Origin: Candidatus Levybacteria bacterium RIFCSPHIGHO2_01_FULL_40_16
GTDB lineage: Bacteria; Patescibacteriota; Microgenomatia; Levybacterales; UBA12049
Length of the DNA stretch: 64,000 nucleotides
Direction: 5' to 3'
Assembly: GCA_001783805.1 (NCBI GenBank)
Contig: MFNS01000001.1
Location: 192,649 to 256,648 of the forward strand
Translations under genes and position numbers: made by a program
The notes under the pieces: model-generated
Databases searched by the model: none
The model's input: only the letters and a program-made list of their open reading frames with translations
Told to the model about the DNA's origin: nothing
In this document: positions 1 to 64,000 of the stretch, piece after piece
Layout of the letters: every line of letters starts with the position of its first letter
Position numbering within the stretch: the stretch's first letter is position 1

Positions 1-521
1 CAAATCTCATTTTAGGTGCAATTGTTGTTTTAATTGCAGGAATTTTATTTATTTCTTTTGCAAGAGTAAATAGAAATACGCAAACAAGTTCGACAAAAGA
101 TGTATCAAAAGCAGAACAAAATTCAAATACTTCGTCAACGTACACTGTAAATGCTGGCGATGACCTCTGGAGCATTTCAGAAAATGTTTATAAAGATGGT
201 TACAAATGGGTTGATATTGCCAAGGCAAATAAATTGGAAAATCCCGGATTAATTTATTCGGGAGATAAATTGATAATTCCCTCTCTTGACCGAAAGGAAA
301 TTACGCAAAAGCAAGACTCAAATCTGCAAGCACAAAATTCTGTTATTCAAAATGGCTCAATCACCGGAGGTACTTATGCCGTGGTTGCAGGAGATAATTT
401 ATGGGACATTGCAGTCAGAGCCTATGGCGACGGATTCAGATGGCCGGAAATTGCGAAAGCGAATGAACTCGTAAATCCGAATTTAATTCACCCCGGAAAC
501 TTCTTTAAAATTCCGCGGTAA
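1..521 (+). CDS. LysM-domain protein, 5'-truncated by the window edge (TM segment then two LysM repeats)
   Basis: The frame is open from position 3; two repeats match LysM (YTVNAGDDLWSISENVY...DIAKAN, YAVVAGDNLWDIAVRAYGDG...EIAKANEL). Confidence 0.6.
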   Translation, partial: NLILGAIVVLIAGILFISFARVNRNTQTSSTKDVSKAEQNSNTSSTYTVNAGDDLWSISENVYKDGYKWVDIAKANKLENPGLIYSGDKLIIPSLDRKEITQKQDSNLQAQNSVIQNGSITGGTYAVVAGDNLWDIAVRAYGDGFRWPEIAKANELVNPNLIHPGNFFKIPR

Positions 522-563
522 AAAAAATTACTAAATCTTTGTGATAAAATAAAGTTAATTATC

Positions 564-638
564 GCGGTGGTAATTCAGCGGTAGAATGTCTCCTTCCCAA
601 GGAGAATGTCGGGGGTTCGATTCCCCTCCACCGCTCCA
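564..638 (+). tRNA. tRNA-Gly (anticodon CCC)
   Basis: Cloverleaf read by eye: acceptor GCGGTGG/CCACCGC, anticodon loop TTCCCAA, T-loop TTCGATT, CCA encoded. Confidence 0.8.
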
Positions 639-682
639 AAAATCCCCATTGACGAGAACCAAACCTTCTGATAAAATAAATC

Positions 683-2350
683 GTGCACCCTACGAAAAGG
701 ACTAAATACATTTTTGTATCCGGTGGTGTAATTTCAGGCATTGGCAAAGGTACAACCGCAGCCTCTATAGCGCTTCTTCTCAAATCAACAGGATATAAAG
801 TCGCCCCAATGAAATTCGAAAATTATCTGAATATTGACGCGGGAACAATTAACCCTATTGAACATGGCGATACCTTCCTGTGTGAAGATGGGACCGAAAC
901 AGACATGGATATTGGCACTTATGAAAAATTTCTCAATGAAGATATGGGAAAAGATAATTTCATAACGATGGGTCAAATTTATAAAACAGTTATTGATCGG
1001 GAAAGACGATTTGAATATCATGGTGAAGATGTGGAAGCAATACCGCATATCACGGATGAAATCATCAGGCGAATTAAGCATTTGGCCCAAAAAACAAAAA
1101 CAGATGTGGTAATCATAGAATTAGGAGGTACAGCAGGAGAATATCAAAATGTTTTTTACTACGAAGCTTCAAGAATAATGACCTTAAAAAATCCGGGCGA
1201 CGTTATTCATATTCATGTAACCTATGTACCAACCCCAATTCATTTGGGGGAACCGAAAACCAAGCCGGCTCAACTTTCGGTTAGAACTCTTAACTCAATG
1301 GGAATTCAACCCGATTTTATAATTGCCAGATCGGAAAAATATTTAGATCAAAGAAGACGAGATAGATTTGCACTCTTTTGCAATATGCGTCCTGAAGATA
1401 TTATTTCTAACCCTGATATGAAATCCGCATATGAAATTCCGTTGATGCTGCATGATCAGGAATTGGATAAAAAAATCTTGGAGAAATTAAAAATGTCTAC
1501 GAAAAGTACAAAACTAATAGAATGGAAAGAATTCTTAAAGAAAGTAAATTCCAAAAAGACTAAGGATATAGAAATTGCGATTGTCGGAAAATATTTTGGA
1601 ACAGGGGATTATCAGCTGAAAGATTCTTACGCGGCATTATTTGACGCCATTGACCATGCGGCATATTACCTAGGTGTAAAAGCAAAAACTCGCTGGGTTA
1701 ACGCCGAAAAAGTGGAACAGGAAGGGGCGGAAAAATTAATCGGAAGCCCAGTCGGAATAATCGTGCCGATTGGCTGGGGAGAAAGAGGGTCGGAAGGAAT
1801 GATTGCAGCTGCTTCTTATGCCCGAAAAAACAAAATTCCCTATCTTGGCCTTTGTTATGGAATGCAATTGGCAGCTATTGCTTATGCTCGGGATGTTTTG
1901 GGATTTAAGGATGCAAATACTACAGAAAATGATCCAAAAACAAAACATCCGGTTATCCATTTAATCCCAAGCCAAAAAGAGCTGATGAAAAGACGGGCTT
2001 ATGGAGGAACAATGAGGCTTGGTGGTTGGGATGCGAAAGTCAAAGAAGGAACCCGCGCTTACGAGCTATATGCTAAATATAATGATTTTATTAACAAAGC
2101 AAAAAACTTAACTTCGGAAAGACACCGGCACAGGTATGAATTTAACGATAAATATACTAAAGATTTTGAAAAATCAGGACTGGTTATCTCGGCCAGGTCA
2201 GTTGTGGAAAATTTGGTGGAAATAATCGAACTTCCGAAAAATAAACACCCGTTTTATTTCGGAACCCAAGGGCATCCTGAATACAAAAGCCGTCCCTTAA
2301 GACCTCATCCAATTTTCCTCGGCTTCATCGAAGCCTGCGCTGAAATGTAG
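683..2350 (+). CDS. pyrG: CTP synthase
   Basis: N-terminal KYIFVSGGVISGIGKG synthase motif; C-terminal GATase domain (GLCYGMQLAAI). Confidence 0.9.
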   Translation: MHPTKRTKYIFVSGGVISGIGKGTTAASIALLLKSTGYKVAPMKFENYLNIDAGTINPIEHGDTFLCEDGTETDMDIGTYEKFLNEDMGKDNFITMGQIYKTVIDRERRFEYHGEDVEAIPHITDEIIRRIKHLAQKTKTDVVIIELGGTAGEYQNVFYYEASRIMTLKNPGDVIHIHVTYVPTPIHLGEPKTKPAQLSVRTLNSMGIQPDFIIARSEKYLDQRRRDRFALFCNMRPEDIISNPDMKSAYEIPLMLHDQELDKKILEKLKMSTKSTKLIEWKEFLKKVNSKKTKDIEIAIVGKYFGTGDYQLKDSYAALFDAIDHAAYYLGVKAKTRWVNAEKVEQEGAEKLIGSPVGIIVPIGWGERGSEGMIAAASYARKNKIPYLGLCYGMQLAAIAYARDVLGFKDANTTENDPKTKHPVIHLIPSQKELMKRRAYGGTMRLGGWDAKVKEGTRAYELYAKYNDFINKAKNLTSERHRHRYEFNDKYTKDFEKSGLVISARSVVENLVEIIELPKNKHPFYFGTQGHPEYKSRPLRPHPIFLGFIEACAEM

Positions 2351-2379
2351 TAATGACACCGATATAAATATTTGGTATA

Positions 2380-2676
2380 ATGTCGTTTATGATTAAAGAT
2401 GTAGATTTTGTTCCGGGAGATATTATCCGCGTTCACGAAAGAATCAAAGAGGGAGACAAATCCAGAATTCAGATTTTTGAAGGCACGGTTTTGGCATTTA
2501 AAGGCAGAGGGGAAAACCAAAGCTTTACGGTAATGAAAATTGTCGGAGGCATAAGTGTTGAGAAAATCTTTCCGGTTAAATCCCCAAACATCGAAAAAGT
2601 TGAAGTTAAAGAGCATTCCAAAAAGAAAATCAGACGCGCCAAACTTTACTACTTAAGATTACCCAAACCGGCTTAA
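2380..2676 (+). CDS. rplS: 50S ribosomal protein L19 (start may be the ATG at 2389)
   Basis: GDIIRVHERIKEGDKSRIQIFEGTVLAFKGRG...KLYYLR matches the L19 family; tgGTATAAT -10 just upstream. Confidence 0.85.
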   Translation: MSFMIKDVDFVPGDIIRVHERIKEGDKSRIQIFEGTVLAFKGRGENQSFTVMKIVGGISVEKIFPVKSPNIEKVEVKEHSKKKIRRAKLYYLRLPKPA

Positions 2677-2677
2677 A

Positions 2678-3052
2678 GTGAGAATAGTAAATCCTACTGC
2701 AATACTCGGAGAAAATATAGCCTGCGATTACATCAAGAAATTAGGCTTCAAAATTATTGAAAGGAATTTCAGAAAAGGATACGGGGAAATCGATATTATA
2801 GCAACTGAAAAAACAAAAGACGGAGACGTTTTGACATTTATTGAGGTCAAAACGCGGACTTCCAGTCTGTTTGGGTCGCCGTTAGAATCAATTACTCCTT
2901 GGAAGTTAAGATTTTTAATTAGAACTGCGCAATACTACAAAATGACTCATCCCAAACTCCCTGAAAGTTTAAGAATAGACGCGGTATCGGTAATTTTAAA
3001 CGGAAATAAAGCTGAAAATATCGAACTCACCCGCAACATCAGCGGATTTTGA
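2678..3052 (+). CDS. YraN/UPF0102 family endonuclease-like protein (GTG start)
   Basis: GEIDIIA...LTFIEVKTR motif typical of the UPF0102/YraN family. Confidence 0.55.
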   Translation: MRIVNPTAILGENIACDYIKKLGFKIIERNFRKGYGEIDIIATEKTKDGDVLTFIEVKTRTSSLFGSPLESITPWKLRFLIRTAQYYKMTHPKLPESLRIDAVSVILNGNKAENIELTRNISGF

Positions 3053-3099
3053 AATTTTGAATTGCATTTCTGAAGATATAATGTTAGTATTGTATTGAA

Positions 3100-3387
3100 A
3101 TGGGCGAACTTGAAACATTCACTGACGTAAAAACGGTGAGAGCAATAATCGGGGACACCATTGTTGGTGTTTTTCAGCGTCCTGTTGTATTAGCAACGGA
3201 TTGGAAGGTCTATCTTAAGTCTGATGATCCCATTGAAGAAAAACGAAGAGAGGATATTAGGCAAGAATTGTGCAATAAATCGGCGGCAGGCGCAACTGAG
3301 GAAGCAACCTTTTTAGAGTTTCATAATAAGATTGGTAGTAAAATAGACATTACTATCGGCGATGTTGGGCTATTTCCTCACGGGTAA
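3100..3387 (+). CDS. hypothetical protein
   Basis: 95-aa ORF with a TTGAAT-16-TATAAT promoter upstream; no recognisable domain. Confidence 0.3.
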   Translation: MGELETFTDVKTVRAIIGDTIVGVFQRPVVLATDWKVYLKSDDPIEEKRREDIRQELCNKSAAGATEEATFLEFHNKIGSKIDITIGDVGLFPHG

Positions 3388-3403
3388 GTTGCAAGATTGA
3401 AGT

Positions 3404-5419
3404 TTAAGATAATTTTAAAGATTTGATTTGGTCGCGGAGAAATGCGGCTTTTTCGAAATTCAAAGTCTGGGCGGCAATTTTCATTTCTTTTCGTAACTTT
3501 TTAATCAAATCTTCCCTTTCGTCAGGAAGCAAAACTTCTTTTTTGGCAAGGTCAAGATAAAAATTCAAACTGCCTTTGTAATTTTTACTTTCCGTAATTT
3601 CTTCGTCAATTAATTTTTCTCTAATTTGTTTTTGTATTCCGATTGGTTTTTTGTGATATTTTTTGTTGTATTTCAGCTGGATATTCCTGCGTCTTTCAAC
3701 CTCATTAATTGCATTTTTCATCGAACCTGTGACATTGTCAGCATACATAATTACCTCCGCATCAACATGTCTGGCCGCTCTTCCCATAGTTTGAATAAGC
3801 GATGTTCTACTGCGCAGAAATCCTTCTTTGTCCGCATCCAAAATCGCAACCAAAGAAACTTCGGGTAGATCCAATCCTTCACGCAGCAAATTAATTCCAA
3901 CCAGGACATCGTATTCGCCTTTTCTCAATCTATCCAAAATATCTTGTCTCTCTAGCGTTTGAATGTCGGAGTGCAGATACGCGACTTTAACATTTTGTTC
4001 TTCCAAATAACTGGAAAGCTCTTCCGCCATTCGTTTGGTTAAGGTAGTTACCAAAATTCTTTGTTTTTTGGCAACTCTTTTATTAATTTCATCAATCAGA
4101 TCTATAATTTGTCCTTTGGTTGGTTTGATAATTACTTTCGGATCAACCAAATTGGTTGGGCGAATCAATTGTTCGACAACCGCTCCGTCAGCTGACGGAT
4201 TGTCTTTGGCTAAAGATAACTCGTACTCGTCAGGAGTGGCGCTGACATAAGTAATTTGGTTAACTCTTTGCATAAATTCAGTAAATTTGAGCGGACGGTT
4301 GTCCAATGCGGAGGGAAGACGGAAACCATAATCAATTAAAGTGTTCTTTCTTGATTGATCTCCGTTGTACATTCCTCTTATTTGTGGAATTGTAATATGT
4401 GATTCATCAATAATTGTCAGGAAGTTTTTTGATGCATGCTTAAAATAGTCTAGTAAGGTATAGGGCGGCTGGCCGGGCGCTCTACCGTCAAAATAACGCG
4501 AATAATTTTCAATTCCATTGACGTAGCCTACTTCTTTGATCATTTCCAAATCAAAATTCGTCCGTTGTTCCAGCCTGTGGGCTTCCAAATTTTTACCAAC
4601 GCTTTTTAAAAATTTAACTTGTGTTTCCATGTCTTTTCTGATTATCGGAAACACATTATTGTAAGTATGCGGATCAGTCATATAATGTTTGGCAGGATAA
4701 ATCACCGTACCCTTCAAAATTGCAATTGTGTCGCCGGTTAAAGAATTAAACTCAGAAAGTTTATAGAGCTTATTCTTTTTAAGCTCAATTCTAATTCCTG
4801 TGTCTTTATAAGCCGGAAAAAGATCAATTGATTCGCCTCTAACCCGAAAACCGCCTCTGGCGAAAGCATATTCATTGCGTTCGTATTGCAGGTCGGTCAG
4901 ACGGATCATGATAGATTTTAAATCAGTCTTCATTCCGGGGACTAGCTCCATGACAAATTTTCCGTATTCAACCGGGGAGCCTAAATTGTAAATACAGGAG
5001 ACCGAAGCAACAACAATTACATCTTTTCTAGTTAATAAATTGGTTGTTGCGGAAAGCCGTAATTTATCAATTTCCTCATTAATTTCCGCCTCTTTTTCGA
5101 TGTAGGTGTCGCTTTGCGGGATATAAGCTTCGGGCTGGTAATAATCGTAGTAGGAGACAAAATAGGAAACGGCATTTTGCGGGAAAAAATCCCTGAATTC
5201 CTGATAAAGTTGTGCGGCCAGAGTTTTATTATGCGAAATTACCAGTGTTGGTTTTTGAACTTTTTGAATTACATTAGCCATGGTGAAAGTTTTACCAGAT
5301 CCGGTCACGCCTAGCAGAACCTGATTCCGGACATTGTTTTCAATGTTTTTCACCAGTTTTTCGATTGCCTGCGGCTGATCTCCGGTCGGTTTAAAATCCG
5401 ACTTCAGCTTAAATTTCAT
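3404..5419 (-). CDS. uvrB: excinuclease ABC subunit B
   Basis: GDQPQAI...GVTGSGKT Walker A, YYDYYQPEAYIP, and the DGRAPGQPP motif. Confidence 0.9.
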   Translation of the reverse strand: MKFKLKSDFKPTGDQPQAIEKLVKNIENNVRNQVLLGVTGSGKTFTMANVIQKVQKPTLVISHNKTLAAQLYQEFRDFFPQNAVSYFVSYYDYYQPEAYIPQSDTYIEKEAEINEEIDKLRLSATTNLLTRKDVIVVASVSCIYNLGSPVEYGKFVMELVPGMKTDLKSIMIRLTDLQYERNEYAFARGGFRVRGESIDLFPAYKDTGIRIELKKNKLYKLSEFNSLTGDTIAILKGTVIYPAKHYMTDPHTYNNVFPIIRKDMETQVKFLKSVGKNLEAHRLEQRTNFDLEMIKEVGYVNGIENYSRYFDGRAPGQPPYTLLDYFKHASKNFLTIIDESHITIPQIRGMYNGDQSRKNTLIDYGFRLPSALDNRPLKFTEFMQRVNQITYVSATPDEYELSLAKDNPSADGAVVEQLIRPTNLVDPKVIIKPTKGQIIDLIDEINKRVAKKQRILVTTLTKRMAEELSSYLEEQNVKVAYLHSDIQTLERQDILDRLRKGEYDVLVGINLLREGLDLPEVSLVAILDADKEGFLRSRTSLIQTMGRAARHVDAEVIMYADNVTGSMKNAINEVERRRNIQLKYNKKYHKKPIGIQKQIREKLIDEEITESKNYKGSLNFYLDLAKKEVLLPDEREDLIKKLRKEMKIAAQTLNFEKAAFLRDQIKSLKLS

Positions 5420-5451
5420 AGTGATCTATTTTACCATACGTTTGTATACCT

Positions 5452-5489
5452 TTGACATCTTGACAAAATACTCGAATATTTCGTATAAA
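5452..5489 (+). promoter_or_regulatory. lexA promoter (TTGACA-18-TATAAA) with candidate LexA operator CGAATATTTCG (5473-5483) in the spacer
   Basis: A near-palindrome CGAA-TAT-TTCG lies between -35 and -10 in the divergent uvrB-lexA intergenic region. Confidence 0.4.
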
Positions 5490-5526
5490 ATAGTAGATGC
5501 TGAAATAAATTCAACATGACAATATT

Positions 5527-6156
5527 ATGCCGGGAGTAATTTACAAAAAAGAAAGAGAAGTTTTGGAATACCTTGCCCAATTTCAAAGACAATTTGGCTA
5601 TTCTCCAACGCTTAAGGAGATAGCGGGAGCTACAGGACACAGAAGCAATTCTACGGTTCATTCGTTAATTAAGTCTTTGGTTGATAAGGGCTATATCCAA
5701 AAAGTTGATGGGAATAACAGAGTGCTTAAAATTGTTGATCAGAAAGTTACATTCTCTCTGTTAGGAAGTACCGCTTCAATAGAGCTTCCTCTGATGGGCT
5801 ATATTGCCGCAGGAAAGCCCCTGGAGCCTCACAGCGACCCCAATGCTACATTTCATGTATCGGCATCAATGATATCCGGCAAAAAAACCGCTTATGTTTT
5901 GCAGGTCAAAGGCAATTCCATGATTGAGGATGGGATATTTGACGGAGATTTTGTGGTTATTGAAAAAGCAGAAACGGCGACAAATGGAGATATTGTGGTT
6001 GCTTTAGTTGATAATAATATGGCGACTTTAAAAAGATTTTTTAATGAAAATGGAAAGATTGTTTTGAAACCTGCTAATGCAGAAATGGCACCGATTTACC
6101 CGAATACCCTTTTAATTCAGGGAAAAGCTGTGGGAATTGTCCGCAAATTCTCCTAA
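5527..6156 (+). CDS. lexA: LexA repressor (S24 peptidase)
   Basis: N-terminal wHTH (YSPTLKEIAGATGHRSNSTVHSLIKSL); C-terminal S24 domain (VKGNSMIEDGIFDGDFVVI...LKRF). Confidence 0.85.
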   Translation: MPGVIYKKEREVLEYLAQFQRQFGYSPTLKEIAGATGHRSNSTVHSLIKSLVDKGYIQKVDGNNRVLKIVDQKVTFSLLGSTASIELPLMGYIAAGKPLEPHSDPNATFHVSASMISGKKTAYVLQVKGNSMIEDGIFDGDFVVIEKAETATNGDIVVALVDNNMATLKRFFNENGKIVLKPANAEMAPIYPNTLLIQGKAVGIVRKFS

Positions 6157-6158
6157 AA

Positions 6159-6785
6159 TTACTGCTTTTTGAATTTTATTATTTTGAGTTTGTGGTTGAC
6201 GTAAAATAATATAGCGAAGATCAGCAAAATCGCTAAGATTAAGTCGAATCGATGAAAATATACACCAATTGTATTCCATTTATTCCCAAGATAAACTCCG
6301 ATATAAGTTAAAAATGCTGACCAAATTAAAGAGCCAAGAAATGTGTAAATTGAAAATTTCCAAAAATTCATCTCAGCTAACCCGCAAGGCAAGGAGATAA
6401 ATGTCCTGACTGCAGGAAGCATACGGCTGAAAAAAGCAATTTTATCACCATATTTATTAAACCATTTCAGAGAGCGTTCGTATTCGTGGATAGTGATTAA
6501 AATAAATTTGCCATATTTTTTAATTAAGCTGACGATTATTGTCTCCTCCAAAAAATATCCAACTGCATAGGCAAGCCAAGATCCTACTAAATTCGCTAAG
6601 GCTCCGACGACGATAACAGCTATAAAAGAAAATTGACCTGTAGTTACCAAATATCCCGCAAAAGGCATTGTTACCTCGGATGGGATAGGTATTAAAGCCG
6701 ATTCTAAAGCCATGAGTAGGAATACGCCAAGATAGCCTGAGGATTGGATAAGTTGTATAATAAAGCCTGACAACAATTCAATCAT
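6159..6785 (-). CDS. DedA/TVP38-family membrane protein (start trimmed to MIELLSG to avoid overlap with rsmI)
   Basis: GYLGVFLLMALESALIPIPSEV DedA motif; multiple TM helices. Confidence 0.65.
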   Translation of the reverse strand: MIELLSGFIIQLIQSSGYLGVFLLMALESALIPIPSEVTMPFAGYLVTTGQFSFIAVIVVGALANLVGSWLAYAVGYFLEETIIVSLIKKYGKFILITIHEYERSLKWFNKYGDKIAFFSRMLPAVRTFISLPCGLAEMNFWKFSIYTFLGSLIWSAFLTYIGVYLGNKWNTIGVYFHRFDLILAILLIFAILFYVNHKLKIIKFKKQ

Positions 6786-7491
6786 GGGAATTCTATACAT
6801 TGTAGCAACACCAATCGGCAACATGCAAGACATCACTCTGCGTGCAATTAAAATTTTGCAAAGCGTAGATGCAGTTGTCTGTGAAGATACACGTAAAACC
6901 GGTTTACTTCTGCAAAATCTAGCCTCGAAAGGGGACGCCTTGCAAAAAAAAATACCTAAACCTAGGCTGATTTCTTATTATGAGCAAAATGAATTGCAGA
7001 GAATTCCGGAAGTGATTAACGCCTTAAGAAATGGACTAAGCATTGCTTTGGTATCAGACGCGGGAACTCCGACAATTTCCGATCCGGGATTCAAACTTGT
7101 TCGCGAATGCATTAAGGAGGGGATTAAAGTTGAATCAATTCCCGGGTCTTCCTCGGCAATTGCAGCTCTGACCGTTTCAGGTTTACCAACAGATAAATTT
7201 TTATTTATCGGATATCCCCCGAAAAAACCCGGCCACAGAAAAACATTATTTGAAAATCTCATAAAATTACCAATCAAAACCACCATTATTCTTTTCGAAG
7301 GACCGCATCACTTAATTAGAACTCTTGAAGGAATGACAGAAATCTTCGGCGACATCGATATTGTCATTTGCAGAGAGCTAACTAAAATTTATGAAGAAAT
7401 CCGCCGCGAAAGAATCTCATTCTCGGTTGAACACTTTACCAAAACCATTCCAAGAGGCGAGTTTGTTATTTTATTTAATCTTAATAATTAG
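6784..7491 (+). CDS. rsmI: 16S rRNA (cytidine1402-2'-O)-methyltransferase
   Basis: LYIVATPIGNMQDITLRAIKIL...VVCEDTRKTG tetrapyrrole-methylase fold typical of RsmI. Confidence 0.8.
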   Translation: MGILYIVATPIGNMQDITLRAIKILQSVDAVVCEDTRKTGLLLQNLASKGDALQKKIPKPRLISYYEQNELQRIPEVINALRNGLSIALVSDAGTPTISDPGFKLVRECIKEGIKVESIPGSSSAIAALTVSGLPTDKFLFIGYPPKKPGHRKTLFENLIKLPIKTTIILFEGPHHLIRTLEGMTEIFGDIDIVICRELTKIYEEIRRERISFSVEHFTKTIPRGEFVILFNLNN

Positions 7492-8090
7492 AGGATTTTT
7501 TTGGAGATGACGTTGCCATTATTGTCAATTTCAAATAAATCAACTTCACCGACTTCAATTTCCAATTCTGATACACCTTCATCGTTAATGTTTTCAAGAT
7601 ATTTGATTAGAGCTCTTAGGGAATTTCCGTGGGCAATGATAAGAACATTTTTACCTTTTTTCAATTCTGGCAAAATTTCAGCTTGATAATAGGGGATTGT
7701 CCGATCATATACGTCTTTCAAGCTTTCTCCATTTTCAATTGGTGAATCCCAGCTTCTGCGAATTTTTAAAAATTGTTCGTTTCCGACTTCTTTTTGAATT
7801 TCCCACTTATTTTTTCCCGTATAAATTCCGTAATCGCGTTCGTTTAAAGCTTTGTCTTCGAAAGTAGGAATATCTATTTTTAAAACATTTTTTATCTCAT
7901 CAAGTGTTTGCTTTGCACGTATCAATACGGACGCAAAAGCAAGATCAATAGACATGCCTTTTAACTTTTCTCCGGCAAACCTGGACTGCTGTATTCCTTT
8001 TTCACTTAAACCAATATCGGTTAACCCTGTCCACAGGCCCTTTGCGTTCCATTCCGATTCTCCGTGTCTGACCAAAATTAAATTCGCCAC
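7488..8090 (-). CDS. gpmA: histidine-phosphatase family phosphoglycerate mutase
   Basis: LILVRHGESEWNAKGLWTG catalytic His motif. Confidence 0.75.
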   Translation of the reverse strand: MANLILVRHGESEWNAKGLWTGLTDIGLSEKGIQQSRFAGEKLKGMSIDLAFASVLIRAKQTLDEIKNVLKIDIPTFEDKALNERDYGIYTGKNKWEIQKEVGNEQFLKIRRSWDSPIENGESLKDVYDRTIPYYQAEILPELKKGKNVLIIAHGNSLRALIKYLENINDEGVSELEIEVGEVDLFEIDNNGNVISKKIL

Positions 8091-8097
8091 ACTTTCT

Positions 8098-9351
8098 TTA
8101 TAAAATTTTTAACTGATTTTCTATTTGCAAAAGTCTATTGTATTTCGCAATATTCTCACCCCTGGCTAAACTGCCTATTTTAATGTAATCTGCCGAAACC
8201 GAAACTGAAAAATCAGACAAAAAATCATCATTCGTCTCACTCTCTCTATGGGAAACAGTTACTTTTAAGCCTGTTTCTTTAGCTGCTTCCGCGACCGCCA
8301 AAGACTCGATGACCGTACCTATCTGGCTTGGTTTCACCACAATGGCGTTGACGGCTTTTTTGTCAATAGCCATTTGCAGCCTATATGGGTTGGTTGCGAT
8401 AAGGTCGCCCCCGGCAACTATAGTTGTGCCGGACAATTTTTCAAAAAGTGATGTCCATCCCTCCCAATCATCCTGATACAAAGGATCCTCTAAATATAAA
8501 AGATGAATATTCCGATTTAGTTCTTCGTAATAACTTATGAGATCTTTTGAGGATAGAGCCGTAGCACTATCTTTAAGATGATAATTTCCATTCTTGAAAA
8601 AGCTTGAAGCCCGGCTATTTAATCCAAAGAAAACATCAAAGCCAAGCTTGACATAGGTATTTCCGATTGCCTGCTCAATTAAAGAAAATGCTTCTTTATT
8701 TGTTGTCAGATCGGGAGTGAATCCTTCTTCGTATTCATCCAGCATCCTGGCATATTTTGTTTCAATAACCTGTTTGAGCGATTTCCGGACTGCTTCTCCG
8801 ATTTGGATAGATTCCAAATAAGATTTTGACGAGGCAGGAACAATCAGAAATTCATGAAAATCCGCTGAATGGCCTCTTGCTCCATCAATAAGATTAAAAA
8901 TTGGGGTAGGAATCTTAAGCGCTTCGCGATCTTTTTTTATAAATTGCCTAAGATACAGAAAAAGAGGAAGTACGGAGCTTTCTGCACCGGCTTTTGCAAC
9001 CGCCATCGACACTGCCAAAGTAGCATTCGTTCCAAGGCGTGATTTGTTTTGCGTACCGTCAAGATCAATCATAATCTTGTCTATTTCCGGCTGACGTTCC
9101 GCCTCTTTTCCTATTAGGGCAGGGGCAATAACATTTTTAATATTGCTTATTGCTTTGCTTACTCCCTGGCCTTCAAAAGTATTTTGGTCATTATCTTTTA
9201 AGGCAACTGCTTCATAGTTACTTATTTTTTCTCCAGTCGGACATGAAGCTACTCCAATTTTTCCATCATTGAGTATAATTGTTGCCTCAATTGTCGGAAG
9301 TCCTTTGGCATTAAGGATTTCCCGTGCATCAACTGCTTTTATTTTTGTCAT
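8098..9351 (-). CDS. eno: enolase
   Basis: N-terminal ARE(I)LNAKGLPTIEA; full-length enolase architecture. Confidence 0.85.
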   Translation of the reverse strand: MTKIKAVDAREILNAKGLPTIEATIILNDGKIGVASCPTGEKISNYEAVALKDNDQNTFEGQGVSKAISNIKNVIAPALIGKEAERQPEIDKIMIDLDGTQNKSRLGTNATLAVSMAVAKAGAESSVLPLFLYLRQFIKKDREALKIPTPIFNLIDGARGHSADFHEFLIVPASSKSYLESIQIGEAVRKSLKQVIETKYARMLDEYEEGFTPDLTTNKEAFSLIEQAIGNTYVKLGFDVFFGLNSRASSFFKNGNYHLKDSATALSSKDLISYYEELNRNIHLLYLEDPLYQDDWEGWTSLFEKLSGTTIVAGGDLIATNPYRLQMAIDKKAVNAIVVKPSQIGTVIESLAVAEAAKETGLKVTVSHRESETNDDFLSDFSVSVSADYIKIGSLARGENIAKYNRLLQIENQLKIL

Positions 9352-9364
9352 ACTTCAGCTATTA

Positions 9365-10465
9365 TTAATATATTAGTCCACCGGAATATATTTCTCCACT
9401 CACTCCATTAACAGTAACAATATTGCCGTTTTGAAACACCCGGGTCGCATTTTTGACTCCCTCTACTGTGGGAATATGAAAATCTTTTCTGTAAAGAAAT
9501 TTTTCATAGGAGTTTGGCAAGAATGAATCAACAACTACAGCTTTCGCATTTTTCATCATACCAAACAATGAGTGATCGAGATTATGAAGTACAATTACAT
9601 CGCCATTTTTTATTTTCGGGTCATAATTGAAATTATTTAAAATTTTAACACGTCCCGTAACTATTCCCGGATTAATTGAGACTCCTTTAGCGATGATTTT
9701 GGGGGTTTTATAAGACGTGGCTTTATTGTCAAATTTGTTTACTATTCCTGTAAAAGGATTGACTTTTGTGATGATAATTTTGTCTTTTATTACAATATAT
9801 TCAATTTCTTTTGGGAAATAAGAGTGTTTTTGGATTATTTTGCAGTAATCGTTTAATTTATCCATTTGCACCTTAGTTAATCTCTTATCGAAGACAGGAT
9901 TGCCTGTTACAATCTTTCCTTTTACTCCGGCTTTAATTTCTTCTTGTACTACAATTGCAACAGGGTTTTTGAAAGATGAAGCCCAAATCGTTTTTATTTT
10001 TAGAATTAAATTCGTATCGCCTTTTATATTTGTAAAAACAATAGATTTATTGTCGGAAGATGATGAAAAAATATTTAAGGGGCGGTTCTTAAATAATCCC
10101 GATAGATTTTTATAGTAATTATGTAATTCCGAAACCAATATTTGCGGAATATGGCTATGCATTATATGTCTTTGAAGCAAATTATCGGTTGAATTAGATA
10201 GCGCAGGGTGTTTTAGGAACGGAGTTTTATATATATTTTTATCAATATCGATTAGCCGTAAGAATTCTTTAAAGAAATTGATCGTAATTACAAATCCTTT
10301 CGGAAGCGGAATTCCTAATTTCCAGAGCATTCCGAGTTCTTGTGCTTTTTTGCCGACCAGATCTTCATCCGTTTTAAAAACTTGCGATAAATCTACGATG
10401 TGATGATTTAACCTCATACTATTTATTATGCGGAATTTCCCAAAATTATCAAGGGGAGTTAGCAA
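9365..10465 (-). CDS. PEP-utilising enzyme fragment: PPDK_N-like ATP-binding domain plus PEP-utiliser mobile domain, no PEP/pyruvate-binding TIM-barrel domain
   Basis: VGKKAQELG...GIPLPKGFVIT (PPDK_N); the C-terminal ...KDFHIPTVEG resembles the phosphohistidine domain, with the usual TSH possibly replaced (PNSY). Confidence 0.55.
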   Translation of the reverse strand: MLTPLDNFGKFRIINSMRLNHHIVDLSQVFKTDEDLVGKKAQELGMLWKLGIPLPKGFVITINFFKEFLRLIDIDKNIYKTPFLKHPALSNSTDNLLQRHIMHSHIPQILVSELHNYYKNLSGLFKNRPLNIFSSSSDNKSIVFTNIKGDTNLILKIKTIWASSFKNPVAIVVQEEIKAGVKGKIVTGNPVFDKRLTKVQMDKLNDYCKIIQKHSYFPKEIEYIVIKDKIIITKVNPFTGIVNKFDNKATSYKTPKIIAKGVSINPGIVTGRVKILNNFNYDPKIKNGDVIVLHNLDHSLFGMMKNAKAVVVDSFLPNSYEKFLYRKDFHIPTVEGVKNATRVFQNGNIVTVNGVSGEIYSGGLIY

Positions 10466-10468
10466 TTC

Positions 10469-11848
10469 CTATGAGAGTCTTTTGATAAGCCTTATTAATT
10501 CTGATTTTTTTCGTTCGGTTTCTTTTTTGGAATATGACTCAACATTTAATCTCAATAATGGCTCTGTGTTTGAAGTTCTGACGGAAAATCTCCAGGTTGG
10601 ATAATTTACTGCGATTCCATCCATTTCGTCCAAAACACCGTCTTTGTATTTCTCCTTCACGGCTGCAATTATAGCTTTTCCATCTTTTACTTTAAAATTA
10701 AATTCTCCCGATTCATAGGACCTCGTATAATCTTTTACAATTTTTGAAAATGGTTTATTCTTACTAGATAAAACCTTCAGTACGGTAAGTATCATGGGAA
10801 TTTGAGATTCGGAATTTCCTGTTTCCCTAAAAAAATAGTGCCCGGATGATTCACCGGCAAAAATTCCGCCATATTTATTCATAGCTTCGGTAATATATGC
10901 GTGTCCAACTCTTGTAATCATCATTTTTCCGCCATTTTCTTGAATTATTTTTTTTGGAGTGAAGATATAACGTATATCTATAAGAATTTGGGCGCCTTTG
11001 TTTTTTTTAAGCAAATCTTTCGCAACGATAGAGGTAATAATTGTCGGCGGCACAATATTTCCTTTCTCATCAATGAAAAATAAACGATCTCCATCTCCAT
11101 CAGGGGCAAGGCCTAAATCTGCTTTTTCCTGAACGACTCTTTTCTGTAAATCAACTAACGTTTCTTTTTGAAGGGGATCCGGCTGATGGGCGGGGAATGT
11201 TCCATCTAATTTAAAGTTCATCCTGACTAGATCCATTGGAATTTTCCTTGCGACAGCGTTAATATATTGAGACCCCATGGCATTAGCAGCATCGGCCACA
11301 ATCTTAAACATCTTTATCTTAGGATTGCCGGCGATTCTTAGCGAATTAACAAATTCATCATCTAAAATTCCTCTTTTTTGCGAGACAGTTCCTTTACCTT
11401 TGGGTTGAATAAATTTTCCTCCAAGCGCTATTTGCTTAATCTCCTCAAGCCCTGTAGGCTTACCTATCTTTATAAGACCTTTTTCGCCTTTCTGAACAAT
11501 TTTTAGACCGTTCCATTCTTTTGGATTGTGAGACGCTGTAATTTGAATTCCGGCATCATATCCATAATGAGAAACAGAAAAATAAAATGTTGGCGTAGAA
11601 ACAATTCCAACATCAACTATGTTTGCGCCCAAACCTTCCAAGGTTTCTATCACGACTTTTGTAAGGGAGGGGGATGAGGTACGCATATCTGTCCCCACAA
11701 CCAACGTAAAAGGCTTCTTTTCCCCGTAGTCTTTGACAAGGAAAGTATAAATTGCCTTAACAATCAAAACTATATTTTCCTCATTGATATCTTTTGGATA
11801 AATTGCTCGGATATCGTAACCCTTGAATATTCCGGGGTTTATATTCAT
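10469..11848 (-). CDS. phosphoglucomutase/phosphomannomutase (alpha-D-phosphohexomutase)
   Basis: GIQITASHNPKEWNGLK active-site Ser motif; four-domain length. Confidence 0.8.
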   Translation of the reverse strand: MNINPGIFKGYDIRAIYPKDINEENIVLIVKAIYTFLVKDYGEKKPFTLVVGTDMRTSSPSLTKVVIETLEGLGANIVDVGIVSTPTFYFSVSHYGYDAGIQITASHNPKEWNGLKIVQKGEKGLIKIGKPTGLEEIKQIALGGKFIQPKGKGTVSQKRGILDDEFVNSLRIAGNPKIKMFKIVADAANAMGSQYINAVARKIPMDLVRMNFKLDGTFPAHQPDPLQKETLVDLQKRVVQEKADLGLAPDGDGDRLFFIDEKGNIVPPTIITSIVAKDLLKKNKGAQILIDIRYIFTPKKIIQENGGKMMITRVGHAYITEAMNKYGGIFAGESSGHYFFRETGNSESQIPMILTVLKVLSSKNKPFSKIVKDYTRSYESGEFNFKVKDGKAIIAAVKEKYKDGVLDEMDGIAVNYPTWRFSVRTSNTEPLLRLNVESYSKKETERKKSELIRLIKRLS

Positions 11849-11857
11849 TTTTTTATG

Positions 11858-12559
11858 TTACATTTCCAAGAGTAAAAAGTCAATGGATTGGGATAGAGAC
11901 AGAGGTAGGCCTCCGGTTTTTGAGCCGATTTCGATTTCGTACAATTTTTTATATATTTTTTTCAAACTTAATTGATCAAAAAACCTCGCCTGTTTTTCCA
12001 ATTTACCCATTTGCCAGGGGGCAAGGCGGGTTATTTCGTCAATGGGTTCATTATCGGATGGCTCGGATAACCCCAAGAGTATCCTGAATTGTCTTTGCAG
12101 CATAAATAGAATTAATTCTTCTTTTATTCCGCTAGAAATTGCCTGATGAAAAAAATTAAGAAGACTTCTTGAGCTATTGGGTTTTAGATTATCTAAAAAT
12201 AAAAATATATTCTTGGGTAACTTAAAATAATTAACGATAGCGCCCTTAAATGAAGATAAATTTCTTTTTGCTATTTCTTTCGATTCCCATAAGACAAAAA
12301 CAGAAGATTTAACGTTTTTGGATATGAAATCATGAATTTCCTTGGACTCTCTGTTCGTTTTTTTTAATTTTGTTAAAAATTCTTCAATAAAAATAACTTT
12401 TGAGTTGCCAAAAAGAGATGACCCTTCAATATTCTGTACCAGATCTGCAATCGTTAGCTTACCTCCGTCAAACAAAATAAAATCTTTATACTTCTGTTTT
12501 AATTCATTAAAATATTCTCGTGACTTGGAGATATCGTCTCCGTGGATAATTGTAATCAT
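11858..12559 (-). CDS. holA: DNA polymerase III delta subunit-like
   Basis: N-terminal IIHGDD...ADL motif and C-terminal helical domain typical of HolA. Confidence 0.55.
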   Translation of the reverse strand: MITIIHGDDISKSREYFNELKQKYKDFILFDGGKLTIADLVQNIEGSSLFGNSKVIFIEEFLTKLKKTNRESKEIHDFISKNVKSSVFVLWESKEIAKRNLSSFKGAIVNYFKLPKNIFLFLDNLKPNSSRSLLNFFHQAISSGIKEELILFMLQRQFRILLGLSEPSDNEPIDEITRLAPWQMGKLEKQARFFDQLSLKKIYKKLYEIEIGSKTGGLPLSLSQSIDFLLLEM

Positions 12560-12606
12560 AATTTAATTTTCAATTTTAAATTTTTAATCAATTTCTAATG
12601 ACTAAA

Positions 12607-13047
12607 TTATCTAAATTTTTTGTACTGCGTGAACAACTTGTTTACCTCTGATTGCAAATGACGATGCCGGCTGCGGTGCGGCAAGAGAGCGCCTGAAAAG
12701 TTTTTTGGGATATGCAAGAGCTCATGAATCAATACTTTCTTCTTTTCGTCCGGAGATAGCTTATCATAATAACGAGATAAAACTTCTATAATATATGCTG
12801 GTTTAATATTCAAGGCTCTTTGAAATATTTTAGGCATTGCCCAAATTCTTGCATAGGATCTGGATTTCGATCCAAAGGTCCGGAAACAAAAAATCCTTGA
12901 AGGGTCAATATTGGAAAAATCTAAAACTTTCAACATTTTATCAATATCTTTCTTAACTTCTCCGGCATCTTCCCATTCCAAGGTTTTAGCAGTTTTGACT
13001 TTTGCGTTTTGACTTTTTCGTTTTTTAGGTATGCTTATCCGCCACAT
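12607..13047 (-). CDS. HExxH-motif protein (putative Zn-dependent hydrolase)
   Basis: VLIHELLHIP motif; the C-terminal tail is encoded by a GC-rich patch. Confidence 0.3.
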   Translation of the reverse strand: MWRISIPKKRKSQNAKVKTAKTLEWEDAGEVKKDIDKMLKVLDFSNIDPSRIFCFRTFGSKSRSYARIWAMPKIFQRALNIKPAYIIEVLSRYYDKLSPDEKKKVLIHELLHIPKNFSGALLPHRSRHRHLQSEVNKLFTQYKKFR

Positions 13048-13561
13048 AAGAAGCTCCGTATGCGTGAGGTTTTGTTTTTGCTACGAAGCCATTGCCCGTA
13101 ACCATGCCCACAACTTCCTTGATCATATCTCTTGTATCCCCATGCTCTCCGACGTCAATATGAATTTCCAAGTTATAAAGGGGAGAGTTACCATTAAGTG
13201 CTTTCCGTAGCATTGGAACAAAAAATAAGGCAAAATTAAGCGATTCAAGTGTCTCGGCATAAATTTTCTCCCGAAGAGAATGAATATTTGCCATATTTTT
13301 TCTTCTCCAGAAGTATTTGCCCCCATATCCCCGTCTATGGATTAATACAGCAGTAACCAAATTTATAGTTTTAGAATCCCCATTATTTTCTTTTTCATGA
13401 GAATCTGTACCGATAACCAGACTGTACTCTGCAGATGGTTTTTCCTCCAAAAAATCTCTGATAAGCATTATTGATTCTTGAATTTTTATTTCCCCATGCG
13501 TAAGACTGTTTAATAACTCGTTTGAGGTGTCTTTTCCTACTGCTAGTATATTTTTGACCAT
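13025..13561 (-). CDS. hypothetical protein, possibly YkuK/DUF458 RNase H-like family
   Basis: LVIGTDSHEK motif; weak call. Confidence 0.3.
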   Translation of the reverse strand: MVKNILAVGKDTSNELLNSLTHGEIKIQESIMLIRDFLEEKPSAEYSLVIGTDSHEKENNGDSKTINLVTAVLIHRRGYGGKYFWRRKNMANIHSLREKIYAETLESLNFALFFVPMLRKALNGNSPLYNLEIHIDVGEHGDTRDMIKEVVGMVTGNGFVAKTKPHAYGASYVADKHT

Positions 13562-13581
13562 GTCGTATTATACCATAAATG

Positions 13582-14754
13582 CTAGATAGATAGCCTCAGG
13601 AGCCATTTGAAAAAATCGGAGATAATATTGTTTTTTTCCAAAGGTATATTTTTATATTGTAATGTTTTGGGAAAAGTTTTTAGAGGAAGTTTTTTAGATA
13701 TACTGTTTGAAGAAACATCCGTATTGTAATTTACCGTAGGATTGCCTTTTGTTTTTGGAATTTTGGCAAGGGCAAGAAAAATTTTACTTTTTTCTCCATT
13801 CTCATTGATTAGAGAAAATTGAGAAAAGTGTCCTTGCCCCCCTTGAAGCAGAAAAGGGGTTACAGCGACAATATAATTGTCAGACCAGACATGCTTGAAT
13901 GCGTATTTAAAATATTCTGCAATTTGATTTTCCGCCAATTCTTCTTTTGACCAACCGGTTTCCGTGATAAAAACAGGTAAATTCTTACCGCTTAATCTAT
14001 AGGCTAAATTTCTCTCAAAATTAAAACTATAGATGCTTTGACTGGTCAAAATATACGGCATCTGCCTGAACCCGGGATTCGGATATGAATGACTTCCCAA
14101 TCCATCTACTAAATCAAAAATACCAGGAACCGCATCATTCATTGCAAGCATATAATCATATTCATTCATATATTTTCCGTTAATATTTGGCGCTGCATTG
14201 TCAAGCCCCGCAGAAATTATAAAAAAATCATCATTTAAAGATTTAAAGGCTGAAACAGCATATCCTAGTATGTTTGCATATTCTGCGGGATTTAAATTTC
14301 CTTCCCATTCGTCACTTCTGTTAACCTCGTTAAAAACTACTATATACCTGTTTTTTACCGGCCATTCTAAGGAGTTCAGGAAATTGGCAAAATCTAAAAT
14401 ATCGTCGTAATGTGATTTTCGCCAAACTTTCGTATCAAAATAATAATTCTCAGACGCCAAACGAATTATCGGAATAACGTGTAGCTCTCTTGCGTCATCC
14501 ATGAATCTTTGCCATTTTTCAAGATCTCTGTCTCCGGCCTGGATAGGAATTGTTACGTAACCCCAGTCTCCGCCATTTGAATTAAACAGTCTTGAAGCGT
14601 CAGATAGCTCTGTGGTAAAAAGTATGTGAACACCGAATTTATTGTTAGGAATAGAAAGCGGATCTTCAATTGCATAAGCATTTTTGCAACATTGCGTAGT
14701 AATAAGAATTGCGATTACTAGAAAATTTATTATTCCTATCATAAGATTAATCAA
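13582..14754 (-). CDS. secreted clan GH-A glycoside hydrolase-like protein (N-terminal TM/signal)
   Basis: FNEVNRSDEW (NEP-like acid/base) and PVFITETGW (TE nucleophile) spaced as in GH5-like TIM barrels. Confidence 0.45.
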   Translation of the reverse strand: MINLMIGIINFLVIAILITTQCCKNAYAIEDPLSIPNNKFGVHILFTTELSDASRLFNSNGGDWGYVTIPIQAGDRDLEKWQRFMDDARELHVIPIIRLASENYYFDTKVWRKSHYDDILDFANFLNSLEWPVKNRYIVVFNEVNRSDEWEGNLNPAEYANILGYAVSAFKSLNDDFFIISAGLDNAAPNINGKYMNEYDYMLAMNDAVPGIFDLVDGLGSHSYPNPGFRQMPYILTSQSIYSFNFERNLAYRLSGKNLPVFITETGWSKEELAENQIAEYFKYAFKHVWSDNYIVAVTPFLLQGGQGHFSQFSLINENGEKSKIFLALAKIPKTKGNPTVNYNTDVSSNSISKKLPLKTFPKTLQYKNIPLEKNNIISDFFKWLLRLSI

Positions 14755-15637
14755 ATTTTATTTTATCAATAGTCAATTCTGCGGTAAAGATATGGCCTGC
14801 AACTGATGGATGAATACCATCATCCGTGTTTACTAAATATGGATCACCATATGCTCCATCAATCCTAGAATTGTAATATACGTTAATAAGGGAAATCTTT
14901 TCGGCAACGGATAAATTAATAACGTTATCTAATTGTTCAATAATGTGCTTGGCTTGTTCAAGCGCTGTCCCTTCCGGCATGTTGACCCCATTTTTTCCTT
15001 TTCCAAAGCCTGTTTCTAAAGGGGCTATTTCTGCCAAAAGATAGATACGGGAAGATAAACTTTTCGTTTTCGCAATCAGTTCCTTGAGAAGTGAATAATG
15101 TCGGTTTCTATCATGAGTTGAAAAAGGATTATAAGCAAAAGACCCAATAATCAATACATCGGGATTAAGCGTCGGAATTGGAGGGAAATTGCGTTCTCTA
15201 TTCACAAATGAACTTTCGAAACGAGCAAGCCCTTGCTCCACATTTTGGCCTCCTATCCCATAATTATATAATTTAAACGTAGTTTTAGGGTACTTATTTA
15301 CCAAGGCTTTTTGTAAATATTCGAGATTCTCCCCCATGGTATCTACCATAGAATCCCCAAAAATTGCAACTGTATACAATTTTTTTTTGAGAATAACTGC
15401 TGGATTAGTCGAGGGCGATAGGGACGGAGATGGAGTTGGGGATAAGGTTGTTGTGGGTGTAGAAGTAGGAATAAATTTTAAGGAAATGGATTCGCTTTTC
15501 ACTGCTTTTTTTTCCATATTATGAAAAAAGTTTTGAATTACATGACCGGTTACAACTGATAAGAATAATATTGCAATAAAAATTATTGCAAAAAAACCTC
15601 TCATGGAGACCTTATTATACACCCTATCCGCTAGCAT
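14747..15637 (-). CDS. SGNH/GDSL hydrolase with N-terminal TM and Pro/Thr/Ser linker
   Basis: FGDSMV (block I), GIGGQN (block II), DGIHPS (block V). Confidence 0.6.
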   Translation of the reverse strand: MLADRVYNKVSMRGFFAIIFIAILFLSVVTGHVIQNFFHNMEKKAVKSESISLKFIPTSTPTTTLSPTPSPSLSPSTNPAVILKKKLYTVAIFGDSMVDTMGENLEYLQKALVNKYPKTTFKLYNYGIGGQNVEQGLARFESSFVNRERNFPPIPTLNPDVLIIGSFAYNPFSTHDRNRHYSLLKELIAKTKSLSSRIYLLAEIAPLETGFGKGKNGVNMPEGTALEQAKHIIEQLDNVINLSVAEKISLINVYYNSRIDGAYGDPYLVNTDDGIHPSVAGHIFTAELTIDKIKFD

Positions 15638-16815
15638 CAGACCAAGAACCCGAGGAGAGAGAGGGATTTTTTTAACGTCGAGACTGAACCTTTATTTTTA
15701 ACAGTTTCAGTAATAATTTGAAGCGCTATGGGAGTATTCAAATCATCTTCAAGAGCGTTGATAAATTTATTGAAAATATTTTCATCAATTTCGGTATTTG
15801 AACTTTGATGGTTAATATATTTTTGAATTTTTAAACAATCATTTTCGGATTTTTTTAAATCCTTATCAAAAAATTCAAACGGCTGCCGGTAATGATGTAA
15901 TAAGAGGTACCAACGAATCGCATTAGGCGAATAATTCTTGAGAAGATCGGAAACCATAATTAAATTGCCCAAAGACTTAGACATTTTCTCATCTTTGTAT
16001 GAAACAGGCGCATTATGCATCCAAAATCTGGAAAAAGGTGTTTTTAAGGTTGCGCCTTCACTTTGAGCAATTTCCGCTTCATGATGGGGGTAAATTAAAT
16101 CAATTCCTCCCCCATGAATATCAATCTGCTCACCAAGCGTGGAAATTGCCATTGCGGAGCATTCAATATGCCAGCCCGGCCTGCCTCGCCCGAATGGGGA
16201 TTCAAAAGAAGGGATGTGGGAAGGCTGATTTGTTTCTTCTGCTCTCCAAAGGGTAAAGTCCAAAGGATCAACTTTATCCGGATTCTCTATATTTTCGTCG
16301 AAGTCTTTGGAAATTTTTAACATTTCGTTTCTGGTTAATTTTGATAATTTGCCGAAATCCTTTTTTTTGGAAATGTCAAAATATACGCTTCCGTTCTTTT
16401 GATAAGCTAAACCGTTTTGCAAAAGTTTATTAATTAAAATAATCATTGGACCGATATATTCGGAGGCTTTAATGTAATTGTTGGGCTTTAGCCAGTTTAG
16501 GGAGGACATATCTTGTAAAAATTTACCAGTCCAAAAGTCGGAAAGTTCTACCCAGGAAGTATTCTGCTCTCTTGCCTTTTTCAAAATATCATTGTCCCGG
16601 TCGTTAATATCTGTTACGTTTTGCGTGTAATTAACTTTGAAACCGTTGTGTCTTAACACTCTTACCAAAATATCAAACGAGATGTAGGTAAAAGCATGGC
16701 CTAAATGAGTGGTGTCATAAGGAGTAATGCCACAAACATACAAGCTGACATTTTTGGACATTAAGGAAGCAAAAGGCTCCTTCTTTTTGGAAAGTGAATT
16801 ATATAACCTAAGCAT
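15637..16815 (-). CDS. cysS: cysteinyl-tRNA synthetase (short form, 392 aa)
   Basis: CGITPYDTTHLGHA (HIGH) and KMSKSLGN motifs; the C-terminal anticodon-binding region is shortened. Confidence 0.85.
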   Translation of the reverse strand: MLRLYNSLSKKKEPFASLMSKNVSLYVCGITPYDTTHLGHAFTYISFDILVRVLRHNGFKVNYTQNVTDINDRDNDILKKAREQNTSWVELSDFWTGKFLQDMSSLNWLKPNNYIKASEYIGPMIILINKLLQNGLAYQKNGSVYFDISKKKDFGKLSKLTRNEMLKISKDFDENIENPDKVDPLDFTLWRAEETNQPSHIPSFESPFGRGRPGWHIECSAMAISTLGEQIDIHGGGIDLIYPHHEAEIAQSEGATLKTPFSRFWMHNAPVSYKDEKMSKSLGNLIMVSDLLKNYSPNAIRWYLLLHHYRQPFEFFDKDLKKSENDCLKIQKYINHQSSNTEIDENIFNKFINALEDDLNTPIALQIITETVKNKGSVSTLKKSLSLLGFLV

Positions 16816-16828
16816 TCTTTATATTTTA

Positions 16829-18061
16829 TCATTTTTCCCCGGCGTATTTTCGAAGAATGGGAACTTTAAGCGCGACTGCTCCGGCGATTATTACTGTTGC
16901 CACTCCCCCTACAACAACAGATAAGGGAGCCCCGATTGCTCCGGCCAGAAGTCCCGCTTCAAATTCTCCAAGCTGAGGCCCTCCCATAAAAAAGATCATG
17001 TTAATTGATGTCATTCTCCCCCTAATGTAATCCGGCGTCATGAGTTGACGAATAGTGTTCCTGATGACGGTGCTAATACTGTCCCCTGCGCCAACCAAGA
17101 AAAGGGCTAAAAATGACAGCCAAACATATCTGGATAATCCGAACATTATAGTAGCCAAAGCATAAATGAAAACGCCCAAAAGAAGAAGTTTTCCCTGATT
17201 TTTAATTTTTCCAATAAATGCCATGACGTATCCGGTCAAAACAGCGCCAATTGATTGTGCAGCGTATAAAATACCAAAACCAATTGGTCCGACATGGAGA
17301 ATTGTTTCTGCAAAAATGGGCAAAAGAGAATTTGCCGATGAGAAGAAAGTGCTAAAAAAGTCCAGAACCATTGTCGACCAGATAATAGTTTTTGATTTAA
17401 TGAAAATCAGACCTTCGAGAATTGCACCAAAAGAAACCTTGGACGGTTTTCCTTCAATTTCTCCCGATGTTTTCATCATAATTAATGCCGTAATTACTGC
17501 CAGAAAAGAAATAGCGTTAATCAGATATATACTTCCGACCCCATATTGCTTGATAACAAAACCGCTTAACGCAGGGCCAATAACCATTGACATTTGAAAC
17601 ATAATTACATTTAAACTCATTGCATTAGCCAAGTGGTCTTTATGGACAAGGCTGGGAATAATGGCTTGTCTTGGAGGCGCGTCAAAAGCAACCGCTACGG
17701 CAGATAGACTAGTAACAATGTAAATTATCAGTGGATTCACGGTGTTATTAAGGGTGGCAAAAGCAAGAATGAAAGAGAGTATTGTTAAGGTAATTTGGGT
17801 AATAAAAAGGATTTTGCGTCGATTATGGGCATCGGCAACCGCTCCTGCAAGAAGTGCAAAAATTGCGATTGGCAGAAATCTGGCAAGTCCAATTAGTCCA
17901 AGCGAAATAGCGGAGTGAGTAATTATGTAAATATGCCAATTGATCGCGGCAAACTGCATTTGAGAGCCAATAGTGGAAATCAACAGCGCAATCCATAACA
18001 GCCGGAAATCCCGATATTTTAAGGCCGCAAACCTACCATGCTTAACGCTAGGCATACTCAT
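16829..18061 (-). CDS. MFS transporter
   Basis: About 12 TM helices; MFS motif around GAVADAHNRRK. Confidence 0.7.
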   Translation of the reverse strand: MSMPSVKHGRFAALKYRDFRLLWIALLISTIGSQMQFAAINWHIYIITHSAISLGLIGLARFLPIAIFALLAGAVADAHNRRKILFITQITLTILSFILAFATLNNTVNPLIIYIVTSLSAVAVAFDAPPRQAIIPSLVHKDHLANAMSLNVIMFQMSMVIGPALSGFVIKQYGVGSIYLINAISFLAVITALIMMKTSGEIEGKPSKVSFGAILEGLIFIKSKTIIWSTMVLDFFSTFFSSANSLLPIFAETILHVGPIGFGILYAAQSIGAVLTGYVMAFIGKIKNQGKLLLLGVFIYALATIMFGLSRYVWLSFLALFLVGAGDSISTVIRNTIRQLMTPDYIRGRMTSINMIFFMGGPQLGEFEAGLLAGAIGAPLSVVVGGVATVIIAGAVALKVPILRKYAGEK

Positions 18062-18348
18062 GATTGCTTAGTATATCAGAAAAATCTTTTAGTAAAATTA
18101 GTTATTGACAACCAATGTTATTTTTTGCATAGTATATTTATGGCAAAGAAAAAAGTCACTAGAAGATCTTCAAAGAGTCTCTTTCAAACAAACCCAAATT
18201 TAAAGTGGTTGCTTCCCTTGTTTATTCTAGCCTACTGGCTAACTACAGTTATAAAATAATATCTCAAGAGTACTTCCGTTCCCAATATTGATTAAATTAT
18301 TCCGCAGAATTAGAGTTTTCTCTCGAATAGGATTTTGTATGCCCGTTG

Positions 18349-18440
18349 TGTACCGCCATGGGGATTCGAACCCCCTCCCAATTTTAGCGCTCGGCTTTTC
18401 AGAACTATTCGTTTACGCTTCGTGCTGCCCGGAACGTTAA
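18349..18440 (-). ncRNA. tRNA-like fragment (canonical T-arm GGGGG-TTCGAAT-CCCC, no matching 5' acceptor strand) downstream of tRNA-Glu
   Basis: The T-arm and a 3'-acceptor-like TGGCGGT-A are present, but no complementary 5' strand is found; it also shares a TTCGTTTAC motif with the tRNA-Val outer half. Confidence 0.3.
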
Positions 18441-18453
18441 TTTTGGCCTTTTG

Positions 18454-18527
18454 TACCTCCGACCGGATTCGAACCGGTGATTCTCTGGCTGAAAACCAGA
18501 TGTCCTAGGCCGCTAGACGACGGAGGC
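18454..18527 (-). tRNA. tRNA-Glu (anticodon TTC)
   Basis: GCCTCCG acceptor, D-arm TCGTCTAGCGGCCTAGGACA, loop TTTTCAG, T-loop TTCGAAT; no encoded CCA. Confidence 0.8.
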
Positions 18528-18770
18528 TTGATGTTTAATTAAATTTTCAATTGCAACCCTGCTTTTAAGCGATTTTAAATAAAATTCTCTTTTTCGAGCT
18601 TCTGATAACGTTTCATATTCTTCTTTGTAAATAAGTTTAAACGGTCCCCGATTTTTTGTATACTTTGAACGTCCTTTATTGTGATCTGTAAGCCGGCGAT
18701 TAATGTCAGTCGTACTGCCAATGTAATGTCTACCGTCAATATCACTTCTTAATATATAAGTCGTAAACAT
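18513..18770 (-). CDS. small GIY-YIG nuclease-family protein (start trimmed to MFTTYILRS); 3' end overlaps tRNA-Glu by about 15 nt
   Basis: YILRS...RHYIGSTTDINRRLTDHN...YTKNRGPFKLIY...REFYLKS: GIY-YIG core. Confidence 0.6.
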   Translation of the reverse strand: MFTTYILRSDIDGRHYIGSTTDINRRLTDHNKGRSKYTKNRGPFKLIYKEEYETLSEARKREFYLKSLKSRVAIENLIKHQASVV

Positions 18771-18969
18771 TTTGGTCCTAGGTTCCGATTTAATCGCGAA
18801 TGCTCGATGGATAAATCCATCGGCACCGCTAGCCCCGATGATCGGTGTCATCGGGATCCCGCACGAATGAAATTCGTCGGGAACGATGGCGGCAAGCATT
18901 ATTGATTATACCAACTTTCCTAAAAAAACCCAAGACTCACTTAAGAGCCTCGGGAGAATAAACTTTAAT

Positions 18970-19632
18970 TTATTCTAACTTCCTGCGAAGTCCCTCAACT
19001 ATTTCTTTAGCGCTATTTTGTCCGCCCAGTCCGAAAGCAATACCTCCTGCAATAGCCAACATTGCTACAAAACCTGTAAATAATATCCTGATCAAGTCTG
19101 TAGCAACACCCAACTGATTAAGCACTGCCAAGATTACGAATACATTTACCGCCCAGCGGGTAACAGATGCAATCCTATTGGCCGTATTTGAAGATATTCC
19201 TTTGACTGATGCCAAAATCAGGTTGTGAGCCAGACTTCCTAACACAAAGCCGACAACTGCAATGATGGCTGCAACAAAAACATTTGGGAGATAGAGTAAG
19301 AATTCATTAAGAATCGTTACAACTCTGGGAAGTCCCCAAATGTCTGCTGTTGGAAGTAAGAAAATAATAATTATAAACCATCTGACAATTTCGGCAAAGA
19401 TGTTCGACCAGGAAAACTCTTCATTTGCTTCGGGCACACCGTACTTCCTCAACAAAGCCTCCACCCTGAGAGCTTTGAAAATTCCTAAAACTATTTGCTT
19501 GAGAATGGAAGCAATGATGATACCGATAAGAAGAACTACCGTTCCGGCGATTAAGTTTGGCACAAAACTTCCTACCACTGCAACACCGTTATTCAGAGAA
19601 GCAAGGAGTGTTTGACCAATATCTTGTGTCAT
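18970..19632 (-). CDS. membrane protein with repeated TM-helix modules
   Basis: Six or so TM segments; no confident family assignment. Confidence 0.45.
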   Translation of the reverse strand: MTQDIGQTLLASLNNGVAVVGSFVPNLIAGTVVLLIGIIIASILKQIVLGIFKALRVEALLRKYGVPEANEEFSWSNIFAEIVRWFIIIIFLLPTADIWGLPRVVTILNEFLLYLPNVFVAAIIAVVGFVLGSLAHNLILASVKGISSNTANRIASVTRWAVNVFVILAVLNQLGVATDLIRILFTGFVAMLAIAGGIAFGLGGQNSAKEIVEGLRRKLE

Positions 19633-19809
19633 GTTTTATTTCACCTCCTTTTTACCCGCCGCTCAAGTGCCCTTTGCGACGTGTTCGAATAGAACTGAAA
19701 AGTCGCAAAGTAAACTTAGGCGGGCCTTTGATCTTATATTATGCAGTTTAACTTCCCTTGTCAAGAGATTAGAGTATTGTTATAATTAGACATTGCACAG
19801 CATCCTTAA

Positions 19810-19824
19810 TTCTGCTTTGCAGAA
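19810..19824 (+). repeat. 15-nt hairpin TTCTGC-TTT-GCAGAA directly abutting the tRNA-Lys(TTT) 5' end
   Basis: The same stem recurs at 45589-45603, 47199-47213 and 61195-61209; variants at 45900-45914 and 47479-47493. Confidence 0.6.
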
Positions 19825-19896
19825 GGGTCGGTAGCTCAGTGGTAGAGCAGGAGCCTTTTAAGCTCTTGGTCCTGGGTTCGAATCCCAGCCGGCTCA
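19825..19896 (+). tRNA. tRNA-Lys (anticodon TTT)
   Basis: GGGTCGG acceptor, TAGCTCAGTGGTAGAGC D-arm, loop CTTTTAA, TTCGAAT T-loop. Confidence 0.85.
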
Positions 19897-19953
19897 CAAA
19901 GTTTTTAAGCAGAAAATCAGCTTCACAACTTGTCATTAAAATGACACACCCCG

Positions 19954-20403
19954 ATGCGATTCAAACCAGACGACCACTACTTGAAAATATTTCTTAATAA
20001 GTTATACTACGACATCATGATAGGAATAGAAATCAAAGGAAATATTAGGGATCAGTTTTGCCTAAAAAATGGTCATTGTGATCTGCAAAGACTATTTATA
20101 GATGGCCAGCAAAAAGATCAAGCAGAGGGAGGCATGTCATTGCAGGAAATAAAAGAACTTTGTTCTAAAGAGGGTTTAAAACCAAGCAATGATTACTATG
20201 GCTCTGCTATACCAAACGAGATGAGAAAAAAAATCAGTAATGTCATTTTCACTGCTGATTGTACCGCAGGAAAAATTAAAGGGACAAACTATACAAATTG
20301 TGGGAGCGTTTGCGCTTATTTAACGACATATGAACCAGAATCTAAGCTCGAAGAGCTTGCAGTTAAAGTGATAAAAGCTCAGTGGCTTCTAAATAATAGA
20401 TAA
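19954..20403 (+). CDS. hypothetical protein (first cassette after tRNA-Lys; real start probably downstream of the annotated ATG)
   Basis: The ORF begins inside a roughly 120-nt leader that is repeated non-coding at 20491-20600. Confidence 0.3.
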   Translation: MRFKPDDHYLKIFLNKLYYDIMIGIEIKGNIRDQFCLKNGHCDLQRLFIDGQQKDQAEGGMSLQEIKELCSKEGLKPSNDYYGSAIPNEMRKKISNVIFTADCTAGKIKGTNYTNCGSVCAYLTTYEPESKLEELAVKVIKAQWLLNNR

Positions 20404-20460
20404 TCTTTTAAAGACATATTGTCTTAACTTCTGGTAAATCTTCAGATATTCATATAAAAT

Positions 20461-20490
20461 TGGTTCGAAGGTCGGGATTTCGGTCTCACA
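20461..20490 (+). repeat. direct repeat TGGTTCGAAGGTCGGGATTTCGGTCTCACA, resembling the tRNA-Lys 3' end (copy A)
   Basis: It shares GGTTCGAA...CTCACA with the tRNA-Lys T-loop/acceptor 3' strand; copies B and C follow. Confidence 0.6.
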
Positions 20491-20584
20491 CAGTTTTTAA
20501 CATAAAACTAGCCTCTGAATGTGTTCAGAAAATGGAATACCCCGATGAGATTTGAACCATTTGTGCAGGTTAATAAATACAGGA

Positions 20585-21331
20585 CTATTTCTTAATACAA
20601 TCAAATATTATATATGAAGGGTAACTGCTCCTATCTTTATACCATTTTCTATCCAACCCCTTACTTATATCAAGCGGTCGAGGTTCGATTATCTTATCGA
20701 TCTGAAAATTGTTATTAACAATAGCAGAATAATAATCTTGTAATGTCCAGTGATATGCAATTGAACTTAGCTTTTTTCCATCTATATTCATCGTGAAATC
20801 ATAAGGCAGCCCACTTCTGAAATATTCAAAATCGCCAATTCTTAACTTATTTCTCATATAAAAATCAAAAGCCGGATGTGGTTCACTTATAATTAGTCTG
20901 CCTCCTTTATGTAATAAAAGTGCGCATTGTTTAATTACAGATTCAATATCTGCTTTACTTGATAAGTGAGGGAGAAGTAGGGAAATTACTATTAAATCAA
21001 GTACTTCATTTCTTATTGCTTCCATATTTCTTGCATCCATTACCTTGAAGTTTATAGATAATCCTAATTCTTTTGCTTTATTCTTACCGATATCAATTAA
21101 CTTAGAAGAGTAATCTATACCAGTGCATATTGCTCCCTTTTTTGCCAAAAATACTGTGATTGCACCATCTCCACAAGCAATATCTAATACTTTCTTCCCT
21201 TCTACATTTCCAATAATTTCAAAAAGTGCTGGATCTAATATATATTTCCTACCTTTAGTTCGTCCACCAGCATAATCCGAAGCTGTCTGATCCCAAAATT
21301 TTTGACCTTTCACATATACTTTATAACACAT
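20585..21331 (-). CDS. class I SAM-dependent methyltransferase
   Basis: VLDIACGDG motif I; Rossmann-fold spacing. Confidence 0.7.
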   Translation of the reverse strand: MCYKVYVKGQKFWDQTASDYAGGRTKGRKYILDPALFEIIGNVEGKKVLDIACGDGAITVFLAKKGAICTGIDYSSKLIDIGKNKAKELGLSINFKVMDARNMEAIRNEVLDLIVISLLLPHLSSKADIESVIKQCALLLHKGGRLIISEPHPAFDFYMRNKLRIGDFEYFRSGLPYDFTMNIDGKKLSSIAYHWTLQDYYSAIVNNNFQIDKIIEPRPLDISKGLDRKWYKDRSSYPSYIIFDCIKK

Positions 21332-21406
21332 TTAATATTAATATTCGAATACAGCTTTAACATATTGCTGTAAGGAGTAGTAAATTTGTTGGTATTTTGA
21401 TAAAAT

Positions 21407-21436
21407 TGGTTCGAAGGTCGGGATTTCGGGCTCACA
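21407..21436 (+). repeat. tRNA-Lys-3'-end-like direct repeat (copy B)
   Basis: TGGTTCGAAGGTCGGGATTTCGGGCTCACA: 29/30 identical to copy A. Confidence 0.6.
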
Positions 21437-21463
21437 AAATCTTAACAAAATTATCTTCGTAAT

Positions 21464-21754
21464 TTATTTATATTCCCTGTGCGTTCCAGTATGGGTTACT
21501 ATTGCAAATAGGATGATTCTCATTTTTCCTTCCGGATCAAAATCCCAAATAATTCGTAAGTCTCCGCTGATCCAACTACTCCATCGTTCCCCAAAGATTC
21601 TCGTATTGACTTTATGTGATTTAAGCGAAGGGTAAAAAGGTTTTCGCCTTAAGAAATTTAAGGCTTTTTTTGTCCTTTTCTCTTTTTCTTGATTTCCTTT
21701 TACTATTGCGTTATAAGTATGTTTAAAGGAGTCTAGGAAACGGAGGATATACAT
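21464..21754 (-). CDS. RelE/YafQ-family type II toxin
   Basis: LKSHKVNTRIFGERWSSWISGDLRIIWDFD...IILFAIVTHTGTHREYK matches the RelE/ParE fold signature. Confidence 0.6.
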   Translation of the reverse strand: MYILRFLDSFKHTYNAIVKGNQEKEKRTKKALNFLRRKPFYPSLKSHKVNTRIFGERWSSWISGDLRIIWDFDPEGKMRIILFAIVTHTGTHREYK

Positions 21755-21762
21755 ACAATCGT

Positions 21763-22020
21763 TTAAATAGTTCTAAGATAGTTATCAAGTTCTTCTTCAG
21801 TTTTGACGTCAGTATATTCTCCCTCTTTTATATTTTGAAGGCCTTTTGCAATCAATTTTTCCGTCGCCTCATCTACAAGTGGAATATTTACCTCTTTTAA
21901 ATATTTCTCAGCGAGAGATATCTTGATAATCTCAGCTTCAGACAATAAACGGTACTTGTTTCGTAGAAAAGCTAAAACACCTTCTAGTTCCGGTGTTTTG
22001 GTTAATCTAATTTGCGACAT
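21763..22020 (-). CDS. putative antitoxin partner (upstream of and adjacent to the RelE-like gene)
   Basis: 85-aa acidic protein immediately upstream of the toxin, 8-nt gap. Confidence 0.4.
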   Translation of the reverse strand: MSQIRLTKTPELEGVLAFLRNKYRLLSEAEIIKISLAEKYLKEVNIPLVDEATEKLIAKGLQNIKEGEYTDVKTEEELDNYLRTI

Positions 22021-22090
22021 ATAGTGCCTATATTACTACATAAAATACCCACAGTCAAGTAGTAATTACATATCGTTGAGAAATTCAAAC

Positions 22091-22119
22091 CGGTTCGAAG
22101 TTCGGGATTTCGGTCTCAC
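22091..22119 (+). repeat. tRNA-Lys-3'-end-like direct repeat (copy C)
   Basis: CGGTTCGAAGTTCGGGATTTCGGTCTCAC. Confidence 0.55.
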
Positions 22120-22349
22120 TGTTTTTTCTTATCCTTGTTGGTTTTTGTAACACAGATCCCCAGATGTCCCTTATCAACGATAACCGGACCGGAATGAGTT
22201 TTGAACCGCTCTCCTTCCCTTGCCTTTATCCCCACTTGATATGATAATCCTTTATATAATCCTATGTTTTCCTCTGGAATGACAAATCTATTATGATTCT
22301 TTCCATTTTTCCTTTTTTCAACCATAACGGACATAATATAATATTTCAC
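22116..22349 (-). CDS. hypothetical small protein
   Basis: 77-aa ORF; no domain recognised. Confidence 0.3.
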   Translation of the reverse strand: MKYYIMSVMVEKRKNGKNHNRFVIPEENIGLYKGLSYQVGIKAREGERFKTHSGPVIVDKGHLGICVTKTNKDKKKQ

Positions 22350-22392
22350 AGAGTCTTGTCAATTCTTCCGAAATATTTTATAATTACATCTT

Positions 22393-22947
22393 ATGATTCC
22401 AGTCACGTCTTTAAGGCCGGGGATAACTTATGAGGAACACGGAGATATTTTTGAAGTTTTAACCTATAACAACATGCATCTTCGGAAAACCAGCTCCGTG
22501 GTACAGGTAAAAGTCAGAAGTTTGAGAAAAGGCTCAACTTTAGAAAAAACTTATGGGAGCAACGGACAGGTGGAGCCGGTCACAATCCAAAAAAAAGAAC
22601 TCCAATATCTGTACAAAGACAATGATTCCTGTTATTTTATGGACCCGCAAACTTTTGAACAGATTAGCGTTTTAACCAAGAATTTATACGGCAGCAATTA
22701 TTTAAAAGAAGGGGAGACAGTAATAATTAGCTTTAATAAGGAGGAGGCCTTGAGCATGGCGCTTCCCCCGAAAATGAAATTCCGGGTTACGGATACCAAT
22801 CCCGGCGTCAAAGGCAATTCCGCCACCAATGTTTATAAAGATGCTACTCTGGAAAACGGCTTAACTACCAAAGTTCCTTTGTTTATCGACATCGGAGACG
22901 AAATTATTGTTGACACCCGCGACGGCTCCTACACTGCCCGCGCATAA
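22393..22947 (+). CDS. efp: elongation factor P
   Basis: EF-P length and the KOW-like N-domain; conserved loop region around KTSSVVQVKVRSLRKG. Confidence 0.85.
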   Translation: MIPVTSLRPGITYEEHGDIFEVLTYNNMHLRKTSSVVQVKVRSLRKGSTLEKTYGSNGQVEPVTIQKKELQYLYKDNDSCYFMDPQTFEQISVLTKNLYGSNYLKEGETVIISFNKEEALSMALPPKMKFRVTDTNPGVKGNSATNVYKDATLENGLTTKVPLFIDIGDEIIVDTRDGSYTARA

Positions 22948-22971
22948 CAACTACTTATTAAATTCGAAGCA

Positions 22972-23059
22972 CGAATATCGAAAATCGAAACACTTTTGAA
23001 AATTTGGATTTTGAGAATTATAATTTGTTTCGGATTTCGGATTTTGATATTCGGATTTG
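22972..23059 (+). promoter_or_regulatory. uvrA promoter (TTGAAA 22996-23001, 17-nt spacer, TATAAT 23019-23024) embedded in an imperfect palindrome of CGAA / TTCGG repeats
   Basis: Left arm CGAATATCGAAAATCGAAAC, right arm GTTTCGGATTTCGGATTTTGATATTCGGATTTG; CGAATAT(C/T) is shared with the lexA operator candidate. Confidence 0.45.
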
Positions 23060-23118
23060 CACCCCGTATGGTTGCTACATTATTTTTTTTTCAGTATAAT
23101 ATTAAATCGCTTTAAAGT

Positions 23119-26001
23119 ATGAATGACAAGATAATTATCAAAGGTGCCAGAGAACATAACCTCAAGAATATTGATTTGGAAATTCCCAAAAATAAATTAG
23201 TAGTATTCACCGGTTTATCGGGGTCAGGTAAATCTTCTTTGGCTTTTGACACAATTTATGCCGAAGGACAAAGACGTTATGTAGAAAGTCTGTCTTCTTA
23301 CGCCAGACAGTTTTTAGGTGTGATGAAAAAGCCGGACGTTGACCTGATTGAAGGGCTTTCTCCGGCAATTTCCATTGACCAAAAATCAGCCTCCCATAAT
23401 CCCAGATCAACAGTCGGCACAGTTACGGAAATTTACGACTACTTAAGACTGCTCTTTGCCCGAGTCGGACATCCGCATTGTCCGAAATGCGGCCGGGAAA
23501 TTACCCACCTGACACCTGAACAAATAATTAATGCAGTTTTTGCCTTAATCAATAATGAGGCTTCCAAAAGGATAAAAATATTAATTTTGGCACCGCTTGT
23601 CAAAGACAGAAAAGGCGAATACAAAGAACTTTTTGTTGATCTGAAAAAAAGAGGTTATAGGAAAGTCCGCATTGACAAGCAAATCTTCAGTCTTGAGGAA
23701 AACTTTATTTTAATCAAAACCAATAAACATACTATCGAAGTTATTATCGATGAGGTTGTTTTAACAAAGGACACGGACAGATTGAGGATTGCCGAAGATG
23801 TTGAAAAGGCGCTGAAACTCGGAAACAGTGAGCTAATTGTTTCAATAGTTAAGGATGCGGGATTCAATCTTCCTGCTAAGCCCAAAAAAATGCAGGACGA
23901 ACTCTTTTCGGAGAAATTCGCCTGTCCGGCATGTGGAATTTCGATGTCCGAAATTGAGCCGAGAATTTTCTCTTTTAACACTCCGCATGGCGCCTGTCCG
24001 ACTTGTAACGGATTGGGAACACTGTTAACGGTTGACAGAGACTTGGTCTTCAATAACAATCTTTCAATTAGCGAGGGCGGTATTTTGCCCTATTCAAACC
24101 TTTTTGAAAATGATACTTGGTTTTCCCGCACTTTAATCAAATTTTGCGAAGAAAATGATATTCCGATGAAAGAAAGGCTTCAGGAGGTTTCCGAAAAGAA
24201 AAAAGACCTTTTGCTTTTTGGAACAGGCGAAAAAATCTATGAAGTTGAGGGACAAAACCGTTGGGGGAGAGCGACGGAAATTCATGAACCTTTTCATGGG
24301 ATCCTCGGGGATTTGCGGGAAAAATATTTATCAACAGACTCGATGTTTCTCAAATCCCGGATTGAAAAATTTATGCGCTACGAAGTTTGTCCGGAATGCA
24401 ATGGCGCAAGACTGAAAAAAGAATCTCTATCGATAACTATTGGGAAAAAATCAATTATTGAAGTCTGTAATATGTCTATAGTTGACGCTTTTAAATTTAT
24501 AAAACAGCTCACTGAAATCTTGAGCTCCAGAGAAATTGAGATATCTAAGTTAATTCTTAAAGAAATAAAAGAAAGACTACTGTTTTTAGTTGATGTGGGT
24601 TTGGATTATCTAACTCTGTCGCGGGGAGCACAGACCTTGGCGGGAGGAGAGGCACAAAGGATCAGACTAGCCAGTCAAATAGGCAGCGGGTTGACCGGAG
24701 TTTTATATGTCTTAGACGAACCGTCAATCGGACTGCATCAGAAAGATAACAAAAAATTAATTGAGACGCTTAAGAAGCTCCGGGATCTGGGCAATACGGT
24801 TTTGGTAGTCGAACATGATCAGGAAACAATGAATGAGTCCGATTACATTGTTGATTTCGGTCCGGGCGCCGGCCTTGGCGGGGGACAAATTATTGCCAAA
24901 GGCAACATTTCCGAGATAAAAAAGGATCCCAATTCTATCACGGGTTTATATCTGTCAGGCAAAAGAAAAATAAACGTCGAAACAATGAAGCAATCCAGCA
25001 ATGAAACAATTAAGTATCTGTCAATTTTAGGCGCTAAGGAACATAATTTAAAAAATATTGATGTTAATTTCCCTCTGAATAAATTTATAGTAGTCACCGG
25101 AGTTTCCGGATCGGGAAAATCAACCTTAATCAACGATATTTTATATCATGCTTTAATGCAAATGCAAAATCCTTTCCACCGCGAGAAACCGGGAAAATTT
25201 CAAACCCTTAACGGATATCAAAATATTAAAAGGGTTTATATGATAGATCAATCACCAATCGGTAGGACTCCACGGAGTAATCCTGCCACTTACACAGGCG
25301 CATTTACCTACATCAGGGACATTTTCGCCAGAACAAAAGATGCGAAATTACGGGGTTATGGCCCGGGGAGATTTTCTTTCAATGTCAAAGGCGGACGTTG
25401 TGAGGCTTGCGAAGGGGAAGGGCAAATTAGAATTGAAATGCAATTTTTACCTGATGTTTATGTAACTTGTGAGGTTTGCAACGGTAAGCAATATAATAAA
25501 GAAGCTTTGGAAATTTTTTTGAACGGAAAAAATATTGCAGACATTTTAGCGATGAGCGTTAAAGAAGCTTTGCAGTTCTTTTCTTTTGTCCCGGTACTTT
25601 CCCACAAACTGCAGACTCTCAATGATGTTGGACTTTCTTACATTAAACTGGGCCAACCGGCTCCGACTTTATCGGGAGGAGAAGCGCAGAGAGTGAAATT
25701 ATCCGACGAATTGTCCAAAAAAGGACAAAATTGTTTGTATTTGCTGGATGAGCCAACCACCGGATTGCATTTTGCCGATTTGGAAAAATTATTAATTGTT
25801 TTGCGAAATCTGGTTAATAGGGGTAATACGGTGATTGTTATCGAACATAATCTGGATGTGGTTAAAAATGCGGATTATATTATTGACTTGGGACCTGATG
25901 GAGGAGAAAAAGGCGGGGAAATTGTCGCCTTTGGTACTCCCGAAGAAGTCGCCCGCAGCCCCCGCTCCTACACCGGAGCCTTCCTGAAAAAAATCCTCTA
26001 A
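23119..26001 (+). CDS. uvrA: excinuclease ABC subunit A
   Basis: Two ABC modules (GLSGSGKSSLAF, GVSGSGKSTLIN), zinc-finger Cys clusters, 960 aa. Confidence 0.9.
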   Translation: MNDKIIIKGAREHNLKNIDLEIPKNKLVVFTGLSGSGKSSLAFDTIYAEGQRRYVESLSSYARQFLGVMKKPDVDLIEGLSPAISIDQKSASHNPRSTVGTVTEIYDYLRLLFARVGHPHCPKCGREITHLTPEQIINAVFALINNEASKRIKILILAPLVKDRKGEYKELFVDLKKRGYRKVRIDKQIFSLEENFILIKTNKHTIEVIIDEVVLTKDTDRLRIAEDVEKALKLGNSELIVSIVKDAGFNLPAKPKKMQDELFSEKFACPACGISMSEIEPRIFSFNTPHGACPTCNGLGTLLTVDRDLVFNNNLSISEGGILPYSNLFENDTWFSRTLIKFCEENDIPMKERLQEVSEKKKDLLLFGTGEKIYEVEGQNRWGRATEIHEPFHGILGDLREKYLSTDSMFLKSRIEKFMRYEVCPECNGARLKKESLSITIGKKSIIEVCNMSIVDAFKFIKQLTEILSSREIEISKLILKEIKERLLFLVDVGLDYLTLSRGAQTLAGGEAQRIRLASQIGSGLTGVLYVLDEPSIGLHQKDNKKLIETLKKLRDLGNTVLVVEHDQETMNESDYIVDFGPGAGLGGGQIIAKGNISEIKKDPNSITGLYLSGKRKINVETMKQSSNETIKYLSILGAKEHNLKNIDVNFPLNKFIVVTGVSGSGKSTLINDILYHALMQMQNPFHREKPGKFQTLNGYQNIKRVYMIDQSPIGRTPRSNPATYTGAFTYIRDIFARTKDAKLRGYGPGRFSFNVKGGRCEACEGEGQIRIEMQFLPDVYVTCEVCNGKQYNKEALEIFLNGKNIADILAMSVKEALQFFSFVPVLSHKLQTLNDVGLSYIKLGQPAPTLSGGEAQRVKLSDELSKKGQNCLYLLDEPTTGLHFADLEKLLIVLRNLVNRGNTVIVIEHNLDVVKNADYIIDLGPDGGEKGGEIVAFGTPEEVARSPRSYTGAFLKKIL

Positions 26002-26004
26002 CTC

Positions 26005-26553
26005 TCACTCATCTTTCGGCAATTTGTATTTTCCTTTTATTTCCTCAACAGTTCGCTTTAAGTCTTTAGAGTTAATTTTATGAAATTCATGTTTAATAAC
26101 AACAGCTGACGTAAGTTTAGCAGCATCTTCAATCTGCGGTACTGATAAGTTATATTTTTCATTTTCTGGAATAGTTCTATCGATAATAACTATATTCCTT
26201 TTATTTTGCATATGATGCTTGGTAGCTTTCTCCAATATTTCTGCTGACTTTTGTGCTACAGAAATAAACTCTTCATTGTCCCTATCTATCTTCTTCATCC
26301 ACTTGCCAATAAGGGGAATCTTCTTTAAAGAATCCCCTTCTGGCAGATCCATTACTCGTTTTATTTCATCCCTTCTTCCTTGAATATAATAAAGCGCAAA
26401 ATATTCACAAAAATGAGCCTCTTTATATGGATCAAAATCTAATATTCCGTCCATTTTAAATTGCTTAAAAATTTTTGCGGCATGAAATGACGCATTTAAG
26501 ACCATAACAGCTTCCTTACTAAGTTTTCCTACTGCTTGTTCAGTATCCTTCAT
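26005..26553 (-). CDS. hypothetical protein
   Basis: 182-aa ORF convergent with uvrA. Confidence 0.35.
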   Translation of the reverse strand: MKDTEQAVGKLSKEAVMVLNASFHAAKIFKQFKMDGILDFDPYKEAHFCEYFALYYIQGRRDEIKRVMDLPEGDSLKKIPLIGKWMKKIDRDNEEFISVAQKSAEILEKATKHHMQNKRNIVIIDRTIPENEKYNLSVPQIEDAAKLTSAVVIKHEFHKINSKDLKRTVEEIKGKYKLPKDE

Positions 26554-26616
26554 ACATCCGGGATTATATCAAAACACTACCTGATTTACTATAAACTTGT
26601 GTTAGAATCAGAGAAG

Positions 26617-28488
26617 ATGAGAAAAGTTCTTGGATTGATCTTTGGTTTTATTTTTTGTTTAATTTTCTTTTTTACTCCTCAATCAGCTTTTGCAGATTCG
26701 AATTTTACCACAGATTACAACGTTACTTACAATGTACTGGAAAATGCGCTAACACACGTGACTTTTGATATCACGCTGACCAATAAAACCAGCCAATATT
26801 ATGCATCTTCCTACGGTGTTCAGGTTGGATTTAAAGATATTGAAAATGTTTTTGCCCGCGACGGCGGAGGAAAAATAACGCCTCAAATCTCAAAAAATAA
26901 TGACGAGAACAATATCGAAGTTACTTTTAATGACCGGGTTGTCGGACTAGGTAAAAACCTCTATTTTTCAATATCTTTTGACACCAAAGATATCGCGCAA
27001 AAATCCGGACAGATTTGGGACATAAATATTCCCGGGTTAGCCGAACAAAAAGCTTACAACTCTTTTAATGTTAAAGTTATCGTTCCTAGTTTCTTAGGAA
27101 GCCCTTCGTATATCAAGCCCGATAGCGGAAAACTTATCAATAATAATTTGATCTTTACGAAAGACGAACTTGGGGAATCGGGAATATCAATATCTTTTGG
27201 CAAAGAACAAATTTATAACTTTAATCTTTTGTATCATTTAAAAAATTCAAATTTATTTCCGATCAAAACAGAAATTGCGCTTCCTCCGTCAACCAATTAC
27301 CAAGATATTCAGATATCGAATATTGAACCAAGACCTCAAAATGTGACACGGGATATTGATGGTAACTGGCTTGCTCAATATATTCTAGCACCCGGCAAAA
27401 AAGTCGATATTAGCGTTGAGGGAGTTGCGAAAATAATGCTTAGTCCAAAAAAAGAAGCATTGTCGGACACCGAACTTAAGGAATATTTAAAATCGGAGCC
27501 CTATTGGGAGACTAACGATAAAGAAATAAAAGATTTGGCAAACCTGCTTAAAACTCCTTATGCTATTTACCGATATGTCGTAAATAATTTAAAATATGAT
27601 TTTGACAGAGTGCAGAATAACAAGCCTAGGGTTGGGGCATCCGAAGTGCTCAAGAATTCAACTTCTGCTGTTTGTCTTGAATTTACAGATCTATTTATTG
27701 CCATTGCCAGAGCCGCAAATATTCCGGCCAGGGAAGTAAACGGTTTTGCCTTTACTTCGAATACAAAAGAAAGACCGCTCTCCTTAGTTAAAGATATTTT
27801 GCATGCCTGGCCGGAATATTATGATTATGAATTGCAAACCTGGGTAATGATTGACCCGACCTGGAGCAATACTACCGGAGGCGTAGATTATTTTTACAAA
27901 CTGGATTTCGATCATTTTGCTTTCGTTATCAAAGGCATTAGCAGTACCTATCCTGTGCCGGCAGGCGGTTACAAAGTTTCCGAAAACGACAATTCCAAGG
28001 ATATCAATGTCGAATTTGGAGAAGAATTTGCACCGAAAATCCAAACTCTAACTTTAGGTTCGGACTTTAAGCCTAGTTATTTTTCGGGAGCAAGAGTGAA
28101 AGGGAATGTTTTAATTAGTAACACAGGATATGTTATGTCTTCTCCGCAAGAAGTTACAATCAATACGGATTTCCTGCTGCCTCTCTCTCAAAAAATATCC
28201 GTAGGTCCAATTCCTCCTTTTGGATATGTAAAAATTCCGGTCAGTTTCCAGAAGCCCTCGCTTTTGACAAACAAGTCAGACGTGATTAAAATAGCAATCA
28301 ATGAAAGCTACATTACCAAAGAAATTAAAATTTCTCCATTCGTTTTAAATATATGGACAATTTTAGGAGGGTTCACAATTGTTAGTATTGCAATCGGAAT
28401 ATCGTTTGTTATCTACGGAATCAGGCATTTACCTTTTTCTAGACAAAAAGGGAAAGATCCTTTACGTGGGCAAAGCGAAAAACCTTAA
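26617..28488 (+). CDS. secreted transglutaminase-like (Cys-His-Asp) domain protein with C-terminal TM anchor
   Basis: Signal peptide MRKVLGLIFGFIF...; core SAVCLEFTDLF...HAWPEYY...DPTW. Confidence 0.55.
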   Translation: MRKVLGLIFGFIFCLIFFFTPQSAFADSNFTTDYNVTYNVLENALTHVTFDITLTNKTSQYYASSYGVQVGFKDIENVFARDGGGKITPQISKNNDENNIEVTFNDRVVGLGKNLYFSISFDTKDIAQKSGQIWDINIPGLAEQKAYNSFNVKVIVPSFLGSPSYIKPDSGKLINNNLIFTKDELGESGISISFGKEQIYNFNLLYHLKNSNLFPIKTEIALPPSTNYQDIQISNIEPRPQNVTRDIDGNWLAQYILAPGKKVDISVEGVAKIMLSPKKEALSDTELKEYLKSEPYWETNDKEIKDLANLLKTPYAIYRYVVNNLKYDFDRVQNNKPRVGASEVLKNSTSAVCLEFTDLFIAIARAANIPAREVNGFAFTSNTKERPLSLVKDILHAWPEYYDYELQTWVMIDPTWSNTTGGVDYFYKLDFDHFAFVIKGISSTYPVPAGGYKVSENDNSKDINVEFGEEFAPKIQTLTLGSDFKPSYFSGARVKGNVLISNTGYVMSSPQEVTINTDFLLPLSQKISVGPIPPFGYVKIPVSFQKPSLLTNKSDVIKIAINESYITKEIKISPFVLNIWTILGGFTIVSIAIGISFVIYGIRHLPFSRQKGKDPLRGQSEKP

Positions 28489-29662
28489 AAAAAGGGTTTC
28501 CTCATATTTTCAAAAATCCTCCGATCTGGACGCAAAAACCAACATTTTGGTATCTCAAATTGACAAAATTAAAACAATTACTGCCGATTCTGAAATTGAA
28601 GCATTTCTTCTGGAAAGTAAGCTTATTAAAGAGTTTAAGCCTAAATACAACGTAAAGCTGACAGACGACAAAGCTTACCCGATGATCAAGATTACAATTA
28701 AAGATAAAATCCCAAAAGTTTTAGTCGTCAGGCGTTCGGATGATAAATCCGTCTATTTCGGCCCCTTTCCCAATGGCGCTCAAGCTTTAAGAACTGTTCT
28801 AAAAACGATCCGAAAAATCTTTCACTACCAATCTGTTCCAAATCATCCTAATAAAATCTGTTTGTATTATCACCTCGGATTATGTCCTTGCCCGCCTGTT
28901 TTTGATTCTCCCGAATTTAGGAAAGAATACAAAAAAGATATCAGGCATATTATTAATTTCCTGAGAGGGAATACTAAAAAAGTTGTCAATGATCTTAAAA
29001 AAGAAAGGGATTTATTAAGTAGCAACGAACAGTTCGAAAAAGCAAATACCCTGCAAAACAAAATAAACGCGATCGAATTAATTACCGGACCGTTTTACAA
29101 AACGAAATTAGACCTAGATGACAATCCAATTTTTACGGTTGGCCTGCGAAAGAAAGAAATAACCGACTTAATTGATATTTTAAACAAAAATAATTACAAA
29201 TTAAAAAAAGCAGAAAGGATTGAATGTTTTGATATCTCCAATATTTCCGGGACATATGCCGCCGGCTCAATGGTGGTTTTCGTCAACGGGCGGAAAGACG
29301 GAAATTGGTACAGAAAATTCAAAATAAGAACCTTGAACACTCCAAATGACTTTGCCATGATGCAAGAAGTTTTACAAAGAAGATTTAGACATAAAGAGTG
29401 GCCATTTCCAGATTTGCTAATTGTTGACGGAGGAAAAGGACAGATTTCAATTGCCTTAAAAGTTTTAAAAAGCATGAATTTAAATATTCCAATTGTTGGT
29501 CTTGCCAAACGGGAGGAAACAATTGTTACTTCTGATTTTAAAGAAATAGTTTTACCAAAAAATTCTGATGCCTTGAAACTGATAATGCGGATCCGTGATG
29601 AAGCACATCGCTTCGCCATCACCTATCACAAATTACTCCGCTCCAAGTCATTGCTTTCTTGA
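28379..29662 (+). CDS. uvrC: excinuclease ABC subunit C, compact form (GIY-YIG plus RNase H-like endonuclease domain, no C-terminal HhH)
   Basis: [29 protein letters not shown]; ...LAKREE...[11 protein letters not shown]. The annotated start overlaps the upstream CDS by about 110 nt. Confidence 0.75.
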   Translation: [427 protein letters not shown]

Positions 29663-31009
29663 AACTTCGTAGTAATAGGGAAAGAAGAGGAAAGAAGCGG
29701 GGGGATCGGAAAGTAAATATTTTTGAAAATCAGAATATATCAATATCCGTTTTTGAATGTCCAACTCTTTCCTTCCGTCCTCTAATAATTTGTCTATTCT
29801 CTTATTATCATAATATGTGATGTTGTTTACTTGGGATGAATGCCAGAGGGTATACTGATCCGGATCCGAGGAAAGATTGATTTCCCCTAAAAAAATTTGA
29901 AAATTCGAAGGGACTTGAGAAGTTACTTTAATTTTAGTTTCAATGTTTAATTTTTTCCAAGTCTCAGCGATAGTTTTGGCCGTACTTTCATATTTAGGCA
30001 GAGTATCCATTGTCAAGGATATTTTTCCGCTTTCGGTTGCCGTTTCCGATTTATCTATTAATAATTTTGCATGTTCTAAATCTTGTTGATAGGCATTGAA
30101 TCTTCCCTGATTTGCATAAGAAAAATACGGCAGGGGACTGGAATTTCTTTCTCCCGATTCAAAATTATCCGGCATTGTGTAACTCAAGCCCTCCCGCAGT
30201 GTTTTTGATGAAACAACCTTGTCCCTAGTATTGTAAAAAAGAGTAACGAGTTTAGTCCGGTTTATCTTTTTCTCAACTTTTACATTTTTAAAAGACCCGA
30301 AATTGGAATTTTTAAATTCTAAGTCAGGCAAATTCGTAATAATTGAAACTTCCCCAAGGAGAAAGGCTGTTTTCAAGGCAAATGTTGTTGGATAAAATAG
30401 CTGATAAGTTATGTTCTTATGATATTTTTCAGAATATAGCTCTATGGATTCAATGAAATTGCCGTTAAGCCGTATCTTTTTGACTTTATAATCTCCCACC
30501 CCTACAAAGCCATTTTTGAAAATAGGCCGGGTAACGGTTGTAAGAAAAGGCGAATAGTTGTCCCTTAAATCAAAAACGATTGTATATTTATCGGGCCTTC
30601 TTACGGTAACATCGGCAAAATCGTAGTTAATATTATCAGAAGTTAAATTTGTGCCGTCGGAAAAGAATCTATCTTTGTGAAGAATAAAGGCATAACTTTT
30701 TCCATTCGGAGCGATCTTCCATTTCTCTGCAATATCAGGTTTAACAGTTCCATCTATCTCCGTTCTTGTCAGCCCTTTGGATATTTTGCTTAAAATTTCT
30801 CTAGGCAAAGAATCGATGGTGTAGGATCCCACCATTCCTATCGTCTCTTTTTCTATAAATGGCAAACGTGTTATCGAATAGGATAAAACTTTATTAAGAA
30901 GGAAGAAAACAACGAGACCAAGTCCAAAATAAATCAGAATATTCTTCCCCCATTTCTTGAAGTACGCTTTTATCAGCCAAAATAGGAGTCTTTTTCTTAA
31001 GACTATCAT
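29648..31009 (-). CDS. extracellular solute-binding protein (family 5-like), membrane-anchored
   Basis: N-terminal TM; overall SBP_bac_5-like layout; weak. Confidence 0.4.
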   Translation of the reverse strand: MIVLRKRLLFWLIKAYFKKWGKNILIYFGLGLVVFFLLNKVLSYSITRLPFIEKETIGMVGSYTIDSLPREILSKISKGLTRTEIDGTVKPDIAEKWKIAPNGKSYAFILHKDRFFSDGTNLTSDNINYDFADVTVRRPDKYTIVFDLRDNYSPFLTTVTRPIFKNGFVGVGDYKVKKIRLNGNFIESIELYSEKYHKNITYQLFYPTTFALKTAFLLGEVSIITNLPDLEFKNSNFGSFKNVKVEKKINRTKLVTLFYNTRDKVVSSKTLREGLSYTMPDNFESGERNSSPLPYFSYANQGRFNAYQQDLEHAKLLIDKSETATESGKISLTMDTLPKYESTAKTIAETWKKLNIETKIKVTSQVPSNFQIFLGEINLSSDPDQYTLWHSSQVNNITYYDNKRIDKLLEDGRKELDIQKRILIYSDFQKYLLSDPPASFLFFPYYYEVSRKQ

Positions 31010-31012
31010 AAA

Positions 31013-31225
31013 TTATCGAGGTATGAGAAGAATTATCGATAAAATTCCAAAGATAGTTGTTAGGATTACCGTTACCCAAATAAGCAACTTATCGATGCTT
31101 TGGCGACTGCGGTAGAACTCTCCGCCTCCTCCAAAAGAGCTGGATAACCCGGTTCCCTGCATCTGAAGCATGATTACGCCAATTAAGAGTACTGCAACGA
31201 CAATCGCAATTACATTCAGGAGCAT
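31013..31225 (-). CDS. secG: preprotein translocase subunit SecG
   Basis: Two TM helices flanking a G-rich loop (GTGLSSSFGGGGEF). Confidence 0.7.
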   Translation of the reverse strand: MLLNVIAIVVAVLLIGVIMLQMQGTGLSSSFGGGGEFYRSRQSIDKLLIWVTVILTTIFGILSIILLIPR

Positions 31226-31365
31226 ATTCTCAATTATACCACTCCGCTTTAATATTTTACAAATTGGTATGACTCCGTAGCTTCAGGCTAATCTTAAACC
31301 AAAATTTGCAAACCGAGACTAAAGCTTCGCAGGTATTTCCCTTTTTATATTTTAAAAGCGAAGGG

Positions 31366-32316
31366 TCATATATTTTCCATGATTACTTTTGCAAGTTTAA
31401 CGGAATCATGGTAAATCGGAAATCCTGTATTTACGATGTCGTGGGCTGAAACGTCGTAATTCTTGTTTTTTTTGTAATCTAGCGGAACAAATTTGTATTG
31501 GCGTTTATATTTGTCTGGAATAATAGGCGTAGTGTTATTGTTCATGAGTACATGTTTGAAAATATTAGCTCCGCAATGAGATGTAATCGCTTTTATGTAG
31601 TCATTAACTTTATAATTTGGAGTTTCAAATAATTTATTTGCAACATTTACAATATAAAGTTTTTTCGCCTCTGATTTCTTAATCGCTTCTAAAATTCCGG
31701 GTATGAGGAGAGCAGGAAGAATGGTTGAGTACAAATCTCCGGGACCGGCAACAATTAAATGTGCCTGCATAATTGCGTCAATTACTTCTTTTGAGGTTTT
31801 AGGGCTCTTTGGCTGTAAATGAAGTTTTTCGATAGTCCCCGTGAACCTTCCCAAATCGATATTTTCTTCACGGTCTACTCTTTCTCCAACACTTGTTTGC
31901 GCCCAAATAGAGACTGTTTCTGTTGTTGCCGGCAAAATTTTTCCTCGGGTTTTGAAGATTGCCTGCATTTGATACAGCGCTTTAGAAAAGTCACCCATGA
32001 TCGAAGTGAATGCCACCATCATTAGATTTCCCAGCTTATGACCGCCCAAAGATTCGTCCTGACCATATCTTTCTCCGGCAAACCGATAAGTAAGCAGTTT
32101 TTTCATTGTTTCGTCGGCAGTAGACATTGCAGCAATGCAACTGACTAAATCACCGGGAGGAGGAATGCTGTAAAGCCGGCGAAGTCTCCCTGTCGAGCCT
32201 CCGTCATCCGCCATTGAAACAATAACAGCAATGCCGTCCGTATACTTAATTAGACCTTTAATTAAATTAACCGTGCCGATTCCGCCACCAAGACAGACTA
32301 TTTTTTTATTAACCAT
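31366..32316 (-). CDS. yvcK: gluconeogenesis factor YvcK / CofD-like (UPF0052)
   Basis: IVCLGGGIGT...SMADDGGSTGRLR motifs. Confidence 0.8.
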   Translation of the reverse strand: MVNKKIVCLGGGIGTVNLIKGLIKYTDGIAVIVSMADDGGSTGRLRRLYSIPPPGDLVSCIAAMSTADETMKKLLTYRFAGERYGQDESLGGHKLGNLMMVAFTSIMGDFSKALYQMQAIFKTRGKILPATTETVSIWAQTSVGERVDREENIDLGRFTGTIEKLHLQPKSPKTSKEVIDAIMQAHLIVAGPGDLYSTILPALLIPGILEAIKKSEAKKLYIVNVANKLFETPNYKVNDYIKAITSHCGANIFKHVLMNNNTTPIIPDKYKRQYKFVPLDYKKNKNYDVSAHDIVNTGFPIYHDSVKLAKVIMENI

Positions 32317-32702
32317 TTTAAAAAACCGACTATAAAAGATAGCAGGAGAGATGCAAGAATATAGGCAAAGAAATTGTTAACTGGAAAAGATGGAATCACA
32401 AAACCTAAAAATGCAAAACCGTTAAATTTAAAGGCTGTAATTGCGATATTCGCATCAATAATTGTCAAAAGATAGAGGATAATTGCATTGGTTAGAAAAG
32501 AAAATAAACCAAGCGTAATTATATTTAATGGAAGTGTCACAATATTTAAAATCGGCTTAATTATGAGAAAAAGAATTGAAAGAATAATTCCCCCTGCAAT
32601 ATAAGCTGTGATTCCTCCGCTCACCCTGACGCCTGCCAAGGCCTGGCTTACCAGAAAAAGAGCGACTGAATAGAACACTATTCTGCGTAGAATTGACTTC
32701 AT
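32298..32702 (-). CDS. four-TM membrane protein (DUF360/YvlD-like)
   Basis: 134 aa, four TM helices, adjacent to yvcK. Confidence 0.35.
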   Translation of the reverse strand: MKSILRRIVFYSVALFLVSQALAGVRVSGGITAYIAGGIILSILFLIIKPILNIVTLPLNIITLGLFSFLTNAIILYLLTIIDANIAITAFKFNGFAFLGFVIPSFPVNNFFAYILASLLLSFIVGFLKWLIKK

Positions 32703-32757
32703 CCTTGAATGCTATCAAACAAAGACCCTTGTGTCAACGAATTATGAGTGATATAGT

Positions 32758-33801
32758 ATGGAAATTATGGATACGATTCCTTGCCCTAAGTGCGGTAAGC
32801 AAATTCAGATTACCGAGGCTCTACGCCACCAGCTGGAAGAAAAGATAAAAGTTGCGCAAAAAGAAAAACACAAAGAGGAATTGGAAAGAGTTAAAGTCCT
32901 AATCACGGCCCAAACGGAAAAAAGACTCAAGGAACAATCTCAAAAAGAGCTGGAAAAATCGGAAAAAGAAAAAGAACTTCTAGAAAAAAAGCTTGCCAAA
33001 GAGCAAGACGAACGAGCTGTGTTTGAAAAGAAAATAAAGGAAGACGCTTCCAGAAATGCTCAAGAAGAACAAAGATTGAAGCTTAAAGAAAAAGATTTGC
33101 AATTGGATGAAATTAGACGTGTAAATGAGGACCTCAAAAGAAAATTGGAACAAGGATCACAGCAAAGGCAAGGCGAAGTTTTGGAACTTGATCTGGAGGA
33201 GAAACTGCACTTGCAATTTCCAAATGATGAATTTCTTCCAATTCCAAAAGGAGTAGAAGGAGGAGACATTTGGCAAAAGGTGATTTATCAGGAAAAACTT
33301 GTTGGCTCTGTACTTTGGGAAACTAAAAGGACAAAAGCCTGGAGCAATGGGTGGACGGTCAAACTCAAAGAAGATTTGGGAAAAATTAATGCTTCGGAAG
33401 CAATTCTAATTTCCCAAGTTTTGCCAAACGATTCCAACAGTTTTGACAGAAAAGATGGGGTCTGGATAGCCAATTACGAACACGCAATCAGTCTTGGTAG
33501 ATTCGTCAGGTTTTTGCTGACCAATGTGGCCATAATTAAATCTTCAACTTCGCATACCGAAGAGGAATGGGGGAAAATTCGGGACTATATGATGAGTGAT
33601 GCCTTCAAACATAGGATGCAAGCACATTTTGAAGGGATAAAAAGCCTAAAAGATACTTTGGATTCGGAAAAGAGAGCAACTATTTTAAGATGGAAAAAAC
33701 AAGAATCGGTAATTAATAAGATGGATGCAAATACCGTTAACTTTTACGGTGAACTAAAGTCAATTGTTTCACAACTTCCTCAAATAGAAGGTGTGGATTA
33801 A
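32758..33801 (+). CDS. zinc-ribbon plus coiled-coil protein (DUF2130-like)
   Basis: N-terminal CPKCGKQ; long K/E-rich coiled coil; conserved C-terminal domain. Confidence 0.4.
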   Translation: MEIMDTIPCPKCGKQIQITEALRHQLEEKIKVAQKEKHKEELERVKVLITAQTEKRLKEQSQKELEKSEKEKELLEKKLAKEQDERAVFEKKIKEDASRNAQEEQRLKLKEKDLQLDEIRRVNEDLKRKLEQGSQQRQGEVLELDLEEKLHLQFPNDEFLPIPKGVEGGDIWQKVIYQEKLVGSVLWETKRTKAWSNGWTVKLKEDLGKINASEAILISQVLPNDSNSFDRKDGVWIANYEHAISLGRFVRFLLTNVAIIKSSTSHTEEEWGKIRDYMMSDAFKHRMQAHFEGIKSLKDTLDSEKRATILRWKKQESVINKMDANTVNFYGELKSIVSQLPQIEGVD

Positions 33802-33850
33802 TCTTCCGACACTACTTGACAAGGAGGAAAATTGTTATTAACATAGATTA

Positions 33851-34510
33851 ATGACTCGAAAACTGCTCATACTATTGCTTCCCCTGTTATTATTAATTTT
33901 TGTTGCTTCAGTAAATGCGGAAAATGCAACTACCGGAAGCGCCCAAACCGCAACTGATGCCGCAACAAAGCTAAAACTGCAAATGCAGCTACTGCAAGAA
34001 CAGAAGAAAACAACAATTACACAAATCAGAGATGATGCGAAAGCTTTAATTCAGGCGAAAAGAGATGAATTCAAGGCTAAGCTTAAGGCAATCAAAGACC
34101 AAAAGAAAAAAGCCTTGGTTGATCGCATAGATGCCAAGCTCGTAGAAGTCAACAAAAAGCATACAGCCAGATTCCTTGAAGTTCTCACCAGATTGCAATT
34201 ATTTCTGGAGAAATTTATACAGTCGGCAACGGGAAGCACATCGGCAAAGACTCTGACAGATATTACTGCGGCGCAAATAGCGATCGATACTGCAAAGTCA
34301 GCAGTTGAAGCTCAAGCTACAAAAGACTATACTATGAATATTGCCGATGACACTACCTTAAAATTAAATGCAGGGACAACCGTCAGTCAATTAAGGCTTG
34401 ACTTGATGGCAGTTTACAAGCTGGTTATAGACGCTAAACAAGCAGTTCAAAAATTGAATACAGACAGATCGACGATTAAGAAGGAGGCAACAGGTTCAGC
34501 CAATTTATAA
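33851..34510 (+). CDS. secreted coiled-coil protein, hypothetical
   Basis: Signal peptide plus K/A/Q-rich helical repeats. Confidence 0.35.
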   Translation: MTRKLLILLLPLLLLIFVASVNAENATTGSAQTATDAATKLKLQMQLLQEQKKTTITQIRDDAKALIQAKRDEFKAKLKAIKDQKKKALVDRIDAKLVEVNKKHTARFLEVLTRLQLFLEKFIQSATGSTSAKTLTDITAAQIAIDTAKSAVEAQATKDYTMNIADDTTLKLNAGTTVSQLRLDLMAVYKLVIDAKQAVQKLNTDRSTIKKEATGSANL

Positions 34511-34514
34511 AATT

Positions 34515-34883
34515 ATGGATCCAAATAACAATCAGCCAATAAATACGAATCCGTTAGAACAGCCGGCTGTACCCCAACCAGTTGCTCAACCTGCTCCTGC
34601 GCCCGTTCAGCCTGCTAGCTATCAAGCCTCTCCGACGCCACCAAAAAAGAATAAGAAAATCTTGAGTTTATTACTAATTCTGTTTTTGTTAATTCTCGGA
34701 ATGGTGGGATATGTATTTTTTGCAAAAAATCAACTAAATAATAAACAAAATCTATCAACCAGCAATACTACTGCTCCAACTACAACAGTACTCACTCCAA
34801 CTCCTGTTACTGTAGATCAAGTAAATGTGGAGAGTCCCGCTGCCGATCTAAATGGAATAGATCGGGACGTACAAGCCTTATAA
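34515..34883 (+). CDS. Pro/Ala-rich single-pass membrane protein, hypothetical
   Basis: PAVPQPVAQPAPAPVQP region followed by a TM helix. Confidence 0.35.
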   Translation: MDPNNNQPINTNPLEQPAVPQPVAQPAPAPVQPASYQASPTPPKKNKKILSLLLILFLLILGMVGYVFFAKNQLNNKQNLSTSNTTAPTTTVLTPTPVTVDQVNVESPAADLNGIDRDVQAL

Positions 34884-35010
34884 AATTTCCTCAAAGGCCA
34901 GCGAATTGGGACCTAAAAACCCTGCGGAGGATAGCACCCGTCGCGAATTTCCCCTTTTTCTCTTCCTGGAAGCTGTAAAAGTTTAATAATTGTAGTATAC
35001 TAACATTCAA

Positions 35011-35083
35011 GGGTCGCTAGCTCAATTGGTAGAGCAATTCCCTCTTAAGGAATAGGTTCCGGGTTCGATTCCCGGGCGGCTCA
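35011..35083 (+). tRNA. tRNA-Lys (anticodon CTT)
   Basis: GGGTCGC acceptor, loop CTCTTAA, T-loop TTCGATT. Confidence 0.85.
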
Positions 35084-35143
35084 CAAAGTTGATAATTAGA
35101 TAATTGCCTTACTTGGAATTATAAGCTAATCTTTGTTAAGAAT

Positions 35144-35542
35144 TTATTGGGGTTCTGCATTTTGTTCTGGCTTTTCCAAAATTTCCCTTATCTTTTCAAG
35201 TACATCCTCAAACTTGGTGCTTGCTTTTATCAAATAATAGGTTGGATTATCCTTAACAACCCCCTGCAAAATTGTGCCGAGGGGATCCAGATTGGTCAGG
35301 ATGATCACTTTCGCATCTTTTCCCCAGGGATCTTGACGTAAAAGCTTAAGCATAGTCATACCATCCATTTTTGGCATTCGGATATCCAGCAATATCAAAT
35401 CGGGATGCTCTGCCAAGGATTTTTTTAATCCTTCTTCTCCGTCCATTGCCGTATGGACATCATATCCATGATTAACCAGAAGTTTTTGGTACATGTTCAG
35501 AAGAATTTTGTCATCCTCGATTAGTAATAATGTCTTTGCCAT
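35144..35542 (-). CDS. response-regulator receiver domain protein (CheY-like, no output domain)
   Basis: LLIEDD...DLILLDIRMPKMDG phospho-acceptor region. Confidence 0.7.
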   Translation of the reverse strand: MAKTLLLIEDDKILLNMYQKLLVNHGYDVHTAMDGEEGLKKSLAEHPDLILLDIRMPKMDGMTMLKLLRQDPWGKDAKVIILTNLDPLGTILQGVVKDNPTYYLIKASTKFEDVLEKIREILEKPEQNAEPQ

Positions 35543-35572
35543 ATCATAATGTACTTTATCAACTTTTTATTA

Positions 35573-36874
35573 CTAAATCAACTGCCTTTTTACTTTTTGA
35601 GCTAGTTGAGATTTGGCAATGGGCAAGGAAAAGGCAAATGTGCTCCCAACGCCTACCTCCGATTTATCAATCCACAATTCTCCTCGCATTTTACGGATCA
35701 TCTCTTGGGATATGTGCAGCCCAAGCCCCGTACTTGCCGGTTTGTCTTTAGCTGATTCAAGCTGTTCAAACATCCCAAAAAGCTTGCCTTGGTCTTCTTT
35801 CGTAATGCCAATGCCGGTGTCCGTAATATAAACGCTTACTTTATCTTGTTCACTTTTGGTTGAAATAGTAATGCTGCCTTGATCCGTAAATTTAAGTGAA
35901 TTGCCAATGAGATTATTTAAAACTTCTTTTACCTTCTCCGAATCACCTTGAACGATAATAGGCTCAAGTTTTGCGATTTCAAGCCGCAGCCCTTTTTGTC
36001 CGGATAGCGGCTGCAATAGATGGACTGCCTGATTAACAACATCTGCAATAGAAAATTCTGATAGATTATAGCTCATCTTTCCTGCCTGAATCCGCGAAAG
36101 GCTTAACAGATCGTTTACCAGATTAATCAACCGCTGACTGGAAGTATTTACATCCTGAAGGGGTTGTTTCAAATTTGCGTTTACCTCCCCGTATTCTCCG
36201 CTAAGAATCATTGAAACCAAACCATCAATAGCGGTAAGTGGTGTTCTAAGTTCGTGTGAAGCAATCGACAAAAACTCATCCTTAAGCTTATCCAAGCTCT
36301 CCAATTTTTTATTGGCCTTTTGTAGATTGGCTTTTTCTTTGATTAAATCTTGCTCACTTCTCTTACGCTCCGAAAGAGCCAAACTCAAGTTGTGCGAATT
36401 AACCTCAAGCTCTGCCCAAGCGGCTAATCCCAAAAGAATTTCTTGATTAGCTTTTGCAAATTCTCTTGGTTTTGTATCTTTAATGCAGAAAACGCCCACC
36501 CGTTGTCCGTCGGCATTTGAAATCGGTACGCCTGCATAAAAACGGATGTATGGCTTGCCAACTACCATCGGGTTATCGGAAAACCTCACATCTTTTTTTG
36601 TATCCGGTATTACCAACATTTCCGGAGCCAAAAGTGCGTGCCCGCAAAATGAAATAGCGCGACTGCCTTCTTTACTCGAAAGACCCTGACAGGATTTAAA
36701 CCATTCTCTTTTCTCGTCGACCAGAGTTAAGGTTGAAATGGGGACATGAAAAATTTGGGTTGCGGTACGGGTGATTATGTCAAACCGTTCCTCAGGATGA
36801 GTATCAAGAAGCCCTAATTTATGCAAAGACAGAAGGCGTTCTTGTTCATTGTCGGGAATTGGCGCATGTTTCAT
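35573..36874 (-). CDS. GAF-domain sensor histidine kinase
   Basis: H-box LSIASHELRTPLTAI; HATPase N/G boxes (LIGNSLKFT, DTGIGI, GLGL). Confidence 0.8.
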   Translation of the reverse strand: MKHAPIPDNEQERLLSLHKLGLLDTHPEERFDIITRTATQIFHVPISTLTLVDEKREWFKSCQGLSSKEGSRAISFCGHALLAPEMLVIPDTKKDVRFSDNPMVVGKPYIRFYAGVPISNADGQRVGVFCIKDTKPREFAKANQEILLGLAAWAELEVNSHNLSLALSERKRSEQDLIKEKANLQKANKKLESLDKLKDEFLSIASHELRTPLTAIDGLVSMILSGEYGEVNANLKQPLQDVNTSSQRLINLVNDLLSLSRIQAGKMSYNLSEFSIADVVNQAVHLLQPLSGQKGLRLEIAKLEPIIVQGDSEKVKEVLNNLIGNSLKFTDQGSITISTKSEQDKVSVYITDTGIGITKEDQGKLFGMFEQLESAKDKPASTGLGLHISQEMIRKMRGELWIDKSEVGVGSTFAFSLPIAKSQLAQKVKRQLI

Positions 36875-37018
36875 AATTAAAACTCAGTTGAAGCTGGATA
36901 ACTGCCTTGCTTGGAATTTTTATGATCCATATTGTTAATAATATACGAATCATTATCTCTTTGGCAATATTCAATGCAATCAGTCATTCTTCAGGATATC
37001 TGGTATAATTTAATTTAC

Positions 37019-37090
37019 GCCCTTGTAGCTTAACGGATAAAGCACTGGTCTTCGGAACCAGTAATGGGGGTTCGATTCCCTCCAGGGGCA
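37019..37090 (+). tRNA. tRNA-Arg (anticodon TCG); TATAAT -10 at 37003-37008
   Basis: GCCCTTG acceptor, loop CTTCGGA, T-loop TTCGATT. Confidence 0.8.
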
Positions 37091-37106
37091 CACCTCGCTT
37101 TGCTCG

Positions 37107-38555
37107 GTGCAAGCTATAAATATGGAAAATTTATTCAAGAGATACCAGCATGAATTTATTCTGGGCATTTTTATTTGTATTTATATCGCTTATTTTACAA
37201 TTGCCAGCTTTCTTAGATACGATAATTTTTACGCCGGGCGCTACGATTTAGGCAACATGGACCAGACAGTCTGGAATACAATCAACGGAAGAATCTTCCA
37301 AACATCAAATGAGAATGGAGTGATAATTTCCAGATTGTCTGCGCATGCGGATTTTCTGCTTATTTTAATCTCCCCATTTTATCTTTTGTGGTCAAGTCCT
37401 AAGACTTTATTATTATTACAAACTGCTGTTTTGGGACTTGGAGCTATATTTATTTTTCTAATCGCCAAAGAAATACTTAAAAACAAAAATCTCGCCTTAA
37501 TTTTTGGCTTTTTGTTTCTCATGAATCCTCTGATGCAATTTTCCAACCTATACGACTTCCACGCGGTCACTTTCGCAACCACACTCTTACTCTCGTCTTT
37601 CTATTTCTTAATCAAGAAAAAATATTTCTTACTGACTATTTTGTTAGCACTGTCGGGTATTGCCAAAGAGGAAATATGGATTATTACTTCTTTTTTTGGC
37701 TTTCCTTTATTGCTTCAAAAAACAAAAATTAAATTATTGGGGTTAGGGATAATAGTTTTTTCTCTGGCAATTTTTGTTTATCTGGTAAATTATGCCATTC
37801 CTCAAAACTTAAGGGGACAACATTTTGCTTTAGCCTATTTTTCTGATTTTGGAGACACTTCAACTCAGGTTGTCTTAAATATTTTATTGTCACCTCAAAA
37901 ACTTTTTTTAACTATTTTTAATGTAAACGGCCTTAGTTACTTATTCAAATTATTTCTGCCTCTTGGTTTTATTTCTTTTCTAAACCCTTTTACACTTATC
38001 TTTAGCGTTCCTAGCTTACTGATTAATCTCTTAAGCAATAATTCGCAATTGCGTGAAATTTACTACCAATATACCTCAACGATTACTCCATTCATATTCA
38101 TCTCCGGAATCCACGGAGTAAAACAATTTTTAAAGTGGTTTCCGAAAATTTCTAAATTTTATGTGGCCGCATATCTGCTTTTTTTTATGCTCTCATATGC
38201 TTATTTTTTAGGTCCCTTACCTGGAACAAAAAATCCTAGCGTTGATATGTTTACTAAGCCATACTCCAACAAAAAAATTATCGAAGATTTCCTGACACGG
38301 ATTCCGGAAAATTATACAGTTGCCGCAACCAATAATCTGGGCGCACATCTTTCCCACAGAAAAAGCGTTGCAACAATTCCGGCCGGAATTGACCAGGCAC
38401 AGGTTATCCTCTTTTTATTAAACGATGTCTCCGCTCAACCCTCCCTATTATCCCAAAAGGAAATGGTTTATAGTTTAAAACATAATCGTAATTACGTTGA
38501 GGTTTTTGAAAAAGATGATTTCGTAGTCTTTAAAAAACAAGGGTTTTTGTTGTAA
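37107..38555 (+). CDS. polytopic membrane protein (DUF2079-like)
   Basis: YDLGNMDQTVWNT motif plus more than 10 TM helices. Confidence 0.45.
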   Translation: MQAINMENLFKRYQHEFILGIFICIYIAYFTIASFLRYDNFYAGRYDLGNMDQTVWNTINGRIFQTSNENGVIISRLSAHADFLLILISPFYLLWSSPKTLLLLQTAVLGLGAIFIFLIAKEILKNKNLALIFGFLFLMNPLMQFSNLYDFHAVTFATTLLLSSFYFLIKKKYFLLTILLALSGIAKEEIWIITSFFGFPLLLQKTKIKLLGLGIIVFSLAIFVYLVNYAIPQNLRGQHFALAYFSDFGDTSTQVVLNILLSPQKLFLTIFNVNGLSYLFKLFLPLGFISFLNPFTLIFSVPSLLINLLSNNSQLREIYYQYTSTITPFIFISGIHGVKQFLKWFPKISKFYVAAYLLFFMLSYAYFLGPLPGTKNPSVDMFTKPYSNKKIIEDFLTRIPENYTVAATNNLGAHLSHRKSVATIPAGIDQAQVILFLLNDVSAQPSLLSQKEMVYSLKHNRNYVEVFEKDDFVVFKKQGFLL

Positions 38556-38575
38556 GATATAAATGTAATATAAAT

Positions 38576-39382
38576 ATGCCCAATGTCTTAAAAGCGTCAG
38601 GTCAAATTGAACCATTTAACGAAGCCAAGCTTCGGGTCTCTGTCCAGCGGGCAGGCATAGATCCAATACTTGTTGAAAATGTCATTATCCATATCAAATC
38701 CAAATTGTACGAGAACATTCCCACAAAAGAAATTTATAAACACATTCTTGAATTTCTGCAAAAATCTCCATATCCCTTTAGTCATGCAAAATACGGACTG
38801 AAACAGTCGATTATGGATCTGGGGCCCACGGGATACCCATTTGAAGATTATATTTCGGAAATTTTGAAAATGGAAGGATATGCTACTCAAGTTAGGCAAA
38901 TTTTGCAAGGTAAATGCATCTCTCACGAAATAGATATTGTGGTTGAGAAAAACAAGACAAGATCAATGGTCGAATGTAAATTTCACAATGCTCCTGGAAC
39001 CAGATCTCAAGTGCACGTTTCATTGTATACAAAAGCCAGATTTGACGATATTAAAGAAAAAAATAATTTAGGTGAAGTTTGGCTGGTAACTAATACCAAA
39101 ATTACTCCGGATGCCTTAAATTATGCATTATGTAGTAATATGAAAGTTATCAGCTGGGATTATCCGGAAAAGGAAAGTTTTAGAGATCTCATTGAAAAAC
39201 ACAAACTCTATCCTGTTACAACCCTTACCAGTCTGACGCAAAACCAAAAACAATTACTTGCAGAAAAGCATGTGGTTCTGGCAAGAGATATTTGTAAGAA
39301 CCCAGCTTCTTTGGATATCTTGGGGCTCCCGAATGATAAAAAAAATTCAGTCTTTTCCGAATGCCAATTTATCTACAAGTAA
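38576..39382 (+). CDS. ATP-cone domain plus restriction-endonuclease-like (Mrr-cat) domain protein
   Basis: N-terminal ATP-cone (VLKASGQIEPFNEAKL); C-terminal ...IDIVVEK...ECKFH nuclease-like core. Confidence 0.55.
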   Translation: MPNVLKASGQIEPFNEAKLRVSVQRAGIDPILVENVIIHIKSKLYENIPTKEIYKHILEFLQKSPYPFSHAKYGLKQSIMDLGPTGYPFEDYISEILKMEGYATQVRQILQGKCISHEIDIVVEKNKTRSMVECKFHNAPGTRSQVHVSLYTKARFDDIKEKNNLGEVWLVTNTKITPDALNYALCSNMKVISWDYPEKESFRDLIEKHKLYPVTTLTSLTQNQKQLLAEKHVVLARDICKNPASLDILGLPNDKKNSVFSECQFIYK

Positions 39383-39435
39383 ATATTTTTATTAGTTTGA
39401 CAATACCTTTCCCTATCTATATAATCTGCTAAATT

Positions 39436-39807
39436 ATGGGGATTCATGAAAAGTTTTTTCTGATTGAAGACGACCACAGGGATGCGCAAGATATTTTTAG
39501 CGAGATGGCAAGAGCGGGACATGAAGTTGTAGGATATGCTGACAATTTACAAGACGCTACTGAACTTGTTTCCAAAATAGAGGAGTCTGGGGCATCTGTT
39601 ATAGTTCTAGATGGCAATCTTAGTCCTCGTCGGTCAGATTGCGAAGAAGGAAAAGAAATTGCCAAATTAATAAAAAGTAAAAATCCAGATATGTCAATTA
39701 TCGCTCATTCAGGATCAAGCAAGGAAGCAGCATGTTATGGTGATATTTACATAAAAAAACCATCCTTTGGGGAGCTTGCAAAAGCAGTCACCGCAATTCC
39801 ACGATAA
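39436..39807 (+). CDS. receiver-domain-like protein
   Basis: LIEDDHRDA...VIVLDGNLSP CheY-like fold. Confidence 0.45.
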   Translation: MGIHEKFFLIEDDHRDAQDIFSEMARAGHEVVGYADNLQDATELVSKIEESGASVIVLDGNLSPRRSDCEEGKEIAKLIKSKNPDMSIIAHSGSSKEAACYGDIYIKKPSFGELAKAVTAIPR

Positions 39808-39851
39808 TTGCCCAGCCTTGCAAGAGCCTTGCAAGGTCTGACCTTGCGAGA

Positions 39852-41129
39852 CTAAATAGATTCAGCAGCCAATTTGGTGCGTTCGTATTTGTCTGCCATG
39901 TAGCCGTTGGGAACCGTGGTAAGTTTGTCTGAATATAATAAAAATCCATTGCGGATGGTATGATCGCCAAAACGCTCATTAATAAAATCTACTGTTTGTT
40001 GCAAAGAATTCTGCTTTGCAGAAGAATCAAATAAAGATAGGGGAGTATTGCTTGAGTCCTCTAAACCTGATGCCGTAATTCCAATTTGCCTGACATATTT
40101 AAAATTATTGACATTAACTAAATTGGTTAATAAATCAAACATTTCTTTACCTGTATCAAAATATTTCGTATAAGTTTTTCTTTGATGTAAATTTATGTTT
40201 CCGCCAAAATAATATCCGACAGTCCTGGCTTTTTTATTTAAGCGCCTTAATTTGATGCAAACTTCTTCGCACAATTCATAAATGTTTTGCAGAACAACTT
40301 TTTTATTATATTCGTTTTGGGGCAAACAATAATTCCGTCCCACCGATTTCACTTCCGGAGTCTTAGTGTAGGAACTTAGAACATCTGTGCTTAAGCCTAA
40401 GCCTACTTGATGTAAAAACTCTGCCTCTGCAGAGCCAAATTCCTGAATTAATAATGATAAATTCGCATCCCGTAATTGCAATAGATTGTAAATGCCGATC
40501 TTATTAAGTCTTAATTTTATTCTTTCTCCGATTCCGCAGACATCGGTTAATTTTGCTTTTGCATAAACTGCTCCTAAATTATCCTTGGTAATTTCGAACA
40601 CCCCGTCCGGTTTGTTAATGCTCGATGCCAATTTTGCCAAAAGTTTATTGTGCGAAATGCCAACCGAAACCGTAATATGTTCGCCGATTTTTTCTCTGAT
40701 TTCTTTTTTAAGAAGTTTTATCGTGCTATAAACTCCGCCGAATAAATGATTCGTCAAAGTAATATCCATAAAAACTTCGTCAATTGAGAAAAGTTCGACT
40801 TCCGGAGAAAAGCTTTGACAAATCTTCAAAAACTTCTTTGACACTTCCAGATATTTAACAAAATTAGCCGGAGCAAGATTCAGTGTGGGACAAATTTTCA
40901 GAGCTTCATAAGTTCGGGCTCCTGTTTTAATTCCTAATCTTTTCGCTTCGCGGCTGGAGGCAATAATACAAGTCCTGCCGTTGGTTGCGGTCACTCCGAG
41001 AGGCTTATTGCGCAAAAGGGGATTAAACTGCTGTTCGCAGCTGGCAAAAAAACTGTCAAAATCAATATGTAAAACCCGCCTGCCATCGGCTTTTGCCGAA
41101 GGTAAATGCGGGCAGGTTATTTTTTGCAT
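39852..41129 (-). CDS. dinB: DNA polymerase IV (Y-family)
   Basis: VLHIDFDSFFASCEQ catalytic motif; full UmuC/DinB architecture. Confidence 0.85.
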   Translation of the reverse strand: MQKITCPHLPSAKADGRRVLHIDFDSFFASCEQQFNPLLRNKPLGVTATNGRTCIIASSREAKRLGIKTGARTYEALKICPTLNLAPANFVKYLEVSKKFLKICQSFSPEVELFSIDEVFMDITLTNHLFGGVYSTIKLLKKEIREKIGEHITVSVGISHNKLLAKLASSINKPDGVFEITKDNLGAVYAKAKLTDVCGIGERIKLRLNKIGIYNLLQLRDANLSLLIQEFGSAEAEFLHQVGLGLSTDVLSSYTKTPEVKSVGRNYCLPQNEYNKKVVLQNIYELCEEVCIKLRRLNKKARTVGYYFGGNINLHQRKTYTKYFDTGKEMFDLLTNLVNVNNFKYVRQIGITASGLEDSSNTPLSLFDSSAKQNSLQQTVDFINERFGDHTIRNGFLLYSDKLTTVPNGYMADKYERTKLAAESI

Positions 41130-41284
41130 ATCTTAATCGTATGGGAAAAATACCCGAAAAACAATAGAACAAAACTAGAACAAAAATAGACTTTTGATAT
41201 CAACTTTTATGGTTAGAAGCCATAGGCAGAGGTAGGCCTTAAGAATTAAAAGCGTGAAGATAAATTACAATAAATAAATTAAAA

Positions 41285-41791
41285 TTATCGCCGGGGAAGA
41301 CTTGTTTTAATCTTTCTGTAGGTTTCTTCGTAAATATTTGGCTTACCGGCTAAATAATACCTCTCAACTAAATCTTCTATCGAATCTATATGGAATTTAA
41401 AACCAAACATGGGAACTCTTTCTGATGCATCTACATAGTACCCGAATTTCCTTTCGTCTCCTCTTTCGCGTTCTAATTTTATTTTTCCGCTAACCATGGA
41501 TTTTTTAATATCTATTGCCGGTCCTAATATAATTCCCACGTTCATAGTCAATACTATTCTGGTTAAGTATTCTGCCACCTCGTGACGCCTGAACCTATTA
41601 TTTAAGCTGTTTCCAGTTAAATTATTGAACCAAACAAAGGGTTTTTCTTTGCCGTCAATCGGGGATTTTGTGATAACCCCAATTGGTTTATTTCCTGATT
41701 CAAAAGGACTCGGAATGTCTAAGAATTGAGGTGTGGGCATTTGCCTATTTATGTCTGGCGATTTATTTAGCTCTTTACTCATGACGACCAT
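41285..41791 (-). CDS. hypothetical protein
   Basis: 168-aa ORF; no domain recognised. Confidence 0.3.
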   Translation of the reverse strand: MVVMSKELNKSPDINRQMPTPQFLDIPSPFESGNKPIGVITKSPIDGKEKPFVWFNNLTGNSLNNRFRRHEVAEYLTRIVLTMNVGIILGPAIDIKKSMVSGKIKLERERGDERKFGYYVDASERVPMFGFKFHIDSIEDLVERYYLAGKPNIYEETYRKIKTSLPRR

Positions 41792-41830
41792 ATACTACAT
41801 AAATAACAAACTAATGTCAAATAAAACCAT

Positions 41831-41958
41831 TAATTATAATCCGTATGCAGACAGGGGAGCATTGCCGATGCCGATTGTACTTCCACCTCTAAGGCGGAAA
41901 GTCGCAAGCTAGAATTATAATTATAATCCGTAGGCGGAGAGGGGAGCGTTGCCGATGC
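41831..41958 (+). repeat. two tandem 41-nt direct repeats (TAATTATAATCCGTAKGCRGASAGGGGAGCRTTGCCGATGC; 41831-41871 and 41918-41958) upstream of typA/bipA
   Basis: 37/41 identity with an 87-bp period; each begins with a TATAAT-like box and contains a GCAT-TGCCG-ATGC hairpin. Confidence 0.6.
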
Positions 41959-42039
41959 AGGCATTGAGTTAATTGTGGTATAATTATAAATGAGAATTTA
42001 AGGTCTGGCTGCTTACACTTCCGGAACTTTTTCATCCCT

Positions 42040-43941
42040 ATGAACAATTTAACATCGGATAAAATTAGAAATATCGCGGTTATTGCGCACGTTGACCACG
42101 GAAAAACTACGCTTGTAGATTTCATGCTCAAGCAGTCCCATACCTTCCGCGAAAATGAAGCGGAAATGACTCAAACTACTATTCTTGATTCAAATCCCCT
42201 GGAAAGAGAGCGGGGCATTACTATTTTGGCCAAAAATACCGCAATAAATTACAAACCTGCCCGCAATGCTTCGCCCGCCGGCATGCCTTCGGCAAAGCCG
42301 ATGGCGGCCAGGCAACACGATGCAGGCGGGGACTACAAAATTAATATTATAGATACTCCGGGGCACGCGGATTTTTCAGGGGAGGTTGAAAGGACTCTCA
42401 ATATGGCAGACGGAGCGCTTTTGATTATTGATGCGTTGGAAGGACCGATGCCGCAAACTAAATTTGTGCTTAAAAAAGCCCTTGGAATAGGTTTAAAAGT
42501 GATTGTTATCATCAATAAAATTGATAAAAAACTCGCAGATATTGCAGATTCTTTTGAAAAAACCAATGATTTATTTCTGGAATTGGCAACCGATTCGGAA
42601 CAATTGAACTTTCCCGTTCTCTATGCCGTAGGCCGCGAAGGAAAAGCAGCGGTAAAACTGGAAGATGTACAGGGAAGCAAAGATTTAGACCCAATTATGC
42701 AAACAATTATCAATTATATTCCGGCTCCAAAAGTTGACGCCGGCCCGTTTAGAATGCTGGCGACTGCTTTAGATTACGATACCCACAAAGGCAAACACGT
42801 CATCGGCAGAATCAGAAGCGGTACTCTGGAAAAAGGACAAACAGTGGTTTTAATTAATGCTAAAAATGAAAAAATTCCTGCCAAAATAGAAAATATTTAT
42901 ATAAACCGCGGTCTTAAAAAAGACGAGGTTGAAAAAGTGAGGGCCGGGGAAATAGTTGACATTACCGGAGTTGACAATGTGACTATCGGAGATACGATCG
43001 CAGATTCCAGCAATCCGGTTGCGCTTCCGCGAATTTCAATTGAAGATCCTACAATCAAAATTGCTATTTTTGCCAACACCAGCCCTTTTGCAGGCAAAGA
43101 GGGGAAATATTCAAATTCCCGCCAAGTCTATGAAAGGTTAGTTAAGGAATTGGAAACGAATATCAGTATGAAGTTAGAGGTTATGGAAGATAAATTTGTA
43201 GTTTCCGGAAGAGGGGAATTGCATTTGTCGGTTTTAATTGAAACCATGAGGCGCGAGGGTTATGAGTTCCAAGTTGAAAAACCGGAAGTAATTACAAAAA
43301 TTATCAACGGCGTAGAGATGGAGCCGGTTGAAGATTTAATTATTGATGTTCCGGACGAATTTCAAGGAATAATTTCAAGAGAGTTAGGAGAAAGAAGGGG
43401 ACAAATGACCAATATGGATGCTGACGGAAAAGGTAACACGCGTTTTGAATACAAAATTCCTTCCAAAAATCTTCTGGGACTGCGGAATACTTTATTAACC
43501 AACACTAAGGGTACAGCGGTAATCAATACTATGTTTGATAAATACGAGCCGTTGACGCCTGTACTTCCTAAAATCAGAAACGGTGTCTTGATTGCATCGG
43601 AACCGGGAACTGCCTTAACTTTTGGCCTGCAAAACGCGCAAGGAAGAGGCATAACTTTTATTGACCCCGGAACATCGGTTTATGAGGGAATGATTGTCGG
43701 TCTAAATACGAGAAGCGATGATATTGAAATAAATGTTGCTAAAGGAAAACACTTAACCAATATGCGGTCCGCAAATGCGGACATTGCAATTGCTTTAACT
43801 CCGCCCCTCAAAATGAGTTTAGAACAATATTTGGATTTTTTGGAAGACGACGAGCTTTTGGAGGTAACACCGAAAAGTTTAAGGCTGCGTAAAAAACTTT
43901 TGACCCGTCTTGACCGTGTTAGGGCTGCAAGAGTACAATAA
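42040..43941 (+). CDS. typA: translational GTPase TypA/BipA carrying a 25-aa in-frame insertion (PARNASPAGMPSAKPMAARQHDAGG) in the G domain
   Basis: AIIAHVDHGKTTL, DTPGHADF and NKID motifs; the insertion is encoded by a 76-nt GC-rich element at 42256-42331. Confidence 0.85.
   Translation: MNNLTSDKIRNIAVIAHVDHGKTTLVDFMLKQSHTFRENEAEMTQTTILDSNPLERERGITILAKNTAINYKPARNASPAGMPSAKPMAARQHDAGGDYKINIIDTPGHADFSGEVERTLNMADGALLIIDALEGPMPQTKFVLKKALGIGLKVIVIINKIDKKLADIADSFEKTNDLFLELATDSEQLNFPVLYAVGREGKAAVKLEDVQGSKDLDPIMQTIINYIPAPKVDAGPFRMLATALDYDTHKGKHVIGRIRSGTLEKGQTVVLINAKNEKIPAKIENIYINRGLKKDEVEKVRAGEIVDITGVDNVTIGDTIADSSNPVALPRISIEDPTIKIAIFANTSPFAGKEGKYSNSRQVYERLVKELETNISMKLEVMEDKFVVSGRGELHLSVLIETMRREGYEFQVEKPEVITKIINGVEMEPVEDLIIDVPDEFQGIISRELGERRGQMTNMDADGKGNTRFEYKIPSKNLLGLRNTLLTNTKGTAVINTMFDKYEPLTPVLPKIRNGVLIASEPGTALTFGLQNAQGRGITFIDPGTSVYEGMIVGLNTRSDDIEINVAKGKHLTNMRSANADIAIALTPPLKMSLEQYLDFLEDDELLEVTPKSLRLRKKLLTRLDRVRAARVQ
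42256..42331 (+). repeat. GC-rich miniature repeat element (CCTGCCCGC...GCAGGCGGGG), in-frame inside typA
   Basis: About 68% GC in a roughly 37% GC context; the same termini occur at 47517-47560 and 60157-60199. Confidence 0.6.
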
Positions 43942-43949
43942 TTTCAATC

Positions 43950-44765
43950 ATGAAAAATGTCAATCAAATGTTAATTTTTGATGTCGACGGAGTAATAACG
44001 GATATCGAAAAAGAAATAGTAACCGAACCACTCATCCTAGATTACATAATAAAAATTTTAGAAAAAGGAGAGCCGGTTGCGCTTAATACAGGCAGGGGAA
44101 TTGACTGGACACAAGACGCCGTACTAATTCCACTCAAAGATAAAATAATTAACAGAAATATCCTGGAATATTTATTTGTGGTTGCGGAAAGCGGGGGAGT
44201 TACTGCAACATTTGATCAGAATGGCTTTCTAAATATTAAAGTTGATGAAAATCTCAAAATGCCAACCGATTTAGATCAAAAAGTCCGAGAATTAGTTAAA
44301 GAAAAGTATTCTCAAAGTATGCGTTATGAAAATAAAAAAACTATGATTACAACAAAAATTAAAGAAGGAACGCCAGTAGATACATATCATAAAGATCAAC
44401 TAAAAATCGTTGAAGACTTACAAAAGCTCATTGACAATTTTGGCGCAAACGACAGAATGAAAACGGATGCCAGTACTATCGGTACAAATATCATGTACAA
44501 AACCACCGGAAAAGATAAAGGAATGGAATTGATTTTAAACTGGATTTTGCAAAAAGGAATAAAACCGCAAAAATTTATAACATTCGGCGATAGCTTACCC
44601 GACATAGAAATGGCAGAGAAACTTGGCGAAGAAGGGCGCAATGTGGAGTTTGTATACGTTGGTAAAAATCATCTTAAAAAAAAATATCCTTTTCCTATAA
44701 TAATCCCAAAAGAAAAATACGGAAAGGGGACATTAGAGTTCTTAAAATCCCAATATCCTCAATAG
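43950..44765 (+). CDS. HAD-superfamily hydrolase
   Basis: LIFDVDGVIT (motif I) and FGDSLPDIEMA (motif IV). Confidence 0.6.
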   Translation: MKNVNQMLIFDVDGVITDIEKEIVTEPLILDYIIKILEKGEPVALNTGRGIDWTQDAVLIPLKDKIINRNILEYLFVVAESGGVTATFDQNGFLNIKVDENLKMPTDLDQKVRELVKEKYSQSMRYENKKTMITTKIKEGTPVDTYHKDQLKIVEDLQKLIDNFGANDRMKTDASTIGTNIMYKTTGKDKGMELILNWILQKGIKPQKFITFGDSLPDIEMAEKLGEEGRNVEFVYVGKNHLKKKYPFPIIIPKEKYGKGTLEFLKSQYPQ

Positions 44766-44792
44766 CATTGACAGGCATGATTTGTTTGTGCG

Positions 44793-45491
44793 ATGATTTT
44801 ACTAATGGATAATCTGCCCGATTTACAGCAGCTAACAAGTTATCAGCAAAATCCGCCTTCAAGCTTTAAACTTTTTCTGTCAAAAAATAAATTCACAATT
44901 ATATTTATTTCGATATTAGGCATTGTTTCTCTTGGTATGACAGGGTATTTATTGGCGTCAAACAGCAAGCCGCCTCTTCCTGATCAAGTTTCTCAAGAGA
45001 GCATTGCTCAAAATTTTACCATCGCTCCTGCTCCGGAAAATGAAATTCCTACCCAGCCGCCGCTAACGCCCGCACCAACAATTGCACCAATAAATCCTAC
45101 AGCATCCTGGAGTGCTTTTGTCAGCTCGGCATATTCATATTCGATTAAATATCCGCCTAACTGGACAGCGCAAACAATCGCTCAAACAGATCCGAAGATC
45201 TTAGAATACGTTGTGTTTAATCCGGTGGCAACCAAGTCGGGAACTTTATCAATCACTCTTTCCTATGGCACGCGGACTTATCAGCAGGCTCTGGCTTTGG
45301 ATCCGCAGACCGGAGAAATTATTACTGTGGCATCAGCCAGTGCTACGAAAAAAAATAGTAAGGACTCCAACGAATTTAAGGCCGTAAACGTCATTGTGCC
45401 TTTCGGATCAAATACGATTATTTTCAACGCTAAGGAAGTGCATTTAAATCTCTTCAACCAAATGCTAACTACCCTCAAGCTTACGAGATGA
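44793..45491 (+). CDS. Pro-rich membrane-anchored hypothetical protein
   Basis: TM helix then a P/T/A-rich linker. Confidence 0.3.
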   Translation: MILLMDNLPDLQQLTSYQQNPPSSFKLFLSKNKFTIIFISILGIVSLGMTGYLLASNSKPPLPDQVSQESIAQNFTIAPAPENEIPTQPPLTPAPTIAPINPTASWSAFVSSAYSYSIKYPPNWTAQTIAQTDPKILEYVVFNPVATKSGTLSITLSYGTRTYQQALALDPQTGEIITVASASATKKNSKDSNEFKAVNVIVPFGSNTIIFNAKEVHLNLFNQMLTTLKLTR

Positions 45492-45510
45492 ATCATTGCC
45501 CAAAAGTTCT

Positions 45511-45587
45511 TGGGGTGGGCAACGGGACTCGAACCCGCAACCGTCAGGTCCACAACCTGATGCTCTAGCCATTGAGCTACGCCCACC
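45511..45587 (-). tRNA. tRNA-His (anticodon GTG) with G-1 and encoded CCA
   Basis: G-GTGGGCG...loop TTGTGGA...TTCGAGT...TGCCCAC-C-CCA. Confidence 0.85.
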
Positions 45588-45588
45588 A

Positions 45589-45603
45589 TTCTGCAGAGCA
45601 GAA
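45589..45603. repeat. 15-nt hairpin TTCTGC-AGA-GCAGAA between the GIY-YIG stop and the tRNA-His 5' end
   Basis: Identical to the hairpin at 47199-47213. Confidence 0.6.
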
Positions 45604-45605
45604 TT

Positions 45606-45869
45606 CTATTCTAGCTTATCATAGTTTTCGAAAATGATTTTTCTCAATCTATGTCCAAAACCAGACTTTAAAAATTGTTTTCTTTTATCTGCGCACAATC
45701 TGCAATAAAAGTTTTCGAAATAAACTAAACGCCATGGCCGATTTGTCTTCGTATATCTAGAAAGTCCATCATTATGTTCCTTCAATCTAGATTCAATATC
45801 TTTTATTGTTAATCCTATATATGTCTTGCTTTTGTTGTGTAAACTTTTCAAAAAGTAAACTTTATACAT
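45606..45869 (-). CDS. small GIY-YIG nuclease-family protein
   Basis: MYKVYFLKS...TYIGLTIKDIESRLKEHNDG...WRLVYFE: GIY-YIG core; close paralog of the 47227 gene. Confidence 0.65.
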   Translation of the reverse strand: MYKVYFLKSLHNKSKTYIGLTIKDIESRLKEHNDGLSRYTKTNRPWRLVYFENFYCRLCADKRKQFLKSGFGHRLRKIIFENYDKLE

Positions 45870-45899
45870 TAGGTCAAGTTAAAATCAAGACATAAAGAA

Positions 45900-45914
45900 A
45901 TCTGCTTTGCAGAT
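45900..45914. repeat. hairpin variant ATCTGC-TTT-GCAGAT abutting the tRNA-Arg(TCT) 3' end
   Basis: Same stem family as TTCTGC-NNN-GCAGAA. Confidence 0.5.
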
Positions 45915-45915
45915 G

Positions 45916-45988
45916 TGCCCCCGGAGGGAATCGAACCCCCAACCTTGTCGTTAGAACCGACCTGCTCTATCCGTTGAGCTACGAGGGC
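45916..45988 (-). tRNA. tRNA-Arg (anticodon TCT)
   Basis: GCCCTCG acceptor, D-arm GCTCAACGGATAGAGC, loop GTTCTAA, T-loop TTCGATT; one G-A mismatch at the base of the anticodon stem. Confidence 0.7.
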
Positions 45989-46063
45989 AGTATGTGTATT
46001 TTACAGTATTTCTTCTCTCTTTGACAATACTATCATCCTTACGTATACTACAAATGTTGGTTT

Positions 46064-47056
46064 ATGAACAATCCGATTGTTAAATATTTGATTAACAACC
46101 ATTTTCTGACGGCGCTTATCGTTATAGCGCTTTTTTGGCTGGCAATTGACCTAAGTAACATCTTAATTATTATCTTTATTTCCTACATAATCATGGCTGC
46201 CTTATCTCCTTTTTCGGATTATTTAACTCAAAAACGCATTCCCAGAATCTTAGCCGCATTGATTCCTTACACAATAGCTATTGCGATATTGGTACTTTTG
46301 ATCCTTCCATTAGTGCCCCTCTTTATCTCTCAGATAGAGCTTCTTTTTAGTAATTTTCCAAAATACATTAATCAAATAGCAAATGCCCTTAATCTCAATA
46401 TTGATGCAGCCAGCGTTAAAAATGTTTTCGAATCAGATGCCAATACTCTAAGCAAAAATGTTTTGAACGTCACGGGTAAATTTTTAAGCGGTTTTTTCTC
46501 TACATTTACAGTCCTGGTCATAAGTTTTTATCTGATGCTTCAAAGAGAGATGCTTAAGAAACAATTTGTAGGCCTTTGGCCTAAAAAGAGTCAGGATCAG
46601 GTTCAAGAAACGATTGCCAGAGTTGAAGATAAGATTGGCCGGTGGCTGCGTGGACAGCTGGTTCTTTCCTTTACAATTGGTTTTTTCACCTGGGGAGGTC
46701 TAACGCTCTTCGGCTTACCCTTCGCTCTTCCTTTAAGTTTGCTGGCGGGAATACTGGAAATTGTACCGACAATCGGACCGATTATTGCCGCTATTCCGGC
46801 TGTTATTGTCGCTTTAACTATTTCTCCCGGACTTGCAATATCGGTTATATTTTTCTATATTTTAGTACAAATGCTTGAGAATCATATTCTCGTTCCGAAA
46901 ATAATGCAAAAAGCGGTCGGATTAAATCCCATTGTCATCATCATTGGAGTTTTAATAGGCAGTCATTTCATGGGAATTCTGGGAGCTCTGCTCTCTGTAC
47001 CGTTTATAGCAATGACCTTAATTATCGTTAAAAGCTTCAGGTCTTCCAATCAATAG
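46064..47056 (+). CDS. AI-2E family transporter (PerM/UPF0118-like permease)
   Basis: About 8 TM helices with the typical AI-2E N-terminal layout. Confidence 0.65.
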   Translation: MNNPIVKYLINNHFLTALIVIALFWLAIDLSNILIIIFISYIIMAALSPFSDYLTQKRIPRILAALIPYTIAIAILVLLILPLVPLFISQIELLFSNFPKYINQIANALNLNIDAASVKNVFESDANTLSKNVLNVTGKFLSGFFSTFTVLVISFYLMLQREMLKKQFVGLWPKKSQDQVQETIARVEDKIGRWLRGQLVLSFTIGFFTWGGLTLFGLPFALPLSLLAGILEIVPTIGPIIAAIPAVIVALTISPGLAISVIFFYILVQMLENHILVPKIMQKAVGLNPIVIIIGVLIGSHFMGILGALLSVPFIAMTLIIVKSFRSSNQ

Positions 47057-47114
47057 CCCTTAGTTCCTCTTCCACCCTCAAGCTTGATATGCTAAAATAC
47101 TATTTAGTATCCAG

Positions 47115-47197
47115 GCTGCGGTGGTGGAATGGTATACACGGAGGCCTTAAGAGCCTCTATCCGTAAGGGTGTGTGGGTTCGACTCCCTCCCGCAGCA
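47115..47197 (+). tRNA. tRNA-Leu (anticodon TAA), class II with long variable arm
   Basis: GCTGCGG acceptor, loop CTTAAGA, variable arm TATCCGTAAGGGTGTG, T-loop TTCGACT. Confidence 0.8.
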
Positions 47198-47198
47198 C

Positions 47199-47213
47199 TT
47201 CTGCAGAGCAGAA
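47199..47213. repeat. 15-nt hairpin TTCTGC-AGA-GCAGAA abutting the tRNA-Leu(TAA) 3' end
   Basis: Same sequence as 45589-45603. Confidence 0.6.
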
Positions 47214-47226
47214 TCTAAAGGCGTAA

Positions 47227-47502
47227 ATGTATAAAGTTTATTTATTGCATAGCCTAAAAGACACAGGGATGTCTTACGTTGGATTAACAATTAAGGAAAT
47301 AGACAAGAGAGTTGAAGAACATAATAAAGGACTATCACAATATACAAAAACATTTAAGCCGTGGAGATTAGTTTATTACGAACTTTTCTATTGCAGAACA
47401 TGTGCCGAAAAAAGAGAACAATTCTTGAAAAGTGGAGTAGGATATCAATTAAGAAAACATCTGCTTACATTTAAGAATTCTTCTTTGAAGAACGGGGGTT
47501 AG
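47227..47502 (+). CDS. small GIY-YIG nuclease-family protein; 3' end runs through a hairpin variant (TTCTTCTTTGAAGAA) into the split-tRNA locus
   Basis: MYKVYLLHS...YVGLTIKEIDKRVEEHNKG...WRLVYYE. Confidence 0.65.
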   Translation: MYKVYLLHSLKDTGMSYVGLTIKEIDKRVEEHNKGLSQYTKTFKPWRLVYYELFYCRTCAEKREQFLKSGVGYQLRKHLLTFKNSSLKNGG

Positions 47503-47721
47503 CTCAGTTGGCTAGACCTGCCCGCAATTGCCTGGAGCCGATAGCGACTGGCAGGCGGGGCGCGCGGTTTGGCCCGCCTGACTTGAAATGACGGGGTGTA
47601 GTTCATCGGTAGAACGCTCGGTTTGGGACCGAGAAGCAACAGGTCCAATTCCTGTCACCCCGACAAGTCATTTCGGGCAGGGACCGTGAGGTCGGAGGTT
47701 CAAATCCTCTACCCCCGACCA
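47493..47721 (+). ncRNA. split tRNA-like gene: 5' half (acceptor CGGGGGT plus D-arm, 47493-47518) and 3' half (47675-47721: variable region, canonical T-arm GGAGG-TTCAAAT-CCTCT, acceptor ACCCCCG-A-CCA) separated by about 155 nt that contain a GC-rich repeat and a complete tRNA-Pro
   Basis: The outer 5' and 3' acceptor strands are perfectly complementary (7 bp) and a 7-bp CCTGCCC/GGGCAGG helix closes the insert; the 3' half resembles the tRNA-Pro 3' end (…GGTCGGAGGTTCAAATCCTCT…ACCA). Confidence 0.4.
47592..47663 (+). tRNA. tRNA-Pro (anticodon TGG) nested in the split tRNA-like locus; atypical T-loop TCCAATT
   Basis: CGGGGTG/CACCCCG acceptor (C1-G72), loop TTTGGGA; flanked by inverted repeat GAAATGA / TCATTTC. 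Confidence 0.65.
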
Positions 47722-47807
47722 AGTTGAGTTTTTATGTGCTAAAATTGAAGTAGTTTACTTCGGATAATTAAAGCGGGCCTGCCCGCCGAAGTTCCGAAGG
47801 AACGTAG

Positions 47808-47878
47808 GCGGGTGTAGTTTAATGGCAGAACACGACTTTTCCAAAGTCGATACGAGGGTTCGATTCCCTTCACCCGCT
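47808..47878 (+). tRNA. tRNA-Gly (anticodon TCC)
   Basis: GCGGGTG acceptor, loop TTTCCAA, T-loop TTCGATT; preceded by a compound GC-rich hairpin (47757-47803). Confidence 0.85.
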
Positions 47879-47931
47879 CAGACACGAAAGGTATTGACAT
47901 ACTCCGATATATATGTCTTACTAGTATAAAG

Positions 47932-48001
47932 ACCCGCCAACGCTCGCGTTTCGGCCTTCGGCTCGACGAAGTTAGTCTACGGCCAGACGAAGTCGGCGGG
48001 C
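47932..48001 (+). promoter_or_regulatory. structured GC-rich 5' leader (ACCCGCC...GGCGGG closing helix) immediately upstream of the RBS of the DUF378 gene
   Basis: About 70 nt with internal hairpins, followed by AAGGAGGTGA-N5-ATG; same termini and about the same length as the leader at 61212-61283. Confidence 0.4.
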
Positions 48002-48018
48002 AAGAAGGAGGTGATAAC

Positions 48019-48204
48019 ATGAAAACGCTTCAGCAAATAGCAAATGTACTCGTCATCGTAGGAGCACTCAATTGGGGATTGGTCGGACTTTTTAGTTATA
48101 ATTTGGTCGAATCTCTTTTGGGTGGACTTGGACTTGCCCAAATAACATACATTTTGGTCGGTTTATCCGGCGTATTGGCATTGGTAAACTGGGGAAAAAA
48201 GTAA
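48019..48204 (+). CDS. DUF378-family small membrane protein
   Basis: VGALNWGLVGLF signature, two TM helices, strong RBS. Confidence 0.6.
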   Translation: MKTLQQIANVLVIVGALNWGLVGLFSYNLVESLLGGLGLAQITYILVGLSGVLALVNWGKK

Positions 48205-48285
48205 ATCCGAAAGGTTTTACTGATATTGATAAGGTTTTATTCATCCCGGGATGAGATAGTTTAAACATATAGAAAGCTAGGGTAA

Positions 48286-49254
48286 TTGAAAGATGAAAAT
48301 CTTGTGTTTTTTTTGTTTTATATTAGGTATATGAGCATAATGAATTTAGATGAAGATGTCCTCCTTACTTTAGATTTTTTTACTAAAAATAAGCCACCGA
48401 CATTAGACATAAATAGATTTAAATTGCCTTTCGTTGTTGGTTCTGGAAACGCATACAACGCAGGAACAATTATATTCTCCAATATCGCTGCGACATTTGC
48501 CGATGAAAGCAATTTTAGAAAAACCGTAACTTCATTTGGAAACGCTATAAAAAAAGGCCTTATGAAAGATACCGTTGTAATATCTGCATCCGGAGGAAAA
48601 GATTCTGTTTGGGAAATTGAACTGTCCAGACAACACGGCCTTAAAACAACTTTATTAACTACAAAAGCAGAATCCGGAGCAGCCAAGATAGCCGATGAGG
48701 TCATCACCTACAAGTCGATTGCAGAACCTTATACTTATAACACTTCTACATACATGGGCATGGTGCTTGGATCAACGTGCGAAAACCCCTTAAAAATTAA
48801 AGAATTTATAGGAGAACTTAAATTTCCTGACGCTTTTGCTGATTATAAGGGATATACTTTCGTTCTTCCGGATAAGTATATGCAAATTTGCCCAATGCTG
48901 GAAATTAAAAAGAGCGAATTATTTGGACCTCACGTTTCCTTAAGAGCGTTTAGTCAAGGACACGCCAGACATGCTAAATTCGTAGTGAGATCTTCCGAAG
49001 AGTTAGTTATTTCCTTAGATCAAAAGAATGAGTATTTTGGAGATCCGAGCCATAGATGGGACATTGATCTGCCTGAAAATTCAAATTTCGCAATGATAAT
49101 GGCTCTTACTTATTATATTATAGGCAAAATCCAAGCTTCAAAGCCGCCATACTTTAAAGAAAATATAGGTAGGTACGTTAGCGAAGACGGCCCACAAGCA
49201 TACGGACAGAATACGAAACCTTTTGAAATAATTGTTCCGGGATCTGAAGCCTAG
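48286..49254 (+). CDS. hypothetical protein, possibly SIS-domain sugar-phosphate isomerase-like
   Basis: Weak similarity only (VISASGGKDS...); start probably at an internal Met. Confidence 0.3.
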   Translation: MKDENLVFFLFYIRYMSIMNLDEDVLLTLDFFTKNKPPTLDINRFKLPFVVGSGNAYNAGTIIFSNIAATFADESNFRKTVTSFGNAIKKGLMKDTVVISASGGKDSVWEIELSRQHGLKTTLLTTKAESGAAKIADEVITYKSIAEPYTYNTSTYMGMVLGSTCENPLKIKEFIGELKFPDAFADYKGYTFVLPDKYMQICPMLEIKKSELFGPHVSLRAFSQGHARHAKFVVRSSEELVISLDQKNEYFGDPSHRWDIDLPENSNFAMIMALTYYIIGKIQASKPPYFKENIGRYVSEDGPQAYGQNTKPFEIIVPGSEA

Positions 49255-49445
49255 CGGAGGATTTTGCGTTTGTTTAGCCTCATTTTTGATTTCACCCGGG
49301 CTTTTTTAGCTGAATCCTGTTCTTTCTGAAGCTTAATTCTGGCTTTGGTTCTTTTATCGATCGCTTTTTGACAAATCTCGTCCGGACATCTGTAAATTGT
49401 AGTCACTACCTTGGAAAAAGTATCCTTGGTTTCGGTTTTACCCAC
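49251..49445 (-). CDS. small basic protein, hypothetical
   Basis: 64 aa, K/R-rich C-terminus. Confidence 0.3.
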   Translation of the reverse strand: MGKTETKDTFSKVVTTIYRCPDEICQKAIDKRTKARIKLQKEQDSAKKARVKSKMRLNKRKILR

Positions 49446-49550
49446 AAAAATTAATCTTTTTCCACATTGACTACATTGGGGTAATTGTTTTTTTGAATTA
49501 GATATTCTCAGAGGCTACTATTATACCATATTTAGGCATATAATGTTTAA

Positions 49551-49859
49551 ATGATCAAATTTTTTGTGAAAGAAGCTGTAAATCTAAATGAAAAGATGCG
49601 GGGACTCATTGGCAAGGAACAGCCCTCCGCAATACTCATTAAAACTCATTACGGAATTCACACTTTTGGAGTAAAATTCCCAATTGATGTTTTAATTTTG
49701 AACAATGAAAATAAAGTTGTTTCAATGAAAAAAAATCTAAAACCTAACCGGATTTTCTTATGGAATCCGATGCATGAAAAAGTACTCGAATTGCCCGCTG
49801 GGACGATTGAAAAAGAACAAATAAAGATAAATATCCCTATTGACATCTCTATTTTATAA
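49551..49859 (+). CDS. DUF192 (COG1430) family protein
   Basis: GLIGKEQ...GIHTFGVKFPIDVLILNNENKVV family pattern. Confidence 0.5.
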   Translation: MIKFFVKEAVNLNEKMRGLIGKEQPSAILIKTHYGIHTFGVKFPIDVLILNNENKVVSMKKNLKPNRIFLWNPMHEKVLELPAGTIEKEQIKINIPIDISIL

Positions 49860-49877
49860 GCGCTACTATATTAGTTC

Positions 49878-50438
49878 ATGACGAAAGATACTAAATCAAC
49901 CGAAAAAGATGTCTGCCCTAAATGCGGAAGTTCACTGGCTGAAATAACCACTACCAGAACAGGGAAACAACTGCAAAGATGCTCAACCGGCTCATGGGAT
50001 CCCGACACTAGATCGAATGTTGGGTGTGATTATGTAAAATGGATTGAAGCCGAACCGCAAACTCTAGATGAAAAATGCCCAAAATGCGAAGCAAATCTTG
50101 TCCTTTCGGTTACCCGGTTTGGGAAGAAGATGAAAAAATGCTCTAAAGGCGGTTGGGACAGAGAAAAAAGAGTTGCCACAGGCTGTGATTATATCGAGTG
50201 GATTAATGGCACCAAAGAACCCCTTGATGAAGAATGTCCCCAATGCCAAAGCAAGCTGGTTTTATTCACTACCAATGCCGGGAAGAAGATGAAAAAATGC
50301 TCTACAGCCGGTTGGGACAGCAAAACCAGAACAGCCAGCGGATGCCCATATATCCAATGGCTTAAAGTCAGTGATTATCCTCAAATAAACAATAATGGAG
50401 GCGAGGAATTTTTACCACCGGAGCCGCAAGGAGAATGA
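49878..50438 (+). CDS. protein made of three tandem topoisomerase-type zinc-ribbon repeats
   Basis: Three repeats of CPKC(G/E)...L...T..GK.(L/M).(R/K)CS..(G/W)WD...R...GCDY..WI. Confidence 0.5.
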   Translation: MTKDTKSTEKDVCPKCGSSLAEITTTRTGKQLQRCSTGSWDPDTRSNVGCDYVKWIEAEPQTLDEKCPKCEANLVLSVTRFGKKMKKCSKGGWDREKRVATGCDYIEWINGTKEPLDEECPQCQSKLVLFTTNAGKKMKKCSTAGWDSKTRTASGCPYIQWLKVSDYPQINNNGGEEFLPPEPQGE

Positions 50439-50852
50439 TTAATTAGCCAGTAATTCTTCCACAATGTTTTTATTTTGTGTGAAAAAAAGATCCGTAGAAG
50501 TAGCCAATTGGAGCTTATTTAATTCTTTTAAATCAAAAAATTGTAATTCTTGTCCTTCCGCCCGTTCAATAAGATTCACATTGTTATCCGTTAATTTCCC
50601 ATGATAAAAATAGGTATTTTTATTATCGGAGGGAGCAATCAATAGAAGCTTAACGTCGTTAATTTTTATATTCATATCCTCTTTTATGCACCTTGCAATT
50701 GTCTTTTCGCAGGACTCGTTACTGCCTTTTTCTCCTCCGATCATGCACCATGTTTTTTGTAGCCCCGAATTAAAAACATAATTTCTGATCATTAATAATA
50801 TTTTTTCTTTATAGGTTAAGAGGATTAAACTTTCATTGAGTTTGCGGATCAT
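50439..50852 (-). CDS. Nudix hydrolase
   Basis: Nudix box GGEKGSNESCEKTIARCIKEDMNI (GX5EX7REUXEEXGU). Confidence 0.6.
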   Translation of the reverse strand: MIRKLNESLILLTYKEKILLMIRNYVFNSGLQKTWCMIGGEKGSNESCEKTIARCIKEDMNIKINDVKLLLIAPSDNKNTYFYHGKLTDNNVNLIERAEGQELQFFDLKELNKLQLATSTDLFFTQNKNIVEELLAN

Positions 50853-50926
50853 ATTTTAATTATACCACTTTTATCTCTGCAACAGTGGTTAAAGAATTAA
50901 AATTCTACCAAACTGCTTGACGCGGT

Positions 50927-51415
50927 TTATTTTTTTCGGGCTCCCGACAAATTTTCTAAGGCTTTTAGAACGCCGTCTGCGCCGGGATTTATACCGATAG
51001 GCGAGATGTATCCCCAAGCGATTTTTCCAGCTTTGTCAATTAAATAAAGCGACCGTTCGGACACTCCGTCTTCCTCATGATATGAATTGTAAAGTTTGGA
51101 AACTCTTCCCTTAGGATTAAAATCCGAAAGTAAAGGGAAGTGCAAATTTCTTTCTTTGGCAAAAGCCAAATGACTCCAAACATTATCAACTGAAATTCCC
51201 AGCATGACTGCCTTGTATTTTTTGAGCTCGGACAGGATCTCATTGAAAAGCATCATTTCGCCGCCGCACACGGGACTGAAATCTGCAGGATAAAAAGCTA
51301 AAATTACCGGTTTACCCGCAAAATCGGACAGGGAAACGGTTTGGTCCGGTGTTACTTTCAAACTGAAATCAGGCGCTTTTGTACCTTTTTTTAATGGTTC
51401 CTTATGTTCTTTCAT
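50927..51415 (-). CDS. peroxiredoxin (AhpC/TSA family)
   Basis: FYPADFSPVCGGE peroxidatic Cys motif. Confidence 0.8.
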   Translation of the reverse strand: MKEHKEPLKKGTKAPDFSLKVTPDQTVSLSDFAGKPVILAFYPADFSPVCGGEMMLFNEILSELKKYKAVMLGISVDNVWSHLAFAKERNLHFPLLSDFNPKGRVSKLYNSYHEEDGVSERSLYLIDKAGKIAWGYISPIGINPGADGVLKALENLSGARKK

Positions 51416-51954
51416 TCCTTAATCACCTCCCTCGCCCACAATGTTTCCTTTATTGCCCTAAGTAACAAATCCAATTCATATGACTCATCAAAACGCGCGC
51501 CGTTAATATAAAAAGTGGGCGTACCGTTGACCCCGCTTCTGACTCCTGACATAAAATCATTTTTTACTTTTTTTATTATTTCTTCCGATTCGATGTCTTT
51601 ATTAAATTGCGCAATATCTAATTTTAGATTCTTTGCATAAGAAAGTAAATCCTGATTATCTAATCTCTCCTGATTTTCAAAAATCAAATCATGCATTTCC
51701 CAAAATTTTCCCTGTTTTCCTGCCGCTTCCGCAGCAGAAGCCGCGCGGAAAGCATGCGGGTGAATTTCGGAAAGGGGAAAGTTGCGGAAAACAAATTTCA
51801 GCTTGTTTCCCTCTATTTTTTGAAGTTCATTAATTATCGAATATGCTTCTTGACAATCCGGACACTCAAAATCTCCATATTCCACCAATGTAACCGGCGC
51901 ATTTTCTTTTCCCTTAGCGTGATCCTTCTTACTTACCGGAATAGTTAGTTTCAT
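51412..51954 (-). CDS. DsbA-like thiol-disulfide oxidoreductase
   Basis: DFECPDC CxxC motif in a thioredoxin fold. Confidence 0.7.
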   Translation of the reverse strand: MKLTIPVSKKDHAKGKENAPVTLVEYGDFECPDCQEAYSIINELQKIEGNKLKFVFRNFPLSEIHPHAFRAASAAEAAGKQGKFWEMHDLIFENQERLDNQDLLSYAKNLKLDIAQFNKDIESEEIIKKVKNDFMSGVRSGVNGTPTFYINGARFDESYELDLLLRAIKETLWAREVIKE

Positions 51955-51966
51955 ATAATTAATAAT

Positions 51967-52281
51967 CTATCGGGCAAGAAAGACTAAAAGGATAATTGCG
52001 GCAAAAGTAATTATTGAAAGGAAAACTAGGGTATAAGTTAGCAATGATAAAGCTTCTTTTTTACGGCCGTCAATGTACATTTGCGCGGGCTTGCCAAAAA
52101 TCAAAAATCCGGTCATTGCTGCTGAAAATACAAAAAGCAAAAGTAAGGTGATAGGAGCAAGAAAAGTATTTACTCTTCCTATTTTTATGGCAGAGCCGTA
52201 ATACATAAAACTCCCAACCGCAATCACATATAAAGCCGTAAAAATGGAATTAACTAAAGCGGTTTTCTTAATCTCCTTCAT
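51967..52281 (-). CDS. small membrane protein, hypothetical
   Basis: Three TM helices. Confidence 0.3.
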   Translation of the reverse strand: MKEIKKTALVNSIFTALYVIAVGSFMYYGSAIKIGRVNTFLAPITLLLLFVFSAAMTGFLIFGKPAQMYIDGRKKEALSLLTYTLVFLSIITFAAIILLVFLAR

Positions 52282-52289
52282 AAAATTAT

Positions 52290-52714
52290 GATAGCAAATT
52301 TATGCCCTCTTAATCCTTCCTTTGTTTTTAATTCTGTAAACGATATCTACTTCTGCTTTCAAATTTTCTACCACATCTCTTACAATTGGAGACATCATAC
52401 CAAAACGTACTTCGCCAACTGTAAATTGTCTTCCCACATAATCTATCCTATTTCTTACGTCTTCTGCTGAAAACGAGTGTCGGCGTAACTTTCTCGTTGA
52501 TTTTTTTTATTTTTTCAAGTAGGTCGCCAGCCGATTTTACCGGGGTAGCATTGGTAGTATCGCTTTCTATTCCCGGATTCATACTCGTGAGCTTTACGGG
52601 AATATAATCCTTAAGTAAATCCGTAAAATCCGCTGTTAATCTGCGCCGCTCGTCAGCAAGCGGTTTCCGGTTTTCAACCACACTACTTAGACGAGCTACC
52701 TGTTCCTTTGTCAT
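52290..52714 (-). pseudogene. possible frameshifted gene: ORF 52448-52714 continues in another frame to 52290 across a T8/T6 homopolymer (about 52505-52520)
   Basis: Two adjacent same-strand reading-frame segments separated at a homopolymer run. Confidence 0.25.
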
Positions 52715-52864
52715 ATTTTCGCCCTTATTATACCAAATCTGTCAATTTCTGCAATTTCAACCTAAAAAATATTATTTTTACACCTATTCTCCTATATGTT
52801 ATAATCCGTTTTAGCTATACTAAATTGAGATAATTAGAGAAATTGATTTAAAGTGTGAATTATT

Positions 52865-53704
52865 ATGAATCAAATCGAAAATGGTGTATCAGTAAGGAGA
52901 GGGAGATTAAATACTCTAGAATTTGTAGATAGAAAAACAGTTCGTAAAACTAGTATTCTTCAAGAGACAACCAGACCACACCGCTTAAAAATAGAAGCTT
53001 GGGCTATTTCTGAAGCAAAATCCCGCGGCGTTAATGCACCAACTATTGTAGATTTTTATCAGAACAATAGGGGACAAGAAGTTCTTATTTTGGAAAGGAT
53101 TGACGGTAAGACTCTTTCACATTGTTCACTCCGAGAAAATGCTTCAAGCATGATAAGTGTGGGGGAACAAATGAGCCTGCTTGAGAATATTTCAAGCAAC
53201 TATGGCTGGATTGATCCCCAGACAATGACGGGGAAGAGCAAGGATTGGAAAATATTTCTACTATCGTATGCCCAAACATATGGGAATAGACTTGTCAATG
53301 AGGGCATAATTAGCAAAAAACATCTACAACACATATCTAGTGGAATTCAGGACACCGATTTAAGCACCTCTCCCTATTTAGTTCATAGAGATATAAAATT
53401 GGACAATCTTATAAAAGATAAGGATGGAAAAACATGGATCCTTGATTGGGAAAATGTAATACTAGGAGATCCCCTCTATGACCTTGCAATTTTTGGATTG
53501 ACTCATAAAGATATCCTGTGGGAAAATCTTGCTATCACCAAAAGGACTACGTACGATCCTCAAAAATATTCTATTTATGAAGCAGTTGCATTGATAGGAT
53601 TGATTGATTTTTGTCGAAAAAATAAAATTGACTTTATCGGAAGACAAAGACAATTCCATGATGCAGTTAATCGATTCGCTTTTTCTTCAAAACTGCATGA
53701 TTAA
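52865..53704 (+). CDS. aminoglycoside/choline-kinase-like phosphotransferase (APH family)
   Basis: VHRDIKLDN catalytic loop and ILDWE motif. Confidence 0.6.
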   Translation: MNQIENGVSVRRGRLNTLEFVDRKTVRKTSILQETTRPHRLKIEAWAISEAKSRGVNAPTIVDFYQNNRGQEVLILERIDGKTLSHCSLRENASSMISVGEQMSLLENISSNYGWIDPQTMTGKSKDWKIFLLSYAQTYGNRLVNEGIISKKHLQHISSGIQDTDLSTSPYLVHRDIKLDNLIKDKDGKTWILDWENVILGDPLYDLAIFGLTHKDILWENLAITKRTTYDPQKYSIYEAVALIGLIDFCRKNKIDFIGRQRQFHDAVNRFAFSSKLHD

Positions 53705-53724
53705 TAAAATTAAAAAGATCAATT

Positions 53725-55887
53725 ATGATAAAAGTCTCAGTAATTATAATTTCTTATAACAACCTTCATTGCCTAAAAAAAAACTTAGATAGTTTAACTA
53801 ATCAAACCTACGATCATAATGACATCAAAGTAGAATCTATGATAGTAGATAGTGGCTCGAAGACAGATTCGTTAAGAGCTCTACAAAAATATAAGGATAG
53901 GATAAAAATAATTTTAAAACCGCAATTTCTCTCTCGTCTTAGCCCCGCTGAAGCTAGAAATATGGGCGTTCGGAATTCAACTGGAGACATCCTAATCTTT
54001 AGTGATGCAGATTGCATTTTACCCCCTGCTTGGATACAAGACATAGCTGAATGTTTTAAAAACCCAGAGATTGACTGCGTTATGGGATCCCGAGAACCAG
54101 ATAAAGGACAAGGGCTGGGAACTATTATTAGGCGATTCAGCTTCATTCTGTATTCAAACAAATTTAGCATCCAGGAGTCCACGATAATTAACCAGAAGAA
54201 CCTAGATAAAGGCGAACCGCTTATTTTATTAAGTGGAAATAACTTTGCGATTAAAAAGAAAATATGGCTTAAGCTCGGTGGTATGAAAACCATTTTTAAA
54301 AACCCGGCAGGAGAAGATGTAATGCTGGAAAATGATCTGATTAAAAATAGCTATACAATTCTGTTCAATCCATTTATCAAAATTATTCACTTCCACCCAA
54401 TTTCTTTAGTAAATTTATTTAAAAAATGCATATATGGCGGAGAAGCAAGTTACGTTATTAGCAGATATCCAGATAGCTTAATTAGCTACAAATATTTTAT
54501 AGAACGTGGTCACCTTTTATCGTTTGGCACTTTCATTTTTATCATATTATTCATAATTTTTGCTACGTCAATGATTGTTTTAGATAAAATATCTTTTCTT
54601 TTTATATTATTTATTTTGTTTCTACTGACATCCACAGTCACATTTAGACTGATTAAACTTAAAAAAAAATTATCAGCAATTTTAATTACAAAAGGAAAGC
54701 AATATGAAACCAAATATAGTCTATCTACATTCCAATTGTCTTATTTTGGCTTAATTCATTTTATTGCAAAAACTATAACCCTCATAAGCTTCTTGAGATG
54801 CTATCTGTTTGACGGTCTATCTACACTTGATCTTCTTTTGAAAAACAAAAGCAATGACTATACGAGAGAAGCAAGGCGATTTCACAAAAAAACAGGACTA
54901 GACCTTCTTAGGGGACATGATAAGAATGTGCGAATTACTACGAGTTGCAGCATAATAATCCCTTTTTGCAATAATTATTTTTTCTTAAAAAAAAGTTTAC
55001 GCGCACTTTGCAATCAAATATTTCCAGTCAATTTTAAATTAAGCAAGATAGAAATAATTATTATCAACGACGGATCGCCTATTTGTTTAGAAAAACTCGT
55101 GACGCAGGCTGCAAAAGTTTATTCAACGACTTATTTGAAGCTGAAAAAGAATTACGGCGCTGCTACTGCTAGGAACTTAGGTTTACTTTATGCAAAAAAC
55201 GAGGTAGTCTTTTTTTTAGATGAAGATATGGTAGTCCCTAATGACTTCATTGTCAGCCATCTATTGAGACATATTTTCTTAAAAGATTGCATAATAGTCG
55301 GCTTCCGCCAAAACATTAGTTTAAGGAATCTTAATTTACGCACAAATCGTCTGGATAAAATTATTGCCGTTACCCCTAATTACAAAAATGATTTTAGATA
55401 TAAAAGATTTGTTCCTCAAGAATGGTCTGGCATTTATAGAAATGTCCCTGTCGATAATTTCAACAAAGAATATTATCCTTTAATAAATAGTAGATTTTTT
55501 AGAGACTATGGGAAAGGGAAGCTTATTGGGGTTTGGGATCTCCCATCAATGTTTTTGTCATGCAATGTTAGCGTACGAAGGAGACATATTACAGAATTAG
55601 GAGGATTTGACATGAGGTTTAAGAATTGCGGAATGGAAGATGTCCACTTGGGGGCAAAATTAATCGCTAAGGGTTTATATCTTATACCAAACCTCCATGC
55701 TACAGCTTATCACCTAGTTGATGTTGATTCTAATAGTAAGCAGAGAACGTCAATTGCAGACTATGAGAGAAAACTTGACTTATATTACAACCTGAGAAAT
55801 GAGGCATTGATTATCTTTAAGCGCAATCAGTGGCTAAAGCAAATGAGAAATTATTTTGCAAATAAGTTTGACGTTATTTACTCGTAA
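53725..55887 (+). CDS. tandem family-2 glycosyltransferase (two GT-A domains separated by TM helices)
   Basis: VSVIIISYNN...DSGS and CSIIIPFCNN...INDGS DXD-type motifs. Confidence 0.75.
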   Translation: MIKVSVIIISYNNLHCLKKNLDSLTNQTYDHNDIKVESMIVDSGSKTDSLRALQKYKDRIKIILKPQFLSRLSPAEARNMGVRNSTGDILIFSDADCILPPAWIQDIAECFKNPEIDCVMGSREPDKGQGLGTIIRRFSFILYSNKFSIQESTIINQKNLDKGEPLILLSGNNFAIKKKIWLKLGGMKTIFKNPAGEDVMLENDLIKNSYTILFNPFIKIIHFHPISLVNLFKKCIYGGEASYVISRYPDSLISYKYFIERGHLLSFGTFIFIILFIIFATSMIVLDKISFLFILFILFLLTSTVTFRLIKLKKKLSAILITKGKQYETKYSLSTFQLSYFGLIHFIAKTITLISFLRCYLFDGLSTLDLLLKNKSNDYTREARRFHKKTGLDLLRGHDKNVRITTSCSIIIPFCNNYFFLKKSLRALCNQIFPVNFKLSKIEIIIINDGSPICLEKLVTQAAKVYSTTYLKLKKNYGAATARNLGLLYAKNEVVFFLDEDMVVPNDFIVSHLLRHIFLKDCIIVGFRQNISLRNLNLRTNRLDKIIAVTPNYKNDFRYKRFVPQEWSGIYRNVPVDNFNKEYYPLINSRFFRDYGKGKLIGVWDLPSMFLSCNVSVRRRHITELGGFDMRFKNCGMEDVHLGAKLIAKGLYLIPNLHATAYHLVDVDSNSKQRTSIADYERKLDLYYNLRNEALIIFKRNQWLKQMRNYFANKFDVIYS

Positions 55888-55926
55888 TCCTACTTAGATT
55901 CGCCAAATTTTACTTTTTAGTTAGTG

Positions 55927-55997
55927 CTGCGGGACTAGGAATCGGACCTAGATTAGAGGATCCAAAGTCCTCCGTCCTACCATTAAACGATCCCGCA
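55927..55997 (-). tRNA. tRNA-Gln (anticodon TTG) with U1-A72 and G73; atypical T-loop TCCGATT
   Basis: TGCGGGA/TCCCGCA acceptor, loop CTTTGGA. Confidence 0.7.
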
Positions 55998-56089
55998 ACG
56001 TAAAATTTGCACCCGCAAATCACGTTGCTGGCCAAGTCAGGCTTGGCCGCAATATTCAAAATTATATCATAAAGTCGAATTTTGATATA

Positions 56090-56482
56090 ATGAACAGTAT
56101 GACTGAAATATTAAGGAATCAAAATCTTGTCAAAATAGATCTTGAATTAATAGATGAATTAAATGTTTTCTATCTGGAATATTCAAGAAAAAGAGGCTTT
56201 CCTGATGCATTTTGTACCCAAATTAGTCACGACGTAGCTAACAATTTAAAATTAGACTATCAAGAAGGTACCTTCCGACTAGACAAACCAAACAGAAGTG
56301 GAATCACTAATCCAACATATGCATGGTGTACGGACGCGGATAAAATTATTATAGATCTAACACTCCATCAATTTAAGCCTTATTTAAATCCTGATGTTAA
56401 AATTTTTATTGGAGGTCCTCATATTATACGTCCCAACCAACCTCTTTATAAAAGATATTCACCCCTTAATAAACTTCATTAA
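56090..56482 (+). CDS. hypothetical protein
   Basis: 130-aa ORF. Confidence 0.3.
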   Translation: MNSMTEILRNQNLVKIDLELIDELNVFYLEYSRKRGFPDAFCTQISHDVANNLKLDYQEGTFRLDKPNRSGITNPTYAWCTDADKIIIDLTLHQFKPYLNPDVKIFIGGPHIIRPNQPLYKRYSPLNKLH

Positions 56483-56483
56483 G

Positions 56484-56957
56484 TTATCTGCTGTAGAGAC
56501 CGATTAATTCTGATTTGTCAATAATATGGCCTTGCATTTCTTTTTCCAAGGTCTCCTTGCCTGGATTGTTTAAATTTAAAACTACATCCAAAGAGTAGAG
56601 CTTGAAGAAATATCGGTGGGTGCCGGATGGCTCGCCCGCTAACGCCTGAGCGTAGCGATGGCGAACGGGGGGACAGGGTCCGCCATAACTCTTTTTACCA
56701 AAACTTGTTGTCGCTTCAATTCCGCCTTTTGGAACACTATTTTCCGCAATTTCCACGGTATTTGGGTCAATATTAAATACAATCCAATGGATCCATGTTC
56801 CGCCCGGCGCATCCGGATCATCCATGATTAAGACTAAACTTTTGGCATTTGTGGGAATTTCAAGAAAAGACAGCGGGGGATTTATATTCTCCCCATCGCA
56901 GGTATATTTGGAAGGTATTTTGGAATTATTTTCAAAAACAGAACTTATTATTTTCAC
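56484..56957 (-). CDS. YbhB/YbcL (PEBP) family protein carrying a 15-aa in-frame insertion (VRHRYAQALAGEPSG) that duplicates the HRY motif
   Basis: DPDAPGGTWIHW and GGPCPP...THRYFFKLY PEBP motifs; the insertion is encoded by the GC-rich 45-mer at 56622-56666. Confidence 0.75.
   Translation of the reverse strand: MKIISSVFENNSKIPSKYTCDGENINPPLSFLEIPTNAKSLVLIMDDPDAPGGTWIHWIVFNIDPNTVEIAENSVPKGGIEATTSFGKKSYGGPCPPVRHRYAQALAGEPSGTHRYFFKLYSLDVVLNLNNPGKETLEKEMQGHIIDKSELIGLYSR
56622..56666. repeat. GC-rich repeat-family insert inside the PEBP gene (GCCGGATGGCTCGCCCGCTAACGCCTGAGCGTAGCGATGGCGAAC)
   Basis: Shares CGCCTGAG..GATGGCG..CAGGG with the element at 60157-60199 (opposite strand). Confidence 0.5.
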
Positions 56958-56960
56958 GTG

Positions 56961-57031
56961 AGCGGGGTACGAGAATTGAACTCGCTTCTCTACCTTGGCA
57001 AGGTAGCATACTACCGGTGTACTAACCCCGC
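56961..57031 (-). tRNA. tRNA-Gly (anticodon GCC)
   Basis: GCGGGGT acceptor, loop TTGCCAA, T-loop TTCAATT. Confidence 0.85.
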
Positions 57032-57036
57032 TTGTG

Positions 57037-57109
57037 TGCCGAGAGCAGGAATCGAACCCGCATAACCGCTTCTTCAGAGCGGCGCCTTGACCTCGTTGGC
57101 AATCTCGGC
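57037..57109 (-). tRNA. tRNA-Phe (anticodon GAA)
   Basis: GCCGAGA acceptor, loop CTGAAGA, T-loop TTCGATT. Confidence 0.8.
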
Positions 57110-57547
57110 CTATTTAATTTTTTGCAATCTCCTGTATGTCCTGTCCCTATGACAATTAGCGCATACCAAGTCGCATTTTGCTATTTCTTCCTTTATTTTA
57201 TCAAATTTTACTAATTTTCGAAAGGTGAGAAACGAAATGCTTGCCACCTTTTTCTTTCCATCACGATGATCGAAATCCATCACCCATGCAGGGTATTTCT
57301 TCCCGCAGTCAAAGCATGGCTTGTTTTTAATTTTTCCCAAAAACTCCTTACGCTCTACTATGTATTTTAGTTTTCTTTTTTTGGCTAGATATAGCTGTCG
57401 CTCTCTGTTTTGATGATAATAATTTTTTCCGCGGATTTTATAACAATCTTTGCATTTTTCGTAATACTCACCAGCCCTTAAACCGCTTTTTCTTCTATAA
57501 AAATCTTTCAATTCCTTACTCAATCCACACTTCGAACATTTTTTCAT
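57110..57547 (-). CDS. HNH endonuclease; its stop codon directly abuts the tRNA-Phe 5' end
   Basis: Cys pairs (CSKCG, CFDCG) and DFDHRDG...CANCH HNH motif. Confidence 0.7.
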   Translation of the reverse strand: MKKCSKCGLSKELKDFYRRKSGLRAGEYYEKCKDCYKIRGKNYYHQNRERQLYLAKKRKLKYIVERKEFLGKIKNKPCFDCGKKYPAWVMDFDHRDGKKKVASISFLTFRKLVKFDKIKEEIAKCDLVCANCHRDRTYRRLQKIK

Positions 57548-57729
57548 TTATAATTTATAATAAACCGTAGTGAGTCGAAATGCAACTTTTTTCTTCAGAC
57601 GGAGAGGAAATCATTGACCGACTTGGCTACCTCGGCATGTATAAATGCTGTTGCTAGAATAATGTTAACTACCCAATGTCCTATTATTTACTAAAGCATG
57701 TATCTTTTACAAAAATTATTTATACATGC

Positions 57730-57987
57730 CTAGGCATGATCATTCCAGTCTTTTAATCTTTTCCGCAAATAACTTTTGCCCAAACGAGTTTTGAGATATT
57801 TTTCTCTACGATAAGCATCAATTTCGCTTAGGCTGGCTTCGTAGTATATTATATCAAATGGAGCATATGGGCTGGTAGACTTAACCATTTTCTCATTATG
57901 CTCTCTAAATCTTCCTCTTAAATCATTAGTACATCCTGTATACAGAAATTTTCTGGACGTACTTTTTAAAACATAAACGTAAAACAT
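57730..57987 (-). CDS. small GIY-YIG nuclease-family protein, 5 nt downstream of the tRNA-Val locus
   Basis: MFYVYVLKS...LYTGCTNDLRGRFREHN...FDIIYYE. Confidence 0.65.
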   Translation of the reverse strand: MFYVYVLKSTSRKFLYTGCTNDLRGRFREHNEKMVKSTSPYAPFDIIYYEASLSEIDAYRREKYLKTRLGKSYLRKRLKDWNDHA

Positions 57988-57991
57988 CTTG

Positions 57992-58172
57992 TGGACTCTA
58001 GAGGATTTGAACCTCTGACATCTTCGATGTAAACGAAGCGCCCGGCCTGACTGGACTTTGTGGACCCGAGAGGATTCGAACCTCTGACCTTCTCAGTGTA
58101 AATGAGACGCTCTACCAACTGAGCCACGGGTCCATTCAAAGTCGGGCAGGTCTACCGCTGAGCTAAGAGTCC
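57992..58172 (-). ncRNA. split tRNA-Val-like gene: 5' half (acceptor GGACTCT plus D-arm, 58146-58172) and 3' half (57992-58060: anticodon arm with TAC, T-arm AGAGG-TTCAAAT-CCTCT, acceptor AGAGTCC-A), with a complete tRNA-Val nested between
   Basis: The outer acceptor strands pair 7/7 (one G-U); the 5' half matches the Pro-locus 5' half over TAGCTCAG..GGTAGACCTGCCCG; the nested tRNA is flanked by GACTTTG / CAAAGTC. Confidence 0.4.
58061..58133 (-). tRNA. tRNA-Val (anticodon TAC), intact, nested in the split locus
   Basis: GGACCCG acceptor, TGGCTCAGTTGGTAGAGC D-arm, loop TTTACAC, T-loop TTCGAAT. Confidence 0.85.
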
Positions 58173-58186
58173 AGGGTGGACTTAAT

Positions 58187-58245
58187 GATGTCCAGATTGA
58201 ACCAATTATAGCAGATTTTGAGAGGCTAAGGTTAGCTTTTCAACT
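58187..58245. repeat. about 58-nt direct repeat, copy 1 (core TTGAACCAATTATAGCAGATTTTGAGAGGCTAAGGTTAGC)
   Basis: 40-nt identical core with copy 2 at 59271-59329; together they flank ORF 58293-59192. Confidence 0.65.
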
Positions 58246-58292
58246 TAATTACCATTAGAGAATAGAAATTCAGTAATCCTGGTTTGGGATAT

Positions 58293-59192
58293 TTATACCT
58301 TATCAACGGGTTTAGGATTTATTATTATAACCTGTAATTTGTCGAATAAGTTTGTTAGTGAGGGGTCTTCCGGGCCATTACCTTCAATAAAGGAGCTATA
58401 CGTTTGTGATTTTTCGTCCCATTCTATATTTCCATGGGGCAAGTCACGACCTAGAATTGAATAGAAAATATATAATTTTTTTTGAGTATCTGGTCTAGAA
58501 ATCGTTTCGAGCCACCTTTCATCCCTGTCATCCGACGATTCATATCCAGAGTGATACGTAGATGTATTTTCATGTTTAAATTTGTAGTCAGGATGACCTT
58601 TTAGAAATTTTTCAACTGCCGTTTTAATCCTATCTCCTACCGGTTTTGTCGGATCATCTTCGGGGTCGTCTTTTTCTGCATTCAGTTTCAATTTTTCTGG
58701 GCTCATCCGTCTAACTTCGTCAAGTGTAAATTTTTGGTTTGGTGCAGCGTAAGCTTCCAGAATTTTGTTAGCACACATCTCATCTAGAGCAAATGGACCA
58801 TCAAAAGACTCATCATTTAAATATGAGCCTTCTATCCATGTTCTATGTGAAATAACTGCCCATTCATTTCTATTTTTAACCCAAATAAAGATCAATTCAT
58901 AATCCTCATTCATTACTGCTAATCGTTCTCTTTTTATTGAGATAGCAGAATGACCTAAAACGGCCGTTTCTTGAGCGGGTAATCTCATTAAGGAATCGTA
59001 TTCCTTGGTTACCCATGGCGGGAGAGTGGAAAAGGTTGCATTTTCAGAAATTTGGATAATATTATCTCCATAAGAGCTGGTGTCTGGTCTACTTCTTACC
59101 CAATCACTCTTGCCAAAATTAATTTCAATTATCTTTTCTCGCTCTTCAGTCATTTCTGGGGGAATTATATTACCATAAGTTTTGAAAGTCAA
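58293..59192 (-). CDS. hypothetical protein (299 aa) bounded by the 58-nt direct repeats
   Basis: Long ORF; no domain recognised. Confidence 0.35.
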   Translation of the reverse strand: MTFKTYGNIIPPEMTEEREKIIEINFGKSDWVRSRPDTSSYGDNIIQISENATFSTLPPWVTKEYDSLMRLPAQETAVLGHSAISIKRERLAVMNEDYELIFIWVKNRNEWAVISHRTWIEGSYLNDESFDGPFALDEMCANKILEAYAAPNQKFTLDEVRRMSPEKLKLNAEKDDPEDDPTKPVGDRIKTAVEKFLKGHPDYKFKHENTSTYHSGYESSDDRDERWLETISRPDTQKKLYIFYSILGRDLPHGNIEWDEKSQTYSSFIEGNGPEDPSLTNLFDKLQVIIINPKPVDKV

Positions 59193-59270
59193 ATCATTCC
59201 TTGTCGCACAAGCTTTATTGAGACGTGGTTTTAAAGCTAAACAGCGTCATATACATACTGGTGGGCTTAG

Positions 59271-59329
59271 CGATGCTCAACTTGAACCAATTATAGCAGA
59301 TTTTGAGAGGCTAAGGTTAGCATTTGACA
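59271..59329. repeat. about 58-nt direct repeat, copy 2
   Basis: See copy 1; the track ORF 59182-59367 spanning it is probably not coding. Confidence 0.65.
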
Positions 59330-59350
59330 AGATAACTTGCATGAATTCAT

Positions 59351-59713
59351 TTATAAATTATCTATAATCTCACCTAGTCTATCCATTTCTCTTTTGGAAA
59401 CATTTGCATCGGCGCCATCAATACCTTCAATTGAGTTCGATAAGCCAACTGTCTTTATTTTTGGTTTTCTTTTACGTATCTCATCAGCCAAAAGCTGACC
59501 TTCGCCGCCTACCCAGCTTAATTTCCCATCAAGTGTAATTACTTGGATTCCTAATTTGTCTACTTCGCCTCCACGAATCTTTCCTAGAGCATCAAAGAAC
59601 TCGTTGCTTGTCAGAACCACCTTATGACCCGCTTTTTCTAATACCTGTTTAATTCCATCCTGATAATATTTGTCGTCTTCAACGACAAATATTCTTGCTT
59701 CTTTTGGCGACAT
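59351..59713 (-). CDS. receiver-domain-like protein
   Basis: IFVVEDDKYYQD...VITLDGKL CheY-like fold. Confidence 0.5.
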   Translation of the reverse strand: MSPKEARIFVVEDDKYYQDGIKQVLEKAGHKVVLTSNEFFDALGKIRGGEVDKLGIQVITLDGKLSWVGGEGQLLADEIRKRKPKIKTVGLSNSIEGIDGADANVSKREMDRLGEIIDNL

Positions 59714-59733
59714 ACTATTTTTTAAAAAAAGAT

Positions 59734-59818
59734 TGGTGGGCCCGAGAGGACTTGAACCTCCACTCCTTTCGGAATACGCACCTCAAGCGTACGCGTATAC
59801 CAATTCCGCCACGAGCCC
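59734..59818 (-). tRNA. tRNA-Leu (anticodon GAG), class II, CCA encoded
   Basis: GGGCTCG acceptor, loop TTGAGGT, long variable arm, T-loop TTCAAGT. Confidence 0.85.
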
Positions 59819-59835
59819 AAACTTGTCTAATTATA

Positions 59836-60123
59836 TCATTTATCGATCTTGACTTCGGGATATATCAAGCTAACATTAGTTATTTGTCTTTTGGGATGAT
59901 CCAAATATTCTCTCCAAAATTCTTCTCCGAATATCAGAACTTTTGAGCAAGGACCAACATGAATCGTTTCCTCTGCCATTCCTGTTTTAGCTTTCACAAC
60001 CCCACCCATTCCTTGCGTATAGCCAATAACTTCAAGATTGACTAAGCCACAACCCCTATCTTCTATTTGAAATGTTTTTGAATTCAAATAAAGGCTTCCT
60101 GTTTTCTCAGAAGAAATAGTCAT
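59836..60123 (-). CDS. hypothetical protein
   Basis: 95-aa ORF starting 17 nt after the tRNA-Leu(CAG) outer locus. Confidence 0.3.
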   Translation of the reverse strand: MTISSEKTGSLYLNSKTFQIEDRGCGLVNLEVIGYTQGMGGVVKAKTGMAEETIHVGPCSKVLIFGEEFWREYLDHPKRQITNVSLIYPEVKIDK

Positions 60124-60139
60124 AAGTATAAATTCTTAG

Positions 60140-60373
60140 TGCCCAGGGGGAGATTCCCTGCCCGCCATCAGCTGTCGCCTCAGGCGACTGCAGGCGGGGA
60201 ACTCCCAAGCCCTTGCGGACACAGCGTTCTGAACACTGCATGCCCGCCTGCCAGAGTGCCCCAAGAGGGACTCGAACCCTCACGTCCTTGCGGACACAGC
60301 GTTCTGAACACTGCATGTCTACCATTCCATCATCGGGGCACGGCGGACAGGTCTACCATTTCATCACCTGGGC
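60140..60373 (-). ncRNA. composite tRNA-Leu(CAG) locus: outer 5' half (acceptor GCCCAGG plus D-arm-like GATGAAATGGTAGAC) and outer 3' part (duplicate anticodon and variable arms, GC-rich repeat 60157-60199, acceptor CCTGGGC-A) flanking the intact tRNA
   Basis: The outer acceptor strands pair 7/7; a 32-nt duplicate of the anticodon/variable arm (CCTTGCGGACACAGCGTTCTGAACACTGCATG) is present twice; the 5' half ends GACCTGTCCGCC, like the other split loci. Confidence 0.35.
60257..60339 (-). tRNA. tRNA-Leu (anticodon CAG), class II
   Basis: GCCCCGA/TTGGGGC acceptor, loop TTCAGAA, variable arm TGTCCGCAAGGACGT, T-arm GAGGG-TTCGAGT-CCCTC. Confidence 0.8.
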
Positions 60374-60440
60374 GCATGTTGATTTTACCAGAAGCAGTTT
60401 TACTTGACAACAATGACAAAAAATGCGATTATGATAGACA

Positions 60441-61019
60441 ATGAGAAAGATACTTCTGTCTACCTCTTTCTTTATACTTACACCCATCTTACTTTTCGCA
60501 AGTATAATTTATTTCCTCTTTTTGTCCTATGATTCCAAGCTTCACAATAACTTAACTGGTCAAAGCTCAAACCGCGGTGTAGCATTTGCGGCCTTGCCCT
60601 CGGTTGAAAATGTGCTGGGAGACAGCATTGTCTTCAAGGACATAAGAGTAGAAATAGTCAAGCAATTTTTTGCAAAATATAAATCCCCACTTGAGTCATT
60701 TGCTCAAAATGTTGTTGAAGATGCGGATAAATATGATCTTGATTATAGGCTCTTACCGGCAATAGCCATGCAGGAATCGAATCTATGCAAAAAAATTGTC
60801 ACAGATTCATATAATTGCTGGGGGTTTGGAATCTATGGCAAGAAGGTAACCAGATTCGAAAGCTATCCTGAAGCAATTAGTACAGTGACCAAGACCCTAG
60901 CGAACAATTATATGGCAGGAGGCTTAAATACGCCTGAAGAAATTATGAAAAAATACACTCCCTCCAATAACGGAGCGTGGGCCGAGAGTGTCAACTACTT
61001 CATGAGCCTGCTTCAATAA
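60441..61019 (+). CDS. secreted protein, paralog 1 (tentatively peptidoglycan-hydrolase-like)
   Basis: Signal/TM; conserved block KY.SPL...A..KY.LD..L..AI...ES..... shared with the 61289 gene. Confidence 0.4.
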   Translation: MRKILLSTSFFILTPILLFASIIYFLFLSYDSKLHNNLTGQSSNRGVAFAALPSVENVLGDSIVFKDIRVEIVKQFFAKYKSPLESFAQNVVEDADKYDLDYRLLPAIAMQESNLCKKIVTDSYNCWGFGIYGKKVTRFESYPEAISTVTKTLANNYMAGGLNTPEEIMKKYTPSNNGAWAESVNYFMSLLQ

Positions 61020-61151
61020 TATCCTATAGCCAGCACCTCGCTTGATTTCGCCTATGACACCTCTTTATTTAACTGACTAATCGATTGAACAATTCGCCGG
61101 TTGGCGGGACTTGACAAACCTATAGTTCCATGATATACTTCCACCTTAGAT

Positions 61152-61196
61152 CCTAAGGTATGCCTTTCCAAATGCATACGTTAGGATTTTTTTATT
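61152..61196 (+). terminator. rho-independent terminator (12-bp stem CCTAAGGTATGC/GCATACGTTAGG, loop CTTTCCAAAT, T-rich tail)
   Basis: Stem-loop followed by ATTTTTTTATT, downstream of CDS 60441-61019. Confidence 0.6.
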
Positions 61197-61209
61197 CTGC
61201 AAAGCAGAA
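61195..61209. repeat. 15-nt hairpin TTCTGC-AAA-GCAGAA (not adjacent to a tRNA)
   Basis: Same stem as the tRNA-border hairpins. Confidence 0.5.
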
Positions 61210-61211
61210 TA

Positions 61212-61283
61212 ACCCGCCGACCAATCGCACCGTGAGCCGTCTACGAATAGTAGTGGAAAGGCAAACGGAAAGATTAGGCGGGT
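61212..61283 (+). promoter_or_regulatory. structured GC-rich 5' leader (ACCCGCC...GGCGGGT) immediately upstream of the start codon of paralog 2
   Basis: 72 nt; same terminal helix and length as 47932-48001; shares GTCTACG internally. Confidence 0.4.
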
Positions 61284-61288
61284 GCATT

Positions 61289-61840
61289 ATGAACACAATA
61301 TTTGTTTTTATATTTTCATTAATTTTATTTTTTTTATCTAACGGTAAAACTGTTTTTGCGCAGGAAATATTTGCGGGTTCTTCCGCTGCGCTTTTAAAGC
61401 CGGTTGTTCAAAAAGCAACCGACAGTCGCGTAAGAATTTTAAGAGAATATTTAGAAAAATATAATTCTCCTTTGGTTCCATATGCTGCGACTTTCGTAGA
61501 TACCGCAGATAAATATAATTTGGATTGGAAATTGGTCGCTGCAATTTCCGGAGTTGAATCTACTTTTGGCCGCCAGATTCCTCCTGATTCTTTCAATGGA
61601 TGGGGATGGGGAATTTATGGGAACAATATGATCAGATTTTCTTCTTGGAATGAGGGAATTGAAACGATTTCTGAAGGATTAAGAACCAAATACATCGATA
61701 AATGGGGAGCAAGAAATGTATATGAAATCGGCAGATTTTACGCTGCTTCTCCTACCTGGGCTCAAAGAGTTGAATACTTCATGAATTCCATAGGGAATTT
61801 TGAGACTTTAAGCCTGGCGAATCTATCCATTTCTCTGTAA
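61289..61840 (+). CDS. secreted protein, paralog 2 (start moved to MNTIFVF...)
   Basis: Signal peptide; about 35% identity to paralog 1 over the conserved C-terminal domain. Confidence 0.4.
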   Translation: MNTIFVFIFSLILFFLSNGKTVFAQEIFAGSSAALLKPVVQKATDSRVRILREYLEKYNSPLVPYAATFVDTADKYNLDWKLVAAISGVESTFGRQIPPDSFNGWGWGIYGNNMIRFSSWNEGIETISEGLRTKYIDKWGARNVYEIGRFYAASPTWAQRVEYFMNSIGNFETLSLANLSISL

Positions 61841-61927
61841 GCCTCGAACCTTCTTCTCTTAGAATTTCTGAAGCACGCATCGAGTTTGAAGGTGCGGGGT
61901 AAATTGTGTATAATGTCTAAAATATAC

Positions 61928-62010
61928 GCGGATGTGGCGAAATGGTAGACGCGATAGGTTTAGGACCTATTGACCGCAAGGTCTTGGGGGTTCGAGTCCT
62001 CTCATCCGCA
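61928..62010 (+). tRNA. tRNA-Leu (anticodon TAG), class II; TTGAAG-17-TATAAT promoter upstream
   Basis: GCGGATG acceptor, loop TTTAGGA, variable arm TGACCGCAAGGTCT, T-loop TTCGAGT. Confidence 0.85.
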
Positions 62011-62019
62011 CTCTAAATT

Positions 62020-62898
62020 ATGAATAAAAATGTTACTACGGCTCTACAAAAAGAGCCCAACGGAACAATCCGTCTGACAATTACGATTCCGGCTGTTGAC
62101 GTCAAAAAAACCTGGGAAGAGGTAATGCTTGAGGTTGCAAAGAATGCGGAAGTTCAGGGCTTTAGAAAAGGAAAAGCACCCAGAAAATTAGTTGAAGAAA
62201 AAGTTGATAAAGAAAAGATTAGGGAAGAAGTTTTGAAAAAGCTTTTACCAATCGCCTATACGGAAGCTGTTAAGTCCCAAGGAATAAAGCCAATTATAAA
62301 TCCCAAGATTCATGTTGAGAAGATCGACGATCCGTCGACCCTGAGCGAGCAAAGCGAGTCGAAGGGTTGGCAATTTACCGCTTTAACTTGTGAAGCTCCG
62401 ATTATCAAATTGGGTAAATATAAAGAAGCTATTCAAATAATTACGGCAAAAAGTAAAATTATCTTACCTGGAAATCCGCCAGCCGGCGGACCCATACCTG
62501 CCAAATTTGAGGATATCGTGAAAGCTTTATTGGATAACGTCACCGCTGAAATACCTTCAATTCTGATTGACAATGAAACCGACAGGCTTTTATCCCAGAC
62601 CCTGGAAGATGTTAAAAAACTTGGCTTAACGCTTGATCAATATCTGTCTTCAACCGGTAAAAATCCGCAAATCTTAAGAGAAGAGTATAAGAAAAAAGCG
62701 GAAAATGATGTTAAATTGGAATACACGCTTTCCAAAATTGCGGAAGAAGAAAAGATCACAGTTGAAGAAAAAGAAATTGAAGAGGCGGTAAGAGCCAGTA
62801 AGAGCGATGATGAAAGAAAGAATTTGGAAGCTAACCGGTATCTTCTGGCCAGTATCCTAAGGCAACAAAAAACACTTGATTTCCTCAAGAATTTGTGA
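62020..62898 (+). CDS. tig: trigger factor, compact form (N- and C-domains, no PPIase domain), with a possible GC-rich in-frame insert at about 62323-62373
   Basis: GFRKGKAPRKLVEEK N-domain signature; the GC-rich segment encodes DDPSTLSEQSESKGW and resembles the PEBP insert (CTGAGCG.AGC..GCGA..CGAA.GG). Confidence 0.7.
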   Translation: MNKNVTTALQKEPNGTIRLTITIPAVDVKKTWEEVMLEVAKNAEVQGFRKGKAPRKLVEEKVDKEKIREEVLKKLLPIAYTEAVKSQGIKPIINPKIHVEKIDDPSTLSEQSESKGWQFTALTCEAPIIKLGKYKEAIQIITAKSKIILPGNPPAGGPIPAKFEDIVKALLDNVTAEIPSILIDNETDRLLSQTLEDVKKLGLTLDQYLSSTGKNPQILREEYKKKAENDVKLEYTLSKIAEEEKITVEEKEIEEAVRASKSDDERKNLEANRYLLASILRQQKTLDFLKNL

Positions 62899-62913
62899 TA
62901 AGGTAATCCCGCT

Positions 62914-63510
62914 ATGAAAAAGTCAAAAAGCAAGGTAAAACACGTAAAAAACCCGCTGGAGGAATTACTTAATCTGGACGATATCCTTGGATTTTCCAAA
63001 ACTTCGGAAAAACAGAAAAAAAATCAGGAAACAGTGTTGGTTGAGGGCCAAGAGGTAAGTCTCGCAGAGCTTCAAGAGATAAATTCGTCAGCTGTTGAAG
63101 AAAAAAAAGAAGAGAAAATAGTAATAGAACCAGGCATTAATTATTCCGCAGACATAATCCATTCAGAAGAGAAGGCAATCAGCCGTGAAAACCGGGAAAT
63201 TGAAGTGCAGTTGCAGGAAATAATGACCGAAATTAAAAAATTAGCTGACAGCTCCAAGGAATTGCAAATGCAATTTAAAGAAGTTGCAGTCGAGCAATAC
63301 GTAGTAAAACCCGGAAAATATCACAAGAACTTTTTCTCATGGCTTCTCTCCATAGTTAAAGCTGCGAGAATGAAGGTTGAAGATTCCGGCGCATGGCTGG
63401 CGGCAATGCACAGCAAGAAAAAATCAAAAGAGTATTGGGCAATGAGTAAAAAAGCCGGAACATCTTTCAGCCTTTCCAACGAAAGAAATGTTGCCACCCA
63501 AGTTGGATAA
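62914..63510 (+). CDS. hypothetical coiled-coil protein
   Basis: 198-aa K/E-rich ORF. Confidence 0.3.
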   Translation: MKKSKSKVKHVKNPLEELLNLDDILGFSKTSEKQKKNQETVLVEGQEVSLAELQEINSSAVEEKKEEKIVIEPGINYSADIIHSEEKAISRENREIEVQLQEIMTEIKKLADSSKELQMQFKEVAVEQYVVKPGKYHKNFFSWLLSIVKAARMKVEDSGAWLAAMHSKKKSKEYWAMSKKAGTSFSLSNERNVATQVG

Positions 63511-63558
63511 GCAATCTATTGCAAAAAGAAAAAGGATACTATAAAATTTAATTATTAA

Positions 63559-63624
63559 ATGAATAAGCAAAATAGATCGATTATTGAAATTATTGCTTCC
63601 CAAGAGGGAGGTGTGCTTGCGTAA
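63559..63624 (+). CDS. Ile-rich leader peptide (MNKQNRSIIEIIASQEGGVLA) of a transcription attenuator
   Basis: Four ATT Ile codons in six positions (63580-63594), directly upstream of alternative stems 1:2 (63595-600/63606-611), 2:3 (63606-611/63649-654) and 3:4. Confidence 0.45.
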   Translation: MNKQNRSIIEIIASQEGGVLA

Positions 63625-63648
63625 CTTAAATTAATTACGAAACACTAG

Positions 63649-63671
63649 CCTCCCCAACGGGAGGTTTTTTT
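63649..63671 (+). terminator. attenuator terminator hairpin CCTCCC-CAAC-GGGAGG plus T7
   Basis: Perfect 6-bp GC-rich stem followed by 7 T, 13 nt before the downstream start codon. Confidence 0.6.
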
Positions 63672-63683
63672 ATGTCTTAAATT

Positions 63684-64000
63684 ATGAAAGAAAGATTTAT
63701 AAAAATATATGATACAACTCTGAGGGATGGTGCCCAAACGCCTGGCTTAACGCTGACAACAGGCAATAAATTAAAAATCGCTCAAAAACTTGCAGATCTT
63801 GGTTTTCATTATATCGAGGGTGGATGGCCCGGAGCAAATCCGACAGACTCCGAATTTTTTAAACGAATAAAGCAGGAGGTTGACCTTAATAACTCAACTC
63901 TTGCTGCTTTTGGAATGACGGGAAGAATAGGAATAAAAGCAGAGGATGACGAAGGACTTCAAACATTACTAAATAGCCAAACCGGATTGATAACCATTTT
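63684..64000 (+). CDS. citramalate / 2-isopropylmalate synthase family protein (3'-truncated by the window edge)
   Basis: KIYDTTLRDGAQTPG HMGL-like N-terminal motif. Confidence 0.7.
   Translation, partial: MKERFIKIYDTTLRDGAQTPGLTLTTGNKLKIAQKLADLGFHYIEGGWPGANPTDSEFFKRIKQEVDLNNSTLAAFGMTGRIGIKAEDDEGLQTLLNSQTGLITI

Follow-up and report, generated by a model that had tools for sequence, protein, structure and literature searches.

GC-rich hairpins with shared termini in typA, dinB and three tRNA loci

The window, that is, the whole 64-kb stretch of DNA that was analysed, contains in its typA gene a 75-nt segment (42256-42330, plus strand) with a GC content of 71%, which forms an imperfect palindrome and ends in CCTGCCCGC…GCAGGCGGG. 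A sequence-only reading of the window had taken this segment, with one nucleotide more (76 nt), as a unit of a GC-rich miniature repeat family; we found the same termini at 47517-47559 and 60157-60198, where that reading had placed two other units, and further copies elsewhere in the window. At least eight members lie in the 64 kb: one in typA, one at the N-terminus of dinB, one at the 5' edge of a tRNA-Gly gene and five across three tRNA loci, comprising six copies with exact termini and two cassette variants. With at most one mismatch, CCTGCCCGC occurred 16 times against 4.9 expected, and 16 occurrences were reached in none of 100 shuffles. The GC contrast noted earlier was clear (64-74% in the elements, 37.7% in the window), and the elements folded into hairpins as DNA, with z-scores of -2.7 to -4.4 for four of the five CCTGCCCGC copies folded and -1.4 for the tRNA-Pro copy.

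The family ends, 5'-CCTGCCCGC…GCAGGCGGG-3', form nine terminal pairs, of which one is T·G and another C·A. The length of solitary copies is 21-75 nt and that of cassettes with a tRNA gene 100-127 nt, all three in the window measuring 109 nt. The typA copy looks composite, with a canonical outer hairpin and a second hairpin inside its loop; in L136, a complete 33-nt copy lies within the loop of a 36-nt copy. Other Levybacteria (L006, L007, L009, L011 and L013) also have copies, and the presence of the family across orthologs is patchy and does not match the phylogeny. Past the termini, the typA copy shares a 19-nt identity with copies from unrelated contigs, and L287 (positions 711-782) has the interior of the typA element in a different ORF. 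In unrelated contigs of middling GC content, some copies lie between genes, close to gene starts and ends. No target duplication was found at the five exactly defined tRNA sites, in typA or in dinB. The 5' flanks differ (…TAGA, …CGCT, …TTGG, …GTTC, …CAAA and …ATAA), and no fixed target word was seen.

When a two-terminus pattern was searched in viral contigs, the matches listed were mostly chance matches in GC-rich DNA; therefore, a three-block cassette pattern was designed, which gave no match in viral contigs and at least 120 cassettes in metagenomes. One multi-copy region of a viral contig had no BLAST match to GenBank phages, and its proteins had no Pfam match.

Copies in protein genes keep the reading frame

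Alignment of orthologs placed the typA insertion, proposed earlier to add 25 residues, at NYK|DYK. The element adds PARNASPAGMPSAKPMAARQHDAGG, with the junctions NYK-PARNASPAGMPSAK…AGG-DYK, in the loop between the RGITI and DTPGH motifs. About 115 of 120 TypA homologs are 603-612 aa long; almost every ortholog has the site empty, and in L006 it reads AATTACAAG|GATTACAAA. The dinB gene (ORF 39852-41129) contains a 42-nt solitary element in frame after codon 4 (41075-41116, minus strand); this site is filled in L006 and empty in L009, L011, L012, L013, L014, L015 and L019. In-frame palindromic inserts with orthologs lacking them were seen in typA, dinB, rarA (L011) and the PEBP gene, all with lengths that are multiples of three. 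The same held for all eight solitary copies in long ORFs, and likewise for those of the window dinB, L007 and L011, against a ratio of 5:4:4 across the three length classes (modulo 3) for non-coding and tRNA copies. The same typA and dinB sites are occupied repeatedly in non-sister lineages, a pattern that implies insertion at specific sites, precise loss or the transfer of alleles. If the mechanism proposed below is right, TypA, DinB and RarA are proteins that tolerate translated hairpin inserts.

Resident tRNA genes are split by cassettes that carry a tRNA of the same anticodon

In each of three resident genes, tRNA-Pro(TGG), tRNA-Val(TAC) and tRNA-Leu(CAG), a hairpin cassette of 109 nt interrupts one of the loops, and every cassette in the window contains a complete tRNA whose anticodon is identical to that of the split gene. 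In-silico removal of the elements at their exact termini gave perfect cloverleafs for five outer tRNAs, with zero leftover or duplicated bases.

The outer tRNA-Pro(TGG) (47493-47721, plus strand) has two insertions and consists of the pieces 47493-47516, 47560-47572 and 47682-47721, which without both elements make a perfect 77-nt cloverleaf. A 43-nt solitary element (47517-47559, plus strand) sits in its D-loop after TAGA, and the cassette (47573-47681, plus strand), with the inner tRNA-Pro(TGG) at 47592-47664, occupies the anticodon loop; read on the minus strand, the cassette arms are CCTGCCCGA…TCAGGCGGG. This outer gene is 86% identical to the syntenic, uninterrupted tRNA-Pro of L014. A further solitary element of 35 nt (47778-47812, plus strand) abuts the 5' end of tRNA-Gly(TCC), whose acceptor stem opens with the 3' GCGGG of the element, and the same arrangement was found at a tRNA-Gly of L313.

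The outer tRNA-Val(TAC) (57992-58172, minus strand; partial tRNA match at 58000-58057) is split in the D-loop into the pieces 58151-58172 and 57992-58041 by a cassette (58042-58150, minus strand) with a complete inner tRNA-Val(TAC) at 58060-58133. A nearly identical cassette occupies the same site in L303, in another, degenerate outer tRNA-Val.

The outer tRNA-Leu(CAG) (60140-60373, minus strand) is in three pieces, 60352-60373, 60199-60242 and 60140-60156. Its D-loop holds a cassette (60243-60351, minus strand) with a complete inner tRNA-Leu(CAG) at 60256-60339, and its T-loop (TTC|GAAT) holds a 42-nt solitary element (60157-60198, plus strand); removal of both elements restored a perfect 84-nt cloverleaf. 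The inner and outer genes share an identical tract of 31 nt. A 95-aa ORF beside this locus had no Pfam match and no relatives among the fetched loci.

The sequence-only reading had tied the repeats to the tRNA loci; the loop-splitting of resident genes, with one element per split gene carrying a tRNA of the same anticodon, had escaped it.

The anticodon match is general, and the outer genes decay

An inner tRNA was identified in 104 of the at least 120 metagenome cassettes, and the outer tRNA could be restored in 63 of these 104. Inner and outer anticodons were identical in all 63 restored pairs. The cassette insertion points cluster at tRNA positions ~20-25, 33-37 and 53-58. Extra hairpins were present in two of the three outer tRNAs of the window and in at least 15 of the 63 in metagenomes. 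A scan of 2 Mb by hairpin excision, which covered 346 called tRNAs, revealed no tRNA in intact context that was split by a lone solitary hairpin; its sole finds were end-abutting copies at tRNA-Gly. The recurrence of the nested same-anticodon pattern in more than 100 metagenome contigs suggests that the elements are tolerated without splicing.

Truncated or degenerate outer genes were found in L224, L316, L271, L293, L325, L281, L209, L305 and L303, and at about 10 loci the outer gene is truncated or has no anticodon arm. Between close relatives, the outer gene changes and the inner does not: L233 and L264 differ at 0 of 77 inner positions and at 3 of 75 outer positions, one of these being an indel in the T-stem, and an acceptor-stem mismatch has arisen in the outer copy of L289. 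L219 and L267, in which two tRNA-Arg types are exchanged between the inner and outer positions, differ at 1 of 31 positions in the arms, 19 of 75 in the inner and 25 of 74 in the outer tRNA; conservation of the cassette arms is far above that of either tRNA. The tRNA-Arg(TCG) gene is interrupted in L006 and L013 and intact in L012. The tRNA-carrying form of the element lies within a resident gene of identical anticodon and apparently replaces it.

Stem mismatches were absent from the 47 outer tRNAs that could be restored through simple excision, as from the inner tRNAs, and some outer genes with three or four hairpins still have intact exons (L270 and L282); functional genes with spliced transcripts would have this appearance. 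We assume that mismatch-free outer genes reflect recent invasion, detection bias, and hairpin gain and loss faster than point mutation. The anticodon arms of inner and outer tRNAs are frequently similar within one genome, which could reflect shared function instead of gene conversion.

Candidate enzymes for the elements

Three small ORFs of the GIY-YIG nuclease type lie in the window: one (47227-47502, plus strand) has its stop codon within the first bases of the outer tRNA-Pro, one (57730-57987, minus strand) lies 5 nt past the outer tRNA-Val, and one (45606-45869, minus strand) separates tRNA-Arg from tRNA-His, a position at which L006 has no such ORF. A link between GIY-YIG ORFs and the elements is possible, though not general. 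As an obligatory partner they were ruled out, with an ORF at most 300 nt away in only 5 of 104 cassettes. Y1_Tnp ORFs were found in L006, L010, L011, L012 and L013, where they are not flanked by copies, and there is none in the window; no transposase could be linked to the elements. No Y1 transposase was found in cis in 749 kb of cassette loci, an absence that is uninformative because such genes are single-copy.

Comparison with known systems

Rickettsia palindromic elements (RPEs), reportedly described by Ogata and co-workers in 2000, are ~100-150 bp long and Rickettsia-specific, and we know of no transposase associated with them. The earlier comparison of the present family with RPEs, as GC-rich miniature palindromes inserted in frame at lineage-specific sites, held. 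Both are short non-coding palindromic repeats in an AT-rich small genome with translated in-frame inserts at lineage-specific sites; both also have copies in non-coding and RNA-gene contexts, and for neither is an associated transposase known. Compared with RPEs as described, the present elements are 21-75 nt long, strongly GC-rich and have fixed 9-nt ends; they markedly prefer the loops of tRNAs and hairpins, and a derivative carries a whole tRNA gene. Background on RPEs is given in PMC1779305 and PMC1458961.

The present elements share with REP sequences a GC-rich imperfect palindrome of 20-40 nt, many copies, conserved mismatches that mark the strand and the lack of target duplication. REP and BIME hairpins are mobilised by RAYT transposases (Y1 HUH, IS200-like), are extragenic and have a conserved GTAG/CTAC; to our knowledge, REPs neither carry nor split tRNA genes. 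RAYT genes are single-copy and flanked by REPs; the Y1_Tnp ORFs of related Levybacteria have no flanking copies, and the window has no Y1 gene. A conserved GTAG/CTAC is missing next to the present hairpins, as each site has flanks of its own; where GTAGA occurs, at three sites, it is tRNA D-loop sequence. IS200/IS605-type elements insert 3' of a fixed tetra- or pentanucleotide and without target duplication; the present elements also lack the duplication, and their 5' flanks vary. By MITE standards, the inverted ends are present and the target-site duplication is absent.

Repetitive hairpin elements of fungal and sponge mitochondria, including yeast GC clusters, are also GC-rich mini-hairpins in compact AT-rich genomes, occur in coding and RNA genes and nest within one another. 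However, they are organellar, unrelated in sequence, and are not known to have a tRNA cargo or same-anticodon nesting. An example of such elements is given in PMC2800124.

Disrupted tRNA genes of archaea and red algae contain bulge-helix-bulge introns at non-canonical positions, with multiple introns in some genes (PMC4090602, PMC3728597). As in the present loci, the D-, anticodon and T-loops are interrupted, sometimes several at once, and related inserts occur at different tRNA positions. However, those introns are spliced by EndA from a bulge-helix-bulge formed with the exons, and the interrupted gene is the sole functional copy, whereas the present loci have no such motif (two 3-nt bulges and a 4-bp helix were not found at the junctions), always have a spare tRNA, and have outer genes that decay. 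The interrupted gene does not look like a maintained functional copy: outer genes are truncated or degenerate at about 10 loci and evolve faster than inner genes. Junction geometry and outer-gene decay thus ruled out an archaeal-type bulge-helix-bulge intron. A group I intron or small ribozyme was also ruled out, as Rfam scans gave only tRNA matches even at E ≤ 1; neither a group I nor a group II ribozyme core was present, and the elements measure 21-127 nt against >200 nt for such introns.

A paper on tRNA introns in Patescibacteria covers group I introns only (PMC13011429). Those introns neutralise their damage by self-splicing, and the att elements of tRNA-targeting phages and ICEs do so through a carried duplicate of a tRNA segment. 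Unlike both, the present element is ~100 nt long, has no integrase or ribozyme, lies in a loop and not at the 3' end, and supplies a complete, independent tRNA gene. In a full-text literature search, we found neither hairpins that carry a tRNA nor nested tRNA genes with matching anticodons described.

A proposed mechanism at the DNA level

We consider it probable, from sequence comparison, that these hairpins are selfish elements which act on DNA and are not spliced, and that the cargo tRNA serves as a backup for the split resident gene. The elements would be very short, non-coding selfish DNA in the form of GC-rich imperfect palindromes, which insert exactly at the base of their own stem and do not duplicate the target. 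They would favour single-stranded loops of hairpin-forming DNA, both in tRNA genes (D-, anticodon and T-loops) and at the apex of other copies, with protein genes occasionally hit. They would stay in the RNA and never be excised. In protein genes, only stop-free, in-frame copies in tolerant surface loops would survive and be translated. Insertion into a tRNA gene would inactivate it, and it would therefore be seen only where a spare tRNA is present. This spare would be supplied by the cassette, the element's longer version, whose hairpin has an entire tRNA gene in its apical loop. The cargo tRNA would then assume the function, and the outer gene would become dispensable, gather hairpins and finally be truncated or deleted, leaving a replaced tRNA gene that is open to renewed invasion.

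The family, its exact boundaries, the lack of target duplication, the empty sites, the loop targets, the shared anticodons, the frame constraint and the decay of outer genes are direct observations. From them, we infer that the elements act at the DNA level and that the mobilising enzyme works in trans, a Y1/HUH IS200-like transposase and the small GIY-YIG nucleases being only candidates for the enzymes that move them. The anticodon match would reflect selection against all other cassette insertions in single-copy tRNA genes, aided by conversion between inner and outer genes. For selection alone to give a match in 63 of 63 pairs, a large number of insertions must have failed and cassettes must be scarce at neutral sites.

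If this mechanism is true, a minimal mobile element of ~100 nt, with no protein gene, lives in CPR bacteria; it outlasts insertion into essential single-copy tRNA genes by supplying a replacement tRNA, and it causes tRNA genes to be turned over serially across species. Unusual tRNA annotations in these genomes (fragments and "split" genes) would thereby be explained, and there would be a natural marker of horizontal exchange among uncultured Patescibacteria. The sharply conserved DNA hairpin with its strand-marking mismatches, the enzyme that moves it and its loop preference may be of mechanistic or practical interest.

Alternative explanations

The nested allele might instead spread between related cells by homing, in which a nuclease encoded beside the locus (the small GIY-YIG ORFs) cuts uninterrupted tRNA genes, and break repair or recombination uses the tRNA exons and neighbouring genes as homology. 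This would resemble collaborative homing, where an intron is paired with a free-standing endonuclease, with a spare tRNA in place of splicing. Exon homology would make the anticodon match automatic, and an identical cassette at an identical site in diverged resident genes is consistent with it, as are the GIY-YIG ORFs that directly adjoin the outer tRNA-Pro and tRNA-Val, the third between tRNA-Arg and tRNA-His, and the 5 of 13 GIY-YIG matches in metagenome loci that lie within 300 nt of a cassette. However, those five stand against 104 cassettes, and no GIY-YIG ORF lies near the tRNA-Arg loci of L006 or L013. One arm family also occurs at differing sites (tRNA-Gln positions 35 and 55; tRNA-Arg 33/34 and 35/36), the solitary copies found within hairpin loops or protein genes require homology-independent insertion, and tRNA exons of 20-55 nt with ~75% identity are poor substrates for recombination. 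We regard homing as unlikely.

Removal at the RNA level appears still less probable. Here, a bacterial endonuclease would cleave the RNA at the base of the terminal stem and the exons would be ligated (e.g. by RtcB) after release of the inner tRNA by RNase P/Z; outer tRNAs would be functional despite their one to four insertions, and mRNA copies could likewise be excised. Every tRNA insertion lies in a loop, as in archaeal and red-algal tRNAs with several introns, the 47 restored outer tRNAs are free of stem mismatches, exons remain intact in genes with several insertions, and the termini are as strongly conserved between genomes as a recognition site would be. Compensatory changes also separate the outer tRNA-Arg of L006 from that of L013, but the cassette is the same and the outer genes differ, as expected for independent invasion of diverged residents. 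A bulge-helix-bulge is impossible, with ends that pair flush and are the same in unrelated exon contexts. No solitary hairpin was seen in a tRNA without a nested spare, outer genes have lost the anticodon arm or are truncated at some 10 loci, stem defects build up in the outer copy while the inner is unchanged, and coding-sequence copies are always in frame. The specific proposal that the hairpins are new bacterial introns, with a protein machinery that reads the CCUGCCCGC/GCAGGCGGG stem, cuts at its foot and religates the RNA, is very doubtful. Excision from RNA, if real, would be the first case in Bacteria of tRNA splicing that depends on protein.

That the repeats are ordinary host features (lineage-specific protein loops, terminators or leader and trailer stems of pre-tRNAs) that look alike through GC-rich palindromic composition is hardly credible: the tRNA-Gly copy and the cassette arms could serve as leader or trailer stems, intergenic copies lie near gene starts and ends in unrelated mid-GC contigs, and one ortholog has a homolog of a GC-rich tig segment, but the 19-nt identity shared by the typA copy and copies in unrelated contigs, the exact boundaries with empty sites in orthologs, the element-in-element case, the patchy presence that does not track phylogeny, arms that are conserved beside diverged tRNAs, and the evidence for mobility already argue against it.

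GC-rich segments outside the family

The PEBP, tig and 12660-12700 segments had been grouped with the typA element, a grouping that our analysis did not support. The PEBP gene does have a GC-rich hairpin insert in frame (56631-56669, minus strand), which adds about PVRHRYAQALAGE; it measures 39 nt or 13 aa and not 15 aa as first read. Its termini are unlike those of the main family and the similarity is weak (p ~0.01); it is a member of another hairpin family. The segment at 12660-12700 was ruled out as an element: it has only 59% GC and no family termini, and it partially overlaps the end of a PF18894 match (residues 24-125 of 146).

In tig, a GC-rich in-frame segment of 30 nt (62332-62361, plus strand; PSTLSEQSES) is missing from two orthologs; a third has a homologous, less GC-rich peptide. 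With no fold and no significant similarity, it was ruled out as a family member, and its status as an inserted element is doubtful. A second variable loop of tig contains a mini hairpin, TCCGCCAGCCGGCGGA (62475-62490, plus strand), which is similar to small hairpins found in outer tRNAs elsewhere.

A GC-rich hairpin is inserted in frame into typA

The typA ORF (42040–43941; Pfam GTP_EFTU and BipA_C) contains a segment of 71% GC at 42256–42330, while the GC content of the window is 37.7%. The sequence-only reading had given this segment 76 nt, which is one base too many; the insert comprises precisely 25 codons (75 nt). Its 5' end is CCTGCCCGC and its 3' end is GCAGGCGGG. Nine pairs form between the ends (5' to 3' against 3' to 5'), including one T·G and one C·A, and the complementary strand has the mirror pattern of terminal pairs. 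Folding as single-stranded DNA gave −24.1 kcal/mol (z = −2.7). The copy appears to be composite, a hairpin within the loop of a hairpin, and the same interior is found in a different ORF, in contig L287; in the IMG/VR contig L136, a complete 33-nt copy lies inside the loop of a 36-nt copy.

Several assemblies, GCA_001782335.1 among them, contain the exact TypA protein, on 24 contigs in total, and its nearest named relatives are Candidatus Levybacteria (CPR/Patescibacteria). About 115 of the 120 best homologs are 603–612 aa long and read AINY-(K/G/R)DYKINIID, and the window has 25 aa between AINYK and DYKINIID, in the GTPase domain between the RGITI and DTPGH motifs. In the DNA of L006, a related Levybacteria locus, the site is empty, with AATTACAAG directly joined to GATTACAAA. 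Exactly at the insertion site of the window, locus L007 has a shortened form of 21 nt whose ends are the same (CCTGCCTCGCCGCAAGGCGGG); 3 nt upstream of that site, L008 has a GC hairpin, also of 21 nt, that is unrelated. The empty ortholog sites and these two insertions therefore indicated that the typA insert is lineage-specific DNA at a site invaded more than once. The typA feature is real.

Further copies occur in dinB and near tRNA genes

CCTGCCCGC with at most one mismatch occurred 16 times in the window (4.9 expected). Besides the typA copy, a paired-termini search identified copies at 41075–41116 (minus strand; 42 nt, in frame after dinB codon 4), at 47517–47559 and 47573–47681 (the latter on the minus strand) in a split tRNA-Pro gene, at 47778–47812 beside tRNA-Gly(TCC), and at 60157–60198 in a split tRNA-Leu gene. 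The dinB site was empty in seven relatives (M-D/E-R/K-x-I-L-H-I-D), and L006 has a 42-nt copy (8690–8731) at the same place. The interiors of these two copies have the same orientation and 19 of 24 identical positions, but T·G and C·A have changed places at the four diagnostic positions of the arms; therefore, the strand that reads CCTGCCCGC…GCAGGCGGG is opposite in the window and L006. The dinB of locus L009 is empty although it is nearer to that of the window (82%) than the L006 gene is (78%), indicating that dinB occupancy does not follow phylogeny. The likening of the repeats to Rickettsia palindromic elements (RPEs) was essentially right for protein genes, given the in-frame copies in typA and dinB and the empty ortholog sites.

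The last five bases of the copy at 47778–47812 double as the first acceptor bases of tRNA-Gly(TCC), and a tRNA-Gly in contig L313 has the same arrangement. A 68-nt GC-rich palindrome (47933–48000) between tRNA-Gly(TCC) and the next gene has ends, CCCGCC…GGCGGG, that match perfectly and may be related to the hairpin family; its fold was no better than those of shuffled sequences (z = −0.9).

Three other segments had been proposed as family members. In the PEBP gene the insertion itself held up: three orthologs read GGPCP-PSGTHRYFF, and the window has 13 more residues, encoded by a 39-nt hairpin. Its termini differ, so it represents a different family, and its similarity to the tRNA-Leu copy is marginal. 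The 30-nt segment in tig is missing in two orthologs and has a less GC-rich homolog in contig L303; it showed neither a fold nor significant similarity to the family and was removed from it. A separate mini hairpin lies in tig at 62475–62490. The stretch at 12660–12700 is not an element.

Split tRNA genes contain complete tRNA genes with the same anticodon

The tRNA-Pro(TGG) gene at 47493–47721 is broken twice, in the order CGGGGGTTAGCTCAGTTGGCTAGA, a 43-nt element, GCGCGCGGTTTGG, a 109-nt insert and GACCGTGAGGTCGGAGGTTCAAATCCTCTACCCCCGACCA. The 109-nt insert has the family ends and contains a complete tRNA-Pro(TGG) at 47592–47664, as called by ARAGORN. We refer to such an insert as a cassette, to its tRNA as inner and to the split gene as outer. 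On the minus strand, the outer tRNA-Val(TAC) (58172 to 57992) and tRNA-Leu(CAG) (60373 to 60140) are each interrupted after GGTAGA by a 109-nt insert containing the called tRNA-Val(TAC) and tRNA-Leu(CAG), respectively. The orphan 3' part of the outer tRNA-Val gave a partial tRNA match in Rfam. The outer tRNA-Leu is broken again in its T-loop, between TTC and GAAT, by the 42-nt element at 60157, a copy that the sequence-only reading had rightly noticed. Excision exactly at the element termini yielded three perfect cloverleafs, whose anticodons were the same as those of the inner genes. There is no target-site duplication at the tRNA loci, because the flanking bases leave no ambiguity.

We then compared relatives, sampling the typA neighbourhoods of 80 Patescibacteria genomes. 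The family was found in L009, L011 and L013, the Levybacteria loci among those 80, and in L006 and L007, Levybacteria loci fetched separately; one Roizmanbacteria locus has a related palindrome. In L006 and L013, a tRNA-Arg(TCG) is interrupted in the anticodon loop, between CT and TCGGA, by inserts of 104 and 105 nt, which contain a different tRNA-Arg(TCG). Locus L012 has the same outer type uninterrupted, and the uninterrupted tRNA-Pro of L014 is 86% identical to the outer copy of the window and 78% to the inner one. Therefore, outer genes are residents and inner genes are arrivals. At the syntenic place, L009 and the window have only the tRNA-Arg types that L006 and L013 have as inner genes. 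The un-nested tRNA-Arg(TCG) of the window (37019–37091) resembles the cargo of L013, and L012 has the outer type there. Such a distribution would fit the replacement of tRNA genes, or the capture of cargo, between lineages.

Cassettes are widespread in metagenomes

A two-terminus pattern was too unspecific and was replaced by a cassette pattern (CCTGYCCG – 52–78 nt – GTTCRANTCC – 12–30 nt – CAGGCSGG). It gave no match in IMG/VR and at least 120 loci in metagenome contigs, mostly of 34–50% GC. A tRNA lay between the arms in 104 of the at least 120 matches listed, and their arms correspond to a solitary hairpin that has the tRNA at its apex, e.g. CCTGCCCGCCATGGCC-tRNA-AGGCGATGGCAGGCGGG. Among these listed matches, simple excision restored the outer tRNA in 48 of 104, and in 15 others it was restored once one or two additional small hairpins had also been removed. 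Inner and outer anticodons were identical in all 63 restored cases (Arg with five anticodons, Val, Thr, Gln, Pro, Gly, Cys, Leu, Asn and Met). Eleven odd calls in the same set were degenerate or ambiguous, e.g. L215 with an extra anticodon-loop base and L275 with TCG changed to TCA, and thirty outer tRNAs were not restorable because they were truncated, had more than two additional insertions or lay at a contig end. Insertion points in the listed matches clustered at about 20–25, 33–37 and 53–58, the three tRNA loops. Hairpin cassettes carry a tRNA and apparently take the place of the resident gene that matches it, a widespread behaviour that seems undescribed. Full-text literature searches, whose coverage is incomplete and gives absence of evidence only, returned no description of these hairpins or of nested same-anticodon tRNA genes; the matches were papers on RPEs, mitochondrial hairpin elements and archaeal disrupted tRNAs. 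A 2026 study (PMC13011429), also among the matches, reports group I introns in Patescibacteria tRNAs.

The outer tRNA of L275 has a body of the Arg(TCG) type and reads TCA as its anticodon after excision; the gene may be dead and decaying, or the change may have produced a potential opal-suppressor-like sequence. The loops of outer tRNAs (L210, L218, L221, L238, L270/L282, L274, L291 and others) also contain several other mini-hairpin families: a 20-nt perfect palindrome, CCTGCCTGCCGGCAGGCAGG, and TCCGCCAGAGGCGGA-type and CACCCGCCGGGTG-type hairpins. The 20-nt palindrome also lies in frame within tig of L303.

The elements probably behave as DNA insertions

An alternative, that the elements are removed from RNA as introns are, appears improbable: reading frame, the backup tRNA, the decay of outer genes and the rates of change all speak against it. 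Solitary copies in long ORFs measured 21, 30, 33, 36, 42, 72, 72 and 75 nt, multiples of 3 in eight of eight, as were the copies in dinB of the window (42 nt), L007 (21 nt) and rarA of L011 (30 nt); tRNA and intergenic copies divided 5:4:4 across the three length classes. No out-of-frame copy lay clearly between two gene halves, one case (L313, 2110) being ambiguous. When every GC-rich hairpin of 16–80 nt was removed from 2 Mb with 346 called tRNAs, no tRNA was found to be interrupted by a solitary hairpin alone. As removal from RNA would have it, 47 simply restored outer tRNAs among the matches listed had no stem mismatch, and some outer genes with three or four hairpins still have intact exons; however, about ten outer genes in the same set are truncated or lack an arm. 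Extra hairpins of several families occur in two of the three outer genes of the window and in at least 15 of the 63 restored among the matches listed. In L303, the Val cassette is nearly that of the window and occupies the same site, but the outer gene is a different one and has lost its anticodon arm. Between L233 and L264, the inner tRNAs differ at 0/77 positions, the arms at 2/34 and the outer genes at 3/75, including a T-stem indel; between L242 and L289, the outer copy gained an acceptor-stem mismatch. Rfam gave no ribozyme or intron match in the elements. Archaeal-type splicing was rejected, as a bulge-helix-bulge cannot form at the junctions.

Possible mobility and turnover of cassettes, and candidate enzymes

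The arms of cassettes show much stronger conservation than the adjoining tRNAs: L219 and L267 differ at 1/31 arm positions, 19/75 inner and 25/74 outer tRNA positions, and the inner tRNA-Arg type of one contig is found as the outer type in the other. Inner/outer identity was 0.65–0.99 (mean 0.78) among the matches listed. It is patchy, with a 31-nt tract in the Leu pair of the window and shared anticodon arms, which fits gene conversion between the two copies. Such conversion would enable a cassette to take up the resident allele in place of its own cargo before its next move. The perfect anticodon match was possibly caused by selection, as a cassette inserted into a single-copy tRNA gene with another anticodon would be lethal, or by homology-guided spread.

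Three small GIY-YIG nuclease ORFs (85–91 aa) in the window, at 45606–45869 (−), 47227–47502 (+) and 57730–57987 (−), lie less than 50 nt from tRNA genes, two of them beside nested loci. One of the three is situated between tRNA-Arg(TCT) and tRNA-His, where L006 has none; the ORFs thus appear to be mobile in their own right. A GIY-YIG ORF was near only 5 of 104 cassettes elsewhere among the matches listed. IS200-like Y1 ORFs were found in five related loci (L006, L010, L011, L012 and L013) and none in the window; those of the five loci are not flanked by hairpin copies. The L006 ORF (2266–2934, minus strand) encodes a 222-aa IS200-like Y1 (HUH) transposase and is conserved near typA in related Levybacteria. 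This enzyme is a candidate for mobilising the family, which resembles single-strand HUH systems, by analogy only, in its precise ends at the stem foot, lack of target duplication, strand-marking mismatches and loop targets.

The hairpin family also occurs, with several copies per contig, in unrelated 'viral' IMG/VR contigs of intermediate GC content, 48–63% (L104, L105, L116, L125, L135, L136, L138, L161, L167 and L208), where the ends and first 19 nt are identical to those of the typA copy, e.g. CCTGCCCGCAATGCTTCGCAACGCGAGGCAGGCGGG. L105, the sole one examined, has intergenic copies between other short repeats; its proteins had no Pfam match, and GenBank phages contained no similar DNA.

The cassettes of the window (47573–47681, 58042–58150 and 60243–60351) are all exactly 109 nt long, with tRNAs of 73, 74 and 84 nt, and cassettes of 109–110 nt are the most frequent in the metagenome set as well. 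The uniform size may reflect a length constraint.

Follow-up and report, generated by a model that had tools for sequence, protein, structure and literature searches.

Small GC-rich hairpin elements of Levybacteria that appear to carry complete tRNA genes into cognate tRNA genes and to spread between species

Rickettsia palindromic elements (RPEs), or protein-coding palindromes, are short GC-rich mobile hairpin repeats of a reduced genome that lie between genes, in RNA genes and, in frame, within conserved protein genes, to which they add surface peptides. The elements that we describe here share these properties (their in-frame copies are in BipA and a DinB-like gene), but they belong to a different family (CCTGCCCGC...GCAGGCGGG) in a host of the CPR phylum, are shorter (30-45 nt), are strongly enriched in and beside tRNA genes and have a cargo form with a complete tRNA gene. 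To our knowledge, no tRNA-gene cargo form of RPEs is known. REP/BIME repeats and the palindromic MITEs derived from IS200/IS605 are likewise protein-less hairpins that insert in either orientation without target-site duplication. In Levybacteria, however, the flanks show neither a conserved tetranucleotide target nor a guide, the scanned ORFs yielded no Y1 transposase, and a single hairpin arises from pairing between the two ends, in place of separate subterminal ones; tRNA cargo and insertion into the cognate gene are features of the Levybacteria elements and not of these repeats. Mobile insertion cassettes also have ends that flank a passenger gene, contain no transposase and are presumably moved in trans, but they are approximately ten times larger, and only in Levybacteria is the passenger, a tRNA, always the functional equivalent of the gene that is disrupted.

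tRNA genes are classic integration sites, with the anticodon and T loops as known crossover positions. Phages, ICEs and archaeal elements of the pNOB8/SSV type use a tRNA gene as landing site, supply a replacement and leave fragments behind, as does the 1.8-kb recombinase-bearing element that disrupts an archaeal tRNA, the tRNA-Thr of Caldiarchaeum (PMC3293823). Such elements measure kilobases, encode an integrase, recombine within a segment of shared identity and exchange just the 3' portion of the tRNA, whereas the protein-less Levybacteria cassette of ~110 nt brings a whole tRNA and cuts its predecessor in two at 23/24 or within the anticodon loop. Multiple interruptions in the D arm, anticodon loop and T loop, with GC-rich complementary sequences abutting the exon ends, recall the non-canonical introns and the split and tri-split tRNAs of archaea and the disrupted tRNAs of Cyanidioschyzon; unlike these, the Levybacteria inserts are bacterial, have no bulge-helix-bulge, hold a redundant intact tRNA, interrupt genes that decay and also occur in frame in ORFs. 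Within the same superphylum, group I introns interrupt Patescibacteria tRNA genes that standard annotation misses as well, but these sit in the anticodon loop, span hundreds of nucleotides and splice themselves as ribozymes (PMC13011429), while the Levybacteria inserts measure 32-127 nt and carry no ribozyme signature. Finally, phage T4 encodes SegB, a free-standing homing endonuclease of the GIY-YIG type, within a cluster of tRNA genes, and as a selfish element SegB skews the inheritance of that region (PMC2330249). GIY-YIG genes lie among Levybacteria tRNA genes too, yet their products (80-130 aa) contain no domain beyond the catalytic one, and most cassette loci lack these genes. The literature on nested or disrupted bacterial tRNAs, on Levybacteria tRNAs and on MITEs in tRNA genes contained no description of the arrangement reported here, which appears to be a mobile "tRNA-inside-tRNA" element, undescribed so far, that spreads between species.

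In the window (the whole 64,000-nucleotide stretch that was analysed from Candidatus Levybacteria, a groundwater bacterium with a tiny genome), three resident tRNA genes, Pro-TGG, Val-TAC and Leu-CAG, are cut by GC-rich hairpin cassettes of approximately 110 bases, each with a complete tRNA inside (Table 1). A first-pass annotation had placed these loci correctly, and its nested tRNAs were recovered by both ARAGORN and Rfam. It had described the surrounding sequence as the 5' and 3' halves of a second tRNA; the pieces are real, but they are exons of a full tRNA and not merely two halves, as joining them with the inserts removed gives perfect cloverleaves for tRNA-Pro(TGG), tRNA-Val(TAC) and tRNA-Leu(CAG) in ARAGORN. 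At all three loci the joined outer tRNA has the anticodon of the nested one. The outer tRNAs hold one GC-rich insert (Val) or two (Pro and Leu), whose ends are conserved (CCTGCCCG...CAGGCGGG), and the window loci share a junction at which TAGA is followed directly by CCTG(C/T)CCG. The short inverted repeats reported to flank the nested tRNAs are likewise present. Because the 8-mer CCTGCCCG occurs 8 times against 0.77 expected, the arrangement is not due to chance, and an assembly artefact was ruled out, the Val and Leu loci being identical in six independent assemblies from different samples. Three features had escaped the first-pass annotation: the shared anticodon of the joined outer tRNA, the second, cargo-less insert in Pro and Leu, and the element copies inside protein-coding genes.

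Table 1. Interrupted tRNA genes, nested tRNAs and hairpin elements in the window
Feature	Position	Strand	Remarks
Cargo-less element, 42 nt, in DinB-like polymerase	41075-41116	-	In frame after codon 4; +14 aa
Element within element, in BipA	42256-42330	+	36 nt outer and 39 nt inner (42274-42312, reverse); in frame, +25 aa
Outer (resident) tRNA-Pro(TGG) exon 1	47493-47516	+	tRNA positions 1-23; perfect tRNA on joining (ARAGORN)
Cargo-less hairpin element, 43 nt	47517-47559	+	At Pro tRNA position 23/24; start CCTGCCCGC, end GGCAGGCGGG; hairpin fold, -18.7 kcal/mol
Outer tRNA-Pro middle exon (exon 2), 13 nt	47560-47572	+	GCGCGCGGTTTGG; positions 24-36 including anticodon TGG
Pro cargo cassette, 109 nt	47573-47681	+	At 36/37; arms CCCGCCTG...CGGGCAGG, oriented opposite to the tRNA (element A-to-B orientation on - strand); inner stalk GAAATGA/TCATTTC
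Nested cargo tRNA-Pro(TGG)	47592-47664	+	T loop TCCAATT; ARAGORN; Rfam 64 bits
Outer tRNA-Pro exon 3	47682-47721	+	Position 37 to 3' end; CCA encoded
Cargo-less element, 35 nt, in tRNA-Gly(TCC)	47778-47812	+	At position 5/6; orphan GCGGG upstream
Outer (resident) tRNA-Val(TAC) exon 1	58172-58151	-	ARAGORN on joined exons
Val cargo cassette, 109 nt	58150-58042	-	At 23/24; arms CCTGCCCGAC...GTCAGGCCGG; stalk ACTTTG/CAAAGT
Nested cargo tRNA-Val(TAC)	58060-58133	-	Rfam 76 bits
Outer tRNA-Val(TAC) exon 2	58041-57992	-	Position 24 to 3' end; partial tRNA by Rfam
Outer (resident) tRNA-Leu(CAG) exon 1	60373-60352	-	ARAGORN on joined exons; promoter-like site upstream, ending 9 nt before the exon
Leu cargo cassette, 109 nt	60351-60243	-	D arm, after ...GGTAGA; arms CCTGTCCGCC...GGCAGGCGGG
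Nested cargo tRNA-Leu(CAG)	60256-60339	-	ARAGORN and Rfam
Outer tRNA-Leu(CAG) exon 2	60242-60199	-	Anticodon arm, variable arm, first half of T arm
Cargo-less hairpin element, 42 nt	60157-60198	+	Outer Leu T loop, between TTC and GAAT; orientation opposite to the tRNA
Outer tRNA-Leu(CAG) exon 3	60156-60140	-	ARAGORN on joined exons
Uninterrupted tRNA-Leu(TAG)	61928-62011	+	Empty-site orthologue of the interrupted outer Leu-TAG in L007

Sequence comparison places the inserts in a single dispersed family. The element ends, CCTGCCCG(C/A)C and G(G/C)AGGCGGG, pair as a hairpin in every copy (folds of -15 to -41 kcal/mol), and two size classes can be distinguished: a cargo-less element of 30-45 nt, and a cargo form of 102-127 nt with a whole tRNA gene in the hairpin loop. 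At least nine copies lie in the window and dozens more in other Levybacteria loci and in metagenomes. Cargo-less copies were found in BipA, in the DinB-like gene, between genes and in already-replaced tRNAs, in either orientation relative to the transcript. Inside tRNAs they were seen only in genes that had already been replaced or where the element restores the tRNA end; the latter is the case in tRNA-Gly(TCC), whose element supplies a 3' GCGGG that restores the 5' end of the tRNA, and whose insertion site is empty in L129 (labels of this form are our own for loci of relatives and metagenomes). The T-loop site of the outer Leu-CAG gene is also filled, in the other orientation, in the outer Val-GAC gene of L023. 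Apparent elements of ~121 nt in a conserved ORF (L022, L026 and L027) proved to be chance end-matches and not family members, and a pair of short elements at L067:14232-14335 gave no convincing Rfam match to a known RNA gene.

Insertion is clean. Empty and filled orthologous sites were found for Leu-CAG, Val-TAC, Pro-TGG, Leu-TAG, Gly-TCC and BipA, and no target-site duplication was seen at any of these pairs. The BipA site is empty in all 11 aligned relatives, where NTAINYK runs directly into DYKINIIDTPGH; longer BipA homologues differ only at their termini and hold no additional in-frame inserts. Removal of the 42-nt element from the DinB-like gene restores MQKI-ILHIDFD, the hyphen marking the insertion point. 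The ORF-embedded copies of 42, 36 and 39 nt are all multiples of three and leave the frames open, a statistically weak pattern given three elements only, while among ten tabulated cargo-less copies outside ORFs (32-43 nt) just one is a multiple of three. Beyond TAGA at the D-arm sites, the insertion sites share no common target word: in element orientation the 5' flanks read TAGA (D-arm sites only), TTTG, CAAA, ATAA, GGTC, ATTC, GTTC and GTGG. None of the scanned ORFs could be assigned to a transposase, a recombinase or any other function that would mobilise the element.

Comparison with uninterrupted relatives separates the two genes at each locus by origin. The joined outer Leu gene is identical to the uninterrupted Leu-CAG of L011 at 82 of 83 positions, whereas the nested gene matches resident-type Leu-CAG genes at only 72-74 of 84. 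Likewise, the joined outer Pro gene agrees with the uninterrupted Pro-TGG of L130 and L133 at 71-72 of 75 positions against 56-59 for the inner gene, and nested and outer Pro are identical to each other at only 56 of 77. The closest relative of the joined outer Val gene is the uninterrupted Val-TAC of L007 (65/72), while the nested Val gene is nearly the same as the sole Val-TAC of L013 (73/74), upstream of which a decayed outer 5' exon and an A arm can still be seen. By these sequence comparisons, the outer genes are the ancestral residents and the nested genes are imports from other lineages.

The same architecture recurs in approximately 25 further loci from other Levybacteria genomes (L007/L015, L019, L022, L023, L030, L069, L071, L081 with two loci, and L129) and from metagenomes (16-17 distinct loci). 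Wherever the outer anticodon is readable, in some 21 loci, it is that of the cargo (~21/21), and the pairing is upheld in 12 of 12 cases among three Val isoacceptors. Insertion is at 23/24 for Val, Leu and Arg and in the anticodon loop for Pro, Gln and Gly, and the points that recur are 23/24, 36/37 and 56/57. That cassettes are 94-99% identical between species in which exons and flanks are only 50-86% identical demonstrates that they cross species boundaries. The Val cassette, for example, is 94% identical to that of L030, where the outer exons differ; the Pro cassette shows 0/109 differences from that of L129 within flanks that have diverged by ~37%, and the 43-nt cargo-less element of the same gene differs at 2 of 43 positions. 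A scan of viral contigs for carriage by phage returned two matches, both of them chance matches in high-GC coding DNA without a tRNA.

Decay falls on one side only. Outer genes range from intact to decayed, while the cargo tRNAs are always intact, and even in a search that did not require a tRNA every true cassette match held an intact cargo tRNA. Among 20 outer genes interrupted in the D arm, there are six in which no cognate anticodon loop can be read, and several others show partial decay. End-stage remnants of outer genes were recognized in L013, L050 and L067, and layered remnants of repeated cassette invasions in L007, L115, L118 and L013. None of the 435 tRNAs examined in 84 loci is interrupted without a nested copy; L044 and L067, which at first resembled tRNAs interrupted by short inserts only, are decayed remnants beside intact tRNAs, or fragments.

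These observations are, in our judgement, probably best explained by small GC-rich palindromic mobile elements, the cargo form of which enters the cognate tRNA gene and takes over its function. Of the origins that the first-pass annotation had offered, tRNA-gene-carrying insertion elements targeting tRNA genes is the one borne out by empty and filled sites, cassette conservation, cognate cargo and outer decay. The basic element carries nothing, and the cargo form, with a whole tRNA gene in its hairpin loop, would insert cleanly, with neither target duplication nor deletion, into the resident tRNA gene of the same anticodon, presumably by the action of an enzyme. Insertion would destroy the resident gene, whose RNA would not be repaired. 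The cargo tRNA, in the same orientation as the resident, would be transcribed from the resident promoter; RNase P and 3' processing would presumably free it, possibly once the arm stalk has been cut, and it would take over decoding. The interrupted resident would then become a relic that gains cargo-less elements and point mutations and is eventually lost, and the new tRNA would itself be open to further invasion. Cognate pairing may reflect either targeting or the survival of tolerable insertions.

Several observations sit less easily with replacement of the resident gene. Besides the lack of an identified mobilising function and of a common target word beyond the D-arm TAGA, several flawless outer genes exist, even doubly interrupted ones (Pro and Leu in the window, and L023). 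The outer Pro exons of the window and of L129 differ at 5 of 77 positions, all five structure-compatible; this agrees with the rate of functional tRNAs (5.2%) and could mean selection on the outer gene, not recent arrival. In addition, the recurrent insertion points could reflect constraints at the RNA level, the frame argument rests on only three elements, and the route by which the cargo reaches its cognate gene is left unexplained.

It is this last point that homing would address. A nuclease, for example a small GIY-YIG protein, would cut the uninterrupted tRNA allele, and repair would copy the interrupted allele from incoming or sister DNA through homology of the tRNA exons; exons acting as homology arms would automatically confine each cassette to its cognate gene. 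Clean insertion without target duplication and strict cognate specificity both agree with such a process, and of the 27 small GIY-YIG ORFs all but one are found no more than 300 nt from a tRNA gene (26/27, p ~6e-19), two of them adjoining the nested Pro and Val loci of the window and others the cassettes of L129, L069 and L071. SegB provides a precedent (PMC2330249). In all, however, GIY-YIG ORFs adjoin only 5 of ~29 nested loci. Because they are absent from 17 of 17 metagenome cassette loci, we treat these genes as separate from the cassette, and their absence from most cassette loci makes them, with an activity that is putative, at most an accessory or parallel phenomenon. The Levybacteria proteins also have no recognisable DNA-binding domain beside the catalytic one. 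The outer exons of L007 and L019, which lie beside identical cassettes, are only 52-67% identical, which indicates little co-conversion and a homology too low for recombination in that pair, and homing by homology leaves the cargo-less copies in ORFs and intergenic DNA unexplained. On balance we consider it rather improbable that homing accounts for the spread of the cassettes.

A second alternative is that the inserts are removed from RNA by a protein-dependent cut-and-ligate reaction, such that one gene yields both the outer and the nested tRNA, or that the outer tRNA works as a base-paired split tRNA once RNase P and RNase Z have excised the nested one. Outer exons of the three window loci, and of several relatives, that form perfect tRNAs once joined, the GC-rich helix that closes each insert and abuts the junction, recurring insertion positions that could stem from constraints on RNA, and the structure-compatible changes in the outer Pro exons at the rate of a functional tRNA would all be accommodated. 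Yet a bulge-helix-bulge (two 3-nt bulges with a 4-bp helix between them) is absent from all junctions, each checked by hand: the insert is closed by a blunt GC helix that begins with its outermost nucleotides, the first and the last, and its 3' end (GGCGGG) offers no pairing to the 5' exon ends (e.g. CUAGA). Scans of the whole window with Rfam gathering and E-value thresholds returned only tRNAs, with no ribozyme and no group I or group II intron, and at 32-127 nt the inserts are short of an adequate length for either intron. Furthermore, short inserts lie in both orientations relative to the transcript, the ORF copies are in-frame multiples of three, as expected of sequence that is translated and not spliced, outer genes have decayed in many lineages and cargo genes never, and no tRNA examined is interrupted without a nested copy. 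The intron-like or split tRNAs suggested at first are not supported by this evidence, RNA splicing of the outer tRNA is unlikely on sequence grounds, and we would give these RNA-level schemes together only a small chance. If the outer genes were spliced after all, bacteria would gain their first known case of tRNA splicing by proteins.

We attach still less weight to the view that the resident tRNA gave rise to the nested copy in situ, through a local duplication or through gene conversion around a pre-existing hairpin, and without horizontal mobility. It would account for the identity of outer and cargo sequence from position 24 to ~47 in the Leu-CAG locus of the window and in L019, L114, L116 and L117, but inner and outer acceptor and T arms differ strongly, the inner genes match the tRNAs of other lineages, and species whose exons and flanks have diverged share cassettes that are near-identical, non-tRNA arms included. 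That an integrase once inserted a larger element (phage, plasmid or island) at these loci and that duplicated att segments are its relics is highly improbable despite the archaeal precedent cited above and the classic use of tRNA genes as targets, given that the whole cargo insert measures only 102-127 nt and holds neither ORF nor integrase, that the outer pieces are a resident gene and not duplicated segments of the nested one, that the hairpin ends are common to the 30-45-nt cargo-less copies in ORFs and that viral contigs gave no true matches, so that, of the att-site remnants of repeated integration once proposed, it is the repetition that stands, in the layered remnants of cassette invasions.

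If cassettes do replace their cognate genes, the tRNA genes of these minimal genomes are not simply inherited but are written over time and again by tiny cassettes, each of which comes with a replacement, a mechanism of horizontal tRNA gene replacement and a compact case of genetic addiction. The scatter of tRNA fragments and GC-rich hairpins at the tRNA loci of Levybacteria would be accounted for, and in the CPR outer pseudogenes, missed genes and spurious ORFs may mislead both tRNA annotation and phylogenies built on tRNAs. Clean, site-precise insertion of ~110 nt would also point to an enzyme still to be identified, of possible practical interest. More tentatively, the cassettes might constitute a new class of minimal, protein-less homing elements, in effect selfish tRNA genes, whose cargo (or the exon homology that it implies) directs insertion into the cognate gene and on which the host comes to depend once the old gene decays; tRNA genes would then turn over continually by horizontal transfer across Levybacteria, a possibility that we raise without favouring it.

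A minor feature of the window concerns the T loops: the TCC previously noted in the T loops of the nested tRNA-Pro and of a tRNA-Gln at 55926-55997 is present in both.

The simplest account of the complete tRNAs found inside interrupted tRNA genes in this Levybacteria DNA is that they are the cargo of a palindromic mobile element, one form of which carries a tRNA and replaces the tRNA gene that it enters. The window is bacterial, densely packed with genes and about 37% G+C; it encodes UvrA, UvrB, BipA and CTP synthase, holds 17 tRNAs called by ARAGORN in 64 kb, and carries a trigger factor with 100% identity to a protein from Candidatus Levybacteria bacterium RIFCSPLOWO2_01_FULL_39, which belongs to the Candidate Phyla Radiation (Patescibacteria). 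The first-pass annotation had described complete tRNAs within split tRNAs at three loci (Pro, Val and Leu), an observation that we confirm as a whole: all three lie where it placed them, and pieces of an outer tRNA gene do flank a complete tRNA, but its division into two halves gives way to a cleaner reading as exons and inserts. Joined in silico, the outer exons fold into flawless cloverleaves for Pro(TGG), Val(TAC) and Leu(CAG), and at each locus the outer anticodon is that of the nested tRNA. Insertion points are at 23/24 (D stem), 36/37 (directly 3' of the anticodon) and in the T loop (TTC|GAAT). Six assemblies from different samples agree exactly at the Val and Leu loci, which excludes an assembly artefact.

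Features of the nested loci, cargo-less copies of the element and GIY-YIG ORFs (window positions unless an L-number names a locus from another Levybacteria genome or metagenome; | marks an insertion point)
Feature	Position	Strand	Remark
GIY-YIG ORF	18513-18899	-	at tRNA-Glu
42-nt copy	41075-41116		after codon 4 of DinB-like polymerase ORF; excision restores MQKI|ILHIDFD
75-nt insert	42256-42330		in BipA; 39-nt copy (42274-42312) nested in 36-nt copy
GIY-YIG ORF	45606-45869	-	between tRNA-His and tRNA-Arg
GIY-YIG ORF	47227-47502	+	ends within outer Pro exon 1
Outer tRNA-Pro exon 1	47493-47516	+	
43-nt insert, Pro		+	between exons 1 and 2
Outer tRNA-Pro exon 2	47560-47572	+	13 nt
109-nt insert, Pro	47573-47681	+	nested tRNA-Pro 47592-47664
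Outer tRNA-Pro exon 3	47682-47721	+	
35-nt copy	47778-47812		5' end of tRNA-Gly(TCC); ends as in other inserts
GIY-YIG ORF	57730-57987	-	begins 5 nt past outer Val gene
Outer tRNA-Val exon 1	58172-58151	-	
109-nt insert, Val	58042-58150	-	nested tRNA-Val 58133-58060
Outer tRNA-Val exon 2	58041-57992	-	
Outer tRNA-Leu exon 1	60373-60352	-	
109-nt insert, Leu	60243-60351	-	nested tRNA-Leu 60339-60256
Outer tRNA-Leu exon 2	60242-60199	-	
42-nt insert, Leu	60157-60198		in T loop, between exons 2 and 3
Outer tRNA-Leu exon 3	60156-60140	-	
GIY-YIG ORF	L129 2002-2256		
GIY-YIG ORF	L069 139-420		
GIY-YIG ORF	L071 7674-7946		
GIY-YIG ORF	L007 5940-6200		

The arrangement recurs among relatives. Working with 80 trigger-factor loci that represent Levybacteria at species level, we deleted all GC-rich segments closed by a hairpin in silico, one or two at a time, sought junction-spanning tRNAs with ARAGORN and then scanned for the motif. 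This recovered the three window loci together with nested Leu-TAG (L007/L015, L019), Gln-TTG (L022, inserted at 36/37), Val-GAC (L023, at 23/24, with a 32-nt copy at the T-loop site used in the window Leu gene), Val-TAC (L030, L081), Leu-CAG (L081) and Gly-GCC (L069, L071, in the anticodon loop). L129 shares the window's doubly interrupted Pro locus. A metagenome scan for TAGA + CCTGCCCGAC ... CAGGCGGG, a pattern that does not require a tRNA, gave 32 matches, 9 of which are chance occurrences in high-G+C DNA; the remaining 23 (16-17 distinct loci) are tRNA-bearing inserts, or cassettes, with Val-CAC, Val-TAC, Val-GAC, Leu-TAG or Arg-CCG, and the cargo tRNA is intact in every one. Among 435 tRNAs screened, none was interrupted without a nested copy.

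Empty sites, a comparison that the first-pass annotation had suggested, exist in relatives: where trigger factor is 74-86% identical, local gene order is kept and Val-TAC and Leu-CAG are uninterrupted. The joined outer Leu-CAG gene is identical to such genes at 82/83 (L011) and 80/83 (L007) positions, the nested gene at only 72-74/84. Against the uninterrupted Pro-TGG genes in L130 and L133, the joined outer Pro gene matches at 71-72/75 positions and the nested Pro gene at 56-59, while the outer Val gene is closest to the uninterrupted gene of L007 and nested Val matches the sole Val-TAC of L013 at 73/74. The window also has an uninterrupted Leu-TAG (61928-62011), whose orthologue in L007 is an interrupted outer Leu-TAG. 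Insertion is clean in all empty/filled pairs: nothing is duplicated or deleted. On these identities, it is the outer genes that are ancestral residents, and those nested inside them are imports. Cassettes, non-tRNA arms and spacers included, are far more conserved than host DNA: 94% for Val between the window and L030 (exons and flanks 50-86%), 99% for Leu-TAG between L007 and L019 (exons 52-67%), 96% for Gly between L069 and L071 (flanks 54-77%) and 100% for Pro between the window and L129 (0/109 differences; flanks ~63%, with indels).

Cargo and outer anticodons agree at ~21/21 loci where the latter is still readable; these include 12/12 cases among the three Val isoacceptors, which have a common D arm. 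Cargo tRNA and outer gene are always co-oriented, with the cargo either way round relative to the element ends. Both regularities may be pure survivorship, because with one gene per anticodon other tRNA insertions would be lethal, or may reflect targeting by homology. Promoter-like sites lie immediately upstream of outer exon 1 at Leu and Val and none within cassettes, which, at counts not above those in shuffled sequence, weakly suggests transcription from the outer side. The outer gene is perfect at the three window loci and in L007, L022, L023, L098, L105, L114, L117 and L121; others range from partly damaged to unreadable, and the cognate anticodon loop is unreadable at 6 of 20 D-arm loci. 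Upstream of the sole Val-TAC of L013, which is of the window cargo type, a mutated outer 5' exon and arm persist and the 3' side is lost; in L050 and L067, orphan fragments of 5' exons that bear short elements adjoin intact tRNAs, and L007, L115 and L118 hold layered remnants from at least two invasions. At five loci (window Leu-CAG, L019, L114, L116, L117), outer positions 24 to ~47 and their counterparts in the cargo are identical but the acceptor and T arms differ, suggesting gene conversion in place or renewed invasion of what was once a cargo tRNA.

We propose that the cargo form would land in a cognate tRNA gene and inactivate the resident, with the cargo tRNA expressed from the resident promoter; the old gene would then drift, attract further short elements and vanish, and the new tRNA gene would be open to later invasion. 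Alternatively, the outer transcript could be repaired by splicing and the outer gene kept under selection. Consistent with this, the window and L129 differ at 5/77 positions of the outer Pro exons, the rate of functional tRNAs between these genomes (16/308, 5.2%) in a setting where flanks are ~37% divergent, and all five changes (one in the D loop, two in the variable region, and the pair changes G-U to A-U and A-U to G-U) are compatible with tRNA structure. Such low divergence is, however, also expected if the cassette is recent in both lineages, as its own lack of divergence suggests, and we consider splicing very improbable given that there is no bulge-helix-bulge motif, no ribozyme was found, short inserts occur in either orientation, ORF copies are in frame, outer genes are widely decayed but cargo never is, and no interrupted gene lacks a backup.

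Copies of the insert are dispersed and not confined to tRNAs. All copies share the ends CCTG(C/T)CCG(C/A)C and G(G/T)CAGGC(G/C)GG (reverse complements if flipped), the pairing of which closes a hairpin, and the window has 8 occurrences of CCTGCCCG, where 0.77 would be expected. In BipA, the empty site NTAINYK|DYKINIIDTPGH is present in 11/11 aligned relatives; the insert, two elements in opposite orientations, is unique to the window's lineage and adds 25 residues (PARNASPAGMPSAKPMAARQHDAGG) to the GTPase domain immediately ahead of the DTPGH motif. The copy at tRNA-Gly(TCC) is absent from L129, and insertion into this working gene is tolerated because the element brings a 3' GCGGG that rebuilds the 5' end of the tRNA. 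The ORF-embedded copies (42, 36 and 39 nt) are all multiples of three and leave the frame open; ten tabulated cargo-less copies outside ORFs measure 32-43 nt, one being a multiple of three. These ORF lengths are what would be expected of an element that stays in the RNA and is translated along with its ORF, a statistically weak indication with n=3. Short elements insert in both orientations and are concentrated near tRNAs (8/16 within 150 nt versus 10.5% expected, p ~9e-5), lying within tRNA sequences only where a nested replacement is already present. A hairpin module, GTCGCC-TNA-GGCGAC, is repeated in their cores (window 60157-60198, L030 ~8100-8140, L081 ~4880-4900) and replaces the anticodon arm of the decayed outer Val gene in L030. 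L067 carries two short elements 30 nt apart (14232-14269 and 14299-14335) in non-coding DNA, with the nearest tRNA 1.1 kb away; the sequence that they interrupt, which gave no convincing Rfam match, might be a further gene for a small RNA.

Small GIY-YIG ORFs (80-130 aa) embedded in tRNA operons are also associated with tRNA genes, 26/27 in the sampled Levybacteria DNA lying within 300 nt of one versus 17.7% expected (p ~6e-19); two of the window's four adjoin the nested Pro and Val loci. Their absence from all 17 metagenome cassette loci rules them out as a cassette component. One possibility is that they are selfish genes in their own right, exploiting tRNA loci as well; another is that they supply DNA breaks in trans. 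Phage T4 SegB is similarly a GIY-YIG homing endonuclease set in a tRNA cluster (PMC2330249), whereas the Levybacteria ORFs comprise the catalytic domain only.

Palindromic mobile elements are a known kind; what seems new here is one bearing a tRNA cargo that would replace its target. The element resembles Rickettsia palindromic elements and REP-/MITE-type repeats in forming hairpins, in its dispersal and presence/absence polymorphism and in its in-frame ORF copies, the last as expected if, like the Rickettsia elements, it is translated where it sits. It inserts without target duplication, and no conserved target word was found at its insertion sites. With integrase-bearing islands and an archaeal Caldiarchaeum insertion (PMC3293823) it shares the principle of a tRNA gene as landing site for which a replacement is supplied, but those elements are kilobase-sized, carry a recombinase and replace no more than a portion of the tRNA. 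Archaeal multi-intron and split tRNAs are only superficially similar, and the tRNA introns reported to date from Patescibacteria are ribozymes of group I or group II (PMC13011429). Our literature search found no description of a ~110-nt, protein-less cassette with a whole tRNA inside its cognate gene.

The window cassettes are each exactly 109 nt, with tRNAs of 73, 74 and 84 nt; elsewhere cassettes span 102-127 nt, 109 being most frequent, which may be coincidence or a length constraint. Arms and an inner stalk (e.g. GAAATGA/TCATTTC, ACTTTG/CAAAGT) prolong the cargo acceptor stem and could act as a processing stalk. The TCC T loop reported by the first-pass annotation in nested Pro and in tRNA-Gln is borne out, the latter spanning 55926-55997 and not 55927-55997. 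Non-canonical T loops are frequent among cargo tRNAs (also L106, L117, L118 and L121), with TCC or ATC, not TTC, at positions 54-56 (e.g. GGTCCAATTCC, GGTCCGATTCC, GGATCAACACC). An orphan TGCGGGT and arm-like GCCTGACTTG upstream of tRNA-Gln suggest that it is an old cargo tRNA. GC-rich nested loci give rise to spurious ORFs of 100-140 aa (window 60139-60444, +; over cassettes in L081 and L071), and in public assemblies gene callers annotated small hypothetical proteins over or beside nested loci. Finally, many public MAG records titled 'uncultured Gammaproteobacteria bacterium' (L016, L018, L020, L023, L024, L027 and others) have Levybacteria-type trigger factor and gene order and appear to be taxonomically mislabelled.
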